NCBI GenBank assembly: GCA_026770705.1
Contig: JANJGN010000003.1
Span: 114,886,001 to 114,950,000, forward strand
Reading direction: 5' to 3'
Origin: Isurus oxyrinchus
Lineage: Eukaryota
DNA: 64,000 nucleotides
Position 1 is the stretch's first letter, and the number at the start of each line of letters is the position of its first letter. The notes below the pieces were generated by a model that made no database searches, was not told the DNA's origin, and saw nothing but the letters and a program-made list of their open reading frames with translations. The translations under genes and the position numbers were made by a program. Below, one piece after another: positions 1 to 64,000 of the stretch.

Positions 1-470
1 CTAGATCATATAAAACACTACCAGGTCCTGCACTCATCTGCAAAAATGGTCACTATGCCAGGATTATCCTGGAATGCAGAGATGACCCCCAGCTTCTTGT
101 CTCTGCTGTAAGCTGCCTTCATAGACCCTCTTCCCTGTCTCCTCCATTCTCACTTCCAACAAGTGCGAGGAGCTCATGGATTACTTGGTCATTGAGATTG
201 AGACCAGTGCTCAGCTGTCTCTGCCACTCCCTTCCTCCCACCACCACCACCACCCCCACCCAACATCCTTAGATCCTTTGCTAACTGGGCAAAACTTCCT
301 CTAAGCACCTCCCCCACTCCCTGCCCCCAATCCCAGGCCTGAAAATGACTTTCTGCATTTCTCCTATCCCCTGCAAGCCCAATCCGAGGTTATCTTCTCC
401 ATGAGAGCTACCTCCTTATCTCTCAACTCTATTCCCAATAAACTACTAGTTACCCAACTTTTCTGGCTGG
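1..470 (+). mobile_element. Degenerate L2-type LINE fragment
   Basis: Pyrimidine-rich sequence encoding SLSLNSIPNKLL, similar to the L2 pre-RT motif SCSLDPIPTKLL. Confidence 0.5.
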
Positions 471-474
471 CTAC

Positions 475-2360
475 AAAAGCAAAATACTCCAGATTCTGGA
501 GATCTGAAATAAACAACAGAAAATGCTGTAAATATTCAGCAGGTCAGGCAGCATCTTTTTTTCATATTTGTTCATGGCGTGTGACCATTTGCCAATCCCT
601 AATTGCCTTTGAGAAGGAGAAGGTGAATCACTTCCTTGAATTGCTGCAGTCCATGTGGTGTAGGTGCTGTTAGAGGGGGTTCCAGAATTTTGATCCAGCG
701 ACAGTGAAGGAATGGCAATATAGTTACAAGTTAGGATGATGTGCGACTTGGTGGTGTTCCCATGTGCCTGCTGCCCTTGTCCTTCAAAGTGGTAGAGTTC
801 CCAGGTTTGGAAGGTGCTGTCGAAGGAGTTTTGGCAAGTTGTTAAGTACATCTTGTAGATGGTTCTGGCTGCATCTGTAGGGAGAGAAATAGAGTTAACA
901 TTTTATATCGATGACCTTTCATCAGAACTGAGAAAGGTTAGAAATACGATAGGTTTTAAGCAAGTAAAAAGGAGGAGAGTAGGGAAAAAAACAAAAGAGA
1001 AGGTCTGTAGTAGGTGGGAATACATGAGGGATTAAATGAGAAAAAGAGTTGGTGGTGCAAGGCCCAAGTGAGTGGCAATGAAACAACTGAAATAAAAGAT
1101 GTGTCCAGAGAGATGTGAATTGCAGAATGATGAACAGCTGCTGTCCAAAAGCAAAAATGAGAAAAACAAGTAAAACCAAAACCTCCAAGGAAAAAGGAAA
1201 CAAAATAGGAGCAGAAGTTGTGATCTTAAATTGTTGTACTCAATCTTTTGCAGAAGGCTCTAAAGTGCCTAATCGAAAATTTTAGTGCTGTTCCTCAAAC
1301 TTATGTTGAGCTTCATCAGAACACTGCAGGAGGCCAAGTGCAAAGAGGTCAGCAAGAAAGCAAGATGGAGAATTAAAATGTTGGCAAACTGGAAGCTCAG
1401 AGGCGTCCTGCAAAAGCAGTCGCCCAATTATGTTTGGACTCCCAAAAGTGGAGTAGACCATCCCTATTGTGAGCAGCAGATACACTATAAATGTATTAAA
1501 TTGAAAGAAGTACACAAAAATCACTGTTTCGTCTGGAAGGAGTGTTTGGGGCCTTGGGCAATGAGGAGAGAGGAAGTGAAAAGGCAGATGTTGCATCTCC
1601 TGCACTTGCATAGGCAGAAGAGGGGTTGTTGGGATGATTGGGGAGGGGCTGTTTGAAAAATGGACCAGGGTATCATGGAGCGAACAGTCTGTTTGGAATC
1701 TTGAAAGGGGAACGGAGGAGAGGGGCAGATGTGTTTGTAGGACTGGAACAAGGAATGTTCCACATATGCCACAAAGAGCCCATAGTCCCACCTATTATTT
1801 GGAGGAAGTGAGTGGAGTTAAGGGAGTGTTGTTCAATGTGAAAATAAGTTCAGCCAGGTGGAGGAGGGCAGTCGGGGATATGGAGGCTGATTGGGCTTCC
1901 TTTCATGGAAGAAACAGATATCCCTCAGAGGTGAAGGATAGAGGTGTAGAGAGACTGGATGTCCATGGTGAATAGGATTCATTAGGACCAGGAAACTGTT
2001 GAAGTGAGAGAGGGCATTGGAAGTGTCATGGATGTAGATGGGAAGAGACTGAATGAGGGGAGAAAGAGTCGAGATAGAAATAAATCAGTTTAATAAGACA
2101 AGAACAGGCTGAAACAATAGGACTACTAGGGCAACCCTGTTTGTGGATCTTAGGAAGGAGGTAGAAGTGGGCTGTCTGGTGTTGAGGGACTATGATGTTG
2201 GAGGCCATGAAGGGAAGGTCTCCAGAGGAGATGAGGTCAGTTACAGACCTGGAGATGGTGGCTTGATGTTCAGTGGTGGGGGAGGTAGGAGGAATTGACT
2301 GAGAGTTGTTGTTGACCTCTGCAAGGTAGAGGTTAGTTCGCCAGATGACAGTAACATCCA
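475..2360 (-). mobile_element. Penelope-like element remnant (RT and GIY-YIG endonuclease, terminal repeat region)
   Basis: FYLLPKIHKQGCPSSPIVS (PLE RT) at 2026-2361, CNICLFTSSLLIAQGPKHSFQ leading into GIY-YIG at about 1400-1620, and a degenerate hammerhead at 893-929. Homologous to 47547-48985. Confidence 0.8.
557..863 (-). mobile_element. 5'-truncated LINE 3' end inserted into the Penelope terminal region
   Basis: Same 3' tail as 6100-6300 and 40310-40600. Imperfect 13-bp TSD tcaggcagcatct (544-556) and tctggctgcatct (864-876). Confidence 0.7.
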
Positions 2361-2662
2361 TGCCTGGATGTTACTCTGAAATGCAACATGTTATTTTTTG
2401 ATTCTCTCTCCAGTATTGCAGCAATAAATGCAAATCACCCCCAACTAAAGTACTCACAACTGAGGGAGTTTACCATTGACCTGCTTCTCGGCCTCTGCCT
2501 ATGCTGTGTGCAAGGAAACACTCTGCATTTATGTTAATCCCATCCAATTATAACATATAGAAAAATATATATTTTCTTATAAATTTCAGATAAAAAATAA
2601 AGTTTGTGAATGAGTTTGATAATTCTGCTCTTTTGTAAAAATTATTTGCTTGTACTTTTCAG

Positions 2663-2892
2663 CTCCAGTTTGCAGAGAATGAGAAAGTTCAGTGGGAACT
2701 AGAAAAAACACAACTCCAGCAGAGTCTTGAAGAGAACAAAGAAAGGATGTTGAAATTGGAGAGCTACTGGATTGAGGCACAGACCCTTTGTCATACTGTC
2801 AATGAACATTTGAAAGAAACCCAGAGCCAATACCAGGCTTTAGAGAAGAAATACAACAAAGCCAAGAAACTCATTAAAGATTACCAGCAGAA
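2663..2892 (+). CDS. PPP1R9A: Neurabin-1 coding exon (coiled coil), phase 0-2
   Basis: Acceptor tacttttcag, donor AA|gtgag. Translates [77 protein letters not shown], nearly identical to the vertebrate neurabin-1 coiled coil as I recall it. Confidence 0.96.
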
Positions 2893-2986
2893 GTGAGAAA
2901 TTAAATTTAAAATGCTGTGTTAGGAATAGAAAACTGAAGAGTAGTTTATTGAACCTGAAAACTTTCTGGAAACTTGTATTTTTCAG

Positions 2987-3083
2987 GGAAATAGAATTTG
3001 TTAAGCATCAAGATGCTGAGAAAAAGAAATTTGAAGAAGTTGAAAAAGTACATGCGGCAGAAGTTCAGAAACTTCAGAGTAGG
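2987..3083 (+). CDS. PPP1R9A: Neurabin-1 coding exon (coiled coil), phase 2-0
   Basis: Follows a 94-bp intron. Acceptor tatttttcag, donor AGG|gtaag. Encodes (K)EIEFVKHQDAEKKKFEEVEKVHAAEVQKLQSR in frame with the previous exon. Confidence 0.95.
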
Positions 3084-5104
3084 GTAAGAGATGCCACAGA
3101 ATTAACTTCTTAGTCTACAATTTTTTTTAAATTCTAGAAATAATTCAAATAAATCAAAAATTTGCTTAAATTTTGATGCATATGCCTTGCATTTTTAATC
3201 ATAAACCTTACAGCACCTCTATTCACTAAAACTGTCCTGTATTATGGACTCTATATCCCCAAAGTTCCTTTCCTATCTGCCTCAGGAAAATTAGCTCCAA
3301 GGGTCAAAAGAGAAGAAAAAAAGCCTGAGACCTTTAGCCTTGGCGACCTACTATATTTATTGTTCCCTGGCATTTCTGGGGCTTCCGTAAGAGAAGCAAC
3401 ATGCCTCTGCGAACATCAATTGCAGAAATTATAAATACATGGAAATGAAGGAGGGGGAAGCTAATGGTGCCTCCTGTTTCATTTTTCTTTAGGAAGATCA
3501 GATGGGCACCCATTTGGAATGACTCTCCAAAAAAGCTCTTGTACCAGGGCCCCCTCTGATTGGAGGGTCTTAATGGGGCAAGCAGCAAGGCCAAAGGGTA
3601 AGTGGAATTTTTCCTCCACAGGAACACATTGGATTCTCTAGACTAGAGATCCTCTGTTCTTGCACAGCACTCAGAAGATCCCACAGTTGGCAGCCATTGC
3701 CACTGTTACCACTCTAAGGGCTGCAGCAGCAGCTGGCTTTCTATCCTTGCTTCTGGGTGCAAGCCCCTGGCAGAATGGGGCTATGCTGGAGGACATACTA
3801 ACGATATGAACACAAAAATCAAGTCAGGTTCAGGTCAAGCATTTTAGGTGTACCTGGCAGGAGTGGGAATGACAGGAAGGCTTGACAACAGCTAAGACAA
3901 TTTTTTTTCTCATGTCCCAGCTTATACTTTTCTTTCTTTGTTGAAAATTGTCACCCTCTAGTCCATTGGCCCAATTCCCATTTTCAAAGGTTTTTGGAAA
4001 ATATTGGTTAGTATCCCAACCTCCTTCGGTATTTTGAAATTCACAACATTACAGTACGGGGAGTTTTCCATTTTTTATCCTATTAATTTCTTACTATATT
4101 GCCGTTTTGACTGCTCATCTCAATCATTGCCCTTTTACATCTGTCAGATAGTGCTACAGTCCTACTTTCACCTTCTTTCATAAGAACTGAGGCAAAATAC
4201 TTATTAAGCATCTCTGCCATGATAATCACCTTCATCTCTAAGCAATCTCACCCTTGCTTTAATTATCCCTTTCCATCTTATATTTGCATACTTATTATTT
4301 TCCTTTACATTGATTGGAAGCACTCTTTCATACTTCCGCTTTGCCTTCCTAATTATTTTCCTTTACTCTCTCAATCATTTATATCTTTTTTTTTTCCTAT
4401 TTTATCCCCTGTATGGATCATGTGCCTTTGTAAATCTTATTTTTTGCAGTAGTATTTCTATTTATTCACGAAATTTGTGCTTTTAATGTGCCACTGTATT
4501 CATAGTGGGATCATAACTGTACCTTATCTATCTCATACTTAAATATTTGTTTCCCACTGCTCTTTAACCTATAATTTTTTGCCAACCAGTTATATCTGTA
4601 CCAGGTTCCTTTCATAACATTGAAATTAGCTGATTTTTAGTCCAGTATTTGTATCTTGGGTTCGTCTCCTCCTTTATCTGTTTTAAATGTGAACATAATT
4701 AAGGTTTGACTTGTATTTTCCAAGTGCTCTCCTATCTTCAGATCACTTAACTTGTCCTGCATCTAATTTTGGACGTGCTAAATATTTTATTTTAGTTGAA
4801 TATGATTTTGATTTATTTAGACTATGAAATATAATCTCACTCGTTAAAAAGAAGCTATATATGTGTTTTCAATTCTTTGACATCAAAGAGGCTGTTAAGA
4901 CTGCGCTTAAAAAGTGTTAAAATAGCATGATAGCATCATACAAACCCTGATGTTTCCAACCTTTTAACAAAGCTTAATAAAATTTTAAGTAGATGTAATA
5001 AAAATTGAGTATGGTTTAGAACGTTAAAATTTCCTCTTAGAGAGTTCCATACATGTTTGTATTTTTACCTTAGTTCCAGTTGGGGATAAGTGCCCGGTAC
5101 AAAA

Positions 5105-5405
5105 GCAGCTCTCTAGAGCAGAGAAGGTTCAGGGGAGATTTGATAGAGGTATTCAAAATCATGAAGGGTTTTGATAGACTAAATGGGAAGAAACTGTTTC
5201 CAGTGGCAGGAAGGTTGTTGGCCAGAGGACACAGATTTGGGATGATTGGAAAAGGAACCAGAATGGGAGAGGGGGGAGCTTTTCTTTGTATGAAGAATTG
5301 TGGTCTGAAGTCAGTGGAAGAAGATTTGGTAGTAACTTTCAGTGGGGGGGCTGTTGGATGGATGCTTGAAAGGGGATAAATATGGCATGGGAGTTAGACT
5401 AATTG
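5105..5405 (+). mobile_element. CR1 LINE 3' fragment
   Basis: SLEQRRFRGDLIEVFKIMKGFDR is the canonical CR1 ORF2 C-terminus. Confidence 0.75.
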
Positions 5406-5424
5406 GATTGAAAACAGGTTTTCC

Positions 5425-6305
5425 CCATTGATGTTTGCTAATGATTGTACATGCTGTCAGTACCATTCGCAACTCCTTAGATAATGAAACTGCCTGCACT
5501 CATTCAGAGCAAGACCTAGATAACATTCAGGCTCGGACGAATAAGTGGCAAGTAACATTTGCATCAGACAGGTGCCAGGCAATAACCATCTCCAGCATGA
5601 GAGAATCTAACCATCTCCCTTGGACATTCAGTGGGATTACCATCGCTGAATTCCCCCTCCTGGGGGATGTTCACCATTGGCCAGAATCAAACTGAACCAG
5701 CCACCTGAATACTATGACTAGAAGAGCAGACCAGAGGCTGGATATTCTGCAGCATGTGACTCACCTCCTCACCCTCTACATTTTCACCATCTACAAGGCA
5801 CAAATTGGGAGCATGATAGAAATGCCTGGATGAATGCAGCTCTAACAACACTCGAGCAGCTCGGCAGCATCCAAGACCAAAACAGCCTGCTTGATTGGCA
5901 CCCCATCCACCACCTTAAACATTCACTCCTTCCACCACTAGCACACCATGGCTGCAGCACGTACCATCTGTGATATGTACTGCAGCAACTGGCCAAGGCT
6001 GCTTCAGCAGCGTCTTCAAAACCCAGGACTTCTACCACCTGGAAGAACAAAGGCAGCAGGAACATGAAAATGCCACCACCTGCAACTTTCTCTCCATGTC
6101 ACACACCATCCTGACTTGGAATTATATCATCGTCCCTTCATTGTCACTGAGTCCAAATCCTGGAATACGTTACCAAACAGCACTGTGTAAGTACCTTCGC
6201 AACATGGACTGCAGCAGTTTAATTAAGTGGTTCACCACCACCTTCTTGAAGGCAATTAGAGATGGGCAATAAATGCTGACCTTGCCAGCGAAGTCTACAT
6301 TTCAT
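5425..6305 (+). mobile_element. 5'-truncated copy of the tRNA-headed LINE family (RT end and 3' tail)
   Basis: EQDLDNIQARTNKWQVTFASDRCQ, and tail ggcaattagagatgggcaataaatgctg shared with 28330-29149. Confidence 0.75.
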
Positions 6306-6965
6306 TTTTTAAACTAATTTTTTAAAACCACCTCCGTCCCTCTGTTTCCACTGCATACGATTGGAAGCTGCCTGCAATATACCCATGATCCCCCACCCTG
6401 CGTAATATCAACTGCAATCATTCCATTGGTCTTGGTACCACATGCTTTCCTGCATATAAGCCAACCAGGGCTGCCAGAAAGAAAATAGTATACACAAGTT
6501 TAAATTGGGTCCTGCAGTTAAATTGAGCAGAACTTCTGGGAAACCCAGACATTATATCTCCACCCCTCCACAAATGCATCACCACCACTCACTCCCTATA
6601 AATATCGAGACCTATGATTCTGTAGGTAGGGGAATGATATTTTCTGAAACATAAATTATTCCACACCTATTTTCAGACCTATTAAGTTACCCTCTAAAAG
6701 AATTAGCCTTCTTAATAATTTTAAGCCAGAAATTGGCAAAACTTCTGACAGTGGTAAGTGGATTTGCAGTTAAGGGAAGAATAGTTTGTAGACTATGATT
6801 GCTTGTTTTGAGGAGAATTAATAAACAATGTAATGTCTTGCAAAGGGATGTTAATGTTATCATAAGCTCCTCACTTCCTTGTTTAATAGGTTAAACCAAT
6901 TAACCCAATTTGTTTATGGTAATTCTATCTATTTTAGCCTTGATTTTTAAAAAATCTCTTCCTAG

Positions 6966-7158
6966 ATTGCAGAACTGAAAGTCGAACTTCAAAAATTAAC
7001 AAGGACCAATGGGACTCAAGTGAACAACAACAACAACATCTTTGGAGAGGAGCAGGAAAGGAAAACATTGTTCATGGAAACAATGAGAGACCCTCCACCT
7101 AAAGCTATTGATAGGTTGACAAGAATGCAGGAGTACAACCTTGATGGTTCAACTGAAG
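6966..7158 (+). CDS. PPP1R9A: Neurabin-1 coding exon, phase 0-1
   Basis: Acceptor tctcttcctag. Encodes IAELKVELQKLTRTNGTQVNNNNNIFGEEQ...LDGSTE; the NGTQVNNNNNIF motif is typical of neurabin-1. The donor GAAG|gtgggg was chosen for phase compatibility and is less certain. Confidence 0.88.
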
Positions 7159-7344
7159 GTGGGGAGATCTGACATAAGTAAAGTATACTTATGCTTTTTA
7201 ATCCTTCCTAGTTTGATTTGGGGAAACTGTTCACAATATCCTTTATTGTTGGATGATCCGTCATTAGACATAAAAGAGAATTTTCAATAAAAATGTACCT
7301 TTTGAAAACTGCTGCCTTTACAGCATGCAGATTTCTTTTGCATA

Positions 7345-8226
7345 CCATGAAATAGTTGTGCAACAAGCAGAGTTTAGGGAGCTAGGAAGGAAATTAGCAA
7401 ACAGGACCTTAAAGGTGGCAATCTCCAGACTACTCTCTGTACCACATACATGTGAGTATAGAAATAGGAGGATGGAGCAGGTGAATGTGTGGGCTGGTAT
7501 GGGAGGGAGGGCTTTAAGTTCCTGGGTCATTGGGACCAGTTTTGGGGGAGTTGGGACCTGTACAGGCGCAACAGGTTGCCCTTGAGGGGCTATTTGCAAG
7601 TGCTATTGGGGAAAGTTTAAACTAACTTGCAGGGGTGTGGGAACCAGGAAGTATTATGAGATAGCAGTAGCGTTGGAAATAGTAAGGTATTATGTGGGGC
7701 CAGAGTAAGAGGGAACGTAACAAGGTCTAAATTAGGGTTACTGTGCATGTATGTGAATGTATGGAGTGTGGAAGATGAGGTTGATAGCTGCAGCTATAGA
7801 TAGCCACAATGGCGGCGATAATGGAGACCTGGCTCAACAAAGGGCAGGATTGGGTACTAAATATTCCTGGATACCACGTGTTCAGGAAAGAAAGGTGGAG
7901 GGGTGACAGTATTCATTAAGGAGAACATTACAATGCTGGAGCAAGAGGATGTCCCAGAAGGACAAGGACAGAATTTATTTGTTTAGAGTTAAGAAACAGG
8001 AGAGGTACCATTACATTGCTGGGTGTATTCTGTAGGCCACCAACTAGTGGGAAGGATGTAGAGCAACAAATTTGCAAGGAAATTACAGAGAGGTGGCAGA
8101 ATTATAGTGTGATTATAATGGGAGTCTTTAATTAGCCTAATAAAGACTGGGATATTTATAGTGTAAAGGGCAGAGTGGGGGGCAGGAGTTTCTAGAGTGT
8201 GTTCAGGAGAATTTTCTAGATCAGTA
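7345..8226 (+). mobile_element. CR1 fragment (end of ORF1 esterase and ORF2 endonuclease)
   Basis: EFRELGRKLANRTLKVAISRLL, followed by endonuclease-like ETW, GYHVFRK and YRPP remnants. Confidence 0.7.
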
Positions 8227-8227
8227 T

Positions 8228-9270
8228 GGGCTGGATTTTATGCTGAGGGTGGGCTCCCCGCACACCAGCGTTAATGTTGGGGATGAGCTCACCTCCATTT
8301 AGCTAGCTCACCCCTCTTTAATTTTTCAGGCAATGGCCCTTTAATTAGTTTGAGGCAGGATTTGTCTCTGCCTCCAGGAAGTCCAACCTTACAGAGCTGC
8401 TGGCTAATCGGAGGCCAGCAGAGCCAATCAGTAATGGTGGCCACTGCTGGTACTGCAGTTAGGGCAGTAGATGAAGCTCAGCAATGGACTTCGACATTGA
8501 GCTGAGTCTGAAATTTCCCCAGGGCCTGGCTGACAGGTCCCAGCGAGGAGGAGTGAGGGGCATGTTGGACAGGGCGGTGGGGAGGATGGACATGGGGAAG
8601 CAAAACTGTGGGAGGGGGTGTGTCCAATTGACCCAGAGGGCCCTGGGAAAGGGGAAACCACCTCCCCACTCTGCCAAACCCCCAGCCTTCGCTGAGAAGC
8701 AGCCTGCAGGGTTAAACCTGCTGAGCTAGGCGTTGGGCACAGGCCTCTCCTGCTACCTGTTATCAGCGAGGTGGCAGGATGAAGCCCTTAGTTGGCAATT
8801 AATTTGGGCCACAGGCAGGCTGCCCATCCACTACCATTCCTGCTGTCCATAAAATTGTGCCATGGGTGGGTGGACCGGCGACAGGTTTGTACCAATGGCA
8901 CGGCACCCTAATTTATGGGTCCAACTGCTCAGCAGCATCACCAGGAGCAGTAGCCACAGGTAGACTAAAAAAAATTTTTGTAAAATTGAGCAGCCAAATA
9001 GTGGAGGCAAAAACCCGCAGGGATATCACTGAGGCCACGGGGGGGGGCTGCCTTTGCTGCCTGCAGCCCACACAAAGTGATCACATAAAAAATCCTTCCC
9101 AAGCTGCTGCTGGGAGGCTGCCTCCACTTAGCTGAAGGCCTCTCACAGGGTGGAGGGGTTGATCCTGCTGACAGTCTCGTAAAATGACCCTTAATAGGGC
9201 CTTTGGACATTTAAATGTCCAATCAGCAGCCTTCCCAATTCTGGTCTCGCCATTGGTAAAATGCACCAGC
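8228..9270. mobile_element. GC-rich MITE or non-autonomous DNA transposon cluster
   Basis: Begins with GGGCTGGATTTT, the TIR-like motif seen at other MITE ends in this window; AAAAT-type right ends near 8851 and 9258. Boundaries uncertain. Confidence 0.4.
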
Positions 9271-9299
9271 AGCAGAATATGGTGGGGGAGCCGATCCAC

Positions 9300-9631
9300 G
9301 ACTGGACGTAATCCAGAGGCCCAGGCTAATGTTCTGGAGATGCGGGTTCAAATCCCACCCTGGCAGCTGATGGAATTTAAATTCAATTAATTAATAAAAA
9401 TCTGTAATTGGAAAGATAGACTCAGTAATGATTACCATGAAACTAGCATTGATTGTCATAAAAACCCATCTGGTTCACTGGTGCCCTTTAGAAAAGGAAA
9501 TCTGTTGTCCTTACTTGTTCTGCCCTTCACTTGACTCTGGATCCATAGCAATGTGGTTGACTCTTATTCCCCTTGACAGGAGTTAAGGGACAGGCAACAA
9601 ATGCTGGCCATCCCATTGAATAATAAAAAAA
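9300..9631 (+). mobile_element. tRNA-derived SINE sharing its head and 3' tail with the LINE at 26316-29149
   Basis: B-box GGTTCAAATCCC at 9345-9356, body matching 26400-26620, and tail ggcaacaaatgctggcc...gaataataaaaaaa. Confidence 0.75.
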
Positions 9632-10084
9632 GGTAAAACAAAGAATAAAAAGCAGCACATTCTCCCTCTTCAGAGTTCCCACTTGCACCAAGGTGTTATA
9701 TAAGCACAAGTCTTTTTTTTCATTATGTTTAACATGTAAAACTTGAGAGTACAGGAAACCCTATAAACTCTGTTGAGTTGAAATTTTGTGAGAATTGCAA
9801 TGCAATTATGTGCATGAGTGATAAGATGTGGGTTTGTGCTGCATTTTCATATGTGTTCTGATTCTTGTCCTGCGTCATCACCCACGACACAGTGCAAAGC
9901 CCAAGTGTTTCTGCAGAAAATCTAAGGATATTCACAGTGTGTGAGACCTTGGGTGATGGGGGCATTAGCAATATTGACATGACCTAGGAGTAATATATAT
10001 ATATTTTAAATAAACTAAAGGTTTAATGTTTTTGAATAATATTTAGAAATTGTACTTCATTCCTTAAGGATCTTTTTTTTGTAT

Positions 10085-10765
10085 TAAATCTTGTCTTTCA
10101 TCTGTCTACATTTTGACAACGAACAATCTTTTTCCACTGATTTATATTGTCTGTTACCCTCATTGCCTTTACCATAGAGAGGCCAGTCCATGTTTCTGAT
10201 GTTATCCAGCCATACCATCTTGAGTCTTCCTTGTGCACATTTTCCAGGTGCTTTGCCTTGCATTACCTCTTTTTCCAAACACTCCTCTCCAGTTCGCATC
10301 ATGTGCCCAAAATAAGTGAGCTTACTTGATACCACTGCCTCAAACAAGTTTTTCTTAAAACCAGCTTTCTAGAGCACCCTCTCACATTAATATCCTTCTG
10401 ATACTCCTATAATTTCAAACACTTGTATTTGAGCTTCCTCACTCTTCTTCATGGTCCAACTTTCGCAGCAACACGTTGTCACCGGCTATACAAGGGCTTT
10501 CAGAAGACAAATTTATGTTATAATTGAGGTGCTGTGGCTACTCCAGACTCTTAAATGAGTTCACAACGCCATAAGTCTCGCCCAAATTTCTTTGGTAGTC
10601 TCTGCATCTTCCATGATGAGTGACTGAGATAGGGGAAGGTATCAACCTGTTCAAGCTAAACTCTGTTAATCAAAATCTTGTAGTCTTTCCACCCATCCCC
10701 ATCACCTTTGTCATGTTGACATTGATCAGGAGACTTTGGACAGAATCGTCCCAGATTTGCACTAA
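10085..10765 (-). mobile_element. RTE-clade (BovB-like) LINE 3' fragment
   Basis: LTYFGHMMRTGEECLEKEVMQGKAPGKCAQGRLKMVWLDNIR matches the RTE ORF C-terminus. Confidence 0.75.
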
Positions 10766-10774
10766 TTGTGGAAG

Positions 10775-11905
10775 CAGGTGTTTTACCCGCCGGCCGCAAT
10801 GGGAGGTTTTCATGCATCCCGAACTCGCCACATTATTTAGAAAACATGCCATTTCCATGGCGGGTGGACTCTGATTCGCCTGCCACGCCGTCATCTCACA
10901 GCTTCATCATGCCAGGCATCACATTTAAAATGCAGCTGTACTCAGTGCTTCCAGCCCAGAACTGCAGCAATGAAGATATGACCACAAAAGGCAAGAAGAC
11001 TGCAGCCCTTGAGCGGCCTTTGGATGCTGTGGAAGCCCGTTGTGTTGCCCTCCATCTCCGTTCTAGCTGCAGATGGCGTAGCAACAGTGGTGACCTGCGC
11101 CAGTGCTGCACAGAAGAGGTTGGCCATCCAATGCAGATAGAGGACAAATGATCTCATCTGTGCAGCCAGGGTATGGCAACCATCTCAGCACTCTAAACTC
11201 ACATATTCAAGCCTGTCATACATTCACTGGCATCTCACTCACTGCCAGCTCAAGGGACATCACCACCATTTTCACATATCCATCTGGCCTCATCTCCTCT
11301 GGAGACTGCCTCCACCACCATCTTGAGCCTACTTGCACAGATCAACATGTGTCCCCACACTCACCCTGGGATACCCCCCCTTCCTCAGCCTTGCCTGAAG
11401 CCACTTCTCCCCCTTCCCCAAGCAAATTCTCACCCTGCAGCCATTGAAAAGCCACCCCCCACCTTATGGCTGGTCTAGTAAGTGGAGACATGCCTGTGAG
11501 CCCCCCGAAAAGTAATGTGCGGCTGCCTGCAAAGCCTTGCACTGATGACCGCGTGTGCTGCCCAAAGCAATGGAGGCAGGCAAACCGCAAAGTCCCGAGT
11601 GAAATGCAGCTCGCCAAGTGCACATAGTTCCATTATGAAACATGATTATGCTGACGTGTCCAGATGATCCAGCATAGGGGGGGGGGGGGTGATTCCAGCA
11701 GGCAAGCAAGATGATAAGATACAAATGCATTGAAATTAAGTTCCCAATGTTGGAGGGCAGGAAACGCAGCCCACCATTGATGGACAGAATGGAGATCACA
11801 AACTGGTTTCACAACAGCGTAAAACCAAATTTTGGCCTTCTCGGCATATTGTCCGCTCACAACCACCATGAAGTTCGATGCCGACGGGAAAGAAAAATTC
11901 TGGCC
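10775..11905 (+). mobile_element. PIF/Harbinger derivative with a Myb/SANT-like exon remnant
   Basis: Peptide LERPLDAVEAR...KRLAIQCR*RTNDLICAAR followed by gt. Right TIR AAAATTCTGGCC followed by TTA. Confidence 0.65.
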
Positions 11906-12869
11906 TTAGCCAGCTATACTGCTCTGATAGGAATCCTGTACATGCTTTCCCATTTTCATTTGGAAATATACATTTTGGTCGTTTAGGATGTGAAATTGTC
12001 GAAGCCTCTAAATTTTTAAAAATATTGTTATGGGAGATTCAAATGAGCAGAAGCTTTAAAGAAAGAAACCAGGTTAAGTTGATATGAGTGAGTCATTTCT
12101 AATCTTTATATTTTGTTCTCTGTAATTTGTAAGTTGACTTCTAGCAAGCAAAGCACCAGCATGCATATGTGCAATTCCAGTTGGTTAATTAATCAATTAA
12201 TATTTTTGGCTTAGATTTCCTTAAGTAAGATGATAGTGCATGGATGTGGTTCACAGAACTCCTATTATTCCTTAATTCTAGCCATTTAAGTGTAAGTCAT
12301 TTTCTTTGTTGTTCTAGTTCAGTACATTTCAGAAAAGCTTTCTGAAAACTATACTTGCAGAGATTTTAGGAGTACCCAGTAAATACAATCTGTACAAGCC
12401 CTGTTAGGAGGAGTAGTAAGTTGTATACGTGTGAGTAGGACGTTGCAGAGGAACATAAATAGATTAATTGAGTGAGCAAACTGACACGTAGAGAAGACAC
12501 ATTGGGGAAGTGTGAGGTCAGACTGGTTGTTAATAAAGAGAAAAGCAACTTGAAGAAATGAAAAAGCGAATCAAATGGAGATAACCAAGTGCCAGAAACA
12601 CAGACTACTACAATATCAACACCAAGCCAACAAAGTCAACCCAAAGCAACTGAGACCACCATTCCTCCAAATGTGACTAAATGAGATCTGGAAGAATTGT
12701 CAAGCTCCCAGGCTGTCTGAATTTATAAAGTCAAAGCCTTAGGAGAGGGGCGGGCGGCAGTAGGAGAAGGGTAAGGACGTTGGGGGGGAGGTGTGGTAGA
12801 ATAGTGTTTGTCAGAGTAAGGGTTAATGTGGGACAGGAGAACTGGAAGAGCCCATGGAATGACGTAGAG

Positions 12870-14333
12870 AGTCACATCAGCCTTCGACTGAGCATCGTTC
12901 CTAGTCTCCAGTAGTCCCCCGACTGCCGGCATCCTGGGCACTCTGTCTCCGCCTGCACCTCGAGCGACTGTGAAGTGCCCTCACCAATGTGCACCGAGAT
13001 ACTAGCCACTGAACTAATGTCCACCGAGGTGCTGGTATCTGCGCTGGTGCCTGGTTCAGAGAGTGGATGTGACGCAGGTGCATGGGGAGCATGGTGGTCC
13101 TCCAGGGTCAGGGGTGGCCCATCAGGGTCCGGAGAGCGATCGCCTGCTGGCGAACCTAAAAGGCAGAAGAAGGACATGTCTTAGTGAGTTATCACACTGT
13201 CACTGTGCATGCCAGGCACCCTGGGGAGACAGATCTGCATCATGGTAACCTCGTCTTTCAATGATCAATGGGGACTCCAGGTTCGAGGCTCACATCAATG
13301 AAGAGATTGCACTATAATGGTTGCACAAGTCGAAATTCTCACCTCAGTGCACTGCACTCTTGCCTTCGTTTGACACCTCAGCCTCACTGCGGCCACATGA
13401 CTGAGGTGCATGGTGCCTCTTGAATCCAAGTCCTCCTGCTCAAACTGGGAGAGGATGAAGGGGTGTAGGGGTCCTCCACTGGACTGTGACCTCTCACCAT
13501 GGCTATGGGATGTCTTCTCCTGAAAGGACAGAGGAGCCTTGATTCATCCACTCCCTACCTGCAGCGCTATTGCAGCCTGGCTAACCCCAGCTGAGATGCA
13601 TGTTGCAGGGCAGATCATGGCCCTCGAGACGGAAGGCACTCAGTCAAAGCAGCCAGAGCTCAGCCCCTTGGCCAGTTCTGGCGTGATTGTCAGTTGGCAC
13701 TCAGATTCTAACATCCCTGAGCTCGACGGGGGGATGGCCAGCCCAAAACAATTCAACGCATTGACTCATGCCAACATGGCACTCGCCCTTCCTGAGTGCA
13801 GTAGGTCATTGTACGTCTGGCACTGCATTCAAGTGAGCCACACCACACCATGGCTGTTCACCTGCATTGCCAAATCTTCCCTTGCTGCCTTTGTGAGGTG
13901 CAGTGGCATCCTTCTCCCATCTCTGGGGACAAGGGACATCTCTTCTGGCAGCCACCTCCTCCAGGAGGGTAGCAGGGCACTTGTCAGAAAAACGGGAGCC
14001 CAAGTGCCCAACCGACCTGCCCTTCCACCTAGTCTCTGCATCCTCGTTTGCAGCCATGTCGCTGCTGCAACTCGGACGCAGGCGGCCTCCCTGGGACTGC
14101 CTGTGGCGTTTTTGAACCAGCCACCGGGTTGCCATTGGACCCAGTGGACAACAGGCCCCTACCCCCACCCACTCCTCCTCAGGGGTTCTCCAGCCAGTGT
14201 TCACGTTTGGCGGGCCTTAATTGGCCCGCCAGCATGAAATTGCGGTCTGGCCCCAATCGCTGGTGGCAGTCGGCTTCCTGGCCACTTCCGTCTGCCTCCG
14301 CCGAGCCCACCCGACAGAGGCAAAATTCTGTCC
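12870..14333 (-). mobile_element. PIF/Harbinger derivative with Myb/SANT-like ORF remnant
   Basis: SRFSDKCPATLLEEVAARRDV / PRDGRRMPLHLTKAA..QVNSHGVV..QC..NDLLHSGR at about 13785-14010. TIR CAAAATTCTGTCC ends at 14333. Confidence 0.7.
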
Positions 14334-14634
14334 TGTGTCTACCCTGTCAAACCCTTTCATAATATTAAAGACTTCCATCGTTTTTGCTCCAGAACTTTTT
14401 TCTAGAGATAAAAGCTCCAGCCTGTTCAGTCTTTCCTAATAATTGTACATTCTCAGTTCTGGTATCTTTATATTGCATCAGAAAGGAACAAATCATTAAC
14501 AAGTTTAGACATATGGAATAGAAGATAATTGGAAAAGTATGATAGACTATCTTAGACATTTCACTTTGATTTCACAGATACATACGTACATGTGATGCTT
14601 GTTGGTAACAGATATATCCTTTAATCATTCACAG

Positions 14635-14685
14635 AAGATGTTGAAAATTCAACCATGAAGTCAGGTGATCCAGATGAGGTTTTCG
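14635..14685 (+). CDS. PPP1R9A: Probable 51-nt symmetric (phase 1-1) neurabin-1 exon
   Basis: Acceptor ttaatcattcacag, consensus donor G|gtaagt, 51 nt, open in the required frame ((E)DVENSTMKSGDPDEVF), in a repeat-free AT-rich island. Confidence 0.65.
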
Positions 14686-15539
14686 GTAAGTTTCTTATCA
14701 TCATTACGATGCAGCTGTATATCAGCAGTGTTTCATTATACTTTTGCTTAATAAGTGTGCAATATTATGATGGAACTTGCAATATTTTAAAGTTACCTTG
14801 TAGGTAATTAAGTATAAAAAAAGATTTTTAATCACTTGATGTTTAAGTGAAGATCATGCTTATAGCCTTTAAAATGAGAAATACTTTTGACCCTAAAGTT
14901 AGTTCATAAATAAAAACTACAAAACATTCAGTAGGATAAGAGGTAGGAAAGATGACTGAAAGGATGGTTGAAAAGATAAGTCTGGAGGAGGATTTTAAAG
15001 ATTGGAAAAGGAGTGGAGAGTTGATGGGTTTAGGGGAGGATTTCCAGAGAGAAGGTCTAAGACATCTGAAGGAAATGGCCTCTGATAATTCAGCAAAACA
15101 AGGCTAGATTCAAGGGAGTTAATGGTTATAAGAGGCTGTAATAGTAAGGTGGAATTGAGGCAGTGGAGGTATTTGTGGATGAGAATGGGTTTTTGAATTT
15201 GAAGCATTGGGAAACAAGGAATCAACAGGTGTCTGCAATCGAGCTACCTAGATGAATCAAGTCCTGCTGCTCACCTCATACTATTGAATAGCTCAATTTA
15301 CAAGCAATTATCCAATTTCTTTTGTAAAGGTTTTTGGATGAGCTGGTGTTTGAGAGGAATTTAGCTCAGGAGGTTCGTTAGGGAAACCTTTCGATTAGAA
15401 CTCAGAGGTAACAAAAGCATGGAAATGGATTTAGGAATAGATAATGAGGTAAAGGTGGTGTTGGGCAATATTGCAGGGATGAAAGTTAGCCAGCTGGGTT
15501 TTGTTGGTACCTTTCCATCTATGTGATATGATGACATGA

Positions 15540-16580
15540 AGCAAACATCCATTTAGGAGGGGTGTCTTCATTTGGTGCACCTTTGCTGTTGCCTATGAAG
15601 ACAGTCCTTGAGACGCAGGTTCTGCCATAAGTGCCAGACATGAAGTGACATTGGGAGTGGTTGTTTTCGGCCTTGGTGCCTGTTACCAAGCTGCTATAGC
15701 CATTGGTCATTGTTGAAGTGCACGTCAACCCACAGGAGGTGTCGCTATTTCTCTCTTTCCCTGGCTAATGACTGCCAAGTGTGATAGTTGACATTTAGAG
15801 CCTTCATGTTACACTTTCAAGCAAGCCTTAAATGCCCCACTGGTTGCCTGGCTCCAGTATCTCACCATATGGAAGGTCCTTGGGCATGAGACCATCTTCC
15901 ATCCTGCAGACGCTGATCCACCGAAACCACTTCTGTTAGATTAACGCCAACACGTTTGGGAGCTCTGCCCTTGAGAGGACTGCCGTACTTGTTATTTTGT
16001 CAGGATATACCCATAATGTGCTGCAAACAGAAAAGATGGAAATTTTTGAGCAGCTTTTTCTTTTAGCTGTAAGTCTCCCATGTTTCACAGCTATACAACA
16101 TGGTACTGAGAACACTGGCCTTATATACTATCAACTTGGGCCTATGGATCAGTTTGGTGTTATCCCATGAACATTTCGCAAGTTAGCCAAAGGTGGTAGC
16201 TGCTTTCTCTGTGTGTATCGAGCTCTGTATCAAGGGACAGATCATTTGTCACGGTGGACCCAAGATAGCAGAATTTACTAACCACTTCCATTTGGGTGTT
16301 TTCAGTGTGATCAGGGGTGTAGATGCAACACCTTGTCTCATGACCACGGTTCTCTTGACACTTATAGTCAGCAAGAACAAGAGACAGTTCATGAATCTTT
16401 GTAACTGAGGTGCCATGACTAGTGCAGCATTGTCAGGGTGGAGGAGTTCCCTAATCAGAGCATGATGTGATTTTAGTCTTGATTGAAGAGGTTGGCATCT
16501 GACCTAGTGTGCAAGTAGATTCCTTCCTTATCTGTAGGGAAAGCAAAGGTCAGGAACATGGAGAAAAAGGTACTAAACAA
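15540..16580 (-). mobile_element. RTE-clade LINE fragment
   Basis: RMEDGLMPKDLPYGE (compare RTE RMPDxRLPKxLLYGEL) and a degenerate C-terminal zinc-finger remnant (FMSGTYGRTCVSR). Confidence 0.65.
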
Positions 16581-17767
16581 AGGTTTGATCTAATAGACGT
16601 TATGGAAATGTGATTGCAAAGTGACCAAGGCTGGGAATGAAATATTCCAGGATATTTAACTTTTAGAAGAGATAGTCAAAATGGAAAAGGAGAAGGGTAA
16701 CTCTGATGATAAAGGATGGGATAAAGACAGCAGAGAAAAAGAATCCTAGCTCGGAAAATGGCGAAATAGAATCAGGTTGAGTTGAACTAAGAAACAGTAA
16801 GGGGCAGAAAACTTTGGGAGTTATTTATAGGCTGTAGTGTAGTGCACAGTATAATTCAGGAAATTAAAGGTGTATGTCACATAGGAAATACAGCAATCAG
16901 GAGAGACTATAACCTTAATATAGACTGGGCAAACCAAATTTTTAGTAATAGCACGGAGGACAAGTTCATGGAATATGTACAAGATAGTTTTCTAGATCAG
17001 TATATTGTGGATCCAACTTGGGAACAGGCTATTATATGGCTCTAGTATTGCACAGTGAAAAAAGCTTAGTTAACAATCTTGTACTAAAGGAGCATTGGGA
17101 ACAGTGATCATAATATTGATTTTTCTATTTATTCTGAGAGTGATTTAGTTAAGTCCCAAGCTAGTGCCTTAAATTTAAACGAAGTAAACTACATAGGTAT
17201 GAGGAGCAAGTTGGGAAACTACATTGAGTTATAACAGTGGACAAGCATTTAAAACATTAATACATAATTTGCAACAAACATACGTTCCATAAAGGTACAA
17301 AAGCTCCTCAGAAAATATGGACTAATGGCTAACAAACTTATTTAAAGGTAGCACTAGATCAAAGGAAGAGGCATATAATTTTGCCAAAAAGAGTAGCAGG
17401 ACTGAGATTTTTAGACTTCAGCAAAGGAGGAGCAAGAAATTGATAAGGAAAGAGAATATGTGAATAGACTAGCAAGAGACATATAAACACTTTGTAAATG
17501 TTTCTATTGGTATATAGATAAGAAAAGATTAACTAAAATAAACATGGGGACATTAGAGGTAAAATTATAATGGGGATTAAGTAAATGGCAAAGACATTAA
17601 ACATATGTTTTGTATATGTCTTCACAGTAAAAGATACAAACAACATTCCAGAAATAATGGGGAACTGAGGGTCTGGCAAGAATGAGGAAGTTAAACAAAT
17701 TAGTGAAAGTAGAGAAGTAGCATTGGAGAAATTAATGGGACTAAGTGGCGATATATCCTAAGGACCT

Positions 17768-20700
17768 GGCAGTTGGAGGAATTTAAATTCAATTAATAAT
17801 AAACCTGGAACGAAAAGCTAGTCTCAGTAATAATGATCTTGGTAAACAACCACCTTGTTCATTAATATCCTTTAAGGAAGAAAATTTACGTCCTTACCTG
17901 TTCTGGCCTGCATGTGATTCTAGTCCTTCAGCAATGTGACTGAATGTTAACTATCCTCTGAAATGGCCTAGCAAGCCACTCAGAAGTATCAACTGCTATA
18001 GAAGAGTATAACAAATAGAACTAGGAGTAGGCTATTCGACCCCACAAGCCTGCTCCGCCATCCAATAAGATCATGGCCTTAACTCCACTTTCCTGCTTGC
18101 CCCTCATAATCATTGTCTCTCTTGCAGACCAAAAGCTTGTCTAACTCAGTTTGAATATATTCAGTGACCCTGCTTCCATTGCTGTCTGGGGTAGAGGACT
18201 TCAAAGGTTAAAACCCTTTGAGAGAAGAAAATCCTCATCTCAGTCTTCAATGGGAAATCCCTTATTCTGAAATTGTGCATCCCTGTTGAGAGGAAACATC
18301 CTCTCGACACCTATCTGTCAGAATCTTATATATTTCAATTAGATCACTGCTCATTCTTCTAAACTGCAATGAGTAAAGGCCCAACCTGCAACCCATCCTC
18401 ATTAAGACAAGCCCTTCATCCCAGAAATCAACCTAATGAACCTTTTCTGAACTGCCTCCAATGCAAGTCTATCTCTCCTTAAATGAGGAGACCAAAATGA
18501 TAGGCAGTAATCTAGCTGTGGTCTCAACAACACCTTTTACAGTTGTAGCAAGACTTCCCTACTTTTATACTCCATCCCCCTTTCAAAAAAGGCCAGCATT
18601 CCATTTGCTTTAGTAATTACTTGCTGTACCGCATGTTATCTTTTAGTGATTCGTGTATAAGGACATCCATATACCTCTATCCTGCAATATTCTGTTGTCA
18701 CTTTTCATAATATATAATAATATTCTGCTTTTCTATTCTCCCAACCAAAGTGGATAACCTCACATTTTTCCATATTATACTCCATCAGTCAATTTTTTTT
18801 GCCTATACATTTAACCTATTTAAACGCCTTTGCAGACCTTTGTTTCCTCCACGCAACTTGCTTTCCCATCTATTTTTGTATTGTCAGGAAATTTGGCTAC
18901 AATATACTCTGTCCCTTCATCCAAGTCATGAATATAGATTGTACACAGTCGAGGCCCCAGCACTGATCCCTGTGACACCCCACTAGTTACAGTTTGCTAA
19001 CCATTTATCCTGACTGTTCCCTGTTAGTTAGCCAATCCTCACTCTATGCTAATTAATATATTACCCTCAACACCATGAGCACTTATTTTGTGTAGTAACC
19101 TTTCATATGGCACCTCATCGAAATCCTTTTGGAAATCCAAAATAACACTACATTTACTGGTTCTCCTTTGTTCACTCTGCTTGCTACATTCTCAAAGAAC
19201 TCCTAACAAATTTGTCAAATACCATTTCCCTTTCATAAAACCGATGCATTAGGACCTTTCCAGAATCTAGGGAATTTTGGAAGATTACAACCAACATATC
19301 ATCTGTCCCTGCAGCCACTTCTTTTAAGACCCTAAGATCAGGTCCATTAGACTGTCAGCCTTTAGTCCCATCAGTTTGATAGTAGTTTTTCTCTAGTAGT
19401 AATTGTTTTAAGTTCCTCCCTTTTGCCCCTTGATTTTCTCCTATTCTTGGGATGCTTTTAGTTTCGTCCTCTGTGACGATAGATGCAAAATATTTGTTCA
19501 AAGTCTTTGCCATTTCCTTGTTTCACATTATTAATTTCCCAGCTTCATCTTTGAAAGGACCAATTTAGTTTTAGCTCCTCTCTTCCTTTTTATATATTTT
19601 CAGAAGCTCTTATCTGTTTTTATATTTGTTAGTTTACTCTCATGTTCTATTTCCTCACTTTTTTTTGGTCATTCCTCGCTGGTTTCTAAAATGTTCTCAA
19701 TCTTTTGGCCTACCGTTAACCTTTGCAGCATTGTACACTTTTTTCAATTTGATACCATCCTTGAGTTCCTTAGTTAGCCATGGATTGTTCATCTTTCTCG
19801 TAGCATCTTTCTCAATGGAATGTAACTTTATTATGAAATATCTCCCTAATTGTCTGCCACTGCTTATCTACATTCTTATTTTATAATCTATTTTCCTGGT
19901 CCATTTTAGCCAACTTGGTATGCTTGCCTTTGCAATTATCTTTATTTAAGTTTAAGACACTAATTTCAGACCCAGGTTTCTCACCCTCAAACTGAATGTG
20001 AAATTTTGTCATGCTGTGATCATCTTCCCTAGAGTATCCTTTACTATGAAACCTTTAATCATGTTCCATTACACATTGCCAGATCTAAAATAGCCTGTGC
20101 CCTGGTTGGGTTTACAGCATACTGTACTAAGAAAGTACCCCGAATATTGTTCACGAACTTGCCCTCAAGGCTACCTTTGTCAGTCTGATTTGTCCAATCT
20201 ATATGAAGGTTAAAATCGCCTGTGATTTCTTACAAGCCCCCATTGTTTCTTGATTTATACAATGTAACTACTGCTAGGCAGCCTATAAATAACATCTGCC
20301 AGTGACTTTTTTCCCTTGCTATTTCTTATCGTCATCCAAAATGGTTCTACATCTTGACCTTCTTAGCCAAGATTATTTCTTACCACGACTGATCCCATCC
20401 TCAATTAACAAAGCCACTCCACCTTTCCTTTCATCCTATCCTTTAACCCTTGAAATTCAGTTCCCAGCCTTAGTCACTTCGCAACCATGTCTCTGTAAAA
20501 GCTGTCATACCAATTTATTTTTATCTGTGTCATCTATTCCACTACCATATTACGAGTACCATGTTCATTCAGATAAAGTGCCTTTAATTCAGGGTTTTAT
20601 TTAACCATTTTTCCCTACTCTGACCCTATTCAATATGACACTCTGGTTATCATCACCTATATAGCTACCCTGCACTACTGCCTTGTCCTTTCTCTTTAAC

Positions 20701-23185
20701 TTTCTACATTTCCTCTGACCCGACCCTCCCCACCCCCACTACTTAGCTAATGCCATCTGAGCTGCCCCAGTGATATAATTTGCCAGGACACTGGTCCCAA
20801 CATGTTACAAATGAAGGCTGTTCCAATGGTACAGCTCCATCTTCCCCAGTACTGGTGCCAGTACCCCATGAATTGAAACCCATTTATCCTTTTTGAGCCA
20901 CACCTTCAAGTCTCTGATCATATTTACTCTATTCTGATTTTCTCAAAGCTAAGGCTGTAATCCGGAGATTATTACCTTCATGCTTTTGCTGTTTTAATTT
21001 AGCCCCTGGCTGCTCATGATCCCTCAGCAGAATCTCTTTCTTAATCCTACCTATGTTGGTATCATGGTACCCGTGTAGACCACGACAGCTGGATCCCTTT
21101 CCTCCCACTCCAAATTCCTCTCCAGACCCGAGAAGAGGTCCAAAACTCTTACACTGGGCAGGCAGCACAACCTTAGGGAGTCATGATCTAACTCCCTAAC
21201 AATACTGTCCCGTACTGTGGCTGGTACATTCATTTTTACTCCCCCAACTCAAATGGCCTCCTGTACCATGGTGTTGTTGTTTGTTTGCTAATTTTCTCTG
21301 CAACCCCTGCTCCTGTCCATACCGGCTGCAAGATCCCTGTGCTTGTTGGACAAGTGCAAAGGCTGAGTCTCCTCCAGTGCTACCTTCTGGATCCCCACAC
21401 CTGCCTTACTCTTAGTCACACCCTCCTGTCCCTGAGCATGGACCAAATTTGTTGTACTTAACCTAAGGGTTTGACTTCCTGTTGGAGCAAAGAATCCAGC
21501 TAATTTGCTCTTTCCCTGATACAGAAAAGTCAAATAAGAATAAAAACAGATGAATCACCTGGCATTGACTTTGACACAGAAATGACAAAGGCACACAATC
21601 CTCAGTCAACCCTCAGTAGCAAATTCGTATACAATAGGAAGTGAGTGACTCTTGGGGTCCTCAACATTGAATCCGAATCCCATGAAGTCTCTTTGACATC
21701 AGATCAAACAAGGAAATCTCCTACTGATTACCACCTAACATCATCCCCCAAGTGATGAATCAGTACTCCTCCATGTTGAACATCACTTGGAAGATGCACT
21801 GAGGGTAACAAGGGTACAGAATGGCTGAGGGGTTGCGAATGAGTGTGTCAGCCCAACTGCTGACCAAGCTAGCCCAGTACTGAAGGACATATCTGTCAGA
21901 CTGGGCCTGCGGGAGGTGCTGAGACGACCAACAGTTGGGAAGAGACTACCTGACCTCATCCTTACTGATCCACTTGTCACAGATGCATCTGTTCATTTGA
22001 TATTGATATGGCCTCGTCCTTACGAAGGCGAAGTTCTGTCTTCACACCATCATGTTGTATTGCACTACCACTGCCAAATAGGATAGATTCGGAAAGGATC
22101 TGGCAGCTCAAAACTGAGTATTCTTGAGGCGCTGTGAACCATCATCAGTATCAGAATTGTATTCAGCCACAACCTGTAACCTCGTGGCCCAGCATTTCCC
22201 TCACGTAACCATTACTATCAAGCCAAGTGATCAACCCTGGTTCACTGAAGATTGTAGGAGAGTATGCTAGGAGCAGCACCAAGCATACCTAAAAATGAGG
22301 TATCAATCTGCTGAAGCTACAACATAGGACTACATGCAAACTAAATAGCAGAAGCAGCATACAACAGACAGAGCTGAATGATCTCACAGACAGCAGATCG
22401 GATCAAAGCTCTGCAGTTCTGTCACGTCCAGTCATAAATGGTGGTGGACAATAAAACAACTAACCACCGGAGGAGACTCACATCCCTGCCTTCAATAATG
22501 GGACAGCCCAGTACATCAGCGTAAAATACAAGGCTGAAGAACTTGCAGCCGTCTTCGGCCAGAAGTGCAAAGTGGATGATCCATCTTGGCCACACCCTGA
22601 GGTCCTCAGCACCACAAAAGTTAGTCTTCTGATTCAGATCACTCCATGTGATATCAAGAAACAGCTGAAGGCACTGGATACAGTAAAGGCTATGGGCCCT
22701 GACAACATTGTGGCTGTAGACTGACGGCTTGTGCTCCAAACCTAGCCACGACCCTAACCAGCACTGCTACAACAGCTACAACACTGGCATCTACCAGCAA
22801 TATGGAAAATTGTCCAGATATGTCCTGTCCACAAAAGGTAAGACAAATCCAACCGGACAATTACTGCCCCATCGGCCTACTCTCAATCATCAGCAAGTGA
22901 TGCAAAGATGTTGTAAACAGTACTGTCAAGCAACACTTACTCACCAATAACTTGCTCATCCATGCTCATTTTGGGTTCAGTCAGGATGACTTAACTCCAG
23001 ACATCATTACAGCCTTGGTCCAAACATGGACAGAAGACCTGAATTCCAGAGGTGAGGTGAGAGTAGCTGTCCTTGACATCAAAGTAGCATTTGACCGAAT
23101 GTGATATCAAGGAACCTTAGCAAGAGTGAAGTCAGTGGGAATCTGAGGGGAAGGTCTCCATTGGTTGGTGTCTTCCCTAGCACCA
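17768..23185 (+). mobile_element. tRNA-headed LINE family copy (17768-18008 and 21521-23185), interrupted by a CR1
   Basis: The head matches 26408-26660, and the body from 21530 on is collinear with 26665-28240. Confidence 0.7.
18010..21520 (-). mobile_element. Near full-length decayed CR1 LINE (ORF1 SGNH esterase and ORF2)
   Basis: CR1 3' tail (ggagtaggctattcgaccc) at 18020, RT remnants, and esterase motif RLCCLPSVRV...PAVVVYTGT at about 21050-21200. Confidence 0.8.
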
Positions 23186-25183
23186 TGGAAGACAGGCGAG
23201 GTGGCCACTGCTGGGACTACAGGCAGTCCCACCACACTGAGGAGCCCAGCAAAGTCTGGAATCACCGTGAGGGGTGGGGGCCATGTTCGAAGCTATAATG
23301 AAACAGAGTGAACACGCATTTATGAAAGGGAAATCTTAGTTTTTTGAGGATGTATATAGTAAGATACTTAGGGGGAAACCAATAGATGTAGTTATCTGAT
23401 TTTCAAAAAACATTTGATAAGATGCCACACGAGTTACTTACGCAAAATTAGGACTCATGAGATTGGGAATAATATATTAGCATGGATTTAAGTTTGGATA
23501 ATGGACAGAAAATAGTAAGTTGGAATGAATGGGGTATTTTTAAATTAGCAAGCTGTAACCAGCGGGGTACTGCAAAGATTAATACTTGGGGCATAACGAT
23601 TTACAATCTATGTTAACAACTTAAGTGAGGGGAAGGGTCTGAATGTATTTCAAAGTTTGCTGATGATGCAAGATTAGTGGAAAAATGAGTGTTGAGGAAA
23701 ATGCAACATGGCTACAGAGGGATATAGATAGGCTGGGTGAAGTTATCTACTTTAGGAAAGATAAGAAAGCTGAATATTTTATGAATGGTGAGAGACTAGG
23801 GAATGTTTGCATTCAGAAGGACCTGGGTGTCCTTGTACATTAATCACAAAAAATAAATATGCAGGTACAGCAAGAAGTTACAACAACAAATGGTATGTTG
23901 GCTTTTGGGACATTGGTGAAGCTGTATCTGGAGGAGTGCATGCAGTTTTGGTCTCCTTTCCTAAGGAAGGACATACTTGCCCTAGAGAGAGTGCAATGAA
24001 GTTTTACTAGACTGGTTACTGAGATGGGGTGATTGTCCTATGAGGAGAGATTGAATAGGCCTATATTAGGCTTATATTCTCTGGAATTAGAGGATCAAGA
24101 GATGATGTAATTGAAATATATAAAATTCTTAAAGGGCTTGACAAGGTAAATACTGAGAAAATGTTTCCCTTGGCTAAGGAATCTAGAACACGATATCACA
24201 GTCTCGGAATAAAGGGTTGGCTATTTAGGATTTAGACGAGGAGAAATTTCTTCACTCATAGCTGTGAATCTTTGGAATTCTCTACCCCAGAGATTTCTGG
24301 ATTCTTAGTCAATGAGTATATTCAAGGTAGAAGTCAATAGATTTTTGGGTACTAATAGTTTTTACTATTTTACTAATAGTTATTACCCTCCTTTTAAAAA
24401 CATTATTATATTTAGGAACCTTGCACTAGCACCTGAGTTCATTTGAGAATACAAAACTTGGTTTCAGAAGTTCCAAAAGCTTTTTTCTTGTTTGCTTTTC
24501 TATACATTATAGGAAGGCCTGTCACTAAACAAATGCAACAACAATATGTTATTGTGCATTAATATCCAGTTGGTTGACTGTTGTCAGTGAAGGGAATTAA
24601 AATATTACAACCTAAGAATTGTTTGGAGCCATATCTGTTTTACAGCTGTAGAATGGGCGACAAAGCTTCTGAAGTAGGCTTGAGATCCTTTGCATATGCA
24701 GATAAGGGAGCTTACACCTATTTAAGGCCCCTTTTGCAAAATTGGTAACCAGTGCTGGGCCAGCTGTGTTCAGGAAACTGTAGTCCACATGCAACTTAAC
24801 CAGCAGTGCTTAAAGGGACCACTGAAGGCATAACAAAAAGTTTTGTTAAAAAAGTATTTAACTGAATGTGGAGCTGAGTGTAGGGTCCAGCGTTGCTACT
24901 GGTTCCAGCTCAGCCCCCTCCCCCTGGATTTCTTCCCTCCTCTCCGGGTCACCATTCCTATTTCCAGGGCCTACCTGAGGAGTTGCCAATGAGACAGTTG
25001 CCTGAAATCAAATACTAATTCACCAGCAAGCTGTCTGAGGTCCAGCATGCATCTGCAGCTTGCTAGGCTAATTTACATGAGACACGAGGCCCAATATCGT
25101 GTGTGCCTTGGACCCAGCTGTTCTGATACGAACCAGTTTCTGTGCCTACTTGTTTGACTAAGAATATCACATTTTCCTATGTG

Positions 25184-25474
25184 GTAACTCTTTCGAGTAC
25201 AAACATGTTTCTATCTGTTCCTATTCAGATGAAGTTACATTGTTTCATAGTTTGCCATGGTGAGATTTGAACTCTTGATCTTGGGGTTACAAGCCCAGTA
25301 CCATAACCACTTGGCTATTTAGGCCAAGCAAATGAATGTGTAACTCTTTCGAGTACAAACACGTTTCCATCTGTTCCTATTCAGATGAAGTTACATTGTT
25401 TCATAGTTTGCCATTTTGAGATTTGAACTCTTGATCTTGGGGTTACAAACCCAATACCATGACCACTAGGCTAT
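25184..25474 (-). repeat. Tandem dimer with 156-bp period, each unit containing a tRNA-like module
   Basis: Units start at 25184 and 25340 with about 8 mismatches in 135 nt. The - strand carries A-box TAGCCAAGTGG, loop CTTGTAA (TGT, Thr-like) and B-box GTTCAAATC. Confidence 0.85.
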
Positions 25475-26315
25475 GTACTAAAAATCAACATGATATTGAT
25501 CAACAATAAACTTATCAAGGTCAATTGTCTGTTGGGCAACCAACTAGCGGAGTATGTATTCATGCCAAAGAGATATTAAAGAGACATCAGCATCATTGAC
25601 AGGCTGACGAGCCACAAGGCATCCCAATGCTGCTTGCTGATTTGAAAGTTCCAAATGTCAGCCTCCATGGCCACCTGAAGGTAAATGCAGGGAATGGGAA
25701 GGGAGTCATGATCACAGTGTATGTGGTTTACACAATGGCAGTGACCAAGATTTTATTTTCCTGGGAGCTGGGGTGGCACTCCTGCTCTTCTCAGCCCCAC
25801 AAAAATAATTCCAAACTTACTTTAGCTGGGCCTCTGGCTTCATTGCCCTAGAACTGGTCAGAGTGTGCAATGCGTATGCTCTGACTAGATGAAACCTAAA
25901 ATGGCCATCCGTGGTACTCTGACCCAATCTGCATATTAAAAAGTCCTTGCCACCTGAGACAGGCAGGGGTTTGAGGGCCAGAAGTAGACACCTTCCAAAA
26001 TATCATCTGCCTGTTTGTAGGGACTGAATTTTCATGTTGTTGGTGGGAATCGGGAGACGCAAATAATCCTACTGTTGTAGTACACCTCCATCTCAACACT
26101 GCCGGCAGGCAGGATCTCCCCTAATTGGCCTGGAAACTGGCCTGCCACTGAAGGAAATGGAGGCAGGCCATATCCAGAGCGAGCAGGTTAAAAGGCCCAC
26201 CTCAATTTCCAAAAAACCTCTGACCAGTGTTGCAAATGCAATCAGCAGCCCGTTTTTTTGCAGTTGAACCTTCTGACCACCTTAAACCCACCACCCCAAC
26301 CCCATCCTCACCCTT

Positions 26316-29149
26316 GGTGAGAGTTTGACATGGTGGTAATGTCACTGGACTAGTAATCCAGAGGCCCCGGCTATGACTCTAGGGAAATGGCTTCAAATCC
26401 CACCATGGCAGCTCGTGGAATTGAAATGCAATGAATTAATACATTCAATTAATTATTAAATCTATAATTGAAATCTGGTCTCAGTAATGCTGACCATAAA
26501 ACTATCGTTGATTGTTATAAAATCTATCTGGTTCGCTAATATCCTTTAGAGAAGGAAATCTGCTGTTCTTACCTGATCTGACCTACATGTGACTCCAGAC
26601 TCTTAATTACCCTCTGAAATGGCATAGTAAGCCACTTGATTGTACCAAACTGTTACTGAAAACTCAAAAAAGAATAAAACTGATTCGACTACCTGGCATT
26701 GACCCAGGCACTGGAAATGACAACAGCACACCCAGTCTTATCAACCCTGTGAAGTCCTCTTTAACATCTGGGGGCTTATGCCATTATTAGGAGAGCTGTC
26801 CCACTAGAGACTAGTCCAGTAACAACCTGACATTCTGTTAGGTATGATTTGGTGAGTATGGCGATATACCAGACAATCATCATCACTGGGTATGACCTGC
26901 CCCACCAGGACTGGGGTGGCAGGCGTCCACATTAAATGGGGGACTTCAATGTCCATCACTAAGAGTGGCTTGTTAGCACCACTATTAACACAGCTGGCTG
27001 AACCTACTACTCCTTGTCCTCACCAATCTACCTGTCACAGGTGCATCTATCTGTGACAGTATCGGTAGGAGTGACCACCCAACAGTCCTTATGGAGACTA
27101 AGTCCCACCTTCACACTGAGGATACCCTTGGTTTTGTTGTGTGGCCCTACCAATGGACTAAATGGGATAGGTTCAGAACAGATCCAGCAATTCAAAAATA
27201 GGCATCCATGAGGTGCTTTGGGCCATTAGCAGCAGCTGAATTGTATTCAGCCACAATCCGTAACCTCATGGCTCACATTGTCCATCACTTTAACATTACA
27301 ATCAAACCAAACCATTAACCCTGGTTCAATAAGTGTGTAGAACATGCCAGGAGTAGCGCCTAACAATGAACTTTTAATCTAGTGACGCTACAAAGCAGGG
27401 TTATCATGTCAAACAGTGGAAGCAGCCTGCGATAAGAGTAAGCGATCTCACAACCAATGGACCAGACCAAAGCTTTCTAGTCCAGTCCCATCCAGCCATG
27501 AATAATGGTTGAAAATTAACAACTAACCGGACAAGGAGGCTCCACTAATATCCTGATCCTCAAATTATGGTGGAGCCCAGCCTGTCAATGCAAAAGACAA
27601 GGTTGAAGCGTTTGCAACAGTCTTCAGCCAAAAGTGCTGAGTCAATGATCCATCGCGACCAACAGCTGAGGTCCCCAGCATCACAGTCTTCAGCTAATTC
27701 ATTTCATTCCATGTGATATCAAAAAACAGCTAAAGGCACAGGATGCTCCAAAGGCTGTGGGCCCAGACAACACCCAGCAGTTGTACTGAAGACTTGTGCT
27801 CCAGAACTAGTCGCTCGCCTAGCCAAGCTGTTCCAGGAACAGTGACAACACTGGCATCTACCCGACAATGTGGAAATTTGCCCAGATATGTCCTGTCCAC
27901 AACAAAATAGGACAAATCCAATCCAACCAATTACTGCCCTATCAGTCCACTCTCGATCATCAACGAAGTGATGGAAGGTGTTGTTGACAGTGCTATCAAG
28001 CAACACTTACATAACAGTGACCTACTCACTGGTGCACACTTTGGGTTCTGCCAGGTCCACTCAGACCCTGACCTCATCGTAGCCTTGGTCCAAACAAGGA
28101 CAGAAGAGCTGAACTCAAGACAAGGTAAGAGTGACTGCCCTTGACATCTAGACAGCATTTAACCAAGCCAAGGAGCTATCGCAAAATTGAGGTCAATGGG
28201 AATCATGGAGAACGCTTTACTGATTGGAGTCATAGCCAGCACAAAGAAAGATGGTTGGGGTTGTTGAAAGACAATCGTCTCAGTCTCAGGACATTACTGC
28301 AAGAGTTTCAGTACCTTTCGCAACTCCTCAGATACTGAAGCAGTCCATATCCATTTGCAGCAAGACCTGGACAGTGTTCAGGCTTAGGCTGATAAGTGAC
28401 AAGTAACATTCACACCACAAAAGTGCCAGGCAATGACCATCTCCAACAAAAGAGGATCTAACCATTTCCCCTTGACATTCAAGGGCATTAGCATTGCTAT
28501 CTTCCCCCACTTTCAACTTTTGAGGAGTTACCTTTGACCAGAAACTGAACTGGACCAGCATGTAAATACTGTGGCTACAAAAGCAGGTCAAAGACTGGGA
28601 ATTCTGTGGCAAGTAACTCACCTCCTGTCTCCCCAAAGCCTATCCACCATCCATAAGGCACAAGTCACGATTGTGATGGAATACACCCCACTTGCTTAGA
28701 AGAACGCCGTTCAAACAACACTCAGGAAGTTCAGCATCATCCAGGACATCAGCCTTGATTGGCACTCCCTTCACCACCATTGCACAGTGGTAACAGTGAA
28801 CACCATATACAAGAGGCACTGCAGCATCACACTAAGGCTCTCCTCCTTCCAAGCTTGTGCCTTCTCTCACCTAGAAGGACGAGGACAGCAGACGCTTGGG
28901 AACACCACCACCTCTGTAAATTCCCCTTCAAGCTACACACTATCCTGACTTGGAACTATAATGCCAATTCTTCACTGTTGCTGGATCAAAATCCTGGCAC
29001 TCCCTTCGAACAGCACTGTTAGTGTACCTGCACCAGATTGAATGCAGTGGTTTAAAAAGGTGGCTCACTGCCATCACTCCCAGGGAAATTGGTAATTGGA
29101 AACAAATTCCTGGGCCAGTGACGCCTACAGCCTATGAAAGAAATAAAAA
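26316..29149 (+). mobile_element. Decayed CR1/L2-group LINE with a tRNA-derived 5' head and apparently a single EN-RT ORF
   Basis: Anticodon arm CTGGA-CTAGTAA-TCCAG at 26345-26361 and a B-box near 26390. Endonuclease motifs NIWGL and MGDFNVHH; RT motifs LKTCAPEL, NYCPISPLS and FGFCQ; A-rich 3' end. Confidence 0.8.
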
Positions 29150-30043
29150 TCCCCTTACCTTCACCTCACCAAATATGATATGCTTTATGAACAGCACTCA
29201 CAAGCCCTATTGCAACCGTTGGAAGTCCTTGAATAGCCCATAAAACTCCAAGTAAACAACCAGGCATGGCGGGTGCAGGTTCTGGGGTCTGGTCCCTCCA
29301 TCACCCTTGTGAAAATGACCGAGGGCAAAAACGGAGGCAGGAATCATGGCTGCCCTGCTAGGCAGCTTTTCTTTTCCTATCCCAAAGGGAAATCTGGCAC
29401 TGGGTATTAACAACCAACCCCATTTTGAGACCTTTACAAACTTTTACAAAATTTTACCCCATTGTGTAAAAATGGAGGTTGGAGGGAGGTGTTGGTTGGG
29501 GTTGTGGTGTCGGGCCTGGGGGTGGGGAGAATTGATGGGGGAAGGTCAAGAGTTGGGGGGGAGAGTCGAGCCTGCAGAGGTTGGACTTACCCAGGGTAAG
29601 GGAGAAATCAGGAATTGGACCCGGGGAGGCGGTGGGGGTAGGGTTGGGTGTGTGGCGGTGGAGGGGGGATGGTGATGGGGATGGCTCCCTTGAGGTTGAA
29701 GGAGTAGGGGAGTCCCTCTGGGGTTAGGGGAGTTGGGGGGGCGGGGGCCGGTGGGTCAGTACAATAGTTACCCAGAAGCTAGAAGTGGTTTTAATTCTTC
29801 TAACTTTTTCTGGGTAACTATTAATGTAAGACAGCCGGAACCATCTGAAGCTTGCAATTTATGTCGCATGTTCAGATGATTGCCAGTGTAGGGCAATTGC
29901 CCATCAGAAGTTTGAATTTCCCAGGCAGTTACCATGCAGTCCTTACCTGGGAACTTCCGGGGGTGGGGGGGGGGGGGTGTTCCCTAGCGCATCTTTGGGC
30001 TACCCCCCAGTTACACTGTCCTGGCTCTCGGAAGTTGCAGCCC

Positions 30044-30340
30044 ATGCTTAAACTTCCAGATAAAGACCATAAGGTAAATGAAGAGGTGCTTGAAATTGCA
30101 AGAACAAAACAAACTCTTTAAAAAGTGACATCCAGAAAGGAATTTGATTAGAGCTGAAAAGCTACAGAGATTTCTCTTAGAGGACAAAGTGGAGGGCAGC
30201 AAAAAGAGGGATCAAACTAGGTGTGGTTGAATGATGGACATCACAGAATAGTACAGACAAGCTACGGTGGACAAGTGAAGATAGCGCAAGACAGACAAAA
30301 GTGACATAGCATGACTGCAGATTTCCTGGTAGGAATAGCT
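30044..30340 (+). mobile_element. RTE-clade LINE 3' fragment
   Basis: MLKLPDKDHKVNEEVLEIARTKQTL resembles RTE MLKIPWxDxVTNEEVL. Confidence 0.5.
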
Positions 30341-30354
30341 ACAAGTAGCAGAAA

Positions 30355-30515
30355 GGGTGGACTGGACCTCAGTTTAACATCTCACCCAAAAGATGGCACC
30401 TCTGACAGTGTTGCATTTGAATATCAGCCTTTATTTTGTGCTGAAGTCTCTGGAATGGAGCTTGAAAACTCAACCTTCTGATTCAGATGCAAGAGTGGTA
30501 TCACTGAGTCACAAT
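30355..30515 (-). mobile_element. Deu-domain tRNA SINE fragment (SacSINE1-like)
   Basis: cctcagtttaacatctcacccaaaagatggcacctctgacagtg is the reverse complement of the Deu domain start; a tRNA-like head lies at the right end. Confidence 0.6.
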
Positions 30516-30633
30516 GGCACCATATTCAAATGTTTTTTGTTTGTTATTCTATGTTGATTTGTAACTGTCGATTTTTAGTTATTTGCAGAAAAATGATTCC
30601 ATTTGTAATTTTACTATTTACATTTGCTTTCAG

Positions 30634-30791
30634 ATTTTAATGAAGCAGTACCAGAAACAGAGAGACTGGACAGCAAAGTGCTAAAAGCTCGAGCTCATCT
30701 TTCAGGCAAATCAAAACGACAGCGGCCAACTCGGTCTAGGGTACATGACAGTGTCAGTTCAACTGATGGTGATGACAGTCTTGAGCGGAAG
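30634..30791 (+). CDS. PPP1R9A: Neurabin-1 coding exon, phase 1-0
   Basis: Acceptor ttgctttcag, donor AAG|gtaaat. Encodes (D)FNEAVPETERLDSKVLKARAHLSGKSKRQRPTRSRVHDSVSSTDGDDSLERK, a close match to neurabin-1. Confidence 0.95.
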
Positions 30792-31739
30792 GTAAATGTA
30801 ACATCTGTTTTAAGAACCATGTACATTTTTTAATGAGGCTTCAATTTTATTAACTTGCTAAGAAACTCTTAAACTTGTAGAAGTTTCACCCTATTCTTTA
30901 ATCCAAGTTTTACAGTAAAATCTTGCCTTGGCAACACAGTTGTTGCCTTCAGTCCATGGCAGTGGGATTGTAAAAATATCTTAAGATTTGATTTCTCAAA
31001 GTAGAGCATTATATTTTTAAAAATGTACGTTCATTAAGGTTGTTTTGGGAATAAGCTATTTTAAGAAATGGCATCATTAATGTTTTGCAGCAGGCACATT
31101 TAACATTTAACAGTCCCAGAAAGAATATGTTTTGTAGATGAGCACATAGTTCAACTTTCATTTGACAATTAAGATAATAGGAGCGTTCTTTGTTTTGGAT
31201 TCACCCCCTCCCCTGACTCAAACGCCCCAGACATCACTTACAATGCAGCAATCTAAAGCTTTACTTTGAAAAGTTAGGGACAAAAATCATGTACAAAATT
31301 CAAATTAAAAGACAGAATTCCACATCTGGGTTTGTTAAATACTATGCTTCGCTGAAAAAAAGTGCAATATTGAGGTACACAAATTTAATAAAATTTTACA
31401 ACAATTTTACAGCTTGTGCTGGCTGTATGAAAGAGCTCTTCGCTCTGTCCCATTCTGCTGCACTTTTCCAATAGCACATTTAAAGATTTCATTTTCAGAT
31501 GTTTATCCACTTCTCTTTTAAAAGCTAATATGGATTCTGATTGTTCCTGGTAGATCATTCCACATCCTAACAACTCTCTGTATTTTTTTTAAAAAGAAGC
31601 TCTTTACTTCCTTTTTTGGGGATGATCTTAAAAAAATTGTGACCTCTAGTTACTGACTCACTGATCAACGGACATAGTTTTTCCTGGTTTATTTCATGTG
31701 ACCTATAATTCTGAATTATAAAGCTCTCGTGATTTTAAA

Positions 31740-32340
31740 CAAAAAAGCAAAAGAAGCTGGCAACACACAAGCAATTCAGTGTTTGTGGAGAGAACAGATA
31801 TTCAATGTTTCAATTGCAAATCCTTCTTCAAAATTGAGACATGGACAGGCATATTTATATGATCAAAGAGGAAATAATATAGAAAAATAATCAACAGCCA
31901 AATAACATGTAATAGATCACCTTAGTTAAATAGACAGAAGCATTAAAACATTAGAACCAAAGGCAATATGTATTGGTATGGAAATGGGAAGTCTGAAGTA
32001 AATGTGAAAACAAGGGAGAGATGGAAAATATAGAACATCTGCAGGTCAGATATGAAATTAAAGCTGGTATGGAAATGAGAATATAGCTAATCTCTGAAGT
32101 TAATATGCAGGGTTACATGGCATCTAAGAGAAAGCTGATATTCTTCCTGAATTTTGCATTGAGCTTCATTGGAACAGCTAAGCAGGCCAATGTCAGGAAA
32201 GTGACAAGCTACAGGTATTATTGGCCACATTTGCGATTAAAATGGAGATGTTTGGCGAAGCAGTCGCCTAGTTGCATTTGGTCCCCAATATGGAAGAGAC
32301 CACAGCCTGAATGTTGGTTTTTCATCTCTTCAATTTTCTT
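31740..32340 (-). mobile_element. Old Penelope-like 3' remnant
   Basis: Similar to 475-560 and 870-1440 (tttggcgaagcagtcgcctag; aagctgatattcttcctgaattttgcattgagcttc). Confidence 0.5.
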
Positions 32341-32372
32341 GCATTTACAGTCTGTTGTCTTCTGTATTTGTA

Positions 32373-33110
32373 GGCAAGACTTTTAGATTCCACTGAGGGC
32401 AGAAAAGCAGATGGCCGAGTAATAATAACGTGCCAGTTGCCCATCAATGTTTCTACTGCCAGTGAATTTCATTAAGAAGGGGTAGGCCAGCCCCAGAAAT
32501 ACACCCAATTTGTGAATAAGGCCAATTAAAGTAGTTAATGAGCCTATTGAGAGCTTGCAGAAGGCCAGTTTGGAATTTTGGGGGAGATACACAGGTTACA
32601 TGTTGAGTCAGAGGAAGACCAGATACATGGAGAAAGCAACAGAGCAGGGAGCCAGTACTGGTGGGCCCAAAAAATAGTGTACATGTCTGAGAGAGGCACA
32701 CAGCTGCTATTGAGTGCACACAGCTTGCGGGGAAGTGTGTTTATGAGCATGGGCAGTGCAGAGGGTTACAACCCTTCTAGCATTGTGGGGGCTGAAAAGG
32801 AGGGGATAAGGCTTCTAGATATGATTGAGTACAGGAAAGGCAATAGCTGCTAATGAGAGCATGACCCTCAGATTTTGAGTGCAGTGGTCATGAGGAGCAA
32901 CGTCCTCTGAAGGATAGGCAGAGCTCTGGGCATAAGATGACCAGTGGAGAAGGACAAGGAGCAAGAAGGTTACAGAGGCCGTACCCACAGCATTGGTTTT
33001 ACCAGTGAAGATGGAACTACCTTGAGATGTTGAAGAACCATTGGCAGAGGAGACTACAACCCACCAGGCAGATGGTCACAGAGATTTGCGCCTTTGTGTC
33101 GGAAGACCTT
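32373..33110 (+). mobile_element. PIF/Harbinger transposase 5' fragment
   Basis: 32976-33110 encodes RPYPQHWFYQ*RWNYLEMLKNHWQRRLQPTRQMVTEICAFVSEDL, like the Harbinger transposase N-terminus. TIR-like GGCAAGACTTTT at 32373. Confidence 0.55.
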
Positions 33111-36100
33111 ACATAAGAACGTAACATAAGAAATAGAACGGGAGTAAACCATTCGGCCCATCGAGCCTGCTCCGCCATTCAATACGATCATGGCTGATCA
33201 TCTTGTTTTTCGATTTCCACATTCCCATCTAACCCTGATAACCTTTGATTCCCTTGCTCAATAAGAATCTTATCTACCTCTGCCTTAAAAATATTCAATG
33301 ACCCTGCCTCCTCCACCACCTGAGGCAGGGAATTCCAAAGTTGCACAACCCTCAGGGAAAAAAAATTCTTCTCATCTCTGTCCTAAAAGGGTGACCCCTA
33401 ATTTTAAAACAGTGCCCCCTAGTTCTGGACTCACCCACAAGAGGAAACATCCTTTCAACGTCTTCCTTGTCAAGGCCATTCAGGATCTTGTATACTTCAA
33501 TTAAATCACCCCTTCTAAACTCGAGTGGAAACAAGCCCAGCCTGTCCAGCCTTTCCTCATAAGACAACCCACTCATTCCAGGTATCAATCTAGTAAACCT
33601 CCTTTGAATTGCCTCCAATGCCTTTACATCCTTCCTTAAATAAGGAGACCAAAACTGCACACAGTATTTGGGGTGCGGTCTCACCAATGCCCTGTATAAC
33701 TGAAGCATAGCATCCTTACTTTTCTGTTCAATTCCCCTCATAATAAAGGATAGCATTCCATTAGCCGCCTTAATTACTTGCTGTACCTGCATACTAACTT
33801 GTTGTCACTCATGCAGTAGAATACCTAGGTCCCCCAGCACCTCAGAATTATGTAGCCGTTCTCTATTTAAGCAATACTCTGCTTTTTTTGTTCTTCCTGC
33901 CAAAGTAAACAACTTGACATTTTCCCACATTAAACGCCATTTGCCAGATCTTTGCCCACTCATTCAACCTATCTATATCCAACCTCCTCATGTCCTCTTC
34001 ACAACATACTTTCCTACCTTTGTGTTGTCTTCAAATTTAGCTACCATGTCTTCACTCCCCTCATCTAAGTCATTGATGTAAATCATATAAAGCTGAGGCC
34101 CTAGTACAGACCCCTATGGGACTCCACTCGTCACATCTGCCAATCAGAAAAAGACCCATTTATTCATACTCTCTGCTTTCTGCCTGCCAGCCAGCCTATC
34201 CTCTGTCCATGCTAATATGTTACCCCCTACACCGTGCGCTTTTATTTTCGATAATAATCTTTGATGTGGCACCTTATCAAATGCCTTCTGGAATTCCAAA
34301 TACAGTATGTCTACAGGCTCCCCTTTATCACTGCGCATGTTACTGCTTCAAAAAACTCCATTAAATTGGTTAAACATGATATTCCTTTCACAAAAGCATA
34401 CTGACTCTTCCTATTGCCTTGAGCTCTTCTAAGTGCCCAACAACCTCCTTAATGATCGATTCTAATAACTTTCCCATGACAGACGTCAAGCTAACTGGCT
34501 ATAGTTTCCTCTTTTCTGCCTCCCTCCCTTCTTGAAAGAGGGGCTATATTTGCTACTTGCCAATCTGATTGAACCTTTCCAGAATCTAGCAAATTTTGGA
34601 AGATTAATACCAGCGCATCGTTAGCCACCTCTTTTAAGCCCTAGGATGCAGTCCATTAGGATCTGGAGACTTGCCAGCCTGCAGCTCCATCAATTTGCTC
34701 AGTACCGTTTCCCTAGTGATTTCAATTTCACCAAGCTCCTTTCTCCCGTTCGCCACCTGATTTGCAGCTATTACTGGAATGTTTTTTGAATTCTCTGTAG
34801 TGAACACAGAAGCAAAATATTTGTTCATTTCTTCCGTCATTCCCTTATTATCTACTATTAATTCCCCAGTGTCACTCCCTAGAGGACCAACACTCACTTT
34901 ACTTACTCTTTTCCTTTTTAAATACCTGTAGAAACTCTTGCTATCCATTTTTACATTTCTAGCTAACTTCCTCTCATACATTAATTTCTTTCTCCTGATT
35001 AGCCATTTAGTTATTCTCTGCTGTTCTTTATATTCTGACTAATCATCTGTCCTGCCACTCATCTTTGCGGAGTTGTATGCTTTTTCCTTAGGTTTGATGC
35101 TTTCATAGATGCATAGAAACCAGGAGCAGAAGGCCATTTGGCCCTTTGAGCCTGTTTCCACTATTCAATTTGATCATGGCTGATCCTCTACTTCAATGCC
35201 ATATTCCCACTTTCTCTCCTTACTCTTTGATGCCCCTAATATACAAAAAATTGTCAATTTCTTTCTTGAATATACTCAGTGTCCCTGCCTCCACAGCCTT
35301 GTATGGTAGAGGATTCCACAGGTTGACCACCCTCTGAGTGAAGAAATCTTTCCTCATCTCAGTCCTAAATGGCCTTCCCTGTATCCTGAGACTGTGACTC
35401 CTGGTTCTAGACTCCTCAACCAGGGGAAACATCCTCCCTGCATCTAGTCTGCCTAGCTCTGTTAGAATTTTATACGTTTCAATCAGCCCCTCTCATTCTT
35501 CTAAACTCTGGAGAATACAGGTCCAGTCGAGCCAATCTCTCCTCATACGACAGTCCTGTCATCCCCGGTATCAGCCTAGTGAACCTTCGTTTAACGTCTT
35601 TAATTAACCATGGATGGTGGGTCCTCCCCTTAGAATTTTTCTTTATAGTAGGAATGTACATGTTCTGTATACTCTGGGATATCCCCTTAAATGTCTGCCA
35701 CTGCTTCTCTATTGATTTATCCTCTAGCCTATTTTCCCAGTTCACTTCAGCTAGCTCAGCTTTCATCCCCACATAGTTTCCCTTAAGTTTAAGATACCAG
35801 TCTTAGACCTGCTCTTCTCCCTTTCAAACTGGATGTAAAATTCAATTCTATTGTGGTCGCTGCTACCTAGGGGTGCCTTTACTCTGCGGTCATTAATTAA
35901 TCCTTTTATGTTACACAATATCAAGTCTACTATAACCTGCTGTCTGGTTGGTTCCAGAACATGCCGCTCTAAGAAACTATCTCAAAAGCATCCTAAGAAC
36001 TCGTCATCCAGGCTACTACTGCCAATCTGATTTTTCCAGTTTATGTGCAGATTAAAATGACCCATGATTATTGCCATCCCTTTATCACAAGCACAAAATG

Positions 36101-37555
36101 TTTTCTCTTGAATATTTTGTCCTACACTGTGGCTAATCTCAGGGAGCCTGATGACCACTCTCACTAATTTTCCCCGACTATTCCTCATCTCCACCTAAAC
36201 CGATTCTACACTCTGATCTCCTGAACCACATCATTTCTAACTATTGCACCAATGCCCTCTTTGATTAACAGTACTACCCCTCCACCTTTATCTCGCTTCC
36301 TATTCTTCTTGAATGTCATGTGCACTTCAATATTAAGGACCTAATCTTTGTCGTCCTGCAGCTACGGCTCCGTAATTGCTATCAGATCATATTATTTACT
36401 TCAATGTGGGCTGTCAATTCATTTACTTAGTTATGAATGCTACGTGCATTCAGATAGAGAGCCTTCAGTTTTGTCTTTTTGTTACCTTTGTAAAATCTAG
36501 TATTGACTGTTGATGTATTCTTAGGTTTTTTTTTCTCTGTCCTTTCCTCCCATTCTCTGACTCTCATTTCTCGTATTACTATTTTGCTTTCCTGCCTTGA
36601 CTCTACACCTTGAATTGCTTCCTCTACCCAAGCTTGATCCCTCACCCCCCTCTTATTTAGTTTAAAACCCTCTCTACTCCCCTAGTTAAGCGATTTGGGA
36701 GGACACTCGTTCCAGCACAGTTCTGGTGTAAACCATCCCAACAGTACAGCCCCCACTTTCCCTAGTATGGATGCCAGTGCCCCACAAATCGTAACCCATT
36801 TCTCCCACACCTGTCTTTAAGCCATACATTCATCTCTCTAATCTTATTTGCCCTATGTCAATTTGCATGTGGCTCAGGTAGTAATTCAGAGATTATTACC
36901 TTTGTGGTTCTGCTTCCTAATTTTGTACCCAACTCCTCATACTGACTTTGCAGAACCTCTTTCCTAGTTCTACCTTTGTCATTGGCACCTGGATCCTCCC
37001 CCTCATGCTGCAAGTTCCTCTCCAGCTCTGAGCAGATGTCCCCAAACCTGGCACATATTTGCCTGGACTCTCACTCTTTGCTGAAGAGAACAGTTTCAAT
37101 CCCCCTCACTATAATATCCCGTACTACCACTACATTCCTTTTTGTTCTCCTTGCTTGAATGGATTCCTGTACCACAGTGCCCTGGCCAGCCAGCTCATCC
37201 ACCTTGCAGATTTTGCTTTCAACCACACGGGTTGTGAGCATCTCAAATCTGTTTGATAATTACAAAGCCTGAGGCTCCTGCCCCTACCGTCTGCTCAGTC
37301 CCATTACCTGCCTTACATCCTCCTCTCCCTTACTGCTGACCAAAACAGATGACCCTCTTCTAAGAGGTGTAACTGTCTTCTGGAACAAGGTATTCAGGTA
37401 TTTCTCTCCCTCCCTTATGTTGTGCAGTGTCTGCATTTTGGCTTCCAGATTACTAATCCTGTTTGTGGAATTCCTCAAGCTGCTTACCTGGATCGCCTTG
37501 GTCTCCAAAAGCTCCCATATCCCACAGCTGTAACATAACGCCTGTCCTGCCATTC
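33111..37555 (-). mobile_element. Near full-length decayed CR1 LINE
   Basis: ORF1 N-terminus MAGQALCYSCGIWEL and esterase. Endonuclease LYLNARSI and IMGHFN. RT YLEFQKAFDKVPH. C-terminus YCVQFWSPY...RGDLIEVYKIL. 3' tail repeats acataagaa. Confidence 0.88.
35104..35590 (-). mobile_element. 5'-truncated CR1 3' end nested in the larger CR1
   Basis: A second copy of RRFTRLIPGMTGLSYEERL...FFTQRVVNLWN and a tail, interrupting the host ORF2. Confidence 0.8.
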
Positions 37556-38183
37556 TAGCTTATGTTTTTTTGTAATTCATTCAAGTGGCTAGGCCTCTTG
37601 TTCAAAGGGCATTTTAAGAGTCAACCACATTGCTGTGGGTCTGGAGTCACATGTAGGCCAGACCAGGTAAGGACAGCAGATTTCCTTCCATTAGTGAACC
37701 AACAATCGACAACAATGTTCTTACATCAATCAACAATGGTTTCAGGGGCAATGCATTCTCAGTGGTACATTGTGTTTATGCTGAAATGTTCCAGGAAATG
37801 TTGGTCCATAATCTCTAAATTTCACCAGTATTGTATAAACTTTCATATTATTCCATTAAAGTTTAAGGAATCTGAAATATGTAAAATCTGCCTTTTATTG
37901 AATGCCAAATCAAGCAGTCTCGGTAACTTCTGTGACCCAAATATACCTGTGGTTTGTCTTTAACTTAATGCTACTTTTAGCCGTGAAGTGTGTGGTAATT
38001 CTCCCTATATTTTCCCCTCCTTCCTATGGTGATGCTGCAGCGATTAGGAATTTGGTGACATGCAGGGGTCCAACGGTATAATAATTGCATAATTTCAACT
38101 ATGCCAGCAATTTGAATTGCCATTTTGTATGCTATTCAGAAACTCACTTGCATTCTGTATTTCTCCCTTATTTAAAATAAAAG

Positions 38184-38502
38184 CCTTTAGATAGCTATGG
38201 AAGTCCCACACACATTTCCAGATCCCCCCTGCCAGCATCCTTGAGGACGTGTTCACCAGCATCTGATTCTGGAGCCTCTTCATTATCTCCAGTAGCCAGC
38301 AATGCAGTCTTCACATTTGACACCACAGTGGAAAATCAAGTTCTGGGAGAACATAATCAGCGAGTTTTGACATCACCAGAGCGGCCTCCCGAGGATTCTG
38401 TGGGAGGAACCCCAACCTCATCGCCTTCAAAATCCTGTCATCATGCTACATTGCCTCCATTGCATCATACGGACAAACAATGCAAAATGAGAAAAGCTGA
38501 AG
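38184..38502 (+). CDS. PPP1R9A: Neurabin-1 long-isoform exon, phase 0-1
   Basis: Acceptor aataaaag after a pyrimidine tract, donor GAAG|gtataa. Encodes PLDSYGSPTHISRSPLPASLRTCSPASDSGASSLSPV...KMRKAE, resembling mammalian LRTSSPESDSG. The acceptor position is the least certain part. Confidence 0.8.
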
Positions 38503-39136
38503 GTATAAGAAGATATTGTTTATAATTTTGCTGGCTATCTAGTCTCTGCTTTTTAGTATAGTTATTGTAATAGTAGAAGTTATTATAACGGAATCAAAAG
38601 CATACTCGTAACTGCCTAATAAAAGTCTATAATACATCAATTCTATATCCACTTTATAAAGATGGCAATGGTAATTTAAAAGAAATGCTAAGTTTTTTAT
38701 TTTATCTAAGCTATCTAATGTGAATGTGATGGTTTAGGTGGTTGTGTAGTGGCGTTGTCTCAGCAATGTGGTTGACTCTTAAATGCCCTCTAAACAAGGG
38801 CAATTAGGGATGGGCAATAAATGCTTGCATGGCCAGGGATGCCCACATCCCAAGAATGAATTTTTTTAAATTTAATGACAGAAATGCCATGTAGTCTATT
38901 TTTGACAGGTTTATGTACATTCTCTTCATGGGCATCCCAATTGTGCAAAGAGTAAATGAGAGCTAAAGATGGTGTAGTCTGATACTGCAGGTGTCAGATA
39001 ATAATCCTAGAATTGAAATGACCAAGTTTGAGTGAGTGCAATTTGCTCTGTTTTGCTTGTATGTTAACAAAGATGCCTTTTTATCAGAGGGAGAACCATT
39101 TTGTGTGTTTGTCTAAAATAACACTGTTGTTTCCAG

Positions 39137-39224
39137 ATGACAACAGAGGTATTCCTTCACCAAAGAAAGTCAGTCCTCCTGTGAATCAGAAAGAGAACAC
39201 AAAGCAAAAGTTGGCTGACTTTGG
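39137..39224 (+). CDS. PPP1R9A: Neurabin-1 long-isoform exon, phase 1-2
   Basis: Acceptor ttgtttccag, donor GG|gtatgt. Encodes (D)DNRGIPSPKKVSPPVNQKENTKQKLADF(G); phases fit both neighbours. Confidence 0.8.
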
Positions 39225-39899
39225 GTATGTTCTTATTTATAATCCATCAATATAGTACGCTGCTCTTAATCTGAAGCTGTCAGTTGCATATTATCTGTTT
39301 GAATTGACATAGTTCAAAACAAAAATCCTAAACTAGCTTATTCAAACCTTCACAATAAGGAGTGTAAAGACAGCTCATCCATTTGTAATTATGTGCTACT
39401 TGATTTCCTGTGGCGTTGCACATGGTGGTGCTAATTTTAACTTTGGGGTATACTGTAAAATTTGTAATAGTAAATGAACTACCTATTATGCGCTCCACAA
39501 TTTTCCCTTCCATTCATTTCACTGGAACGGAAAAATCGGTCTTTGTACATACTAGGTGGCCACTTCAATATTGCCCGTTTTACACTTCCACCCAATTTTA
39601 AAATTAGCCCTTGAGAGGCAAGATCAAATCTTTAGATTCAAGGCAGGGGGATAACTAGCTTCAGATGGGAAAGGCACAGAAGACCAGGAGGTGAGAAGGT
39701 TGGTAGATGTAAAGAAGCTAGATGGGGAGAGGGGAGGTAAAGATAAGAGGTTGAGGGAGAGGGTATATTAGCAGATGAAGAGAGAAGGAGGGTGATTAGG
39801 GGAAGGATAGGAATGCAAAAAAGATGGGTAAATGTTGATGCTGTAAGTGAGGTTGTAAGAAGGTTGAAAGTCAAGAGGCATAGATATGCAGTTATTTTC

Positions 39900-40145
39900 T
39901 ATCACAGTATCTGTACAGTTCAGAAGGAGGCCATTCAGCCCATCAAGCCTGCACTGACTTTCTGAAAGAGCATTCCACCTGGTCCCACTCCCCTGCCTTA
40001 TCCCCATAACCTTGTATATTCTCTCTCTTCAGGTAGCAATCCAATTTCTTTTTGAATACCTTGATCGAACCTGCCTCCACCACCCTGTCAGGAAGTTTGT
40101 TCCAGACTCCAACCACCCTCTGGGTAAAAAAATCTTTTTCTCTAG
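39900..40145 (-). mobile_element. CR1 3' tail fragment
   Basis: FFTQRVVGVWNKLPDRVVEAGSI and tail gggctgaatggcctcct. Confidence 0.75.
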
Positions 40146-40309
40146 GGAAGCATTTGAACCACAGAACCATAAAAAAGTTATGGCACAGAAAGAGGCCATT
40201 CAGCTCAACATGTCTGCATTGGCCAAAAGAGAGAAAAAAAAACAGCCACTCATTTTACTTCCTCTTTCCAGCACCTGGTCCATAGCCTTACAGGTTTTTT
40301 CTTATTAAT

Positions 40310-41303
40310 CTACAAGATGTGGGCTTCGCTGGCTAGGCCAGCATTTATTACCTATTCCCAGTTGCCCTTGAGAAGGTGGTGGTGAGCTGCCTTCTTAAAC
40401 CGTTGCAGTTCATCTGGTGTAGGTACACCCACAGTGCTGTTAGGAAGCGAGTGCCAGGATTTGACCCAGTGCCAGTGAAGGAACGGCGATATATTTCCAA
40501 GTCAGGATGGTGAGTGGCTTGGAGCCGAACCCACAGGTGGTGATGTTTCCATGTGTCTGTTGCCCTTGCCTTTCTAGATAGTAGCGGTCGTGGGTTTAGA
40601 AAGTGCTGTCTGAGGTCCTTGGTGAGTTGTTGCAGTGCATTTTGTACACACTGCTGCCACTGTTGGTTGGTGGTGGAGGGCGTAAATGTTTGTGGAAGGG
40701 GTGCCAATTAAGCGGGCTGCTTTGTCCTGCAATGATGTTAAGCTTCTTGAATGTTGTTGGAGCTGTCATCCAGGCAAGTGGAAAGTATTCCTGACTTGTG
40801 CCTTGAAGATAGTGGACAGGCTTTGAGGAGCCAGGAGTTGGGTTACTCACTGCAGGATTCCTAGCCTCTGACCTGCTTTTGTAGCCACAGTATTTATATG
40901 GCTAGTCCAGTTCAGTTTCTGGTGAATGGTAATCCCCCAGGATGTTGATAGTGGGGATTCAGCGATGGCAATGCCATTAAATGTGAAGGGGCAATGGTTA
41001 GATTCTCTCTTGTTGGAGATGGTCATTGCGTGGCACTTGTGTGGCATGAATGTTACGTGCCACTTGTCAGGTCTTGCTGCATTTGGACATGAACTGCTTC
41101 AGTTTCTGAGGAGTTGTGAATGGTGCTGAACAGTGTGTAATCCTCAGCAAACATCCCCACTTCTGAACTTATGATGGAAGGAAAGTCATTGATGTAGCAG
41201 TTGAAGATGACTGGGCCTAAGACACTACCCTGCAAAACTCCTGCAGTGATGTCCTGGAACTGAGATGACTTCCAACAACCACAACCATCTTCTTTTGTGC
41301 TAC
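40310..41303 (-). mobile_element. 5'-truncated copy of the tRNA-headed LINE family
   Basis: QGSVLGPVIFNCYINDFPSII..FAED (RT) and the shared 3' tail. Confidence 0.8.
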
Positions 41304-42132
41304 GTTACAGTACTTCAGGTCCAAATCCAGGTACCTTTTAAATGAGTTGAGCATTTCAGCCTCAACCACCAATTTGGGCAGTGAATCCAGATGCCCACCA
41401 CCCTCTGGGTGAAAATGTTTTTCCTCACATCCCTCTAATCCTTCTACCAATCACCTTAAATCTATGCCACCTGGTAATTGACTTCTCAGCTAGAAGAAAC
41501 AGGTATTTCCTATCTAACATGTCTAGGCTCCTCATAATTTTGTACACCTCTAAGTTACCTCTCAGCCTCCTTTGTTCTAAGGAAAACAACCTTGGCCTAT
41601 GCAATCTTTCTTAATAGCTGCAATTTTCACCACTCTTGTAAATCTCCTCTGTACTCTGTCCAGAGCAATTATGTCCTTTCTGTAATGTGATGACCAAAAC
41701 TGTACACAGCTGTGGTCTAACCAGCATTTTATACAGTCCCAGCATTACATGCCTGCTCTTGAGTCCAATAAAGGAAAGCATTCCAAATGCTTTATTTCCC
41801 ACCTTATCCACCTGTCCTGCCACCTTCAGGGACCTGTGAACATGCGCTCCCAAGGTCTCTCACTTCCTCAACCCTTCTCAAAACCCTCCCATTTATTGAA
41901 TATTCCCTTGCTTTGTTTGCCCTCCCCAAATACATTATTTCATACTTCTCCGGAATGAATTCCATTTGCCACTTTTCCGCCCACTCAACCAAACCATTGA
42001 TATCACTCTGAAGACAACAGCTGCCCTCTTCATTATCAACCAAACAGCTAATTTTTGTGTCATCTGCAAATTTCCCAGTCATGCCTCCCACATTTAAGTC
42101 CAAGTCATTAATATATACAACAAACAGCAAGG
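41304..42132 (-). mobile_element. CR1 RT and C-terminal fragment
   Basis: LFVVYINDLD...KFADDTKI...WAEKWQMEF. Confidence 0.8.
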
Positions 42133-43436
42133 GCTATTTGGGGCCCCTGGTGAATTGTGGGGAAGTTGTTTGGGGTTGGGGGTTGTTGGGGGAGGTGCAC
42201 AGTGGAATAGAATGCAGTGAGTTAGACAGTTTCCCTACAAGTCAGGGAGGCCAGGGGCAGAAGTGGGTGAAATATTACTTAATAGGGTATCCAATAGTTG
42301 GGTGGGTGGGTGGGGTGCGAAGGGACGGTGTGGTGTAAAGCTGCTTGTTGAAGGTGAGAATGCAAAGGCTAAAATGATGATCAGTTACTGGGTCAATAAA
42401 TTCTTGAATGGAGAGGAGTACCTATGGGGTGGCGATGATACTCAGGGGTGGAGGTGATAGTCAGGGGTGCTGATAAACAAGTCCCAGAGTTCTCCAAGGG
42501 ATAGGATGTACATCGTTACGTTGTTCATTATATGATGGCAAAAAGGGCAATGTTTGTGAGTGGGAATATGAGCAACCCCCTTTAAGTTGCTTGGTTCTTT
42601 TGCGGGGCGTGGAGGAGAATATCAAGAGTTGAGATGCAGTGCTGCTCAATCGGCTATGAAAGGTGAATAACCTCCACTGAGTGATGAAGGCAATGTGAAA
42701 CTATTCAACAGGAAGGTGAGTTATACGTTGTTTAAGAGTACATGAATGAAAAGGAGACTCATGGATCTGCCAAGCTTGTAATCAGATACCTTGCCTTATA
42801 AAAATCCGAGGGATTTGGGAGTCAGGCAGACCTCGTGGATACAGTGTTGGGCAGAGACAGTAAGGGAGGAAGGCATGAGAGTCAGTCAAGCAGGTGGAAA
42901 AGCAGATGACCCAATGGCTTGGAGGGCCAAGGTAGTTCAGGAAGGTGATGATTGCATTGTAGGAAGGGTGTGAGAAAAATTGCAATGAAGACTTTTTCAG
43001 TCTTTGCTGGAACAGGGAACCATTGGCCTGGTGAGGAGGCTGTGGATTCATGGAATCGGGGAGGCAAGAAAATTGACATTTACTTTTACACCTAATTACT
43101 TATCTCTTAATTATCTGTACAACATAGCTGCTGGGCATGAGAACAGTGGTTAAGAGGAAAAAAAACTGGCTCTTCCTTTACGACCTTCCTTAAGACTCAT
43201 CTCATTGGCTAACCTTTTATTCATTTAAGTTGTTAATGATGAGCCTTGGGACTGTTTTTCTTTGTCAGATGCAGATTGTTATTTAAAAGCCTTCCCAAAG
43301 TTCTTGTATGGCTCCTTTATAATAACAACTAAAACTCATTTGCCCTTTTCATTGTCCTTTTGAATAATCAGTGTATCTTGGGTGTTGGGGAGAGAGGGTT
43401 TTAGTTATCAGAGATTTAATCCTGCAACTTGACATG

Positions 43437-44188
43437 GGCCAGAATTTTTCCATTGGCAAGTTGGGGGCAGGGCCTGCTTGCCAACGCGAAAATGATGCTG
43501 GATGACATGGGGCGGTTGGGGGGGGTTGGTGTGGGGGGGTGGGGGGGGGGGTGTGGTTGGGGAACCCCTGATGTTATCCTGCCCCATTTAAAAATTCAGG
43601 AAGGCGGGCAGACAACAAAATCAGCTGTCAGTCCGCTGACCTGTCAATGGCCAATTGAGGCCATTGACAGGGTAGTTAACCCTGTTTCCCTGCGGGAAAA
43701 CCCAGTCCAGCCTAGTTTACAAACATATAAAATTGATCTGCAGCAAAAGATTAGCTGTCCACCATGATGGCTAGAACATCATAACCGAATACTCCCTCCC
43801 ACTGGCGGGATGAGGTTTCATGTCTGTTTTTAAAAAGTTTAATAAAGATTTAGTAATATTTACTAACATGTCCAATCTCGTGTGACATTGTCACATGAGG
43901 GGGACATTTTAATAATTTTTTTATTTTTCTATTTTCGATGTTTGTGAAGCTTTCACTGATCTCACAGAGACAGCACTTAGTCTCAGGGAGATGAGCGCTG
44001 TTTCGCGCGCGCGCACTTTGACAGTTGGGGAATATCCCCCTCTTCCCCCTCCCCCCCCACCCCGCACAGGAAGCACATAGCACTTCCCATCGGGCAGCCC
44101 ATCCACTCAAAATGGTGGCAGCGACTGGCTGTCCACCCACCGCTGAGCCGGTCGGGCCTGCCCGCCCATCAAGGGCAAAATTCTGCCC
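43437..44188. mobile_element. MITE with Harbinger-like TIRs
   Basis: Left GGCCAGAATTTT and right AAAATTCTGCCC form inverted termini around a non-coding interior. Confidence 0.65.
43689..43800 (+). repeat. 112-bp direct duplicate of 44655-44766
   Basis: cctgcgggaaaacccagtcc...ccgaa[t/c]actccctccc, with one mismatch between the copies. Confidence 0.92.
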
Positions 44189-45225
44189 CGGAGGCAGCCT
44201 CCCTGCAGCAGGCTGAGGGTTCACCGGAGCCAGAATCTCCATGCACTCCTGCCAAAGTCTGCATAAATAAAAGGCCACATTTGTGGCCAAAGCTGATCTA
44301 ACAGAGGGGTTTCCACTGTAGACTCCTTGGAGTGAGGGGCATCCCCTCTGCTCTGACGGATGTACTGACTTGTTCCCTCTTTTCCACTTCATTAACTTCC
44401 TTGTTGAGGTGCCCTTGCAGTCTTCAATCTGCAGTCAGTTTCCACCTCTCTTGGTGAGGCTGCTGAGGCTCCAGGACTACTGGCCTTCTAGGCCTGTGTG
44501 CAGCATGGACAGCCTGACTGCCATCCTTAATAGGATGGCAAGCGCAGAGGCAGCCAGTTAGGAGCCCACCTCTGGGGAGATTGCACCACTAGTCTTGCTG
44601 TTGGCAAGTGCAGGCTCAGGATCCCCATTTGGTCCTGACGACCAGGTCCTGATGCCTGCGGGAAAACCCAGTCCAGCCTAGTTTACAAACATATAAAATT
44701 GATCTGCAGCAAAAGATTAGCTGTCCACCATGATGGCTAGAACATCATAACCGAACACTCCCTCCCCTTCCCCGTCGATCATCACACAAATGCACGTGTC
44801 CACACAAATACGGACATACAAACTTCAGCAGCCACGTAATTTCTTGAAAGCAAGTGAAAAAACAAGGGCCAGTAATGGATGAAATATCTTGGAAAATTCT
44901 TCTCTGACCCCTTTAGGTGATCGGATCGCATGGACCAGTGTTATCTATAAAGACACTTACCTTCTATATGATGAGCTCTTTGCTCTCGTCAAGAACCAAT
45001 CCAGATCTCTCTAGTATTTGTTTTCTAGTTATATTTCAATTCCGAGAGTCTAAAAAAGCATTTTTTATTAAAAAAAAGCAAATATCAGTTTATTTTTCTT
45101 GCATGTAACTGTAATTTTGTAAAATTACTGAATTATTCATTGTACATCCTGAAAAATGATAAATTCTCGTTCCATCATTCTTAAAACTAACATTAACAGT
45201 TAATTTATTTTGTAATTTATTATAG

Positions 45226-45309
45226 GGTTCAGTCACAGAAAATATCTATTAAAGGGAATAAACAAAAGGACAAAGAAAAAGAAACCAATAGACTCTCATC
45301 AGGAAGCAG
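45226..45309 (+). CDS. PPP1R9A: Neurabin-1 long-isoform exon, phase 2-2
   Basis: Acceptor ttattatag, donor AG|gtatgc. Encodes VQSQKISIKGNKQKDKEKETNRLSSGS(R), resembling mammalian SKGKKWKEKEKEASRFSAGSR. Confidence 0.85.
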
Positions 45310-46366
45310 GTATGCTGCAGTACTGTCCACCAACATCCCCTGTATTTAACTTGTGCACAAGCTATTTCATTCCATTTAACTGCAGGGATCTTTAAATTTT
45401 TTTGTGCAGCAGTTTAAAGAGGCTGACTTATACTAAGGCTTCATAGGAACCTCTTGGAGCTTAGAGGGAACATTACAGTTGACCAAGGATTTTGTTGCAT
45501 TTTCAACTTTCAAGTTTTATAAAATTTTATAATATCTAATTCAAAAATGAAATTGCACTTTGGTCAAAAAAGTGGCACTGTCCAAATCCATGTAGAAAAG
45601 TTTTTCTGTTCTGACTTCTGCCTAGGCGGATTGTTTAATTCAGGAGACAGTTCTTAAGGTGTTTCTGAGATAAAGGAGAGAAATTGGAAAAGTATATTTG
45701 GAAGTTATTTCATTATTCATTCCAGACAATAATACATTTGAACCATAAACATTTTGGGAATAGCCAAAATACATACTTTCTTGCACCATCTACTAAACAT
45801 TCCAAAAGTGGTTATTATCACTGCAGTAAGAGTCTTGACTGGATTTTCTTTTTGTGATTTAAGGCATCTGAAAATTTTAATTCTCATCTTCAATGCCTCT
45901 AAACTTTTCACATTGATAAAATAATGAACCATAGTTCTTGTGTTTTCATACTAACTAAATGTACTGGTGCTACCTAATCCATATAGAGGTGAATTTAGAG
46001 AGACTTTTATTCTTTCAAGGGTGTGGGTGTCACTGTTTAGGCCAGCATTTGTTGCCTATCCCTAACTGCCCTTGAGAAGGTGGTTGTGAGCTGCCTTCTT
46101 GAACTATTGCAGTCCATGTGGTATAGGTACACCCCACAGTACTATTAGGAAAGGAGTACCCAGGATTAGATCAAACCTCAATCCAGTAACGTGGATCAGA
46201 TAATTGTGCATTGTAGTTAATGTACCCAGTTCATGGCACTGCCCCCTTTTCTACTCATTATTGTTAATGAACAAAACGCACAAGTGCCATGGATCTGGTG
46301 GTCAGACATTCACTCACGGTTCTCTGATTTCCGCAAGTGACAATCAAGACTCTTTGCCTTGCAAAG

Positions 46367-47244
46367 TGTTATGATATAGCAGGTGATATTTACCAGACTG
46401 ACCAGATCCACAAGGGAAACTTGGCCATGCTATTACAACGATTTTGCAATTTGTATTTATTACAAGAAAGCTTGTGCACTGAAGTCAGAAATAATGAGTC
46501 CGCTACCACTTTTAGAGATTTTGATGATTAAGTTAAAACATTTATTAACAAAAGAAGAAAAAACTTATACAAGATTACAGTTATAACAGTGATAACAGGT
46601 TCCAAAATTTCTATTTAACCAGATTCCCAGAAACACACCCCCTTTAAGGCTACAGTCCAGCAACATTACCACAAGCACCCACTGGACAATGGACTTCCAA
46701 AGACTTTTAACACAACTTTGGTTACTGGAATGGCAAACATCTTCAGGGTGGCTGGAGGCATTTCCCCAAGTCTGTTTTACACAGTCACCTTTCAAGATCT
46801 CACATGGCCACACCTCACCCAGCCTTCCATCTTTCTTTATAAATATATTTCTCCCTTTTTGATCTGTTAATCCTATTGTTTCAACTTGCCTTAGAAGTTA
46901 CTTTTCCCAGAATATTAGAATCTTTCATGTTATCATTATGGCCAGCACTTTTGGGAAAAATCAACATAATCACTTGGCCTTATTTATCTTGCCCAGTTGT
47001 AAAAAGCTTCCGTGTCCCTTTAAAAATCACACTTCTCCACTTATCTAAAAATGCAAATTCCATTCACACCATATCTGCTGACCTCACCTTAGCTTACTCA
47101 TCTCTATTTCAAATGCCTGTTTTACACCTCACTACTTTTGAGAATTTAAACCTTGTAGTCTAATTGTCTCTAGCTTAATGAAGTTAACCGCACATACAGA
47201 ACCATATACACACACATAAGCCTGCTTGTTGAATTTGTATTTAT
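46367..47244. mobile_element. Possible solo-LTR-like element truncated by the Penelope insertion
   Basis: Starts TGTTATGA and is non-coding. No matching right end or TSD was found. Confidence 0.25.
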
Positions 47245-47948
47245 TTGTCAAGGAAGGGAAGGGAAGTATCAGAGATGGACCATGTGAAAATGATGGAGGG
47301 GTGGAGATTGGAAGCAAAATTAATAAATTTTTCCAGGTCCCGACAAGAGCATGAAGCAGCACCGAAGTAATCATCAATGTACCGGAGAAAAAGTTGTGGG
47401 AGGGGGCTGGAGTAGGACTGGAACATGCGACTACCCATAGCCACACCTTTTATTTGGATGAACTGAGAGGAGTTAAAGGAGAAATTGTTCAGTGTGAGAA
47501 CAAGTTCAGCCAGACGGAGGAGAGTAGTGGTGGATGGGGATTGTTTCCACCGATATCCATTAAAAGCCTACCGACTCCCACAGCTACCTCGACTACAGCT
47601 CCTCACACCCACTTCCTGTAAGGACTCCATCCCATTCTCTCAGTTCCATCGCCTCCGTCGCATCTGTTCCGATGATGCTACCTTCAAAAACAGTTCCTCT
47701 GACATGTCCTCCTTCCTTAACCGAGGTTTTCCACCCACGGTCGTTGACAGGGCCCTCAACCGAGGTCCGGCCCATCTCCTGCGCATCCGCCCTCACACCT
47801 TCTCCTCCCTCCCAGACACATGATAGGGTCCCCCTTGTCCTCACTTATCACCCCACCAGCTTCCGCATTCAAAGGATCATCCTCCGCCATTTCCACCAAC
47901 TCCAGCATGATGTCACCACCAAACACATCTTCCCTTCACCCCCCCGCG

Positions 47949-47979
<31 letters not shown>

Positions 47980-48985
47980 CGGCATTCTGTAGGGATCGTT
48001 CCCTCCGTGACACCCTGGTCCACTCCTCCATCAACCCCTACTCCTCAACTCAAACCTACGGCACCTCCCCATGCATACGGAAAATATGCAACACCTGCCC
48101 CTTCACTTCCTCTCTCCTCACCATCCAAGGGCCCAAACACTCCTTTCAAGTGAAGCAGCGTTTCACTTGCACTCCCCTCAATTTAGTCTACTGCATTTGT
48201 TGCTCCCAATGCAGTTTCCTCTGCATTGGAGAGACCAAACGCAGACTGGGCGACCGCTTTGCAAAAACACCTTCGGTCTGTCTGCAAGAATGACCCAGAC
48301 CTCCCTGTCGCTTGCCATTTTAACACTCCACCCTGCTCTCTTGCTTGCTGCATTGTTCCAGTGAAGCTCAACGCAAACTGGAGGAACAGCACCTCATCTT
48401 CCAACTAGGTACTTTACAGCCTTCCAGACTGAATATTGAGTTCAACAACTTTAGATCTTGAACTCCCTCCTCCATCTCCACCCCCTTTCTGTTTCTTCCC
48501 CCTCCCTTTTGTTTTTTCCAATAATTTATATAGATTTTTCTTTTCCCACCTATTTCCATTATTTTTAAATCTATACCTTTTATGCCCTTTTATTCTTATT
48601 TCACCCCACCCCCACTAGAGCTATCTGTACCTTGCTTGTCCTGCTATCCATTTTTAATTAGTACATTCTTTTAGATAATATCACCACCTTCAACACTGTT
48701 CTTTTGTACCATTGTCACTGACATCTTTTGATGATCTGCTTCTATCACTGCTTGTTTGTCTACACAACCACCTCTCTCTCTCTCTATCTCTCCGCCCCCC
48801 ACACACACACCTTAAACCAGCTTATATTTACCCCTCTCCTAGGACTGTTAAGTTCTGTTGAAGGGTCATGAGGACTTGAAACGTCAACTCTTGTTCTTCT
48901 CAGCCGATGCTGCCAGACCTGCTGAGTTTTTCCAGGTATTTCTGTTTTTGTTTTGGATTTCCAGCATCCACAGTTTTTTGTTTTT
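47245..48985 (+). mobile_element. Penelope-like element with an inverted 5' segment (47245-47543 on -, 47547-48985 on +)
   Basis: RT core FLRYIDDYFG on the - strand. KPTDSHSYLDY, SIPFSQFHRLRRICSD and GIY-YIG NLVYCICCSQCSFLCIGETKRRLGDRF on the + strand. Confidence 0.88.
48851..48889 (+). ncRNA. Minimal type I hammerhead ribozyme remnant in the Penelope terminal repeat
   Basis: AGTT-CTGTTGA-AGGGTC-atgag-GACTT-GAAA-CGTC-AACT: stem I AGTT/AACT, stem II, GAAA box and GUC site. The CUGAUGA box has one substitution. Confidence 0.6.
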
Positions 48986-48989
48986 ATTG

Positions 48990-50109
48990 GGGCAGCTCGC
49001 TCATGTACACTGCACGCATACGCTGCACCCCAATCACAGTGGCCCATCTGAGGCATCCAGTGGCTCTTGTCTACACTACTAGTGATGAACCCCCAGAAGA
49101 TAGTACGGCTGATCCCAACCCCTTCCCCCAATGGTCCCCTTGGACACATTCAGCGTCCATCACTTTGAATAGCACACGGGTCCTAGCGCCCATGGCAAAG
49201 AGGAGTAAATAGGCACAGTGCCGATGCCAGCAGATGGGACTTGCCCAAAAGACCTTGAGGCACCCCTTCGACCATCTCATTACCATCAATATGACATGTG
49301 TTGGAGTTCTGAGTATGTGTCTACCGGCCTCCCCTGCAGCTTGCCCCCAAACTACTCAAATGCCACAGAAACCAACATATGCTGCGGGAAAAGTCCTTCT
49401 TCTCCTCCACCACTAAGGCTGATGTAAGCATTGTCAGTACCCATTTTCCCACCCAGCGTACGACAGATGCCCTATGTAGTAACAACAGCAATACGTGGTG
49501 GGGGAGGGGGGTGGGGGTGTGGGGTCAAAGGCTAAGGCTGCCTTTTGGGTCAAGTGGCCAAGACAGACATGGTACTCACCCGCCCGGAGCACAGCAAATC
49601 ATTGAATCGTTTTCTGCACTGTGTGCCAGTGCGCCGGACGTCATCATGGGAACTTACAGCCTCACCCACCTCCCCTCACGACTGGCTGGTGACATGGGGA
49701 CCTTCCTCCTCCAATTCTCAGGATACAGAATCTGACACCGGTTTCCCACCTCTTGCAGGAGGACAGCAGGGCATGCATCCGAAAACCTGGGGACACAGTG
49801 GCCCCTCCGCTGGCCTCTCCTGCAGCCTGTCCCCCTCCTCCTCCACCTCCTCCTCTGCCCTCCATGCAACATTTCTTGATCTCAGAGTGGCCAAGATGTA
49901 CTGCTTCAAGCAGACTGCCTGGCCACTCTTTAAACAGGCTGCCGGCACCCCATTGGAACCGGCAGTCTGAGGCCACCCACCCCTGCGACTATTTTCCTGT
50001 TCTCCACGGTGCAAATGGTAGCGCAGCCCATTTCACCAGCGGCAATCAGCCACCCGCCCACCACCGAGTCAGTCGGGCCTGCCCGACCGACCAACATAAA
50101 ATTCTGGCC
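48990..50109 (-). mobile_element. PIF/Harbinger derivative with a Myb/SANT-like exon
   Basis: PRFSDACPAVLLQEVGNRCQILYP...SHDDVRRTGTQCRKRFNDLLCSGR|gtgagt at about 49578-49795. TIR AAAATTCTGGCC ends at 50109. Confidence 0.75.
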
Positions 50110-51775
50110 AATGTCTCGTAGTGTTGTGTTTTTTTGGAACTGATATCACCACATTGCAAATTAATCAATATGGCCTCCCTTTCTGTTCAGTAACAAAATA
50201 ATCCGTCTCCCAACTCTCTTTTACCATTCTGCCTTCGTCACCAATTTTCCTCTTTTTGGCTAGTTCTTCCTCTGTACTTTTTGATTTTGCACTTGATTCT
50301 CCTCCTTTTATCACGCCACTTCAATACAAAGTGATCCATTACATAATTCGGGGAAAATTAAATTACCAGCAAAAGTAACATAATTAGCGCAACCTCCCAC
50401 ATCCACCGGTGTCATAACCAAGATGGTCTCCCAGGATAGAGTAATTTTGCTAACTACACCTGCGTACCTAGAATTTGTGGCGTGTTCCTATTGAACTGTA
50501 GCAGCACTTTGGACACAGAGGGAGCGCATTGCTCTCACAGCCAAATGTTGTGTGCAATCAGCACGCACCTCACTTCACGTGCCCTTGCTTTGTGTGCATA
50601 TCAGTTTAGTAATACCGGGAGGAAAGACCTATGTGGACAAAAACCAGCGGAATCTGGCAACCTGTGTGGGTAACAAGCAACAAAACGTCTAGCGAGCCGC
50701 ACTTAGAACCCTGATGGGCCACAGGTTGCCCACCACTGACAGACCAACCTGAGCACTGATTCAGTCACAGGCCAAATCATCACTGGCTGAGAGCTCTCCA
50801 AACCCAAAAAGCAGGCAGTGACACGTCTCAGAATTCCACAGTCAACCTGGAGTTCCTGTTCTCCTTGTTTGCAATGGAGCCATTCCGTGATACCTCCTGT
50901 CATTGATGACATAAAGCTGGCGAACAGAGGGTGAGCTGATCTATTAAAGGGAATGAGTACTTTGAATGAAAGTTCCACCCTTAAAATGTGAATATTATTT
51001 CACAACAAACTGACATAACAACCCAGTTTTGCTGCCATTGTGTTATGACACAGCAACTTGAAATCAGTCATGATCGTATTGAATGGCAGAGGAGGCTTGA
51101 TGGGCTGTATCGTCTTCTCCTGCTCCTATTTCTTATGTAGCATCCCTATAGCTCAGCATTGCAGTGTGCCTGCAAGGAAATGGAGCCACAGCTAACCATT
51201 GCAGTCAGTTGATGTTCCACGCACATGCTACATGCTGATGTAGAATTGTAACTCTGTGCTGACCCAAACCTCGTGAAGATGGTTCGCATGCCTTGGCAGT
51301 TCTAAGGCTTGCAGATCACTGCCTGCTGATCAACCTAATTTGTCTTTTTTAATGCAATGCCATTAAGAGCATAACTGTACTAGGGCACTTTTGATTACCA
51401 ATTCAACATTACAGTTAATCCCGCATTCATTTATGGTGTCATTGGGTCTGTTGCCACAATATCTCTAAAGTGAGATATTGTCATCTGTCTTTTCAGATGC
51501 AAGGATCTCAGTAGGTGGGCACAGAGCATTTCCCACACAATGTGACCAGCCTCGCTAAAAGTCATCCTTTTATCTTCAGATGTGTCCAGTAGGGAAACTA
51601 TTATTGGATAACCCATTGGTACCAGTAGTGATGTTGAGGGGTGGAGAAAATTCTGAACAATTAATTAGTGGGATGTAGTACTCATCAGAGAGGGAATATT
51701 GTGTGCTGGTGCTTTGGAAAATATCAATAATCATGGATGCCTGTTTTCAATACATTTTTGTGTTTTTATTGGCAG

Positions 51776-51974
51776 GATCTCCAAGGATACACTAGACAGC
51801 TTGGCAAGCAACATTTCAGTGGGGGAAACATCCTCCTCTGTCTCACCATGTGTACTTTTATCCTGGTTTGGAGAAAATGCTGGAGGATACAACTCTTCCA
51901 ATAATATGCCATCCCCTAGCAGCTCAACAGAACCATCTTCTGAGAGCCTGAGTCCAGAAAAACAGAGACTTAAG
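51776..51974 (+). CDS. PPP1R9A: Neurabin-1 long-isoform exon, phase 2-0
   Basis: Acceptor tttattggcag, donor AAG|gtaatc. Encodes ISKDTLDS...SPCVLLSWFGEN...SPEKQRLK, resembling mammalian SPCMPFSWFNDS. Confidence 0.85.
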
Positions 51975-52785
51975 GTAATCTGCTGCTTATTTTTTGTGTT
52001 TAAAATGAGAGATGAAGAGAGCATATTACTGAGTTTTATTGAGCAGAGATTAACATTTGATTGAACAATATTAGATACATTTTTAATGAACAGGAATATT
52101 CAATTTTATTACTTGATCGGTGAAAATTGAAGTTTACATTTGAGCTGGTGGATCAGGCTTATTTTTGGAATGAGGCAAATTATATTGATTATCCATTTCA
52201 TTAACAAATCCAAATCTGAAGAAAAACTACTTGTCCTCTACTCACTAACCAAAAGTATCATTAAATATGTATTAACACAGAATCTCCTTGATTCAGCTTG
52301 CGTTGAAATTTGTCATTTATGTCATCAATCGTACCAACAGCAACTTAAACTGAAGTTTTTCAGAAATCTCAAAACATGCACTAATGTAAAAACTGGTATG
52401 AAAGAACTTGAAATCAGCATTCAGAATTCAAACACAGAATATACATTGTATTCCTTTTTTTTTTGAAAAATATACTTTATTCATAAAGTATCTGGAAGAA
52501 TATTCCAAAACGTTTCAAAATCATCATAACAAAAGTACAATCAGATTCAACTTTTACACATGGATCACGAGATGCATCAATACAATCAATGAATATTACA
52601 ATCATTTCAATATGGTCATTACAGACAATGGTATTGGAGTTATCAACGTATATCATGTTGCAGTCTGAGGTGCTTCAATAGAATTATAATACAATTAGTA
52701 TTCAATGCATACATTAATTTTGAGCTGTACAGCCCGAGGGGCTCTCAACAGTTCCTAGCCCCTCGTGCGCTATGGCAGAAAGGTC

Positions 52786-55700
52786 TTAGACAGTGACCTT
52801 TCCCCACTGCATCTTTGTGGCGGCTGCCCCAAGCTTTAGTGTGTCCCTCAGCATGTAGCCCTGGACTTTGGAATGTGCCAGTCTGCAACAGTTGGTTGGG
52901 GACAACTGTTTGCTCTGGAAGACCAACAAGTTTCGGGCAGACCAAAGAGCGTCTTTCACCGAGTTGATGATTCTCCAGCTGCAATTGATGTTTGTCTAGG
53001 TATGTGTCCCGTAGAGCACAGAGTCCTCGACAGAAACCACTGCATCTCTCTCTAGACCTTCTTTGCAAAGGCACAATCCACAAGGAGGTGAACAACGGTC
53101 TCGTCTCCATCACAGCCACCTCGAGGGCAACGTGCAGAGCGGGTGAGACTCCTGGTGTGTTGAAAGGATCTGACAGGGAGGGCCTTTCTCACCACCAGCC
53201 AAGCTACATCTTGGTGCTTGTTGGAAAGTTCTGGCAATGAGGCATTCTACCAAATGAGTTTGACAGTCTGCTCGGGGAACCATCCCACAGGACCCACCCT
53301 CTCCTTTTCCTGTAGGGCCTCTAAGACGTTAGGTTCCGACCACTGCCTGATGGAGTTGTGGTCAAAGGTGTTTCTCTGCATAAATTTTTCCACGAGGGAC
53401 AGGTGTTACGGCATGGTCCAACTACTTGGAGCATTCCGCGGCAGCGTGGCCAGACCCATCCTTCGCAACTCCGGGGACAGGTAGAACCTCAGCATGTAGT
53501 GACATTTGGTGTTTGCGTACCGAGGGTCCACGCACAGCTTGATGCAGCCGCACACAAAGGTGGCCATCAGTATGAGGGCGATGTTGGGCATGTTTTTCCC
53601 CCCCTTATCTAGAGGCTTGTACATCGCGTCCCTGCGGACACGATCCATTTTCAACCTCCAGATAAAGCGAAAGATGGCTCGGGTGATCGCCATCGTGCAG
53701 GAGTCTGGAATGGACCAAACCTGTGCCATGTACAGCAACAGCGAGAGTGCCTCACACCTGATGACCAGGTTCTTACCCGCAATGGAGAGGGAGCGTCGCT
53801 CCCACATGCCTGGTTTTCTTTGCACCAAAGACACTCGCTCCTTCCAGTTTCTAATGCATGCCCCGGTCCCTCCAAACTATATCCCCAGCATCTTCAGGCC
53901 GTCAGCCCTGACGGTGAAGGGGACAAAGGATGGGTCTGCGCAATTCCCAAAGAACATGGCCTCACTCTTCCCACGATTTACCTTGGCTCCCGAGGCCAGT
54001 TCGAACTGGTCGCAGATGTGGATCAGTCTGCATACCGACAGCGGATCTGAGCAGAAGACGGTGACATCATCCACGTACAGGGAGACTTTGACCTGAGTGC
54101 CTCCACTGCCTGGGATTGTCACTCCTCTTATGCCCGGATCCTTCCTGATGGACTCTGCTAAGGGTTCTATGCAACATACAAACAGGACAGGGGAGAGAGG
54201 GCAGCCCTGCCTGACTCCAGATTTAATAGGAAAGCTATCTGATTCCCACCCATTGATTGAGGCGGTGCTACTGAAGTTAGTGTAGAGCAGTTGGATCCAA
54301 TTGCGAATTCCGTCCCCAAACCCCATTTTGGAGAGCACATCCACCATGTAGGTGTGCGATATTCTGTCAAAGGCCTTCTCCTGATCCAGGCTGATGAGGC
54401 AGGTGTCCACACCCCTGTCCAACACATAGGGAATCGTATCCCTGAGAAGTGTGAGGCTGTCAGAGGTCTTCCTGCCGGGCACAGTGGAGGTCTGGTCAGG
54501 GTGGATCACCAATTCTAGAGTGGACTTGACCCGATTGGCGATGACCTTGGACAGAATCTTATAGTCCACATTTAACAGTGAAATCGGTCACCAATTTCTA
54601 ATTTCCTCCCTTTCCCCCTTGTGCTTGTAGATGAGGATGATGATGCCTTTCCTCATGGATTCTGACATGCTGCCGGCCAGAAGCATGCTCTAGTACACTT
54701 CTAGCAGGTCTGGACCAATCCAGTCCCACAGAGCCGAATAGAACTCTGCCGGCAAGCCGTCACTTTCGTGAGTTTTACTCTTCTCGAAGGACTCAAGGGT
54801 CTTAGTCAGTTCGTCAGGAGTTAGCGGTTTGTCCAGGCCCTCCCGTGTACTGTCATCTAAGACCTCCATGATAGAGGACAGGAAGGACTGGGAGGCCTTG
54901 CTGTCTGTGGGCTTCACATCATACAATCCAGCATAAAAGGATTTGCTGATCCTCAAAATGACAGATTGCGATGACTTTACTGAGCCGTCTTCTTCCTTCA
55001 GGCTGCTGATCGCAGAGCTCTCTCTGTGTACCTTTTGGAAGAAGAAACGTGAGCACTTCTCATCCTGCTTCACAGAGCGGACTTTGGAATGGAAGATGAT
55101 CTTGGAGGCCTCCAAGGCAAAGAGCGAGGCTTGCTGGCTCTTCACCATTTGGAGTTCCTCCTTGACATCGACCCCCATCGACTGCAGCCGGAGCAGGTTC
55201 TGCGTGTTTTTCTGGAATCAGGACATTTCCCCCTGTTCCTTTTTAGCTTTCTGGGCGCCTTTGAGGATGAAAAACCTCTTGATGTTTCCCTTGATCGCTT
55301 CCAACCAGTGTGTCAGGGACTCAAAGAGGGGTTTCATGGTTCTCCAACCTTTGTAATCCCTCTTGAGCTCCTCAATGTTCTCAGGGGTCAGCAGTTGCAC
55401 GTTTAGCTTTCATGCTCCTCTGCCCACCCTCTGGTCTTCCAGTCAGCCAGTAGGAGGCAGTGGTCAGAGAAGAACACTGGCTTGACATCGGTGGATCTGC
55501 CTGTGAATGCACAGGACACAAATAGGAAGTCTATTCTGGAACGGATGGACCGGTCTGGCCATGACCAGGTGTATCTACGCTGCGCGCCGTCTGCAGGGTT
55601 GCTGAAGACATCGTGCAGCCTGGCATCCTTAACTGTTTCCATCAGGGATCTGGACGTAGCATCCAATCTGCTGTCGGCCCTGCCGGATCATCCAGCCACA

Positions 55701-56142
55701 TCGATGATGCAGTTGAAGTCACCGCCCAGAATGACCAGCCTGGAGGGCACCAGCAGGAGTGGGAGCTGCTGAAAGACCGCCCGCCGCTCGCCCTTTTGTG
55801 CCAGGGCGTGCACGTTAATTAACCGGAGTGGAGCATTCTTGTACATTACATCTGCTATGAGGAGGCACCCACCCACCACCTTCTTAACGTCAGAGTGGTG
55901 AAGTTGCCTCCCCGCAGCAGAATACCCAGGCTGGAGGAACGAGAGTCGTTTCCTCCTGACCAGATCGATGGCCCGTGGGACCACCATCGTGACCATTGCC
56001 TTTAGGGGCTGAGGTGCGGTATCACACACTCCTGCAGAAACAACAGGTCAGCTTTGACCTTGGCAAGGTAGTCCAAGGTCGCAATACATTGCGTAGTAGA
56101 TTTAATGCTACGCACATTTATGGATACAATCTTTACACCCAC
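52786..56142 (-). pseudogene. Tx1 ORF2 (AP-endonuclease, reverse transcriptase, C-terminal Cys/His domain), disrupted
   Basis: Endonuclease motifs SINVRS, LFLQE, GGDFN, RIDFLF, SDH. RT motifs LDQEKAFDR, QGCPLSP, YVDD. C-terminal CPRGGCDGDETVVHLLVDC. Several frameshifts and stops. Confidence 0.9.
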
Positions 56143-56152
56143 TTTAAAGCAT

Positions 56153-57666
56153 TTAGTCTCTTACCAAACCTGTTGTCTTTGAGAGTTCCAGACCTTTGGT
56201 CTGCTCCTGCATATCCATATTGTTCACAAATTGCCCCACTTTGGATGGGCTGAGGAAACTGTCCTGAACCACCCCATTGGAGATGTTCCGCTCAGGTGGC
56301 ATCTGGGGATTTGCACCAGGATCGAGATTCGAATTGTTCTCTGTTGGAGAAGACTCTCCGATCCTCTCCCCCTCTGGGGCGTTGCTGTTCCTGTCTTCCC
56401 GGAGCTGGGGTGCACTGAGTGCTTCACTGCTCCCAGATTCCTGGGGCTGGGATGTGCTGGCCTTTTCTGGTTGTGGGCAAAGTTGGGGTGCACTGGTCTC
56501 CTCGTTGTCTCCAGTGTACTGGAGCTTGGGTGTCTCATCCTCCAACTCCCTAGAGCTTTGCCGCTTCCTCTGTAGGTGCCGCCCTTCCCTTTCTTTCTCC
56601 AAAGAGCAGCTGCCCTTGTCATCTGTGTCAGATGGGAGACGCCTCTGGGAAGTGGCTTGGTCCCTTCTGAGCCTGTTCTTCCTTTTGACTCTCTTCACCA
56701 GCTGCCACTCCGCCTGCTGATTCTCCGCTGCTTCCTCCTCCATTGATTCGCTCTCCTGAGGAGTGGGAGGTTCACGGGGCAGTGCAGTTGATTGGCTGTT
56801 TGCTGTCTTAATCTTTTCCTCCACCTTGACTTTCTCTGTGCCCTCCTTTGTCCTGTTGTTCTCACTGGGGGCCTTGGTTGTTGGGGTTGCAAGTGTCCTT
56901 TGTAATAGTGACACGAAGCATTTCAACTGCTTCCCCCTCGTTGGCTTTAGCTGCTGCTGCATAAGTGAGGCAGCATTTGGGGCAGTTCCTGTAGAGGTGG
57001 CCTGCCTTGCCACACAGGTTGCACACTTAGTCTTTTGCAGTCCTTTGTCAGGTGTCCTTCCTGCTTGCTGTTCTTGCAGAGGATGGCACTCCAATTGGCC
57101 GCCACATGACCAGACTTGCCACATGAGCGACAAAGTTTGGGCTGCCCAGCGTAGACAAGGTAGCCACGGCTTCCCCTGATAGCGAATCTGGAAGGAGAGT
57201 GGAAGATGGCTCCCTTACCATCGGTCTTGAGCATGACCTTGACCTGGCGTTTGCTTGTCCAAATCCCGAAGGCGTCTCTAACCTCAGTGCAGCTCCCAAC
57301 TTTGTTGACGTACCTGGCGAGGAAGGTGAACACATCGGCGGCAGGTACCACACAGTCCCGTTGCAATGGCAGAGCAAAGAGCGACTCCACCGTCAGTATC
57401 TTCATCTCCTGCTGGCCTCTCTTCTCCTTGAACACCTTCAGGAACTTGACGCAAGCTGCCACACTCCTGAAAGTCACATTGAAAAATCTAGCACTGGGGA
57501 AGTCTTGCAGGGAGTAGATCTCCTCCGCTTCAAATCCACATGCCTTCAACAGGATCCACTTGATGAAGAAGGCCCGATCCATGGGTGCTCGTCCTTCGTT
57601 GTCCTTCACTGCCACCCGAACGGTGTTATGTACTCCATGGTATGGGGCTCGACTGGTTATAGCCAT
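56153..57666 (-). pseudogene. Tx1 ORF1 (gag-like, three CCHC zinc knuckles), frameshifted
   Basis: ATG at 57666 (MAITSRAPYHGVHNTVRVAVK...). Knuckles CRSCGKSGHVAANW, CKNSKQEGHLTKDC and a third in a shifted frame, then a long charged C-terminus ending at the stop at 56153. Confidence 0.85.
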
Positions 57667-57677
57667 CGCTTCACAAT

Positions 57678-57702
57678 TACACTTGATCTTAGCCAAAATG
57701 CC
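57678..57702 (-). other. U2 snRNA-derived 25-nt fragment (U2 nt 11-35) forming the 5' end of the Tx1 element
   Basis: The - strand reads GGCATTTTGGCTAAGATCAAGTGTA versus U2 GGCCUUUUGGCUAAGAUCAAGUGUA: 24/25 against the vertebrate U2 sequence recalled from memory. Confidence 0.9.
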
Positions 57703-58247
57703 TACACTGTATTCCTTCTCTTCATGCCCTTCTTTATTTAATGGATGTTAAACTAAAGGCTAAAGCTATAAAACTATCATTTATAGCCTTAAGCAAAGCA
57801 TATTTAAGAAAATCTAATTATGGAGGTTTTTCTTTTTTTAATATAAAATTCAGATACCATGAAAATTAATTCAAAGATGTAGAAAATATAATGCCAGTCT
57901 CAGCAAAAAAGAAAAATGACTATGAAGTACCAGAATCCTGTAGCACCTACAATTTTCTGTAACAATTTGCATCTGCTTAGAAGTTACATAAATGCAGCAA
58001 GATCACCTTCACTGGTATTCTGCATGAGGGCAGAGCAATTTGAATTAAGTGAAGTTTCAGTAGATGATACGCGATTACAATAAAAATGATTGAGATAGTT
58101 TATGCATATTGAGGTGCTGTGAAACAAGTGTAAGTCTTTTGATTTGTGAGTCTCTTCAGGAATTCCTGGCATGATTCAGCTCTTATGCAGTTGTTGCATT
58201 GTAAACTATGAGGCCATTACCTTTTTCTTTAAGTTGGTTTTAACTAT

Positions 58248-58970
58248 GGCCTGGATTTTGTAGTAGTAATGACAGCAAAACTGTCAGTGTTCTTTGTCAT
58301 TATTCCTCTGAAACTGACAGCAATGTTTGGAGTCTGCTAGTGCGTAACTAAACCTGGAAATACAGAAGTTGCTGTCGGTAATTCTAAGCTTCTCCATTGG
58401 TTATGCTGTTGAATTCTCTGTAGATAGAAATTGATTAGAAAACTTCCACTTTTGTGCTATAATATTGTTATTTAAAAACTGTCGAAAAAGTTGTCAATGA
58501 GGTGTAACTGGATTTTTGACGGTGTTTTAAGTTGTAGTTAATGTTGAACAACCTCTCTGGCCCTGGAAAACTAATTTGGTATTTTAATAATGTCAATATT
58601 TTGCTTTATGATTATTCCATAAATTTTTATTGTAACTTCTATAAAAGTTTGCACATGATATTTCAACTTCTACTGTGTTTGTCCCAATCTTTATTTCACT
58701 TGCTGTAAAACGTATAAAAGGTGAAGGATAATCAGAGCATTTTACTTTTTGGTTTGCTCTCTGAGAACTCTTCAATATGTTTGGCAGTTTACCCTGATTA
58801 ATGACGTCACTGTTGCCGGATACCTGGAGAACCCCTTGACTTGGCACCAAATTCAAATAACATCGTAAAAGATTAAACCACACCACAGAGATCGCTAGAA
58901 CTTTGAGGGCAGCTTTCTTCGAGATTAGCAGCGAGCACTGTCGTTCGCTACTGACCACAAAATCTAAGCT
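58248..58970. mobile_element. Harbinger-type MITE with 3-bp TSD
   Basis: tat|GGCCTGGATTTTGTAGT...ACCACAAAATCTAAGCT|tat: imperfect TIRs flanked by TAT on both sides. Confidence 0.65.
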
Positions 58971-60269
58971 TATCTCTTTGACTCTGAAAACATCTGGAGC
59001 TCAAGAGCTGCTAATGGAGTCCTAAGTAACTTTGATCCTGAAATTGATTTCTGCCAGAAAATTTGGTATAATTTCAATTTGGAGAGTATTAATTTGTTAT
59101 TCAAATCTGTAGCTTTCTTTAACAATCATCCGTGCATTGAAAATAATGTACAGATATATTTAATAATCTCATATTCCCAGCAGAGATGGAAGGAAGGTCA
59201 ACATTAGAGTTACAAAACCGTAGTCCTGATTCTCCAAGCCACACTCCTTTTAGCGTTACTTCCTGCTCAGAATGCTGAATTTACTTTGTACTTTAAAATC
59301 AGGATTGTTATAAGGCACTGCAGCTTTAATGCATGATTAAAGATCAATTAATCGAATTCAAAAATGCAGTACAGCAAGACAATTTTGACATATCAAACTC
59401 ATGGATAAGAATAGACCACCTGGTCCATAAAGCCTGTCCATACAGTCAGATTGCAACTAAACATCGTGACCCCCAGTGTTCCCTTTTCAACTGGAGGAAC
59501 CATATAGCCTTCTGGGAGAGGTGTTAAATAAAACGCCAGGTCAATTCAGGGAAAATGCTCTGCAACCCTCAAAGACAATTAAATGAGATCACCATGGATA
59601 TGAGGGCATATCACTCTCACCTATCTCTTGCATACAGTAATATATGCCTTGACCAGCTTCCTTTAGAATGCTTGAAACAAATCTCCATGAGCCAGCAACT
59701 TGTTCCAAAGATCAGTGACCCTCTATGAGAAGCAAAACTTCTTGATATATGTTCAAAATTCCGAATAGATTGGGAAGTGGCTTAGGGAGCATTTAACCAG
59801 TAGGGACAGTGCTTAAAATATTGACCTTTATCATTGGGATCAATGTTACAAGCTACATAAAACTACATGTTTTTCTCACAGCTAAGTATCTGATGGAAAC
59901 CCATCACTGTATTTGAGCTTCCAATCCAAGCTATTGAGAAACTAACAATTAAGAAATTCTTGTTTGCCCTATAGATTGCATAGTCTCTCCCCATTGGAAA
60001 ACATACTCCATTATCTAATTCTGGGGTGTTTAAGGACAGGTTGGCCATGGATTGGAGACTTCAGGTTTGCACAGATAGTCAGTCAGCAAAATTGCACATC
60101 CTGTTAATTAAGCTTCCCATTGCTCATCCAGCAAGCTAGCAACTGGGCATTATGTGGAGCTGACTGGAATGACAAATGAGAACCCCCTGTCTTTATTAGG
60201 GGTCATAGTTTTGATAGTTTCATTTTGGTCAGTTGATTTGTGATATAAGGTTGCTGTCCTCAATATGTA

Positions 60270-60650
60270 ATTGATGCTGAAGTTGAAATTGAGATAATGC
60301 TGCACTCTCAGACATGTCAAACCTTGGATGAAATGTTAAACTGATCCCCATTTGTCTGCTCAAATAGAATTTAAAAATCCAATGCACTATCCAAACTGGA
60401 GCAGGGAGTTCTCCCAATTCCCTGGTTAACAATCTTTCTATGGTCAGTGTAATTTGTAATTTACCCTGGGAGGAGGGGTGGTGTGGGGGGTGATCATGTT
60501 ATGCACAAAATATCTTATTTATCTGAATTTAAATTATGGTCTCGCTAATAAAGGTCACTTACAGAACGCAATAACTGTGACTTTCAAAAAGCAGTTCCTT
60601 GTAAGTTTTTGGGCTATATTGTGAAGCAGTATATAAATGCCATCCCATTT
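60270..60650 (+). mobile_element. Degenerate Deu-domain SINE
   Basis: ttggatgaaatgttaaactgatccccatttgtctgctc...gcactat...gagcagggagttctccc matches the Deu central domain; the tail ends tatataaatgc. Confidence 0.55.
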
Positions 60651-62909
60651 ATCCAAAATTCTAGATTGATAAAATAACTAAAGCATGGGCTTTATAGAGA
60701 AATTTGCTTTTGTTCTGACCTTGTATTTTAAATGAAAGGTAAAGGCAATAAAATAACATTGAGGGGAAAAAATTAAAATAGAAATGTATTTTGCTCTAAG
60801 GTATTATTTTCATTACAGTGGAGCCTCACCTATTCATCATAATGGAGCATATGCCTCCCTTTCCCCAGTGGATAATAGAATTAGTATATAACTGTGAGGA
60901 TCCAATACTTTAACTTGATGCTGAATTTATGAGCTTCTTATTGACGTATTTAGATTATGGAATTAAGTTTCCATTCTCTGCAAGTAAGATTCACGTTTTC
61001 CCATTTTAAGAATTTGGTATTCATGAGAGTAAATATTGTCCTCCTGATGATGAAGCTTCAACTGTTGATCTTATGACCTGAGCTAATATCAGAGCTCCTA
61101 GAATGTGTATTCTATTTTTCAGCTACATCCATGATCTAAGACTTTGAGAAATCAATTCAAAGCACTTTCTCTGGTTTATGTAAAATTTAAGCCATGGCTC
61201 CTTTGCATTTATGGCACATAATTAAGAGTGCAGATAATGTGAATGTGGATAATTGAGGTTCCACCATAATAAAATGTAATAAACATATAAATTAAATATG
61301 GCTGCATAATTTGCGTAGTATTTTAATCAGCAGTACTACATTTCTCATTTCTTAGCAACAAAAAGCAACTTTTGACACCTCCCTCTTCGCAGCAGTATAA
61401 TAGAATTCTTACAAGGGCTAGGAGCAGTAGGTGTGCCAGGCACAAAGCAGCACTTATCATGAAAAAGTGACCTTTATCTTGTCTGTGATTTGTCTGTTGA
61501 ATTTGGATAAGATATAAAAAAAATAACCTGTGAACTCACTGCAGGGAATCATAACCTTGTGCCCTATCACACTGTGGCGCTTTGGATCTTGCTGGTCAAT
61601 ATTTTATTTTGCAGTAAACCTTCTTTACTACTGTGCCACCTTGAGAGGTGTTTTGTAAAAATAAACTAAATTATGTTCTTTTGCTAATGAGAAAATAAAT
61701 AGCTGGTTTTACACATCTAGTCAGGGTGAAACTCACACCCATGATTATTCAATATGAGTCATGTTCTCAAGCATGTTCTCCCTGCATTGGCTTGCATGTT
61801 CTCCCTACATTGGCCTATGTGCTTTAAACTGGGAATGTATGGTCTTGTTTCTGGTTTGTTGTGGAAGTACACAAGGTATTATTTACTTGGACTCATTTTC
61901 ATCCCTTAGCTGTTTCTTTCTGACAGACCCACTAGTCATGGCCATCATTCTTCCATTATCTCTATCATGGGGTATGACATTTAGATTGTGTTGAGTTGCT
62001 TCTTTATGCTGATCATAAATAATAATTAAACTTGTGGTGGGATATCCTTTGGTCTCTTTTAATCAGTTGCATTGAACTTGACCTGTTTAACCTGTAACTA
62101 TTGAAAATATGGTAACTACATTTTGGCTTTAAAACTTATTCCATCAGTAATAATAATTGCTTCTAGTTTTGAAATCATGCCAGAGTATTTATATGATCTT
62201 GCTGGTCAATATTTTATTTGTCATGGGAAGTAGTAGTCTGTTGAGTGTGTTTTAACTATTAGTATGGTATAATTAATCATACTCACTGAAACAAATCAGT
62301 ATAGAAATGCATAGACAAAGGAGAAGGCCATTTGGCCCTTCAAATTCATGCCAGCTTTCTGTAAAGTAATCCACTCAGTCACGTTACCCGATTCTATCCC
62401 ATAGGCCTGCAAGTTCATTTTCCTCAAGTGCCATCTAATTTCCTTTTGAAATCACTTTGCTCCTACAACCTTCATATGCATTGAGTTCCATATGAATGAA
62501 TTCAGAAACATTCTTACATTAAAATTGGAAGAACGACAAAGTTAAGGAACTCAAACTGACAGGATACCACTGATTTTAATCAAAAACAAAAAGCAAATGT
62601 TCTCTGAAGAACAAAATTCCTTTCCTACTTTTCACTTAAATTTTGGTGTGGAATGTAGCTGAATTGCATAGTCATGGTGTTTAAATGTTGAATTAGAGCA
62701 CAGCTCATTGATTAAAGAGTTTGAATGATCAGTCTTTAGTCTTTAACCATTATGGATAGTTTAAATCTTGTATTGTAATATCTTGAAACTGAAAAGGTAT
62801 TCTTGGATTAAGTGCATGTAACTTGTTACTCAGTTTGGGAACAAAATAGCAATGATTACAATTCTATTTGTTTTCAAACTCCACAATCAATATCAACTTT
62901 TTTATTGTT

Positions 62910-63430
62910 CTGACATCAATCCAACATCTTTCTCAAGAGCTATCATCACCACCCTCCTCGAAACTCTTCTTAGCCCTCCCACCTTCTCAAAATATCACCC
63001 TATCTTAAATTTTGCCTTTCCCTCCTAAGTCTTGGAAGACGCTGCTGTTTCAAAATAATGCCATTACTTTCACTCCATGTTTTGAGACCCTGCAATCTGG
63101 TCCATGCCCTCCCCACAGGAAAGATGCAGCTTTTGTCATAGTTACTAATGGCATTCTCTAATCTATCCACTGATGATTATTCTATCCTCCTCCAATACCT
63201 CTCCTTGACAGTGCAGCTAATGGCATGGTTCACAAATAATTCCATTTATAACTGTCCCAGTGAGAATACTGTAAATCATTCAATGGATTTTCCTCCTGTG
63301 GTTGAGTGGTCTCTGCTGATTGTTTGAAGTGCTCTGTCCATTGTTCCCACTTGCTCAGACTATCCCTTGGTGCCACCATAAAGTAGCACAAAATCAGGTT
63401 GTGTTTTCTACCTCCTCTTTTGACTCAGAG
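62910..63430 (+). mobile_element. Degenerate L2 LINE RT fragment
   Basis: PSTFSKYHPILNFAFPS*VLE resembles L2 DPxxLxNYRPISNLPFLSKVLE. Confidence 0.5.
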
Positions 63431-63494
63431 CCTACTTGATACTTCCTGTCTGATATTTTCTGGATTTAGACAAAACTGAAAGGGATATAACAAC

Positions 63495-63840
63495 TTTATT
63501 TTATAGCACTTTGTTACATCCTCGAGACATCCTGAAGTGCTAATAGATAATGGATTACTTTCAAGATTCATTTGCTGCTGTTATGCAGGCAAAAAAGCAA
63601 ATAAATGAGTGACCTGATGACTTTTGTTGAAAGTGACCTGATGACTGTTGGTTGAAGGATAAATATTGTCCTGCTTGCTGGCAGACTGCATATTCTTTTT
63701 TGAGTGGTGCCATTTGATCTTTTATATATGCTTGAACAAGCAGATGGGGTCTTGATTTTAATATTGCATGCAAAAGTAAGCACTTCTAACAATGTAGCAC
63801 TTCCTCAGTACTGTACTGAAGTGCCAACCAATCTTATGCG
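63495..63840 (-). mobile_element. Degenerate Deu-domain SINE
   Basis: ggttgaaggataaatattg, gtgccatttgatcttttat and gcacttcctcagtactg are reverse-complement Deu domain landmarks. Confidence 0.55.
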
Positions 63841-64000
63841 GTGAAAGTGAAGCAATCATATTTAGGCTATTATCAACAATTGCATGCTTCTGCCCTTATC
63901 TCCACCAAATTCTTCACTAGCCACTTTTAGACAAAGTCCTGCAAATCAACTGTATCACCAAGAACGCCACCTCCAACCTTTGCAAGTTTGCCCACCTCTG

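What the first reader, a model, noticed from the sequence alone, without database searches (positions are those of the whole stretch)
52442..57717. U2 snRNA-headed Tx1 (Keno-like) retrotransposon inserted outside a U2 gene
Seen: the element's first 25 nt (57702-57678, - strand) match U2 snRNA nt 11-35 at 24/25. This piece lies inside the 15-bp TSD, no U2 sequence follows the poly(A) tail, and only 11 nt separate the U2 piece from the ORF1 ATG. Known: Keno elements of the Tx1 clade target U2 genes near this position, and crocodilian SINEU elements have snRNA heads. Inference: the RNA that retrotransposed was a U2-ORF1-ORF2 chimera. Either a promoterless master copy in a U2 locus is driven by the snRNA promoter and spawns off-target copies, or the U2 head has become a fixed part of a formerly site-specific LINE that is now dispersed.
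Basis: partly seen in the sequence, partly recalled or inferred. Interest (0 to 1): 0.85.

Follow-up and report, generated by a model that had tools for sequence, protein, structure and literature searches.

The report
Shark LINE headed by U2 snRNA
This is a dead copy of a very abundant shark jumping gene whose first letters are a piece of the U2 spliceosomal RNA, a kind of element already described in crocodiles, so it is a new example rather than a new kind.

Summary
On the minus strand, 57702-52457 is a full-length but broken 5,246-nt LINE. It has a 15-bp target-site duplication (14/15), a poly(A) signal and an A-run. Its first 25 nt match U2 snRNA positions 11-35 at 24/25, and 11 nt later ORF1 starts. 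There is no U2 gene or U2 3' part anywhere in the window.

The U2 head is not a one-off. A basking-shark gene model (XP_078387188.1, ORF1 63% identical) reads in frame through an upstream stretch that translates as U2 nt 5-34 (9/10 residues). Its head ends at the same boundary but is followed by a different leader. This scan also noted U2-headed copies on other DNA of this genome (s1-866117, s1-868770; unchecked).

The family is very abundant in two organisms' DNA runs, thins out towards its 5' end, and its 3' flanks share no sequence. It is therefore dispersed, not U2-resident.

The head ends within 3 nt of the published Keno insertion site in U2, so descent from a U2-targeting LINE co-transcribed with its target is the best reading. 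I could not decide whether master copies still sit in U2 genes or the head is now fixed. RT phylogeny with Keno could not be run.

Kojima 2015 already reports U2- and U1-headed Tx1 LINEs in crocodilians, so this is a new member of a known kind.

The parts
57703..57717 (-). 5' copy of the target-site duplication (AAGGAATACAGTGTA)
   Evidence: Read. It agrees with the 3' copy at 14 of 15 positions.
57678..57702 (-). U2 snRNA-derived head, model positions 11-35, 24/25 identical to the Rfam U2 consensus
   Evidence: cmscan alignment. The 17-mer is unique in the window. It translates as GILAKIKC in frame with ORF1.
57667..57677 (-). 11-nt leader between the U2 head and the ORF1 ATG
   Evidence: Read. 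It is not conserved in the basking-shark relative P0278, which has CRGDT before its Met.
56153..57666 (-). ORF1, broken by one frame change near 57040. It has two ZCCHC3-type RNA-binding domains and a weak CCHC zinc-knuckle match below Pfam's cut-off.
   Evidence: Pfam PF23057 (3.5e-18), PF23058 (1.7e-18) and PF00098 (0.0041; 17.6 bits, cut-off 20.8). It is 63% identical over 225 aa to P0278. tblastn with P0002 needs two frames.
52786..56142 (-). ORF2: AP-type endonuclease, reverse transcriptase and a C-terminal part. It is broken by at least three frame changes and at least seven in-frame stops.
   Evidence: tblastn covers residues 2-1127 of the intact 1,130-aa relative P0270. RVT_1 scores 1.3e-31 on 53877-54569. 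The endonuclease piece aligns to P0270 residues 77-146 at E 1e-18. P0270 has Exo_endo_phos, RVT_1 and zf-RVT. The RT piece matches human L1 ORF2p at 1.1e-37 and R2 at 6.4e-12.
52465..52785 (-). 3' UTR with the AATAAA signal at 52481-52476
52457..52464 (-). Poly(A) tail: an A-run of 10 at 52464-52455, the last two letters shared with the TSD
52442..52456 (-). 3' copy of the target-site duplication (AAGGAATACAATGTA)
52434..52447 (-). U2-target-like motif of the pre-insertion site (AATGTATATTCTGT; the 5' TSD copy has G at the second letter). It resembles U2 positions 30-43 and is in register with the end of the head.
   Evidence: The pattern AGTGTANNNTCTGT with up to 1 mismatch hit 3 places, this one among them. 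Shuffles expect 1.24 hits per window on both strands, which is about 1e-5 per position.

Best explanation
This is a dead daughter copy of an abundant elasmobranch LINE. The LINE has an AP-type endonuclease and belongs to the L1/Tx1 supergroup. Its position relative to U2 is Keno-like. The RNA of this lineage begins with U2 snRNA nt 1-35, followed by a very short leader and then ORF1.

How the copy arose. A polyadenylated head-ORF1-ORF2 RNA was copied into unique AT-rich DNA by target-primed reverse transcription. This left a 15-bp TSD. The copy lost the first 10 nt of the head to 5' truncation.

Origin of the head. An ancestor sat at the Keno site of U2 genes (nt 35-38) and was transcribed together with the first 35 nt of U2. 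That is why the head stops at nt 35.

My lean (inferred, about 0.45). The RNA is still made from a few master copies inside U2 genes, starting at the U2 start site. This would keep the head U2-identical while the neighbouring leader drifts. Under this reading the thousands of dispersed daughters are promoterless.

What is shown: the anatomy, the U2 identity of the head, the same head in a diverged relative, and the dispersed 3' flanks. What is inferred: the start at U2 +1, the U2-resident masters, and the Keno ancestry. The core statement (head-bearing RNA, lineage feature) I put at about 0.85.
For: - The anatomy and the 24/25 U2 match are shown.
- The head is a lineage feature. Basking-shark XP_078387188.1 (P0278) has ORF1 141/225 identical to the window's (E 1e-95). 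Its residues 31-40, LLGLLANIKC, equal the translation of Rfam U2 consensus nt 5-34 at 9 of 10. Five residues (CRGDT) separate them from Met46.
- The window head reads GILAKIKC in the same U2 frame.
- In both, U2 likeness stops at nt 34/35. The leaders differ: 4 codons against 5, and the distance to the conserved ORF1 part is 6 aa against 17 aa.
- The published Keno 3' flank starts TCTGTTC, '37 nucleotides downstream' (PMC6136364 passages). Downstream U2 starts at nt 39 for Utopia, whose site is stated to be the same as Keno's (PMC4640811 section 6).
- The family is abundant and dispersed. 27,715 contig pieces were laid in X1 and 47,469 in X3. Depth falls from about 3-6x10^5 near the 3' end to 8,214 (X1) and 20,182 (X3) in the 5' bin, against 29 and 41 in the unique flank.
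- 78 (X1) and 93 (X3) contigs run out of the 3' end with a consensus agreement of only 0.33.
- Unchecked notes report U2-headed copies elsewhere in this genome, and U1- and tRNA-headed Tx1 LINEs.
- Precedent: Tx1-11_Crp has a U2 head, and its group clusters with Keno (PMC4494074 sections 15 and 16).
Against: - No copy inside a U2 gene was seen. No U2 gene is in the window.
- The 5' ends of other copies in this genome could not be read. None of the 24 loose-end rows shown lies at 57702, and 5,177 rows were not shown.
- One possible-RNA contig (X17 record 24) stops matching at 57674 and runs on for about 500 letters. At least one relative may therefore have a different upstream sequence.
- P0278's gene model extends 29 codons upstream of the U2 part. 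If that model is RNA-based, this argues against a start at U2 +1 for that copy.
- A family this abundant cannot have a strictly U2-specific endonuclease. The flank consensus next to the poly(A) is A/T-rich, which looks L1-like.
- As I recall (no call), snRNA promoters are poor at making long polyadenylated RNAs.
- Cross-species support rests on one protein.
Confidence: 0.5

Rival explanations
1. Fixed head. The lineage left U2 genes long ago. U2 nt 1-35 is now simply the start of its 5' UTR and is inherited copy to copy. Transcription comes from an internal promoter in the leader or ORF1 region, or from chance upstream promoters.
For: - Copy number is very high, and the 3' flanks are unrelated and A/T-rich.
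- This copy and the ones noted elsewhere lie outside U2 genes.
- Crocodilian Tx1-11_Crp keeps a U2 head while targeting a Mariner transposon (PMC4494074 section 16).
- P0278's model starts upstream of the head.
Against: - The head stays near-identical to U2 (24/25 nt here, 9/10 residues in P0278). Meanwhile the adjoining leader and ORF1 N-terminus differ completely between the two subfamilies. A neutral UTR should drift along with them, unless the head is under selection.
- The Kojima 2015 introduction states that no internal promoter of snRNA genes has been reported.
- The 5' 103 nt show no stable structure (z +2.05).
Confidence: 0.35
2. Template switch. During reverse transcription the enzyme jumped from the 5' end of an ordinary LINE RNA onto a U2 snRNA molecule, as in L1-U6 chimeras. 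Kojima proposed the same for SINEU heads. It could have happened once in this copy or repeatedly.
For: Kojima 2015 argues for recurrent 5' addition of U1/U2 pieces by template switch in SINEU (PMC4494074 sections 17 and 19). snRNA-LINE chimeras are known in mammals and are cited there.
Against: - A jump would give varying U2 3' boundaries. Here the boundary is nt 34/35 in two subfamilies that are only 63% identical in ORF1. That boundary coincides with the Keno target site.
- The LINE part is full length up to 11 nt before its ATG.
- The head recurs in other copies, by unchecked notes.
Confidence: 0.08
3. The U2 likeness is a chance match or an assembly artefact, and the element is an ordinary LINE copy.
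For: The whole-model cmscan score is below the gathering score (16.1 against 46 bits).
Against: - The match is 24/25 ungapped and sits exactly at the first base after the TSD.
- The same peptide-level U2 signal appears in another species.
- The window has no N.
Confidence: 0.01

Closest known systems
Tx1-11_Crp and other snRNA-headed 'Tx1-Mar' LINEs of crocodilians (Kojima 2015, PMC4494074)
   Same: Both are autonomous Tx1-type LINEs whose 5' end is a U2-derived (or U1-derived) sequence. That group clusters with Keno in the paper's RT tree. Their copies lie outside U2 genes.
   Different: Tx1-Mar families prefer one Mariner transposon as target. Here the 5' flank is single-copy and the 3' flanks of 78 and 93 contigs share nothing. 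The hosts differ: crocodilians against elasmobranchs. The exact U2 coordinates of the crocodilian heads are in Fig. 1B and the supplements, which I could not see. Kojima explains those heads by template switch; here the nt-35 boundary points to co-transcription.
Keno (U2 snRNA gene-specific Tx1-clade LINEs of fish, frogs, lancelet and hydra)
   Same: Both have an AP-endonuclease LINE architecture. The U2 piece ends within 3 nt of the published Keno insertion point. The pre-insertion site carries a U2-target-like motif.
   Different: Keno copies sit inside U2 genes, with U2 sequence after the poly(A). This copy and the bulk of its family do not. RT relatedness was not tested.
SINEU (snRNA-headed SINEs of crocodilians)
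   Same: Both have a U2- or U1-derived head on a retroposon mobilised by Tx1 machinery. A gag-only, internally deleted derivative of the shark family may be the local counterpart (joint 52740->56138 in X15; note s1-868770).
   Different: SINEU elements are short and non-coding. This element is a 5.2-kb two-ORF LINE.
R2/R1-type co-transcription of site-specific LINEs with their target gene
   Same: A promoterless element with a minimal 5' UTR relies on the target gene's promoter. Target sequence at the RNA's 5' end is the expected trace (discussed in PMC4494074 section 20).
   Different: R2 removes the upstream rRNA with a ribozyme (recalled, no call) and stays in its target. Here the upstream piece is kept and the daughters are dispersed.
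L1-U6 and other snRNA/LINE chimeric retrocopies made by template switching
   Same: Both have an snRNA sequence joined to the 5' side of LINE sequence inside one TSD.
   Different: As I recall (no call), those chimeras are one-off, with random junctions and truncated LINE parts. Here the junction is fixed across subfamilies and the LINE part is complete.

Membership tests
Tx1 clade of non-LTR retrotransposons | RT groups with Tx1 references in a phylogeny (RTclass1 or Repbase set) | not testable with these tools
   No named Tx1 or Keno reference could be obtained. Of the 120 listed RT-piece hits (432 at E<=1e-10), none carries a Tx1 or Keno name. The Atlas gives only RVT_1.
Tx1 clade of non-LTR retrotransposons | AP-type endonuclease at the N-terminus of ORF2, then RT, then a zinc-binding C-terminal domain (L1/Tx1 supergroup architecture) | tested here: met
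   The window covers residues 2-1127 of P0270. P0270 has Exo_endo_phos, RVT_1 and zf-RVT. The endonuclease piece aligns at E 1e-18. The RT piece matches human L1 ORF2p at 1.1e-37 against 6.4e-12 for R2. This does not separate Tx1 from L1.
Tx1 clade of non-LTR retrotransposons | ORF1 with RNA-binding domains plus CCHC zinc knuckles | tested here: met
   PF23057 (3.5e-18) and PF23058 (1.7e-18) are clear matches. PF00098 (0.0041; 17.6 bits against a cut-off of 20.8) is a weak match below Pfam's cut-off, so the zinc-knuckle part is only suggested. That this architecture is typical of Tx1 is recalled, not tested.
Keno (U2-specific Tx1 LINE) | Copies inserted in U2 snRNA genes, with U2 from about nt 38/39 after the poly(A) | tested here: not met
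   There is no U2 after the poly(A) and no U2 gene in 64 kb. The 3' flanks of 78 and 93 contigs of the family share no consensus (agreement 0.33).
Keno (U2-specific Tx1 LINE) | 5' side joined to U2 at the Keno site | tested here: met
   The head ends at U2 nt 35 in the window and at nt 34/35 in P0278. The published 3' junction lies at nt 37-39. The published 5' junction of Keno itself was not seen.
snRNA-headed Tx1 LINEs (Tx1-Mar type, Kojima 2015) | A U1- or U2-derived sequence forms the 5' terminus of an autonomous Tx1 LINE family | tested here: met
   At family level this rests on one cross-species relative plus unchecked notes.
snRNA-headed Tx1 LINEs (Tx1-Mar type, Kojima 2015) | Preference for Mariner-N4_AMi-type targets | tested here: not met
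   The 5' flank has single-copy depth (29 and 41, against thousands on the element), and the 3' flanks are unrelated.
Template-switch snRNA/LINE chimera | One-off event with a variable junction and a truncated LINE part | tested here: not met
   The U2 boundary is the same in two diverged subfamilies and the LINE part is full length.

The most novel reading that the evidence does not exclude
An elasmobranch LINE lineage is caught between site-specific and dispersed life. A few master copies in U2 gene arrays would use the snRNA promoter to make a capped, polyadenylated 5-kb mRNA that starts at U2 +1. The integration machinery would have relaxed its first nick to A/T-rich DNA, yet would still place the second-strand nick at a U2-target-like motif (AGTGTA NNN TCTGT). 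That motif is seen here in register with the end of the head. The result would be thousands of promoterless daughters, plus gag-only derivatives. The same genome may hold parallel U1- and tRNA-headed Tx1 lineages.
Probability: 0.2. Interest if true: 0.65.

Novelty: new member of a known kind. Interest (0 to 1): 0.42.

Why it matters
How site-specific LINEs lose or change their target, and how promoterless LINEs are transcribed, are open questions.

A very abundant family that still carries the first 35 nt of its former target gives a built-in marker. Head start points show where transcription began. Head divergence against body divergence shows whether the masters still sit in U2 genes. Junction logos would show which nick keeps its specificity.

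It also extends snRNA-headed LINEs from crocodilians to sharks. This suggests the trait is a general consequence of the Tx1/Keno lifestyle rather than a crocodilian oddity.

For genome annotation, such heads can be mistaken for U2 pseudogenes. They can also be pulled into gene models, as in the basking-shark model XP_078387188.1.

Tried and rejected
Reading the 5' ends of other copies:
- Read laying was given the whole 5,601-nt stretch. Its truncated tables (24 loose-end rows shown, 5,177 not shown; 32 pieces shown, 79,581 not shown) show nothing at 57702. The tool has one call, so the question stayed open.
No DNA could be fetched around the shark proteins or the intact Logan ORF2 relatives.
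- A metagenome scan with ORF1 gave 84 pattern matches, none confirmed by tblastn.
- Exact scans with the head-leader junction found nothing in metagenome contigs or viral contigs.
- The search of earlier findings by sequence was blank.

Clade naming:
- None of the 120 listed RT-piece hits (432 at E<=1e-10) has a Tx1 or Keno name.
- The representative search gave 57,929 hits, 150 listed, without names.
- 10 of 10 looked-up long relatives are unnamed Logan or ENA proteins.
- The Atlas gave only RVT_1.
- The ZCCHC3/Tx1 paper search gave nothing on ORF1 origin (listing only).

Structure and promoter:
- The 5' 103 nt fold worse than shuffles (z +2.05).
- The promoter scan is for bacterial promoters and says nothing here.

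Target as an old U2 pseudogene: rejected. There is no U2 hit in the 3' flank, and likeness to U2 is confined to about 22 nt around the junction.

The leader's antisense match to the U2 5' end (note s1-898466). The window letters are there, but the match rests on my recall of vertebrate U2. P0278's leader (CRGDT-M) cannot encode it. I therefore treat it as chance or subfamily-specific.

Literature:
- Searches for a shark U2-headed LINE (26 papers hold at least 3 of 4 terms, 15 listed; 20 listed) showed none.
- Kojima & Fujiwara 2004 was not seen. It is cited only through PMC4494074, PMC4640811 and PMC6136364.
- I did not ask for the supplements or figures of PMC4494074 (Fig. 1B, S1-S6). They may give the exact U2 coordinates of the crocodilian heads.


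Full report
**What is there**

On the minus strand, a 5,246-nt LINE runs from 57702 to 57457's opposite end at 52457. Its parts are as follows.
- It is bracketed by AAGGAATACAGTGTA (57717-57703) and AAGGAATACAATGTA (52456-52442), a 15-bp target-site duplication with one mismatch.
- It ends in AATAAA (52481-52476) followed by a run of 10 A (52464-52455).
- Its first 25 nt (57702-57678) align to positions 11-35 of the Rfam U2 model, with 24 of 25 letters equal to the consensus.
- Eleven nt later (57666) ORF1 starts.
- The head, the leader and ORF1 are in one frame, reading GILAKIKC-NCEA-M.

The whole-model score is low (16.1 bits, E 0.48) because only a 25-nt piece is present. The ungapped match at the very first base after the TSD is not chance. 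The head's 17-mer is unique in the window, and shuffles expect 0.20 hits even with 3 mismatches allowed.

No Rfam family reaches its gathering score in the 64 kb. The 3' flank has no U2 hit. The published Keno 3' target has 0 matches at up to 3 mismatches. The one correction is that the TSD agrees at 14/15.

**What kind of element**

- ORF1 has two ZCCHC3-type RNA-binding domains (PF23057 at 3.5e-18, PF23058 at 1.7e-18). A CCHC knuckle matches only weakly, below Pfam's cut-off (PF00098, 0.0041; 17.6 bits against 20.8).
- ORF2 covers residues 2-1127 of an intact 1,130-aa relative, P0270. P0270 has Exo_endo_phos, RVT_1 and zf-RVT.
- The window's endonuclease piece aligns to P0270 residues 77-146 (E 1e-18).
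- The RT piece hits RVT_1 (1.3e-31). It matches human L1 ORF2p far better than R2 proteins (1.1e-37 against 6.4e-12).

So this is an AP-endonuclease LINE of the L1/Tx1 supergroup. The copy is dead. ORF1 needs one frame change, and ORF2 needs at least three frame changes and has at least seven in-frame stops.

I could not place the RT with Tx1 or Keno. No named reference could be obtained.

The relatives found with names are mostly from cartilaginous fishes:
- ORF1: Cetorhinus maximus, Mobula, Heptranchias perlo and Pristiophorus japonicus.
- RT: 72% identical in Rhincodon typus. A few weaker named RT hits come from other vertebrates.

**Is the head a one-off?**

No, as far as I could test. The third protein search found basking-shark XP_078387188.1 (P0278, 471 aa). 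Its ORF1 part is 141/225 identical to the window's (E 1e-95).

Its gene model runs in frame through the upstream region. Residues 31-40 read LLGLLANIKC. The Rfam U2 consensus printed, read from position 5 to 34, translates to LLGLLAKIKC, which is 9 of 10 identical. The residue before (S30) is compatible with U2 nt 2-4 as I recall vertebrate U2 (no call).

After C40 come CRGDT and then Met46. U2 likeness therefore stops at nt 34/35, as in the window. The leader is different, and the distance to the conserved ORF1 part is 17 aa instead of 6.

Three things follow:
- The head belongs to the lineage, not to this insertion.
- The full head starts at or very near U2 nt 1, so the window copy is 5'-truncated by about 10 nt.
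- The head is much better kept than the sequence next to it.

This scan also noted U2-headed copies on other DNA of the same genome: s1-866117, a 5,365-letter Keno-like element outside a U2 gene, and s1-868770, a 1,963-letter gag-only element. I could not check them. One joint in run X15 skips 52740->56138 with 39 other letters between. That would give a gag-plus-tail element of about 1.9 kb, which fits the second note.

**The family in the genome**

Contigs of four public runs from two coded organisms were laid on 52300-57900 at 80% likeness or more.

| Run | Pieces laid | Depth, high 3'-side bin | Depth, 5' bin (57536-57722) | Depth, unique 5' flank |
|---|---|---|---|---|
| X1 (DNA?) | 27,715 | about 3.4x10^5 | 8,214 | 29 |
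| X3 (DNA?) | 47,469 | up to 6.5x10^5 | 20,182 | 41 |
| X15 (RNA? guess) | 1,748 | not compared | 434 | 0 |
| X17 (RNA? guess) | 1,164 | not compared | 28 | 0 |

In X1, 3,107 pieces were at least 99% alike, 7,328 were 95-99%, 11,578 were 90-95% and 5,702 were below 90%. The tool warns that summed depth is not a copy number. The shape is nonetheless that of a very abundant, mostly 5'-truncated LINE family.

At the 3' end, 78 (X1) and 93 (X3) contigs run on into letters with a consensus agreement of only 0.33. Those letters are A/T-rich next to the A-run. The copies therefore have unrelated flanks. They are not followed by U2 and do not sit in one repeated target. The family is dispersed.

The tables were cut (5,177 loose-end rows and 79,581 pieces not shown), and no shown row lies at the 5' junction. 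The 5' ends of the other copies therefore remain unread.

One possible-RNA contig (X17 record 24, 803 letters) stops matching at 57674 and continues for about 500 letters. It may be a relative with another leader, like P0278, or a copy without the head. Whether X15 and X17 are really RNA is a guess of the tool. Their zero depth on the unique flank fits either RNA or very thin DNA.

**Why U2 nt 35**

Keno is the Tx1-clade LINE specific for U2 genes. Its 3' flank is TCTGTTCTTATCAGTTTAAT, '37 nucleotides downstream' of the U2 start (PMC6136364, passages). The Utopia paper states that Utopia and Keno share the same site, with downstream U2 starting at nt 39 (PMC4640811, section 6).

A copy sitting there and transcribed from the U2 start would give an RNA with U2 nt 1 to about 35-38, then the element. 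That is exactly the head seen. The same boundary in two subfamilies argues against template switching onto free U2 snRNA, which should give varying boundaries.

**An unexplained detail**

The pre-insertion site, rebuilt from the TSD and the 3' flank, reads ...ACAGTGTA|TATTCTGT... The TSD's 3' edge (the second-strand nick) is in register with U2 35|36. The motif AGTGTA NNN TCTGT equals U2 positions 30-35 and 39-43 of the consensus.

With up to one mismatch this motif is expected 1.24 times per window on both strands, which is about 1e-5 per position. It is post hoc and rests on one copy. It may mean that the second nick still reads the U2 site while the first nick, 15 bp upstream and in A/T-rich context, does not.

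**Mechanism and rivals**

Shown: the anatomy, the U2 identity of the head, the head in a diverged relative, and the dispersed family.

Inferred: the copied RNA was a polyadenylated U2(1-35)-ORF1-ORF2 transcript, and the lineage descends from a U2-resident, co-transcribed LINE.

| Reading | My weight | Main argument |
|---|---|---|
| Masters still in U2 genes | about 0.45 | The head stays U2-identical while its neighbour drifts. Tandem U2 arrays could keep such masters homogenised (the arrays are recalled, no call). |
| Fixed head with another source of transcription | about 0.35 | Favoured by the sheer abundance, the A/T-rich first-nick sites and the crocodilian precedent. |
| Template switch | about 0.08 | Varying boundaries expected, not seen. 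|
| Chance or artefact | about 0.01 | Contradicted. |

**What is known**

Kojima 2015 is PMC4494074. I read the abstract, found passages, and sections 11, 15, 16, 17, 20 and 21. It reports that crocodilian Tx1-Mar families, which cluster with Keno, include Tx1-11_Crp with a U2 head, and Tx1-2_Crp, Tx1-2B_Crp and Tx1-4_AMi with U1 heads. It discusses dependence on flanking promoters.

The idea of a U2-headed dispersed Tx1 LINE is therefore in print. This is a new member in a new host group, with two differences:
- It shows no repeated target.
- Its head boundary points to co-transcription rather than template switch.

Two paper searches for a shark case listed none.

Other notes of this scan describe more Tx1 LINEs with small-RNA heads in the same genome (mostly unchecked):
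- U1-headed ones: s1-900672 and s1-900671.
- One splitting a U1 gene: s1-863549.
- tRNA-Thr-headed ones: s1-871382.

These suggest that small-RNA heads are a general habit of Tx1 LINEs in this shark.

**Verdict**

This is a new member of a known kind, of moderate interest. The decisive genome-wide table of 5' junctions and a search of U2 genes for master copies could not be run here.

Noticed in passing
window 52434-52447 (-) together with 57703-57708 (-): The rebuilt pre-insertion site carries AGTGTA NNN TCTGT, like U2 positions 30-43, in register with the end of the U2 head and the TSD's 3' edge. The chance expectation is about 1e-5 per position. It may mark retained second-strand specificity, but it rests on one copy.
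   Followed up: partly
window 57664-57671 (-): Note s1-898466 says the leader plus the start codon is antisense to the U2 5' end. The letters are there. However, the basking-shark relative's leader (CRGDT-M) cannot encode it, so it is not a conserved feature.
   Followed up: partly
window 52740 and 56138 (joint in run X15): One contig joins the end of ORF1 to the 3' UTR. It skips 3,397 nt of ORF2, with 39 other letters in between. This would be a gag-only, non-autonomous derivative of about 1.9 kb, which fits note s1-868770. DNA run X3 shows other large internal deletions (53308->57156 and 53616->57517).
   Followed up: partly
P0278 (XP_078387188.1, Cetorhinus maximus): A RefSeq gene model has pulled a U2-derived head and 29 upstream codons into the coding sequence of a LINE ORF1. 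This is probably an annotation artefact of a decayed retroelement copy.
   Followed up: partly
window 9308-9396 and 26353-26441: Two copies (81% alike) of a tRNA-like SINE head. They contain GGTTCAAATCCCAC-type B-box sequence, typical of shark SINEs as I recall (family D9).
   Followed up: no
window 22076-23050 and 27160-28120: Three collinear repeat families (D2, D5, D11; 75-84% alike) lie at a constant spacing of about 5,070 nt. This points to two diverged copies of another long repeat, or a local duplication.
   Followed up: no
window 25184-25477: A 138-nt unit is repeated in tandem at a spacing of 156 nt, 93% alike (family D3).
   Followed up: no
window 43689-43800 and 44655-44766: A 112-nt direct repeat, 99% alike and 966 nt apart. 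It could be the ends of a young insertion such as an LTR or a duplication (family D6).
   Followed up: no
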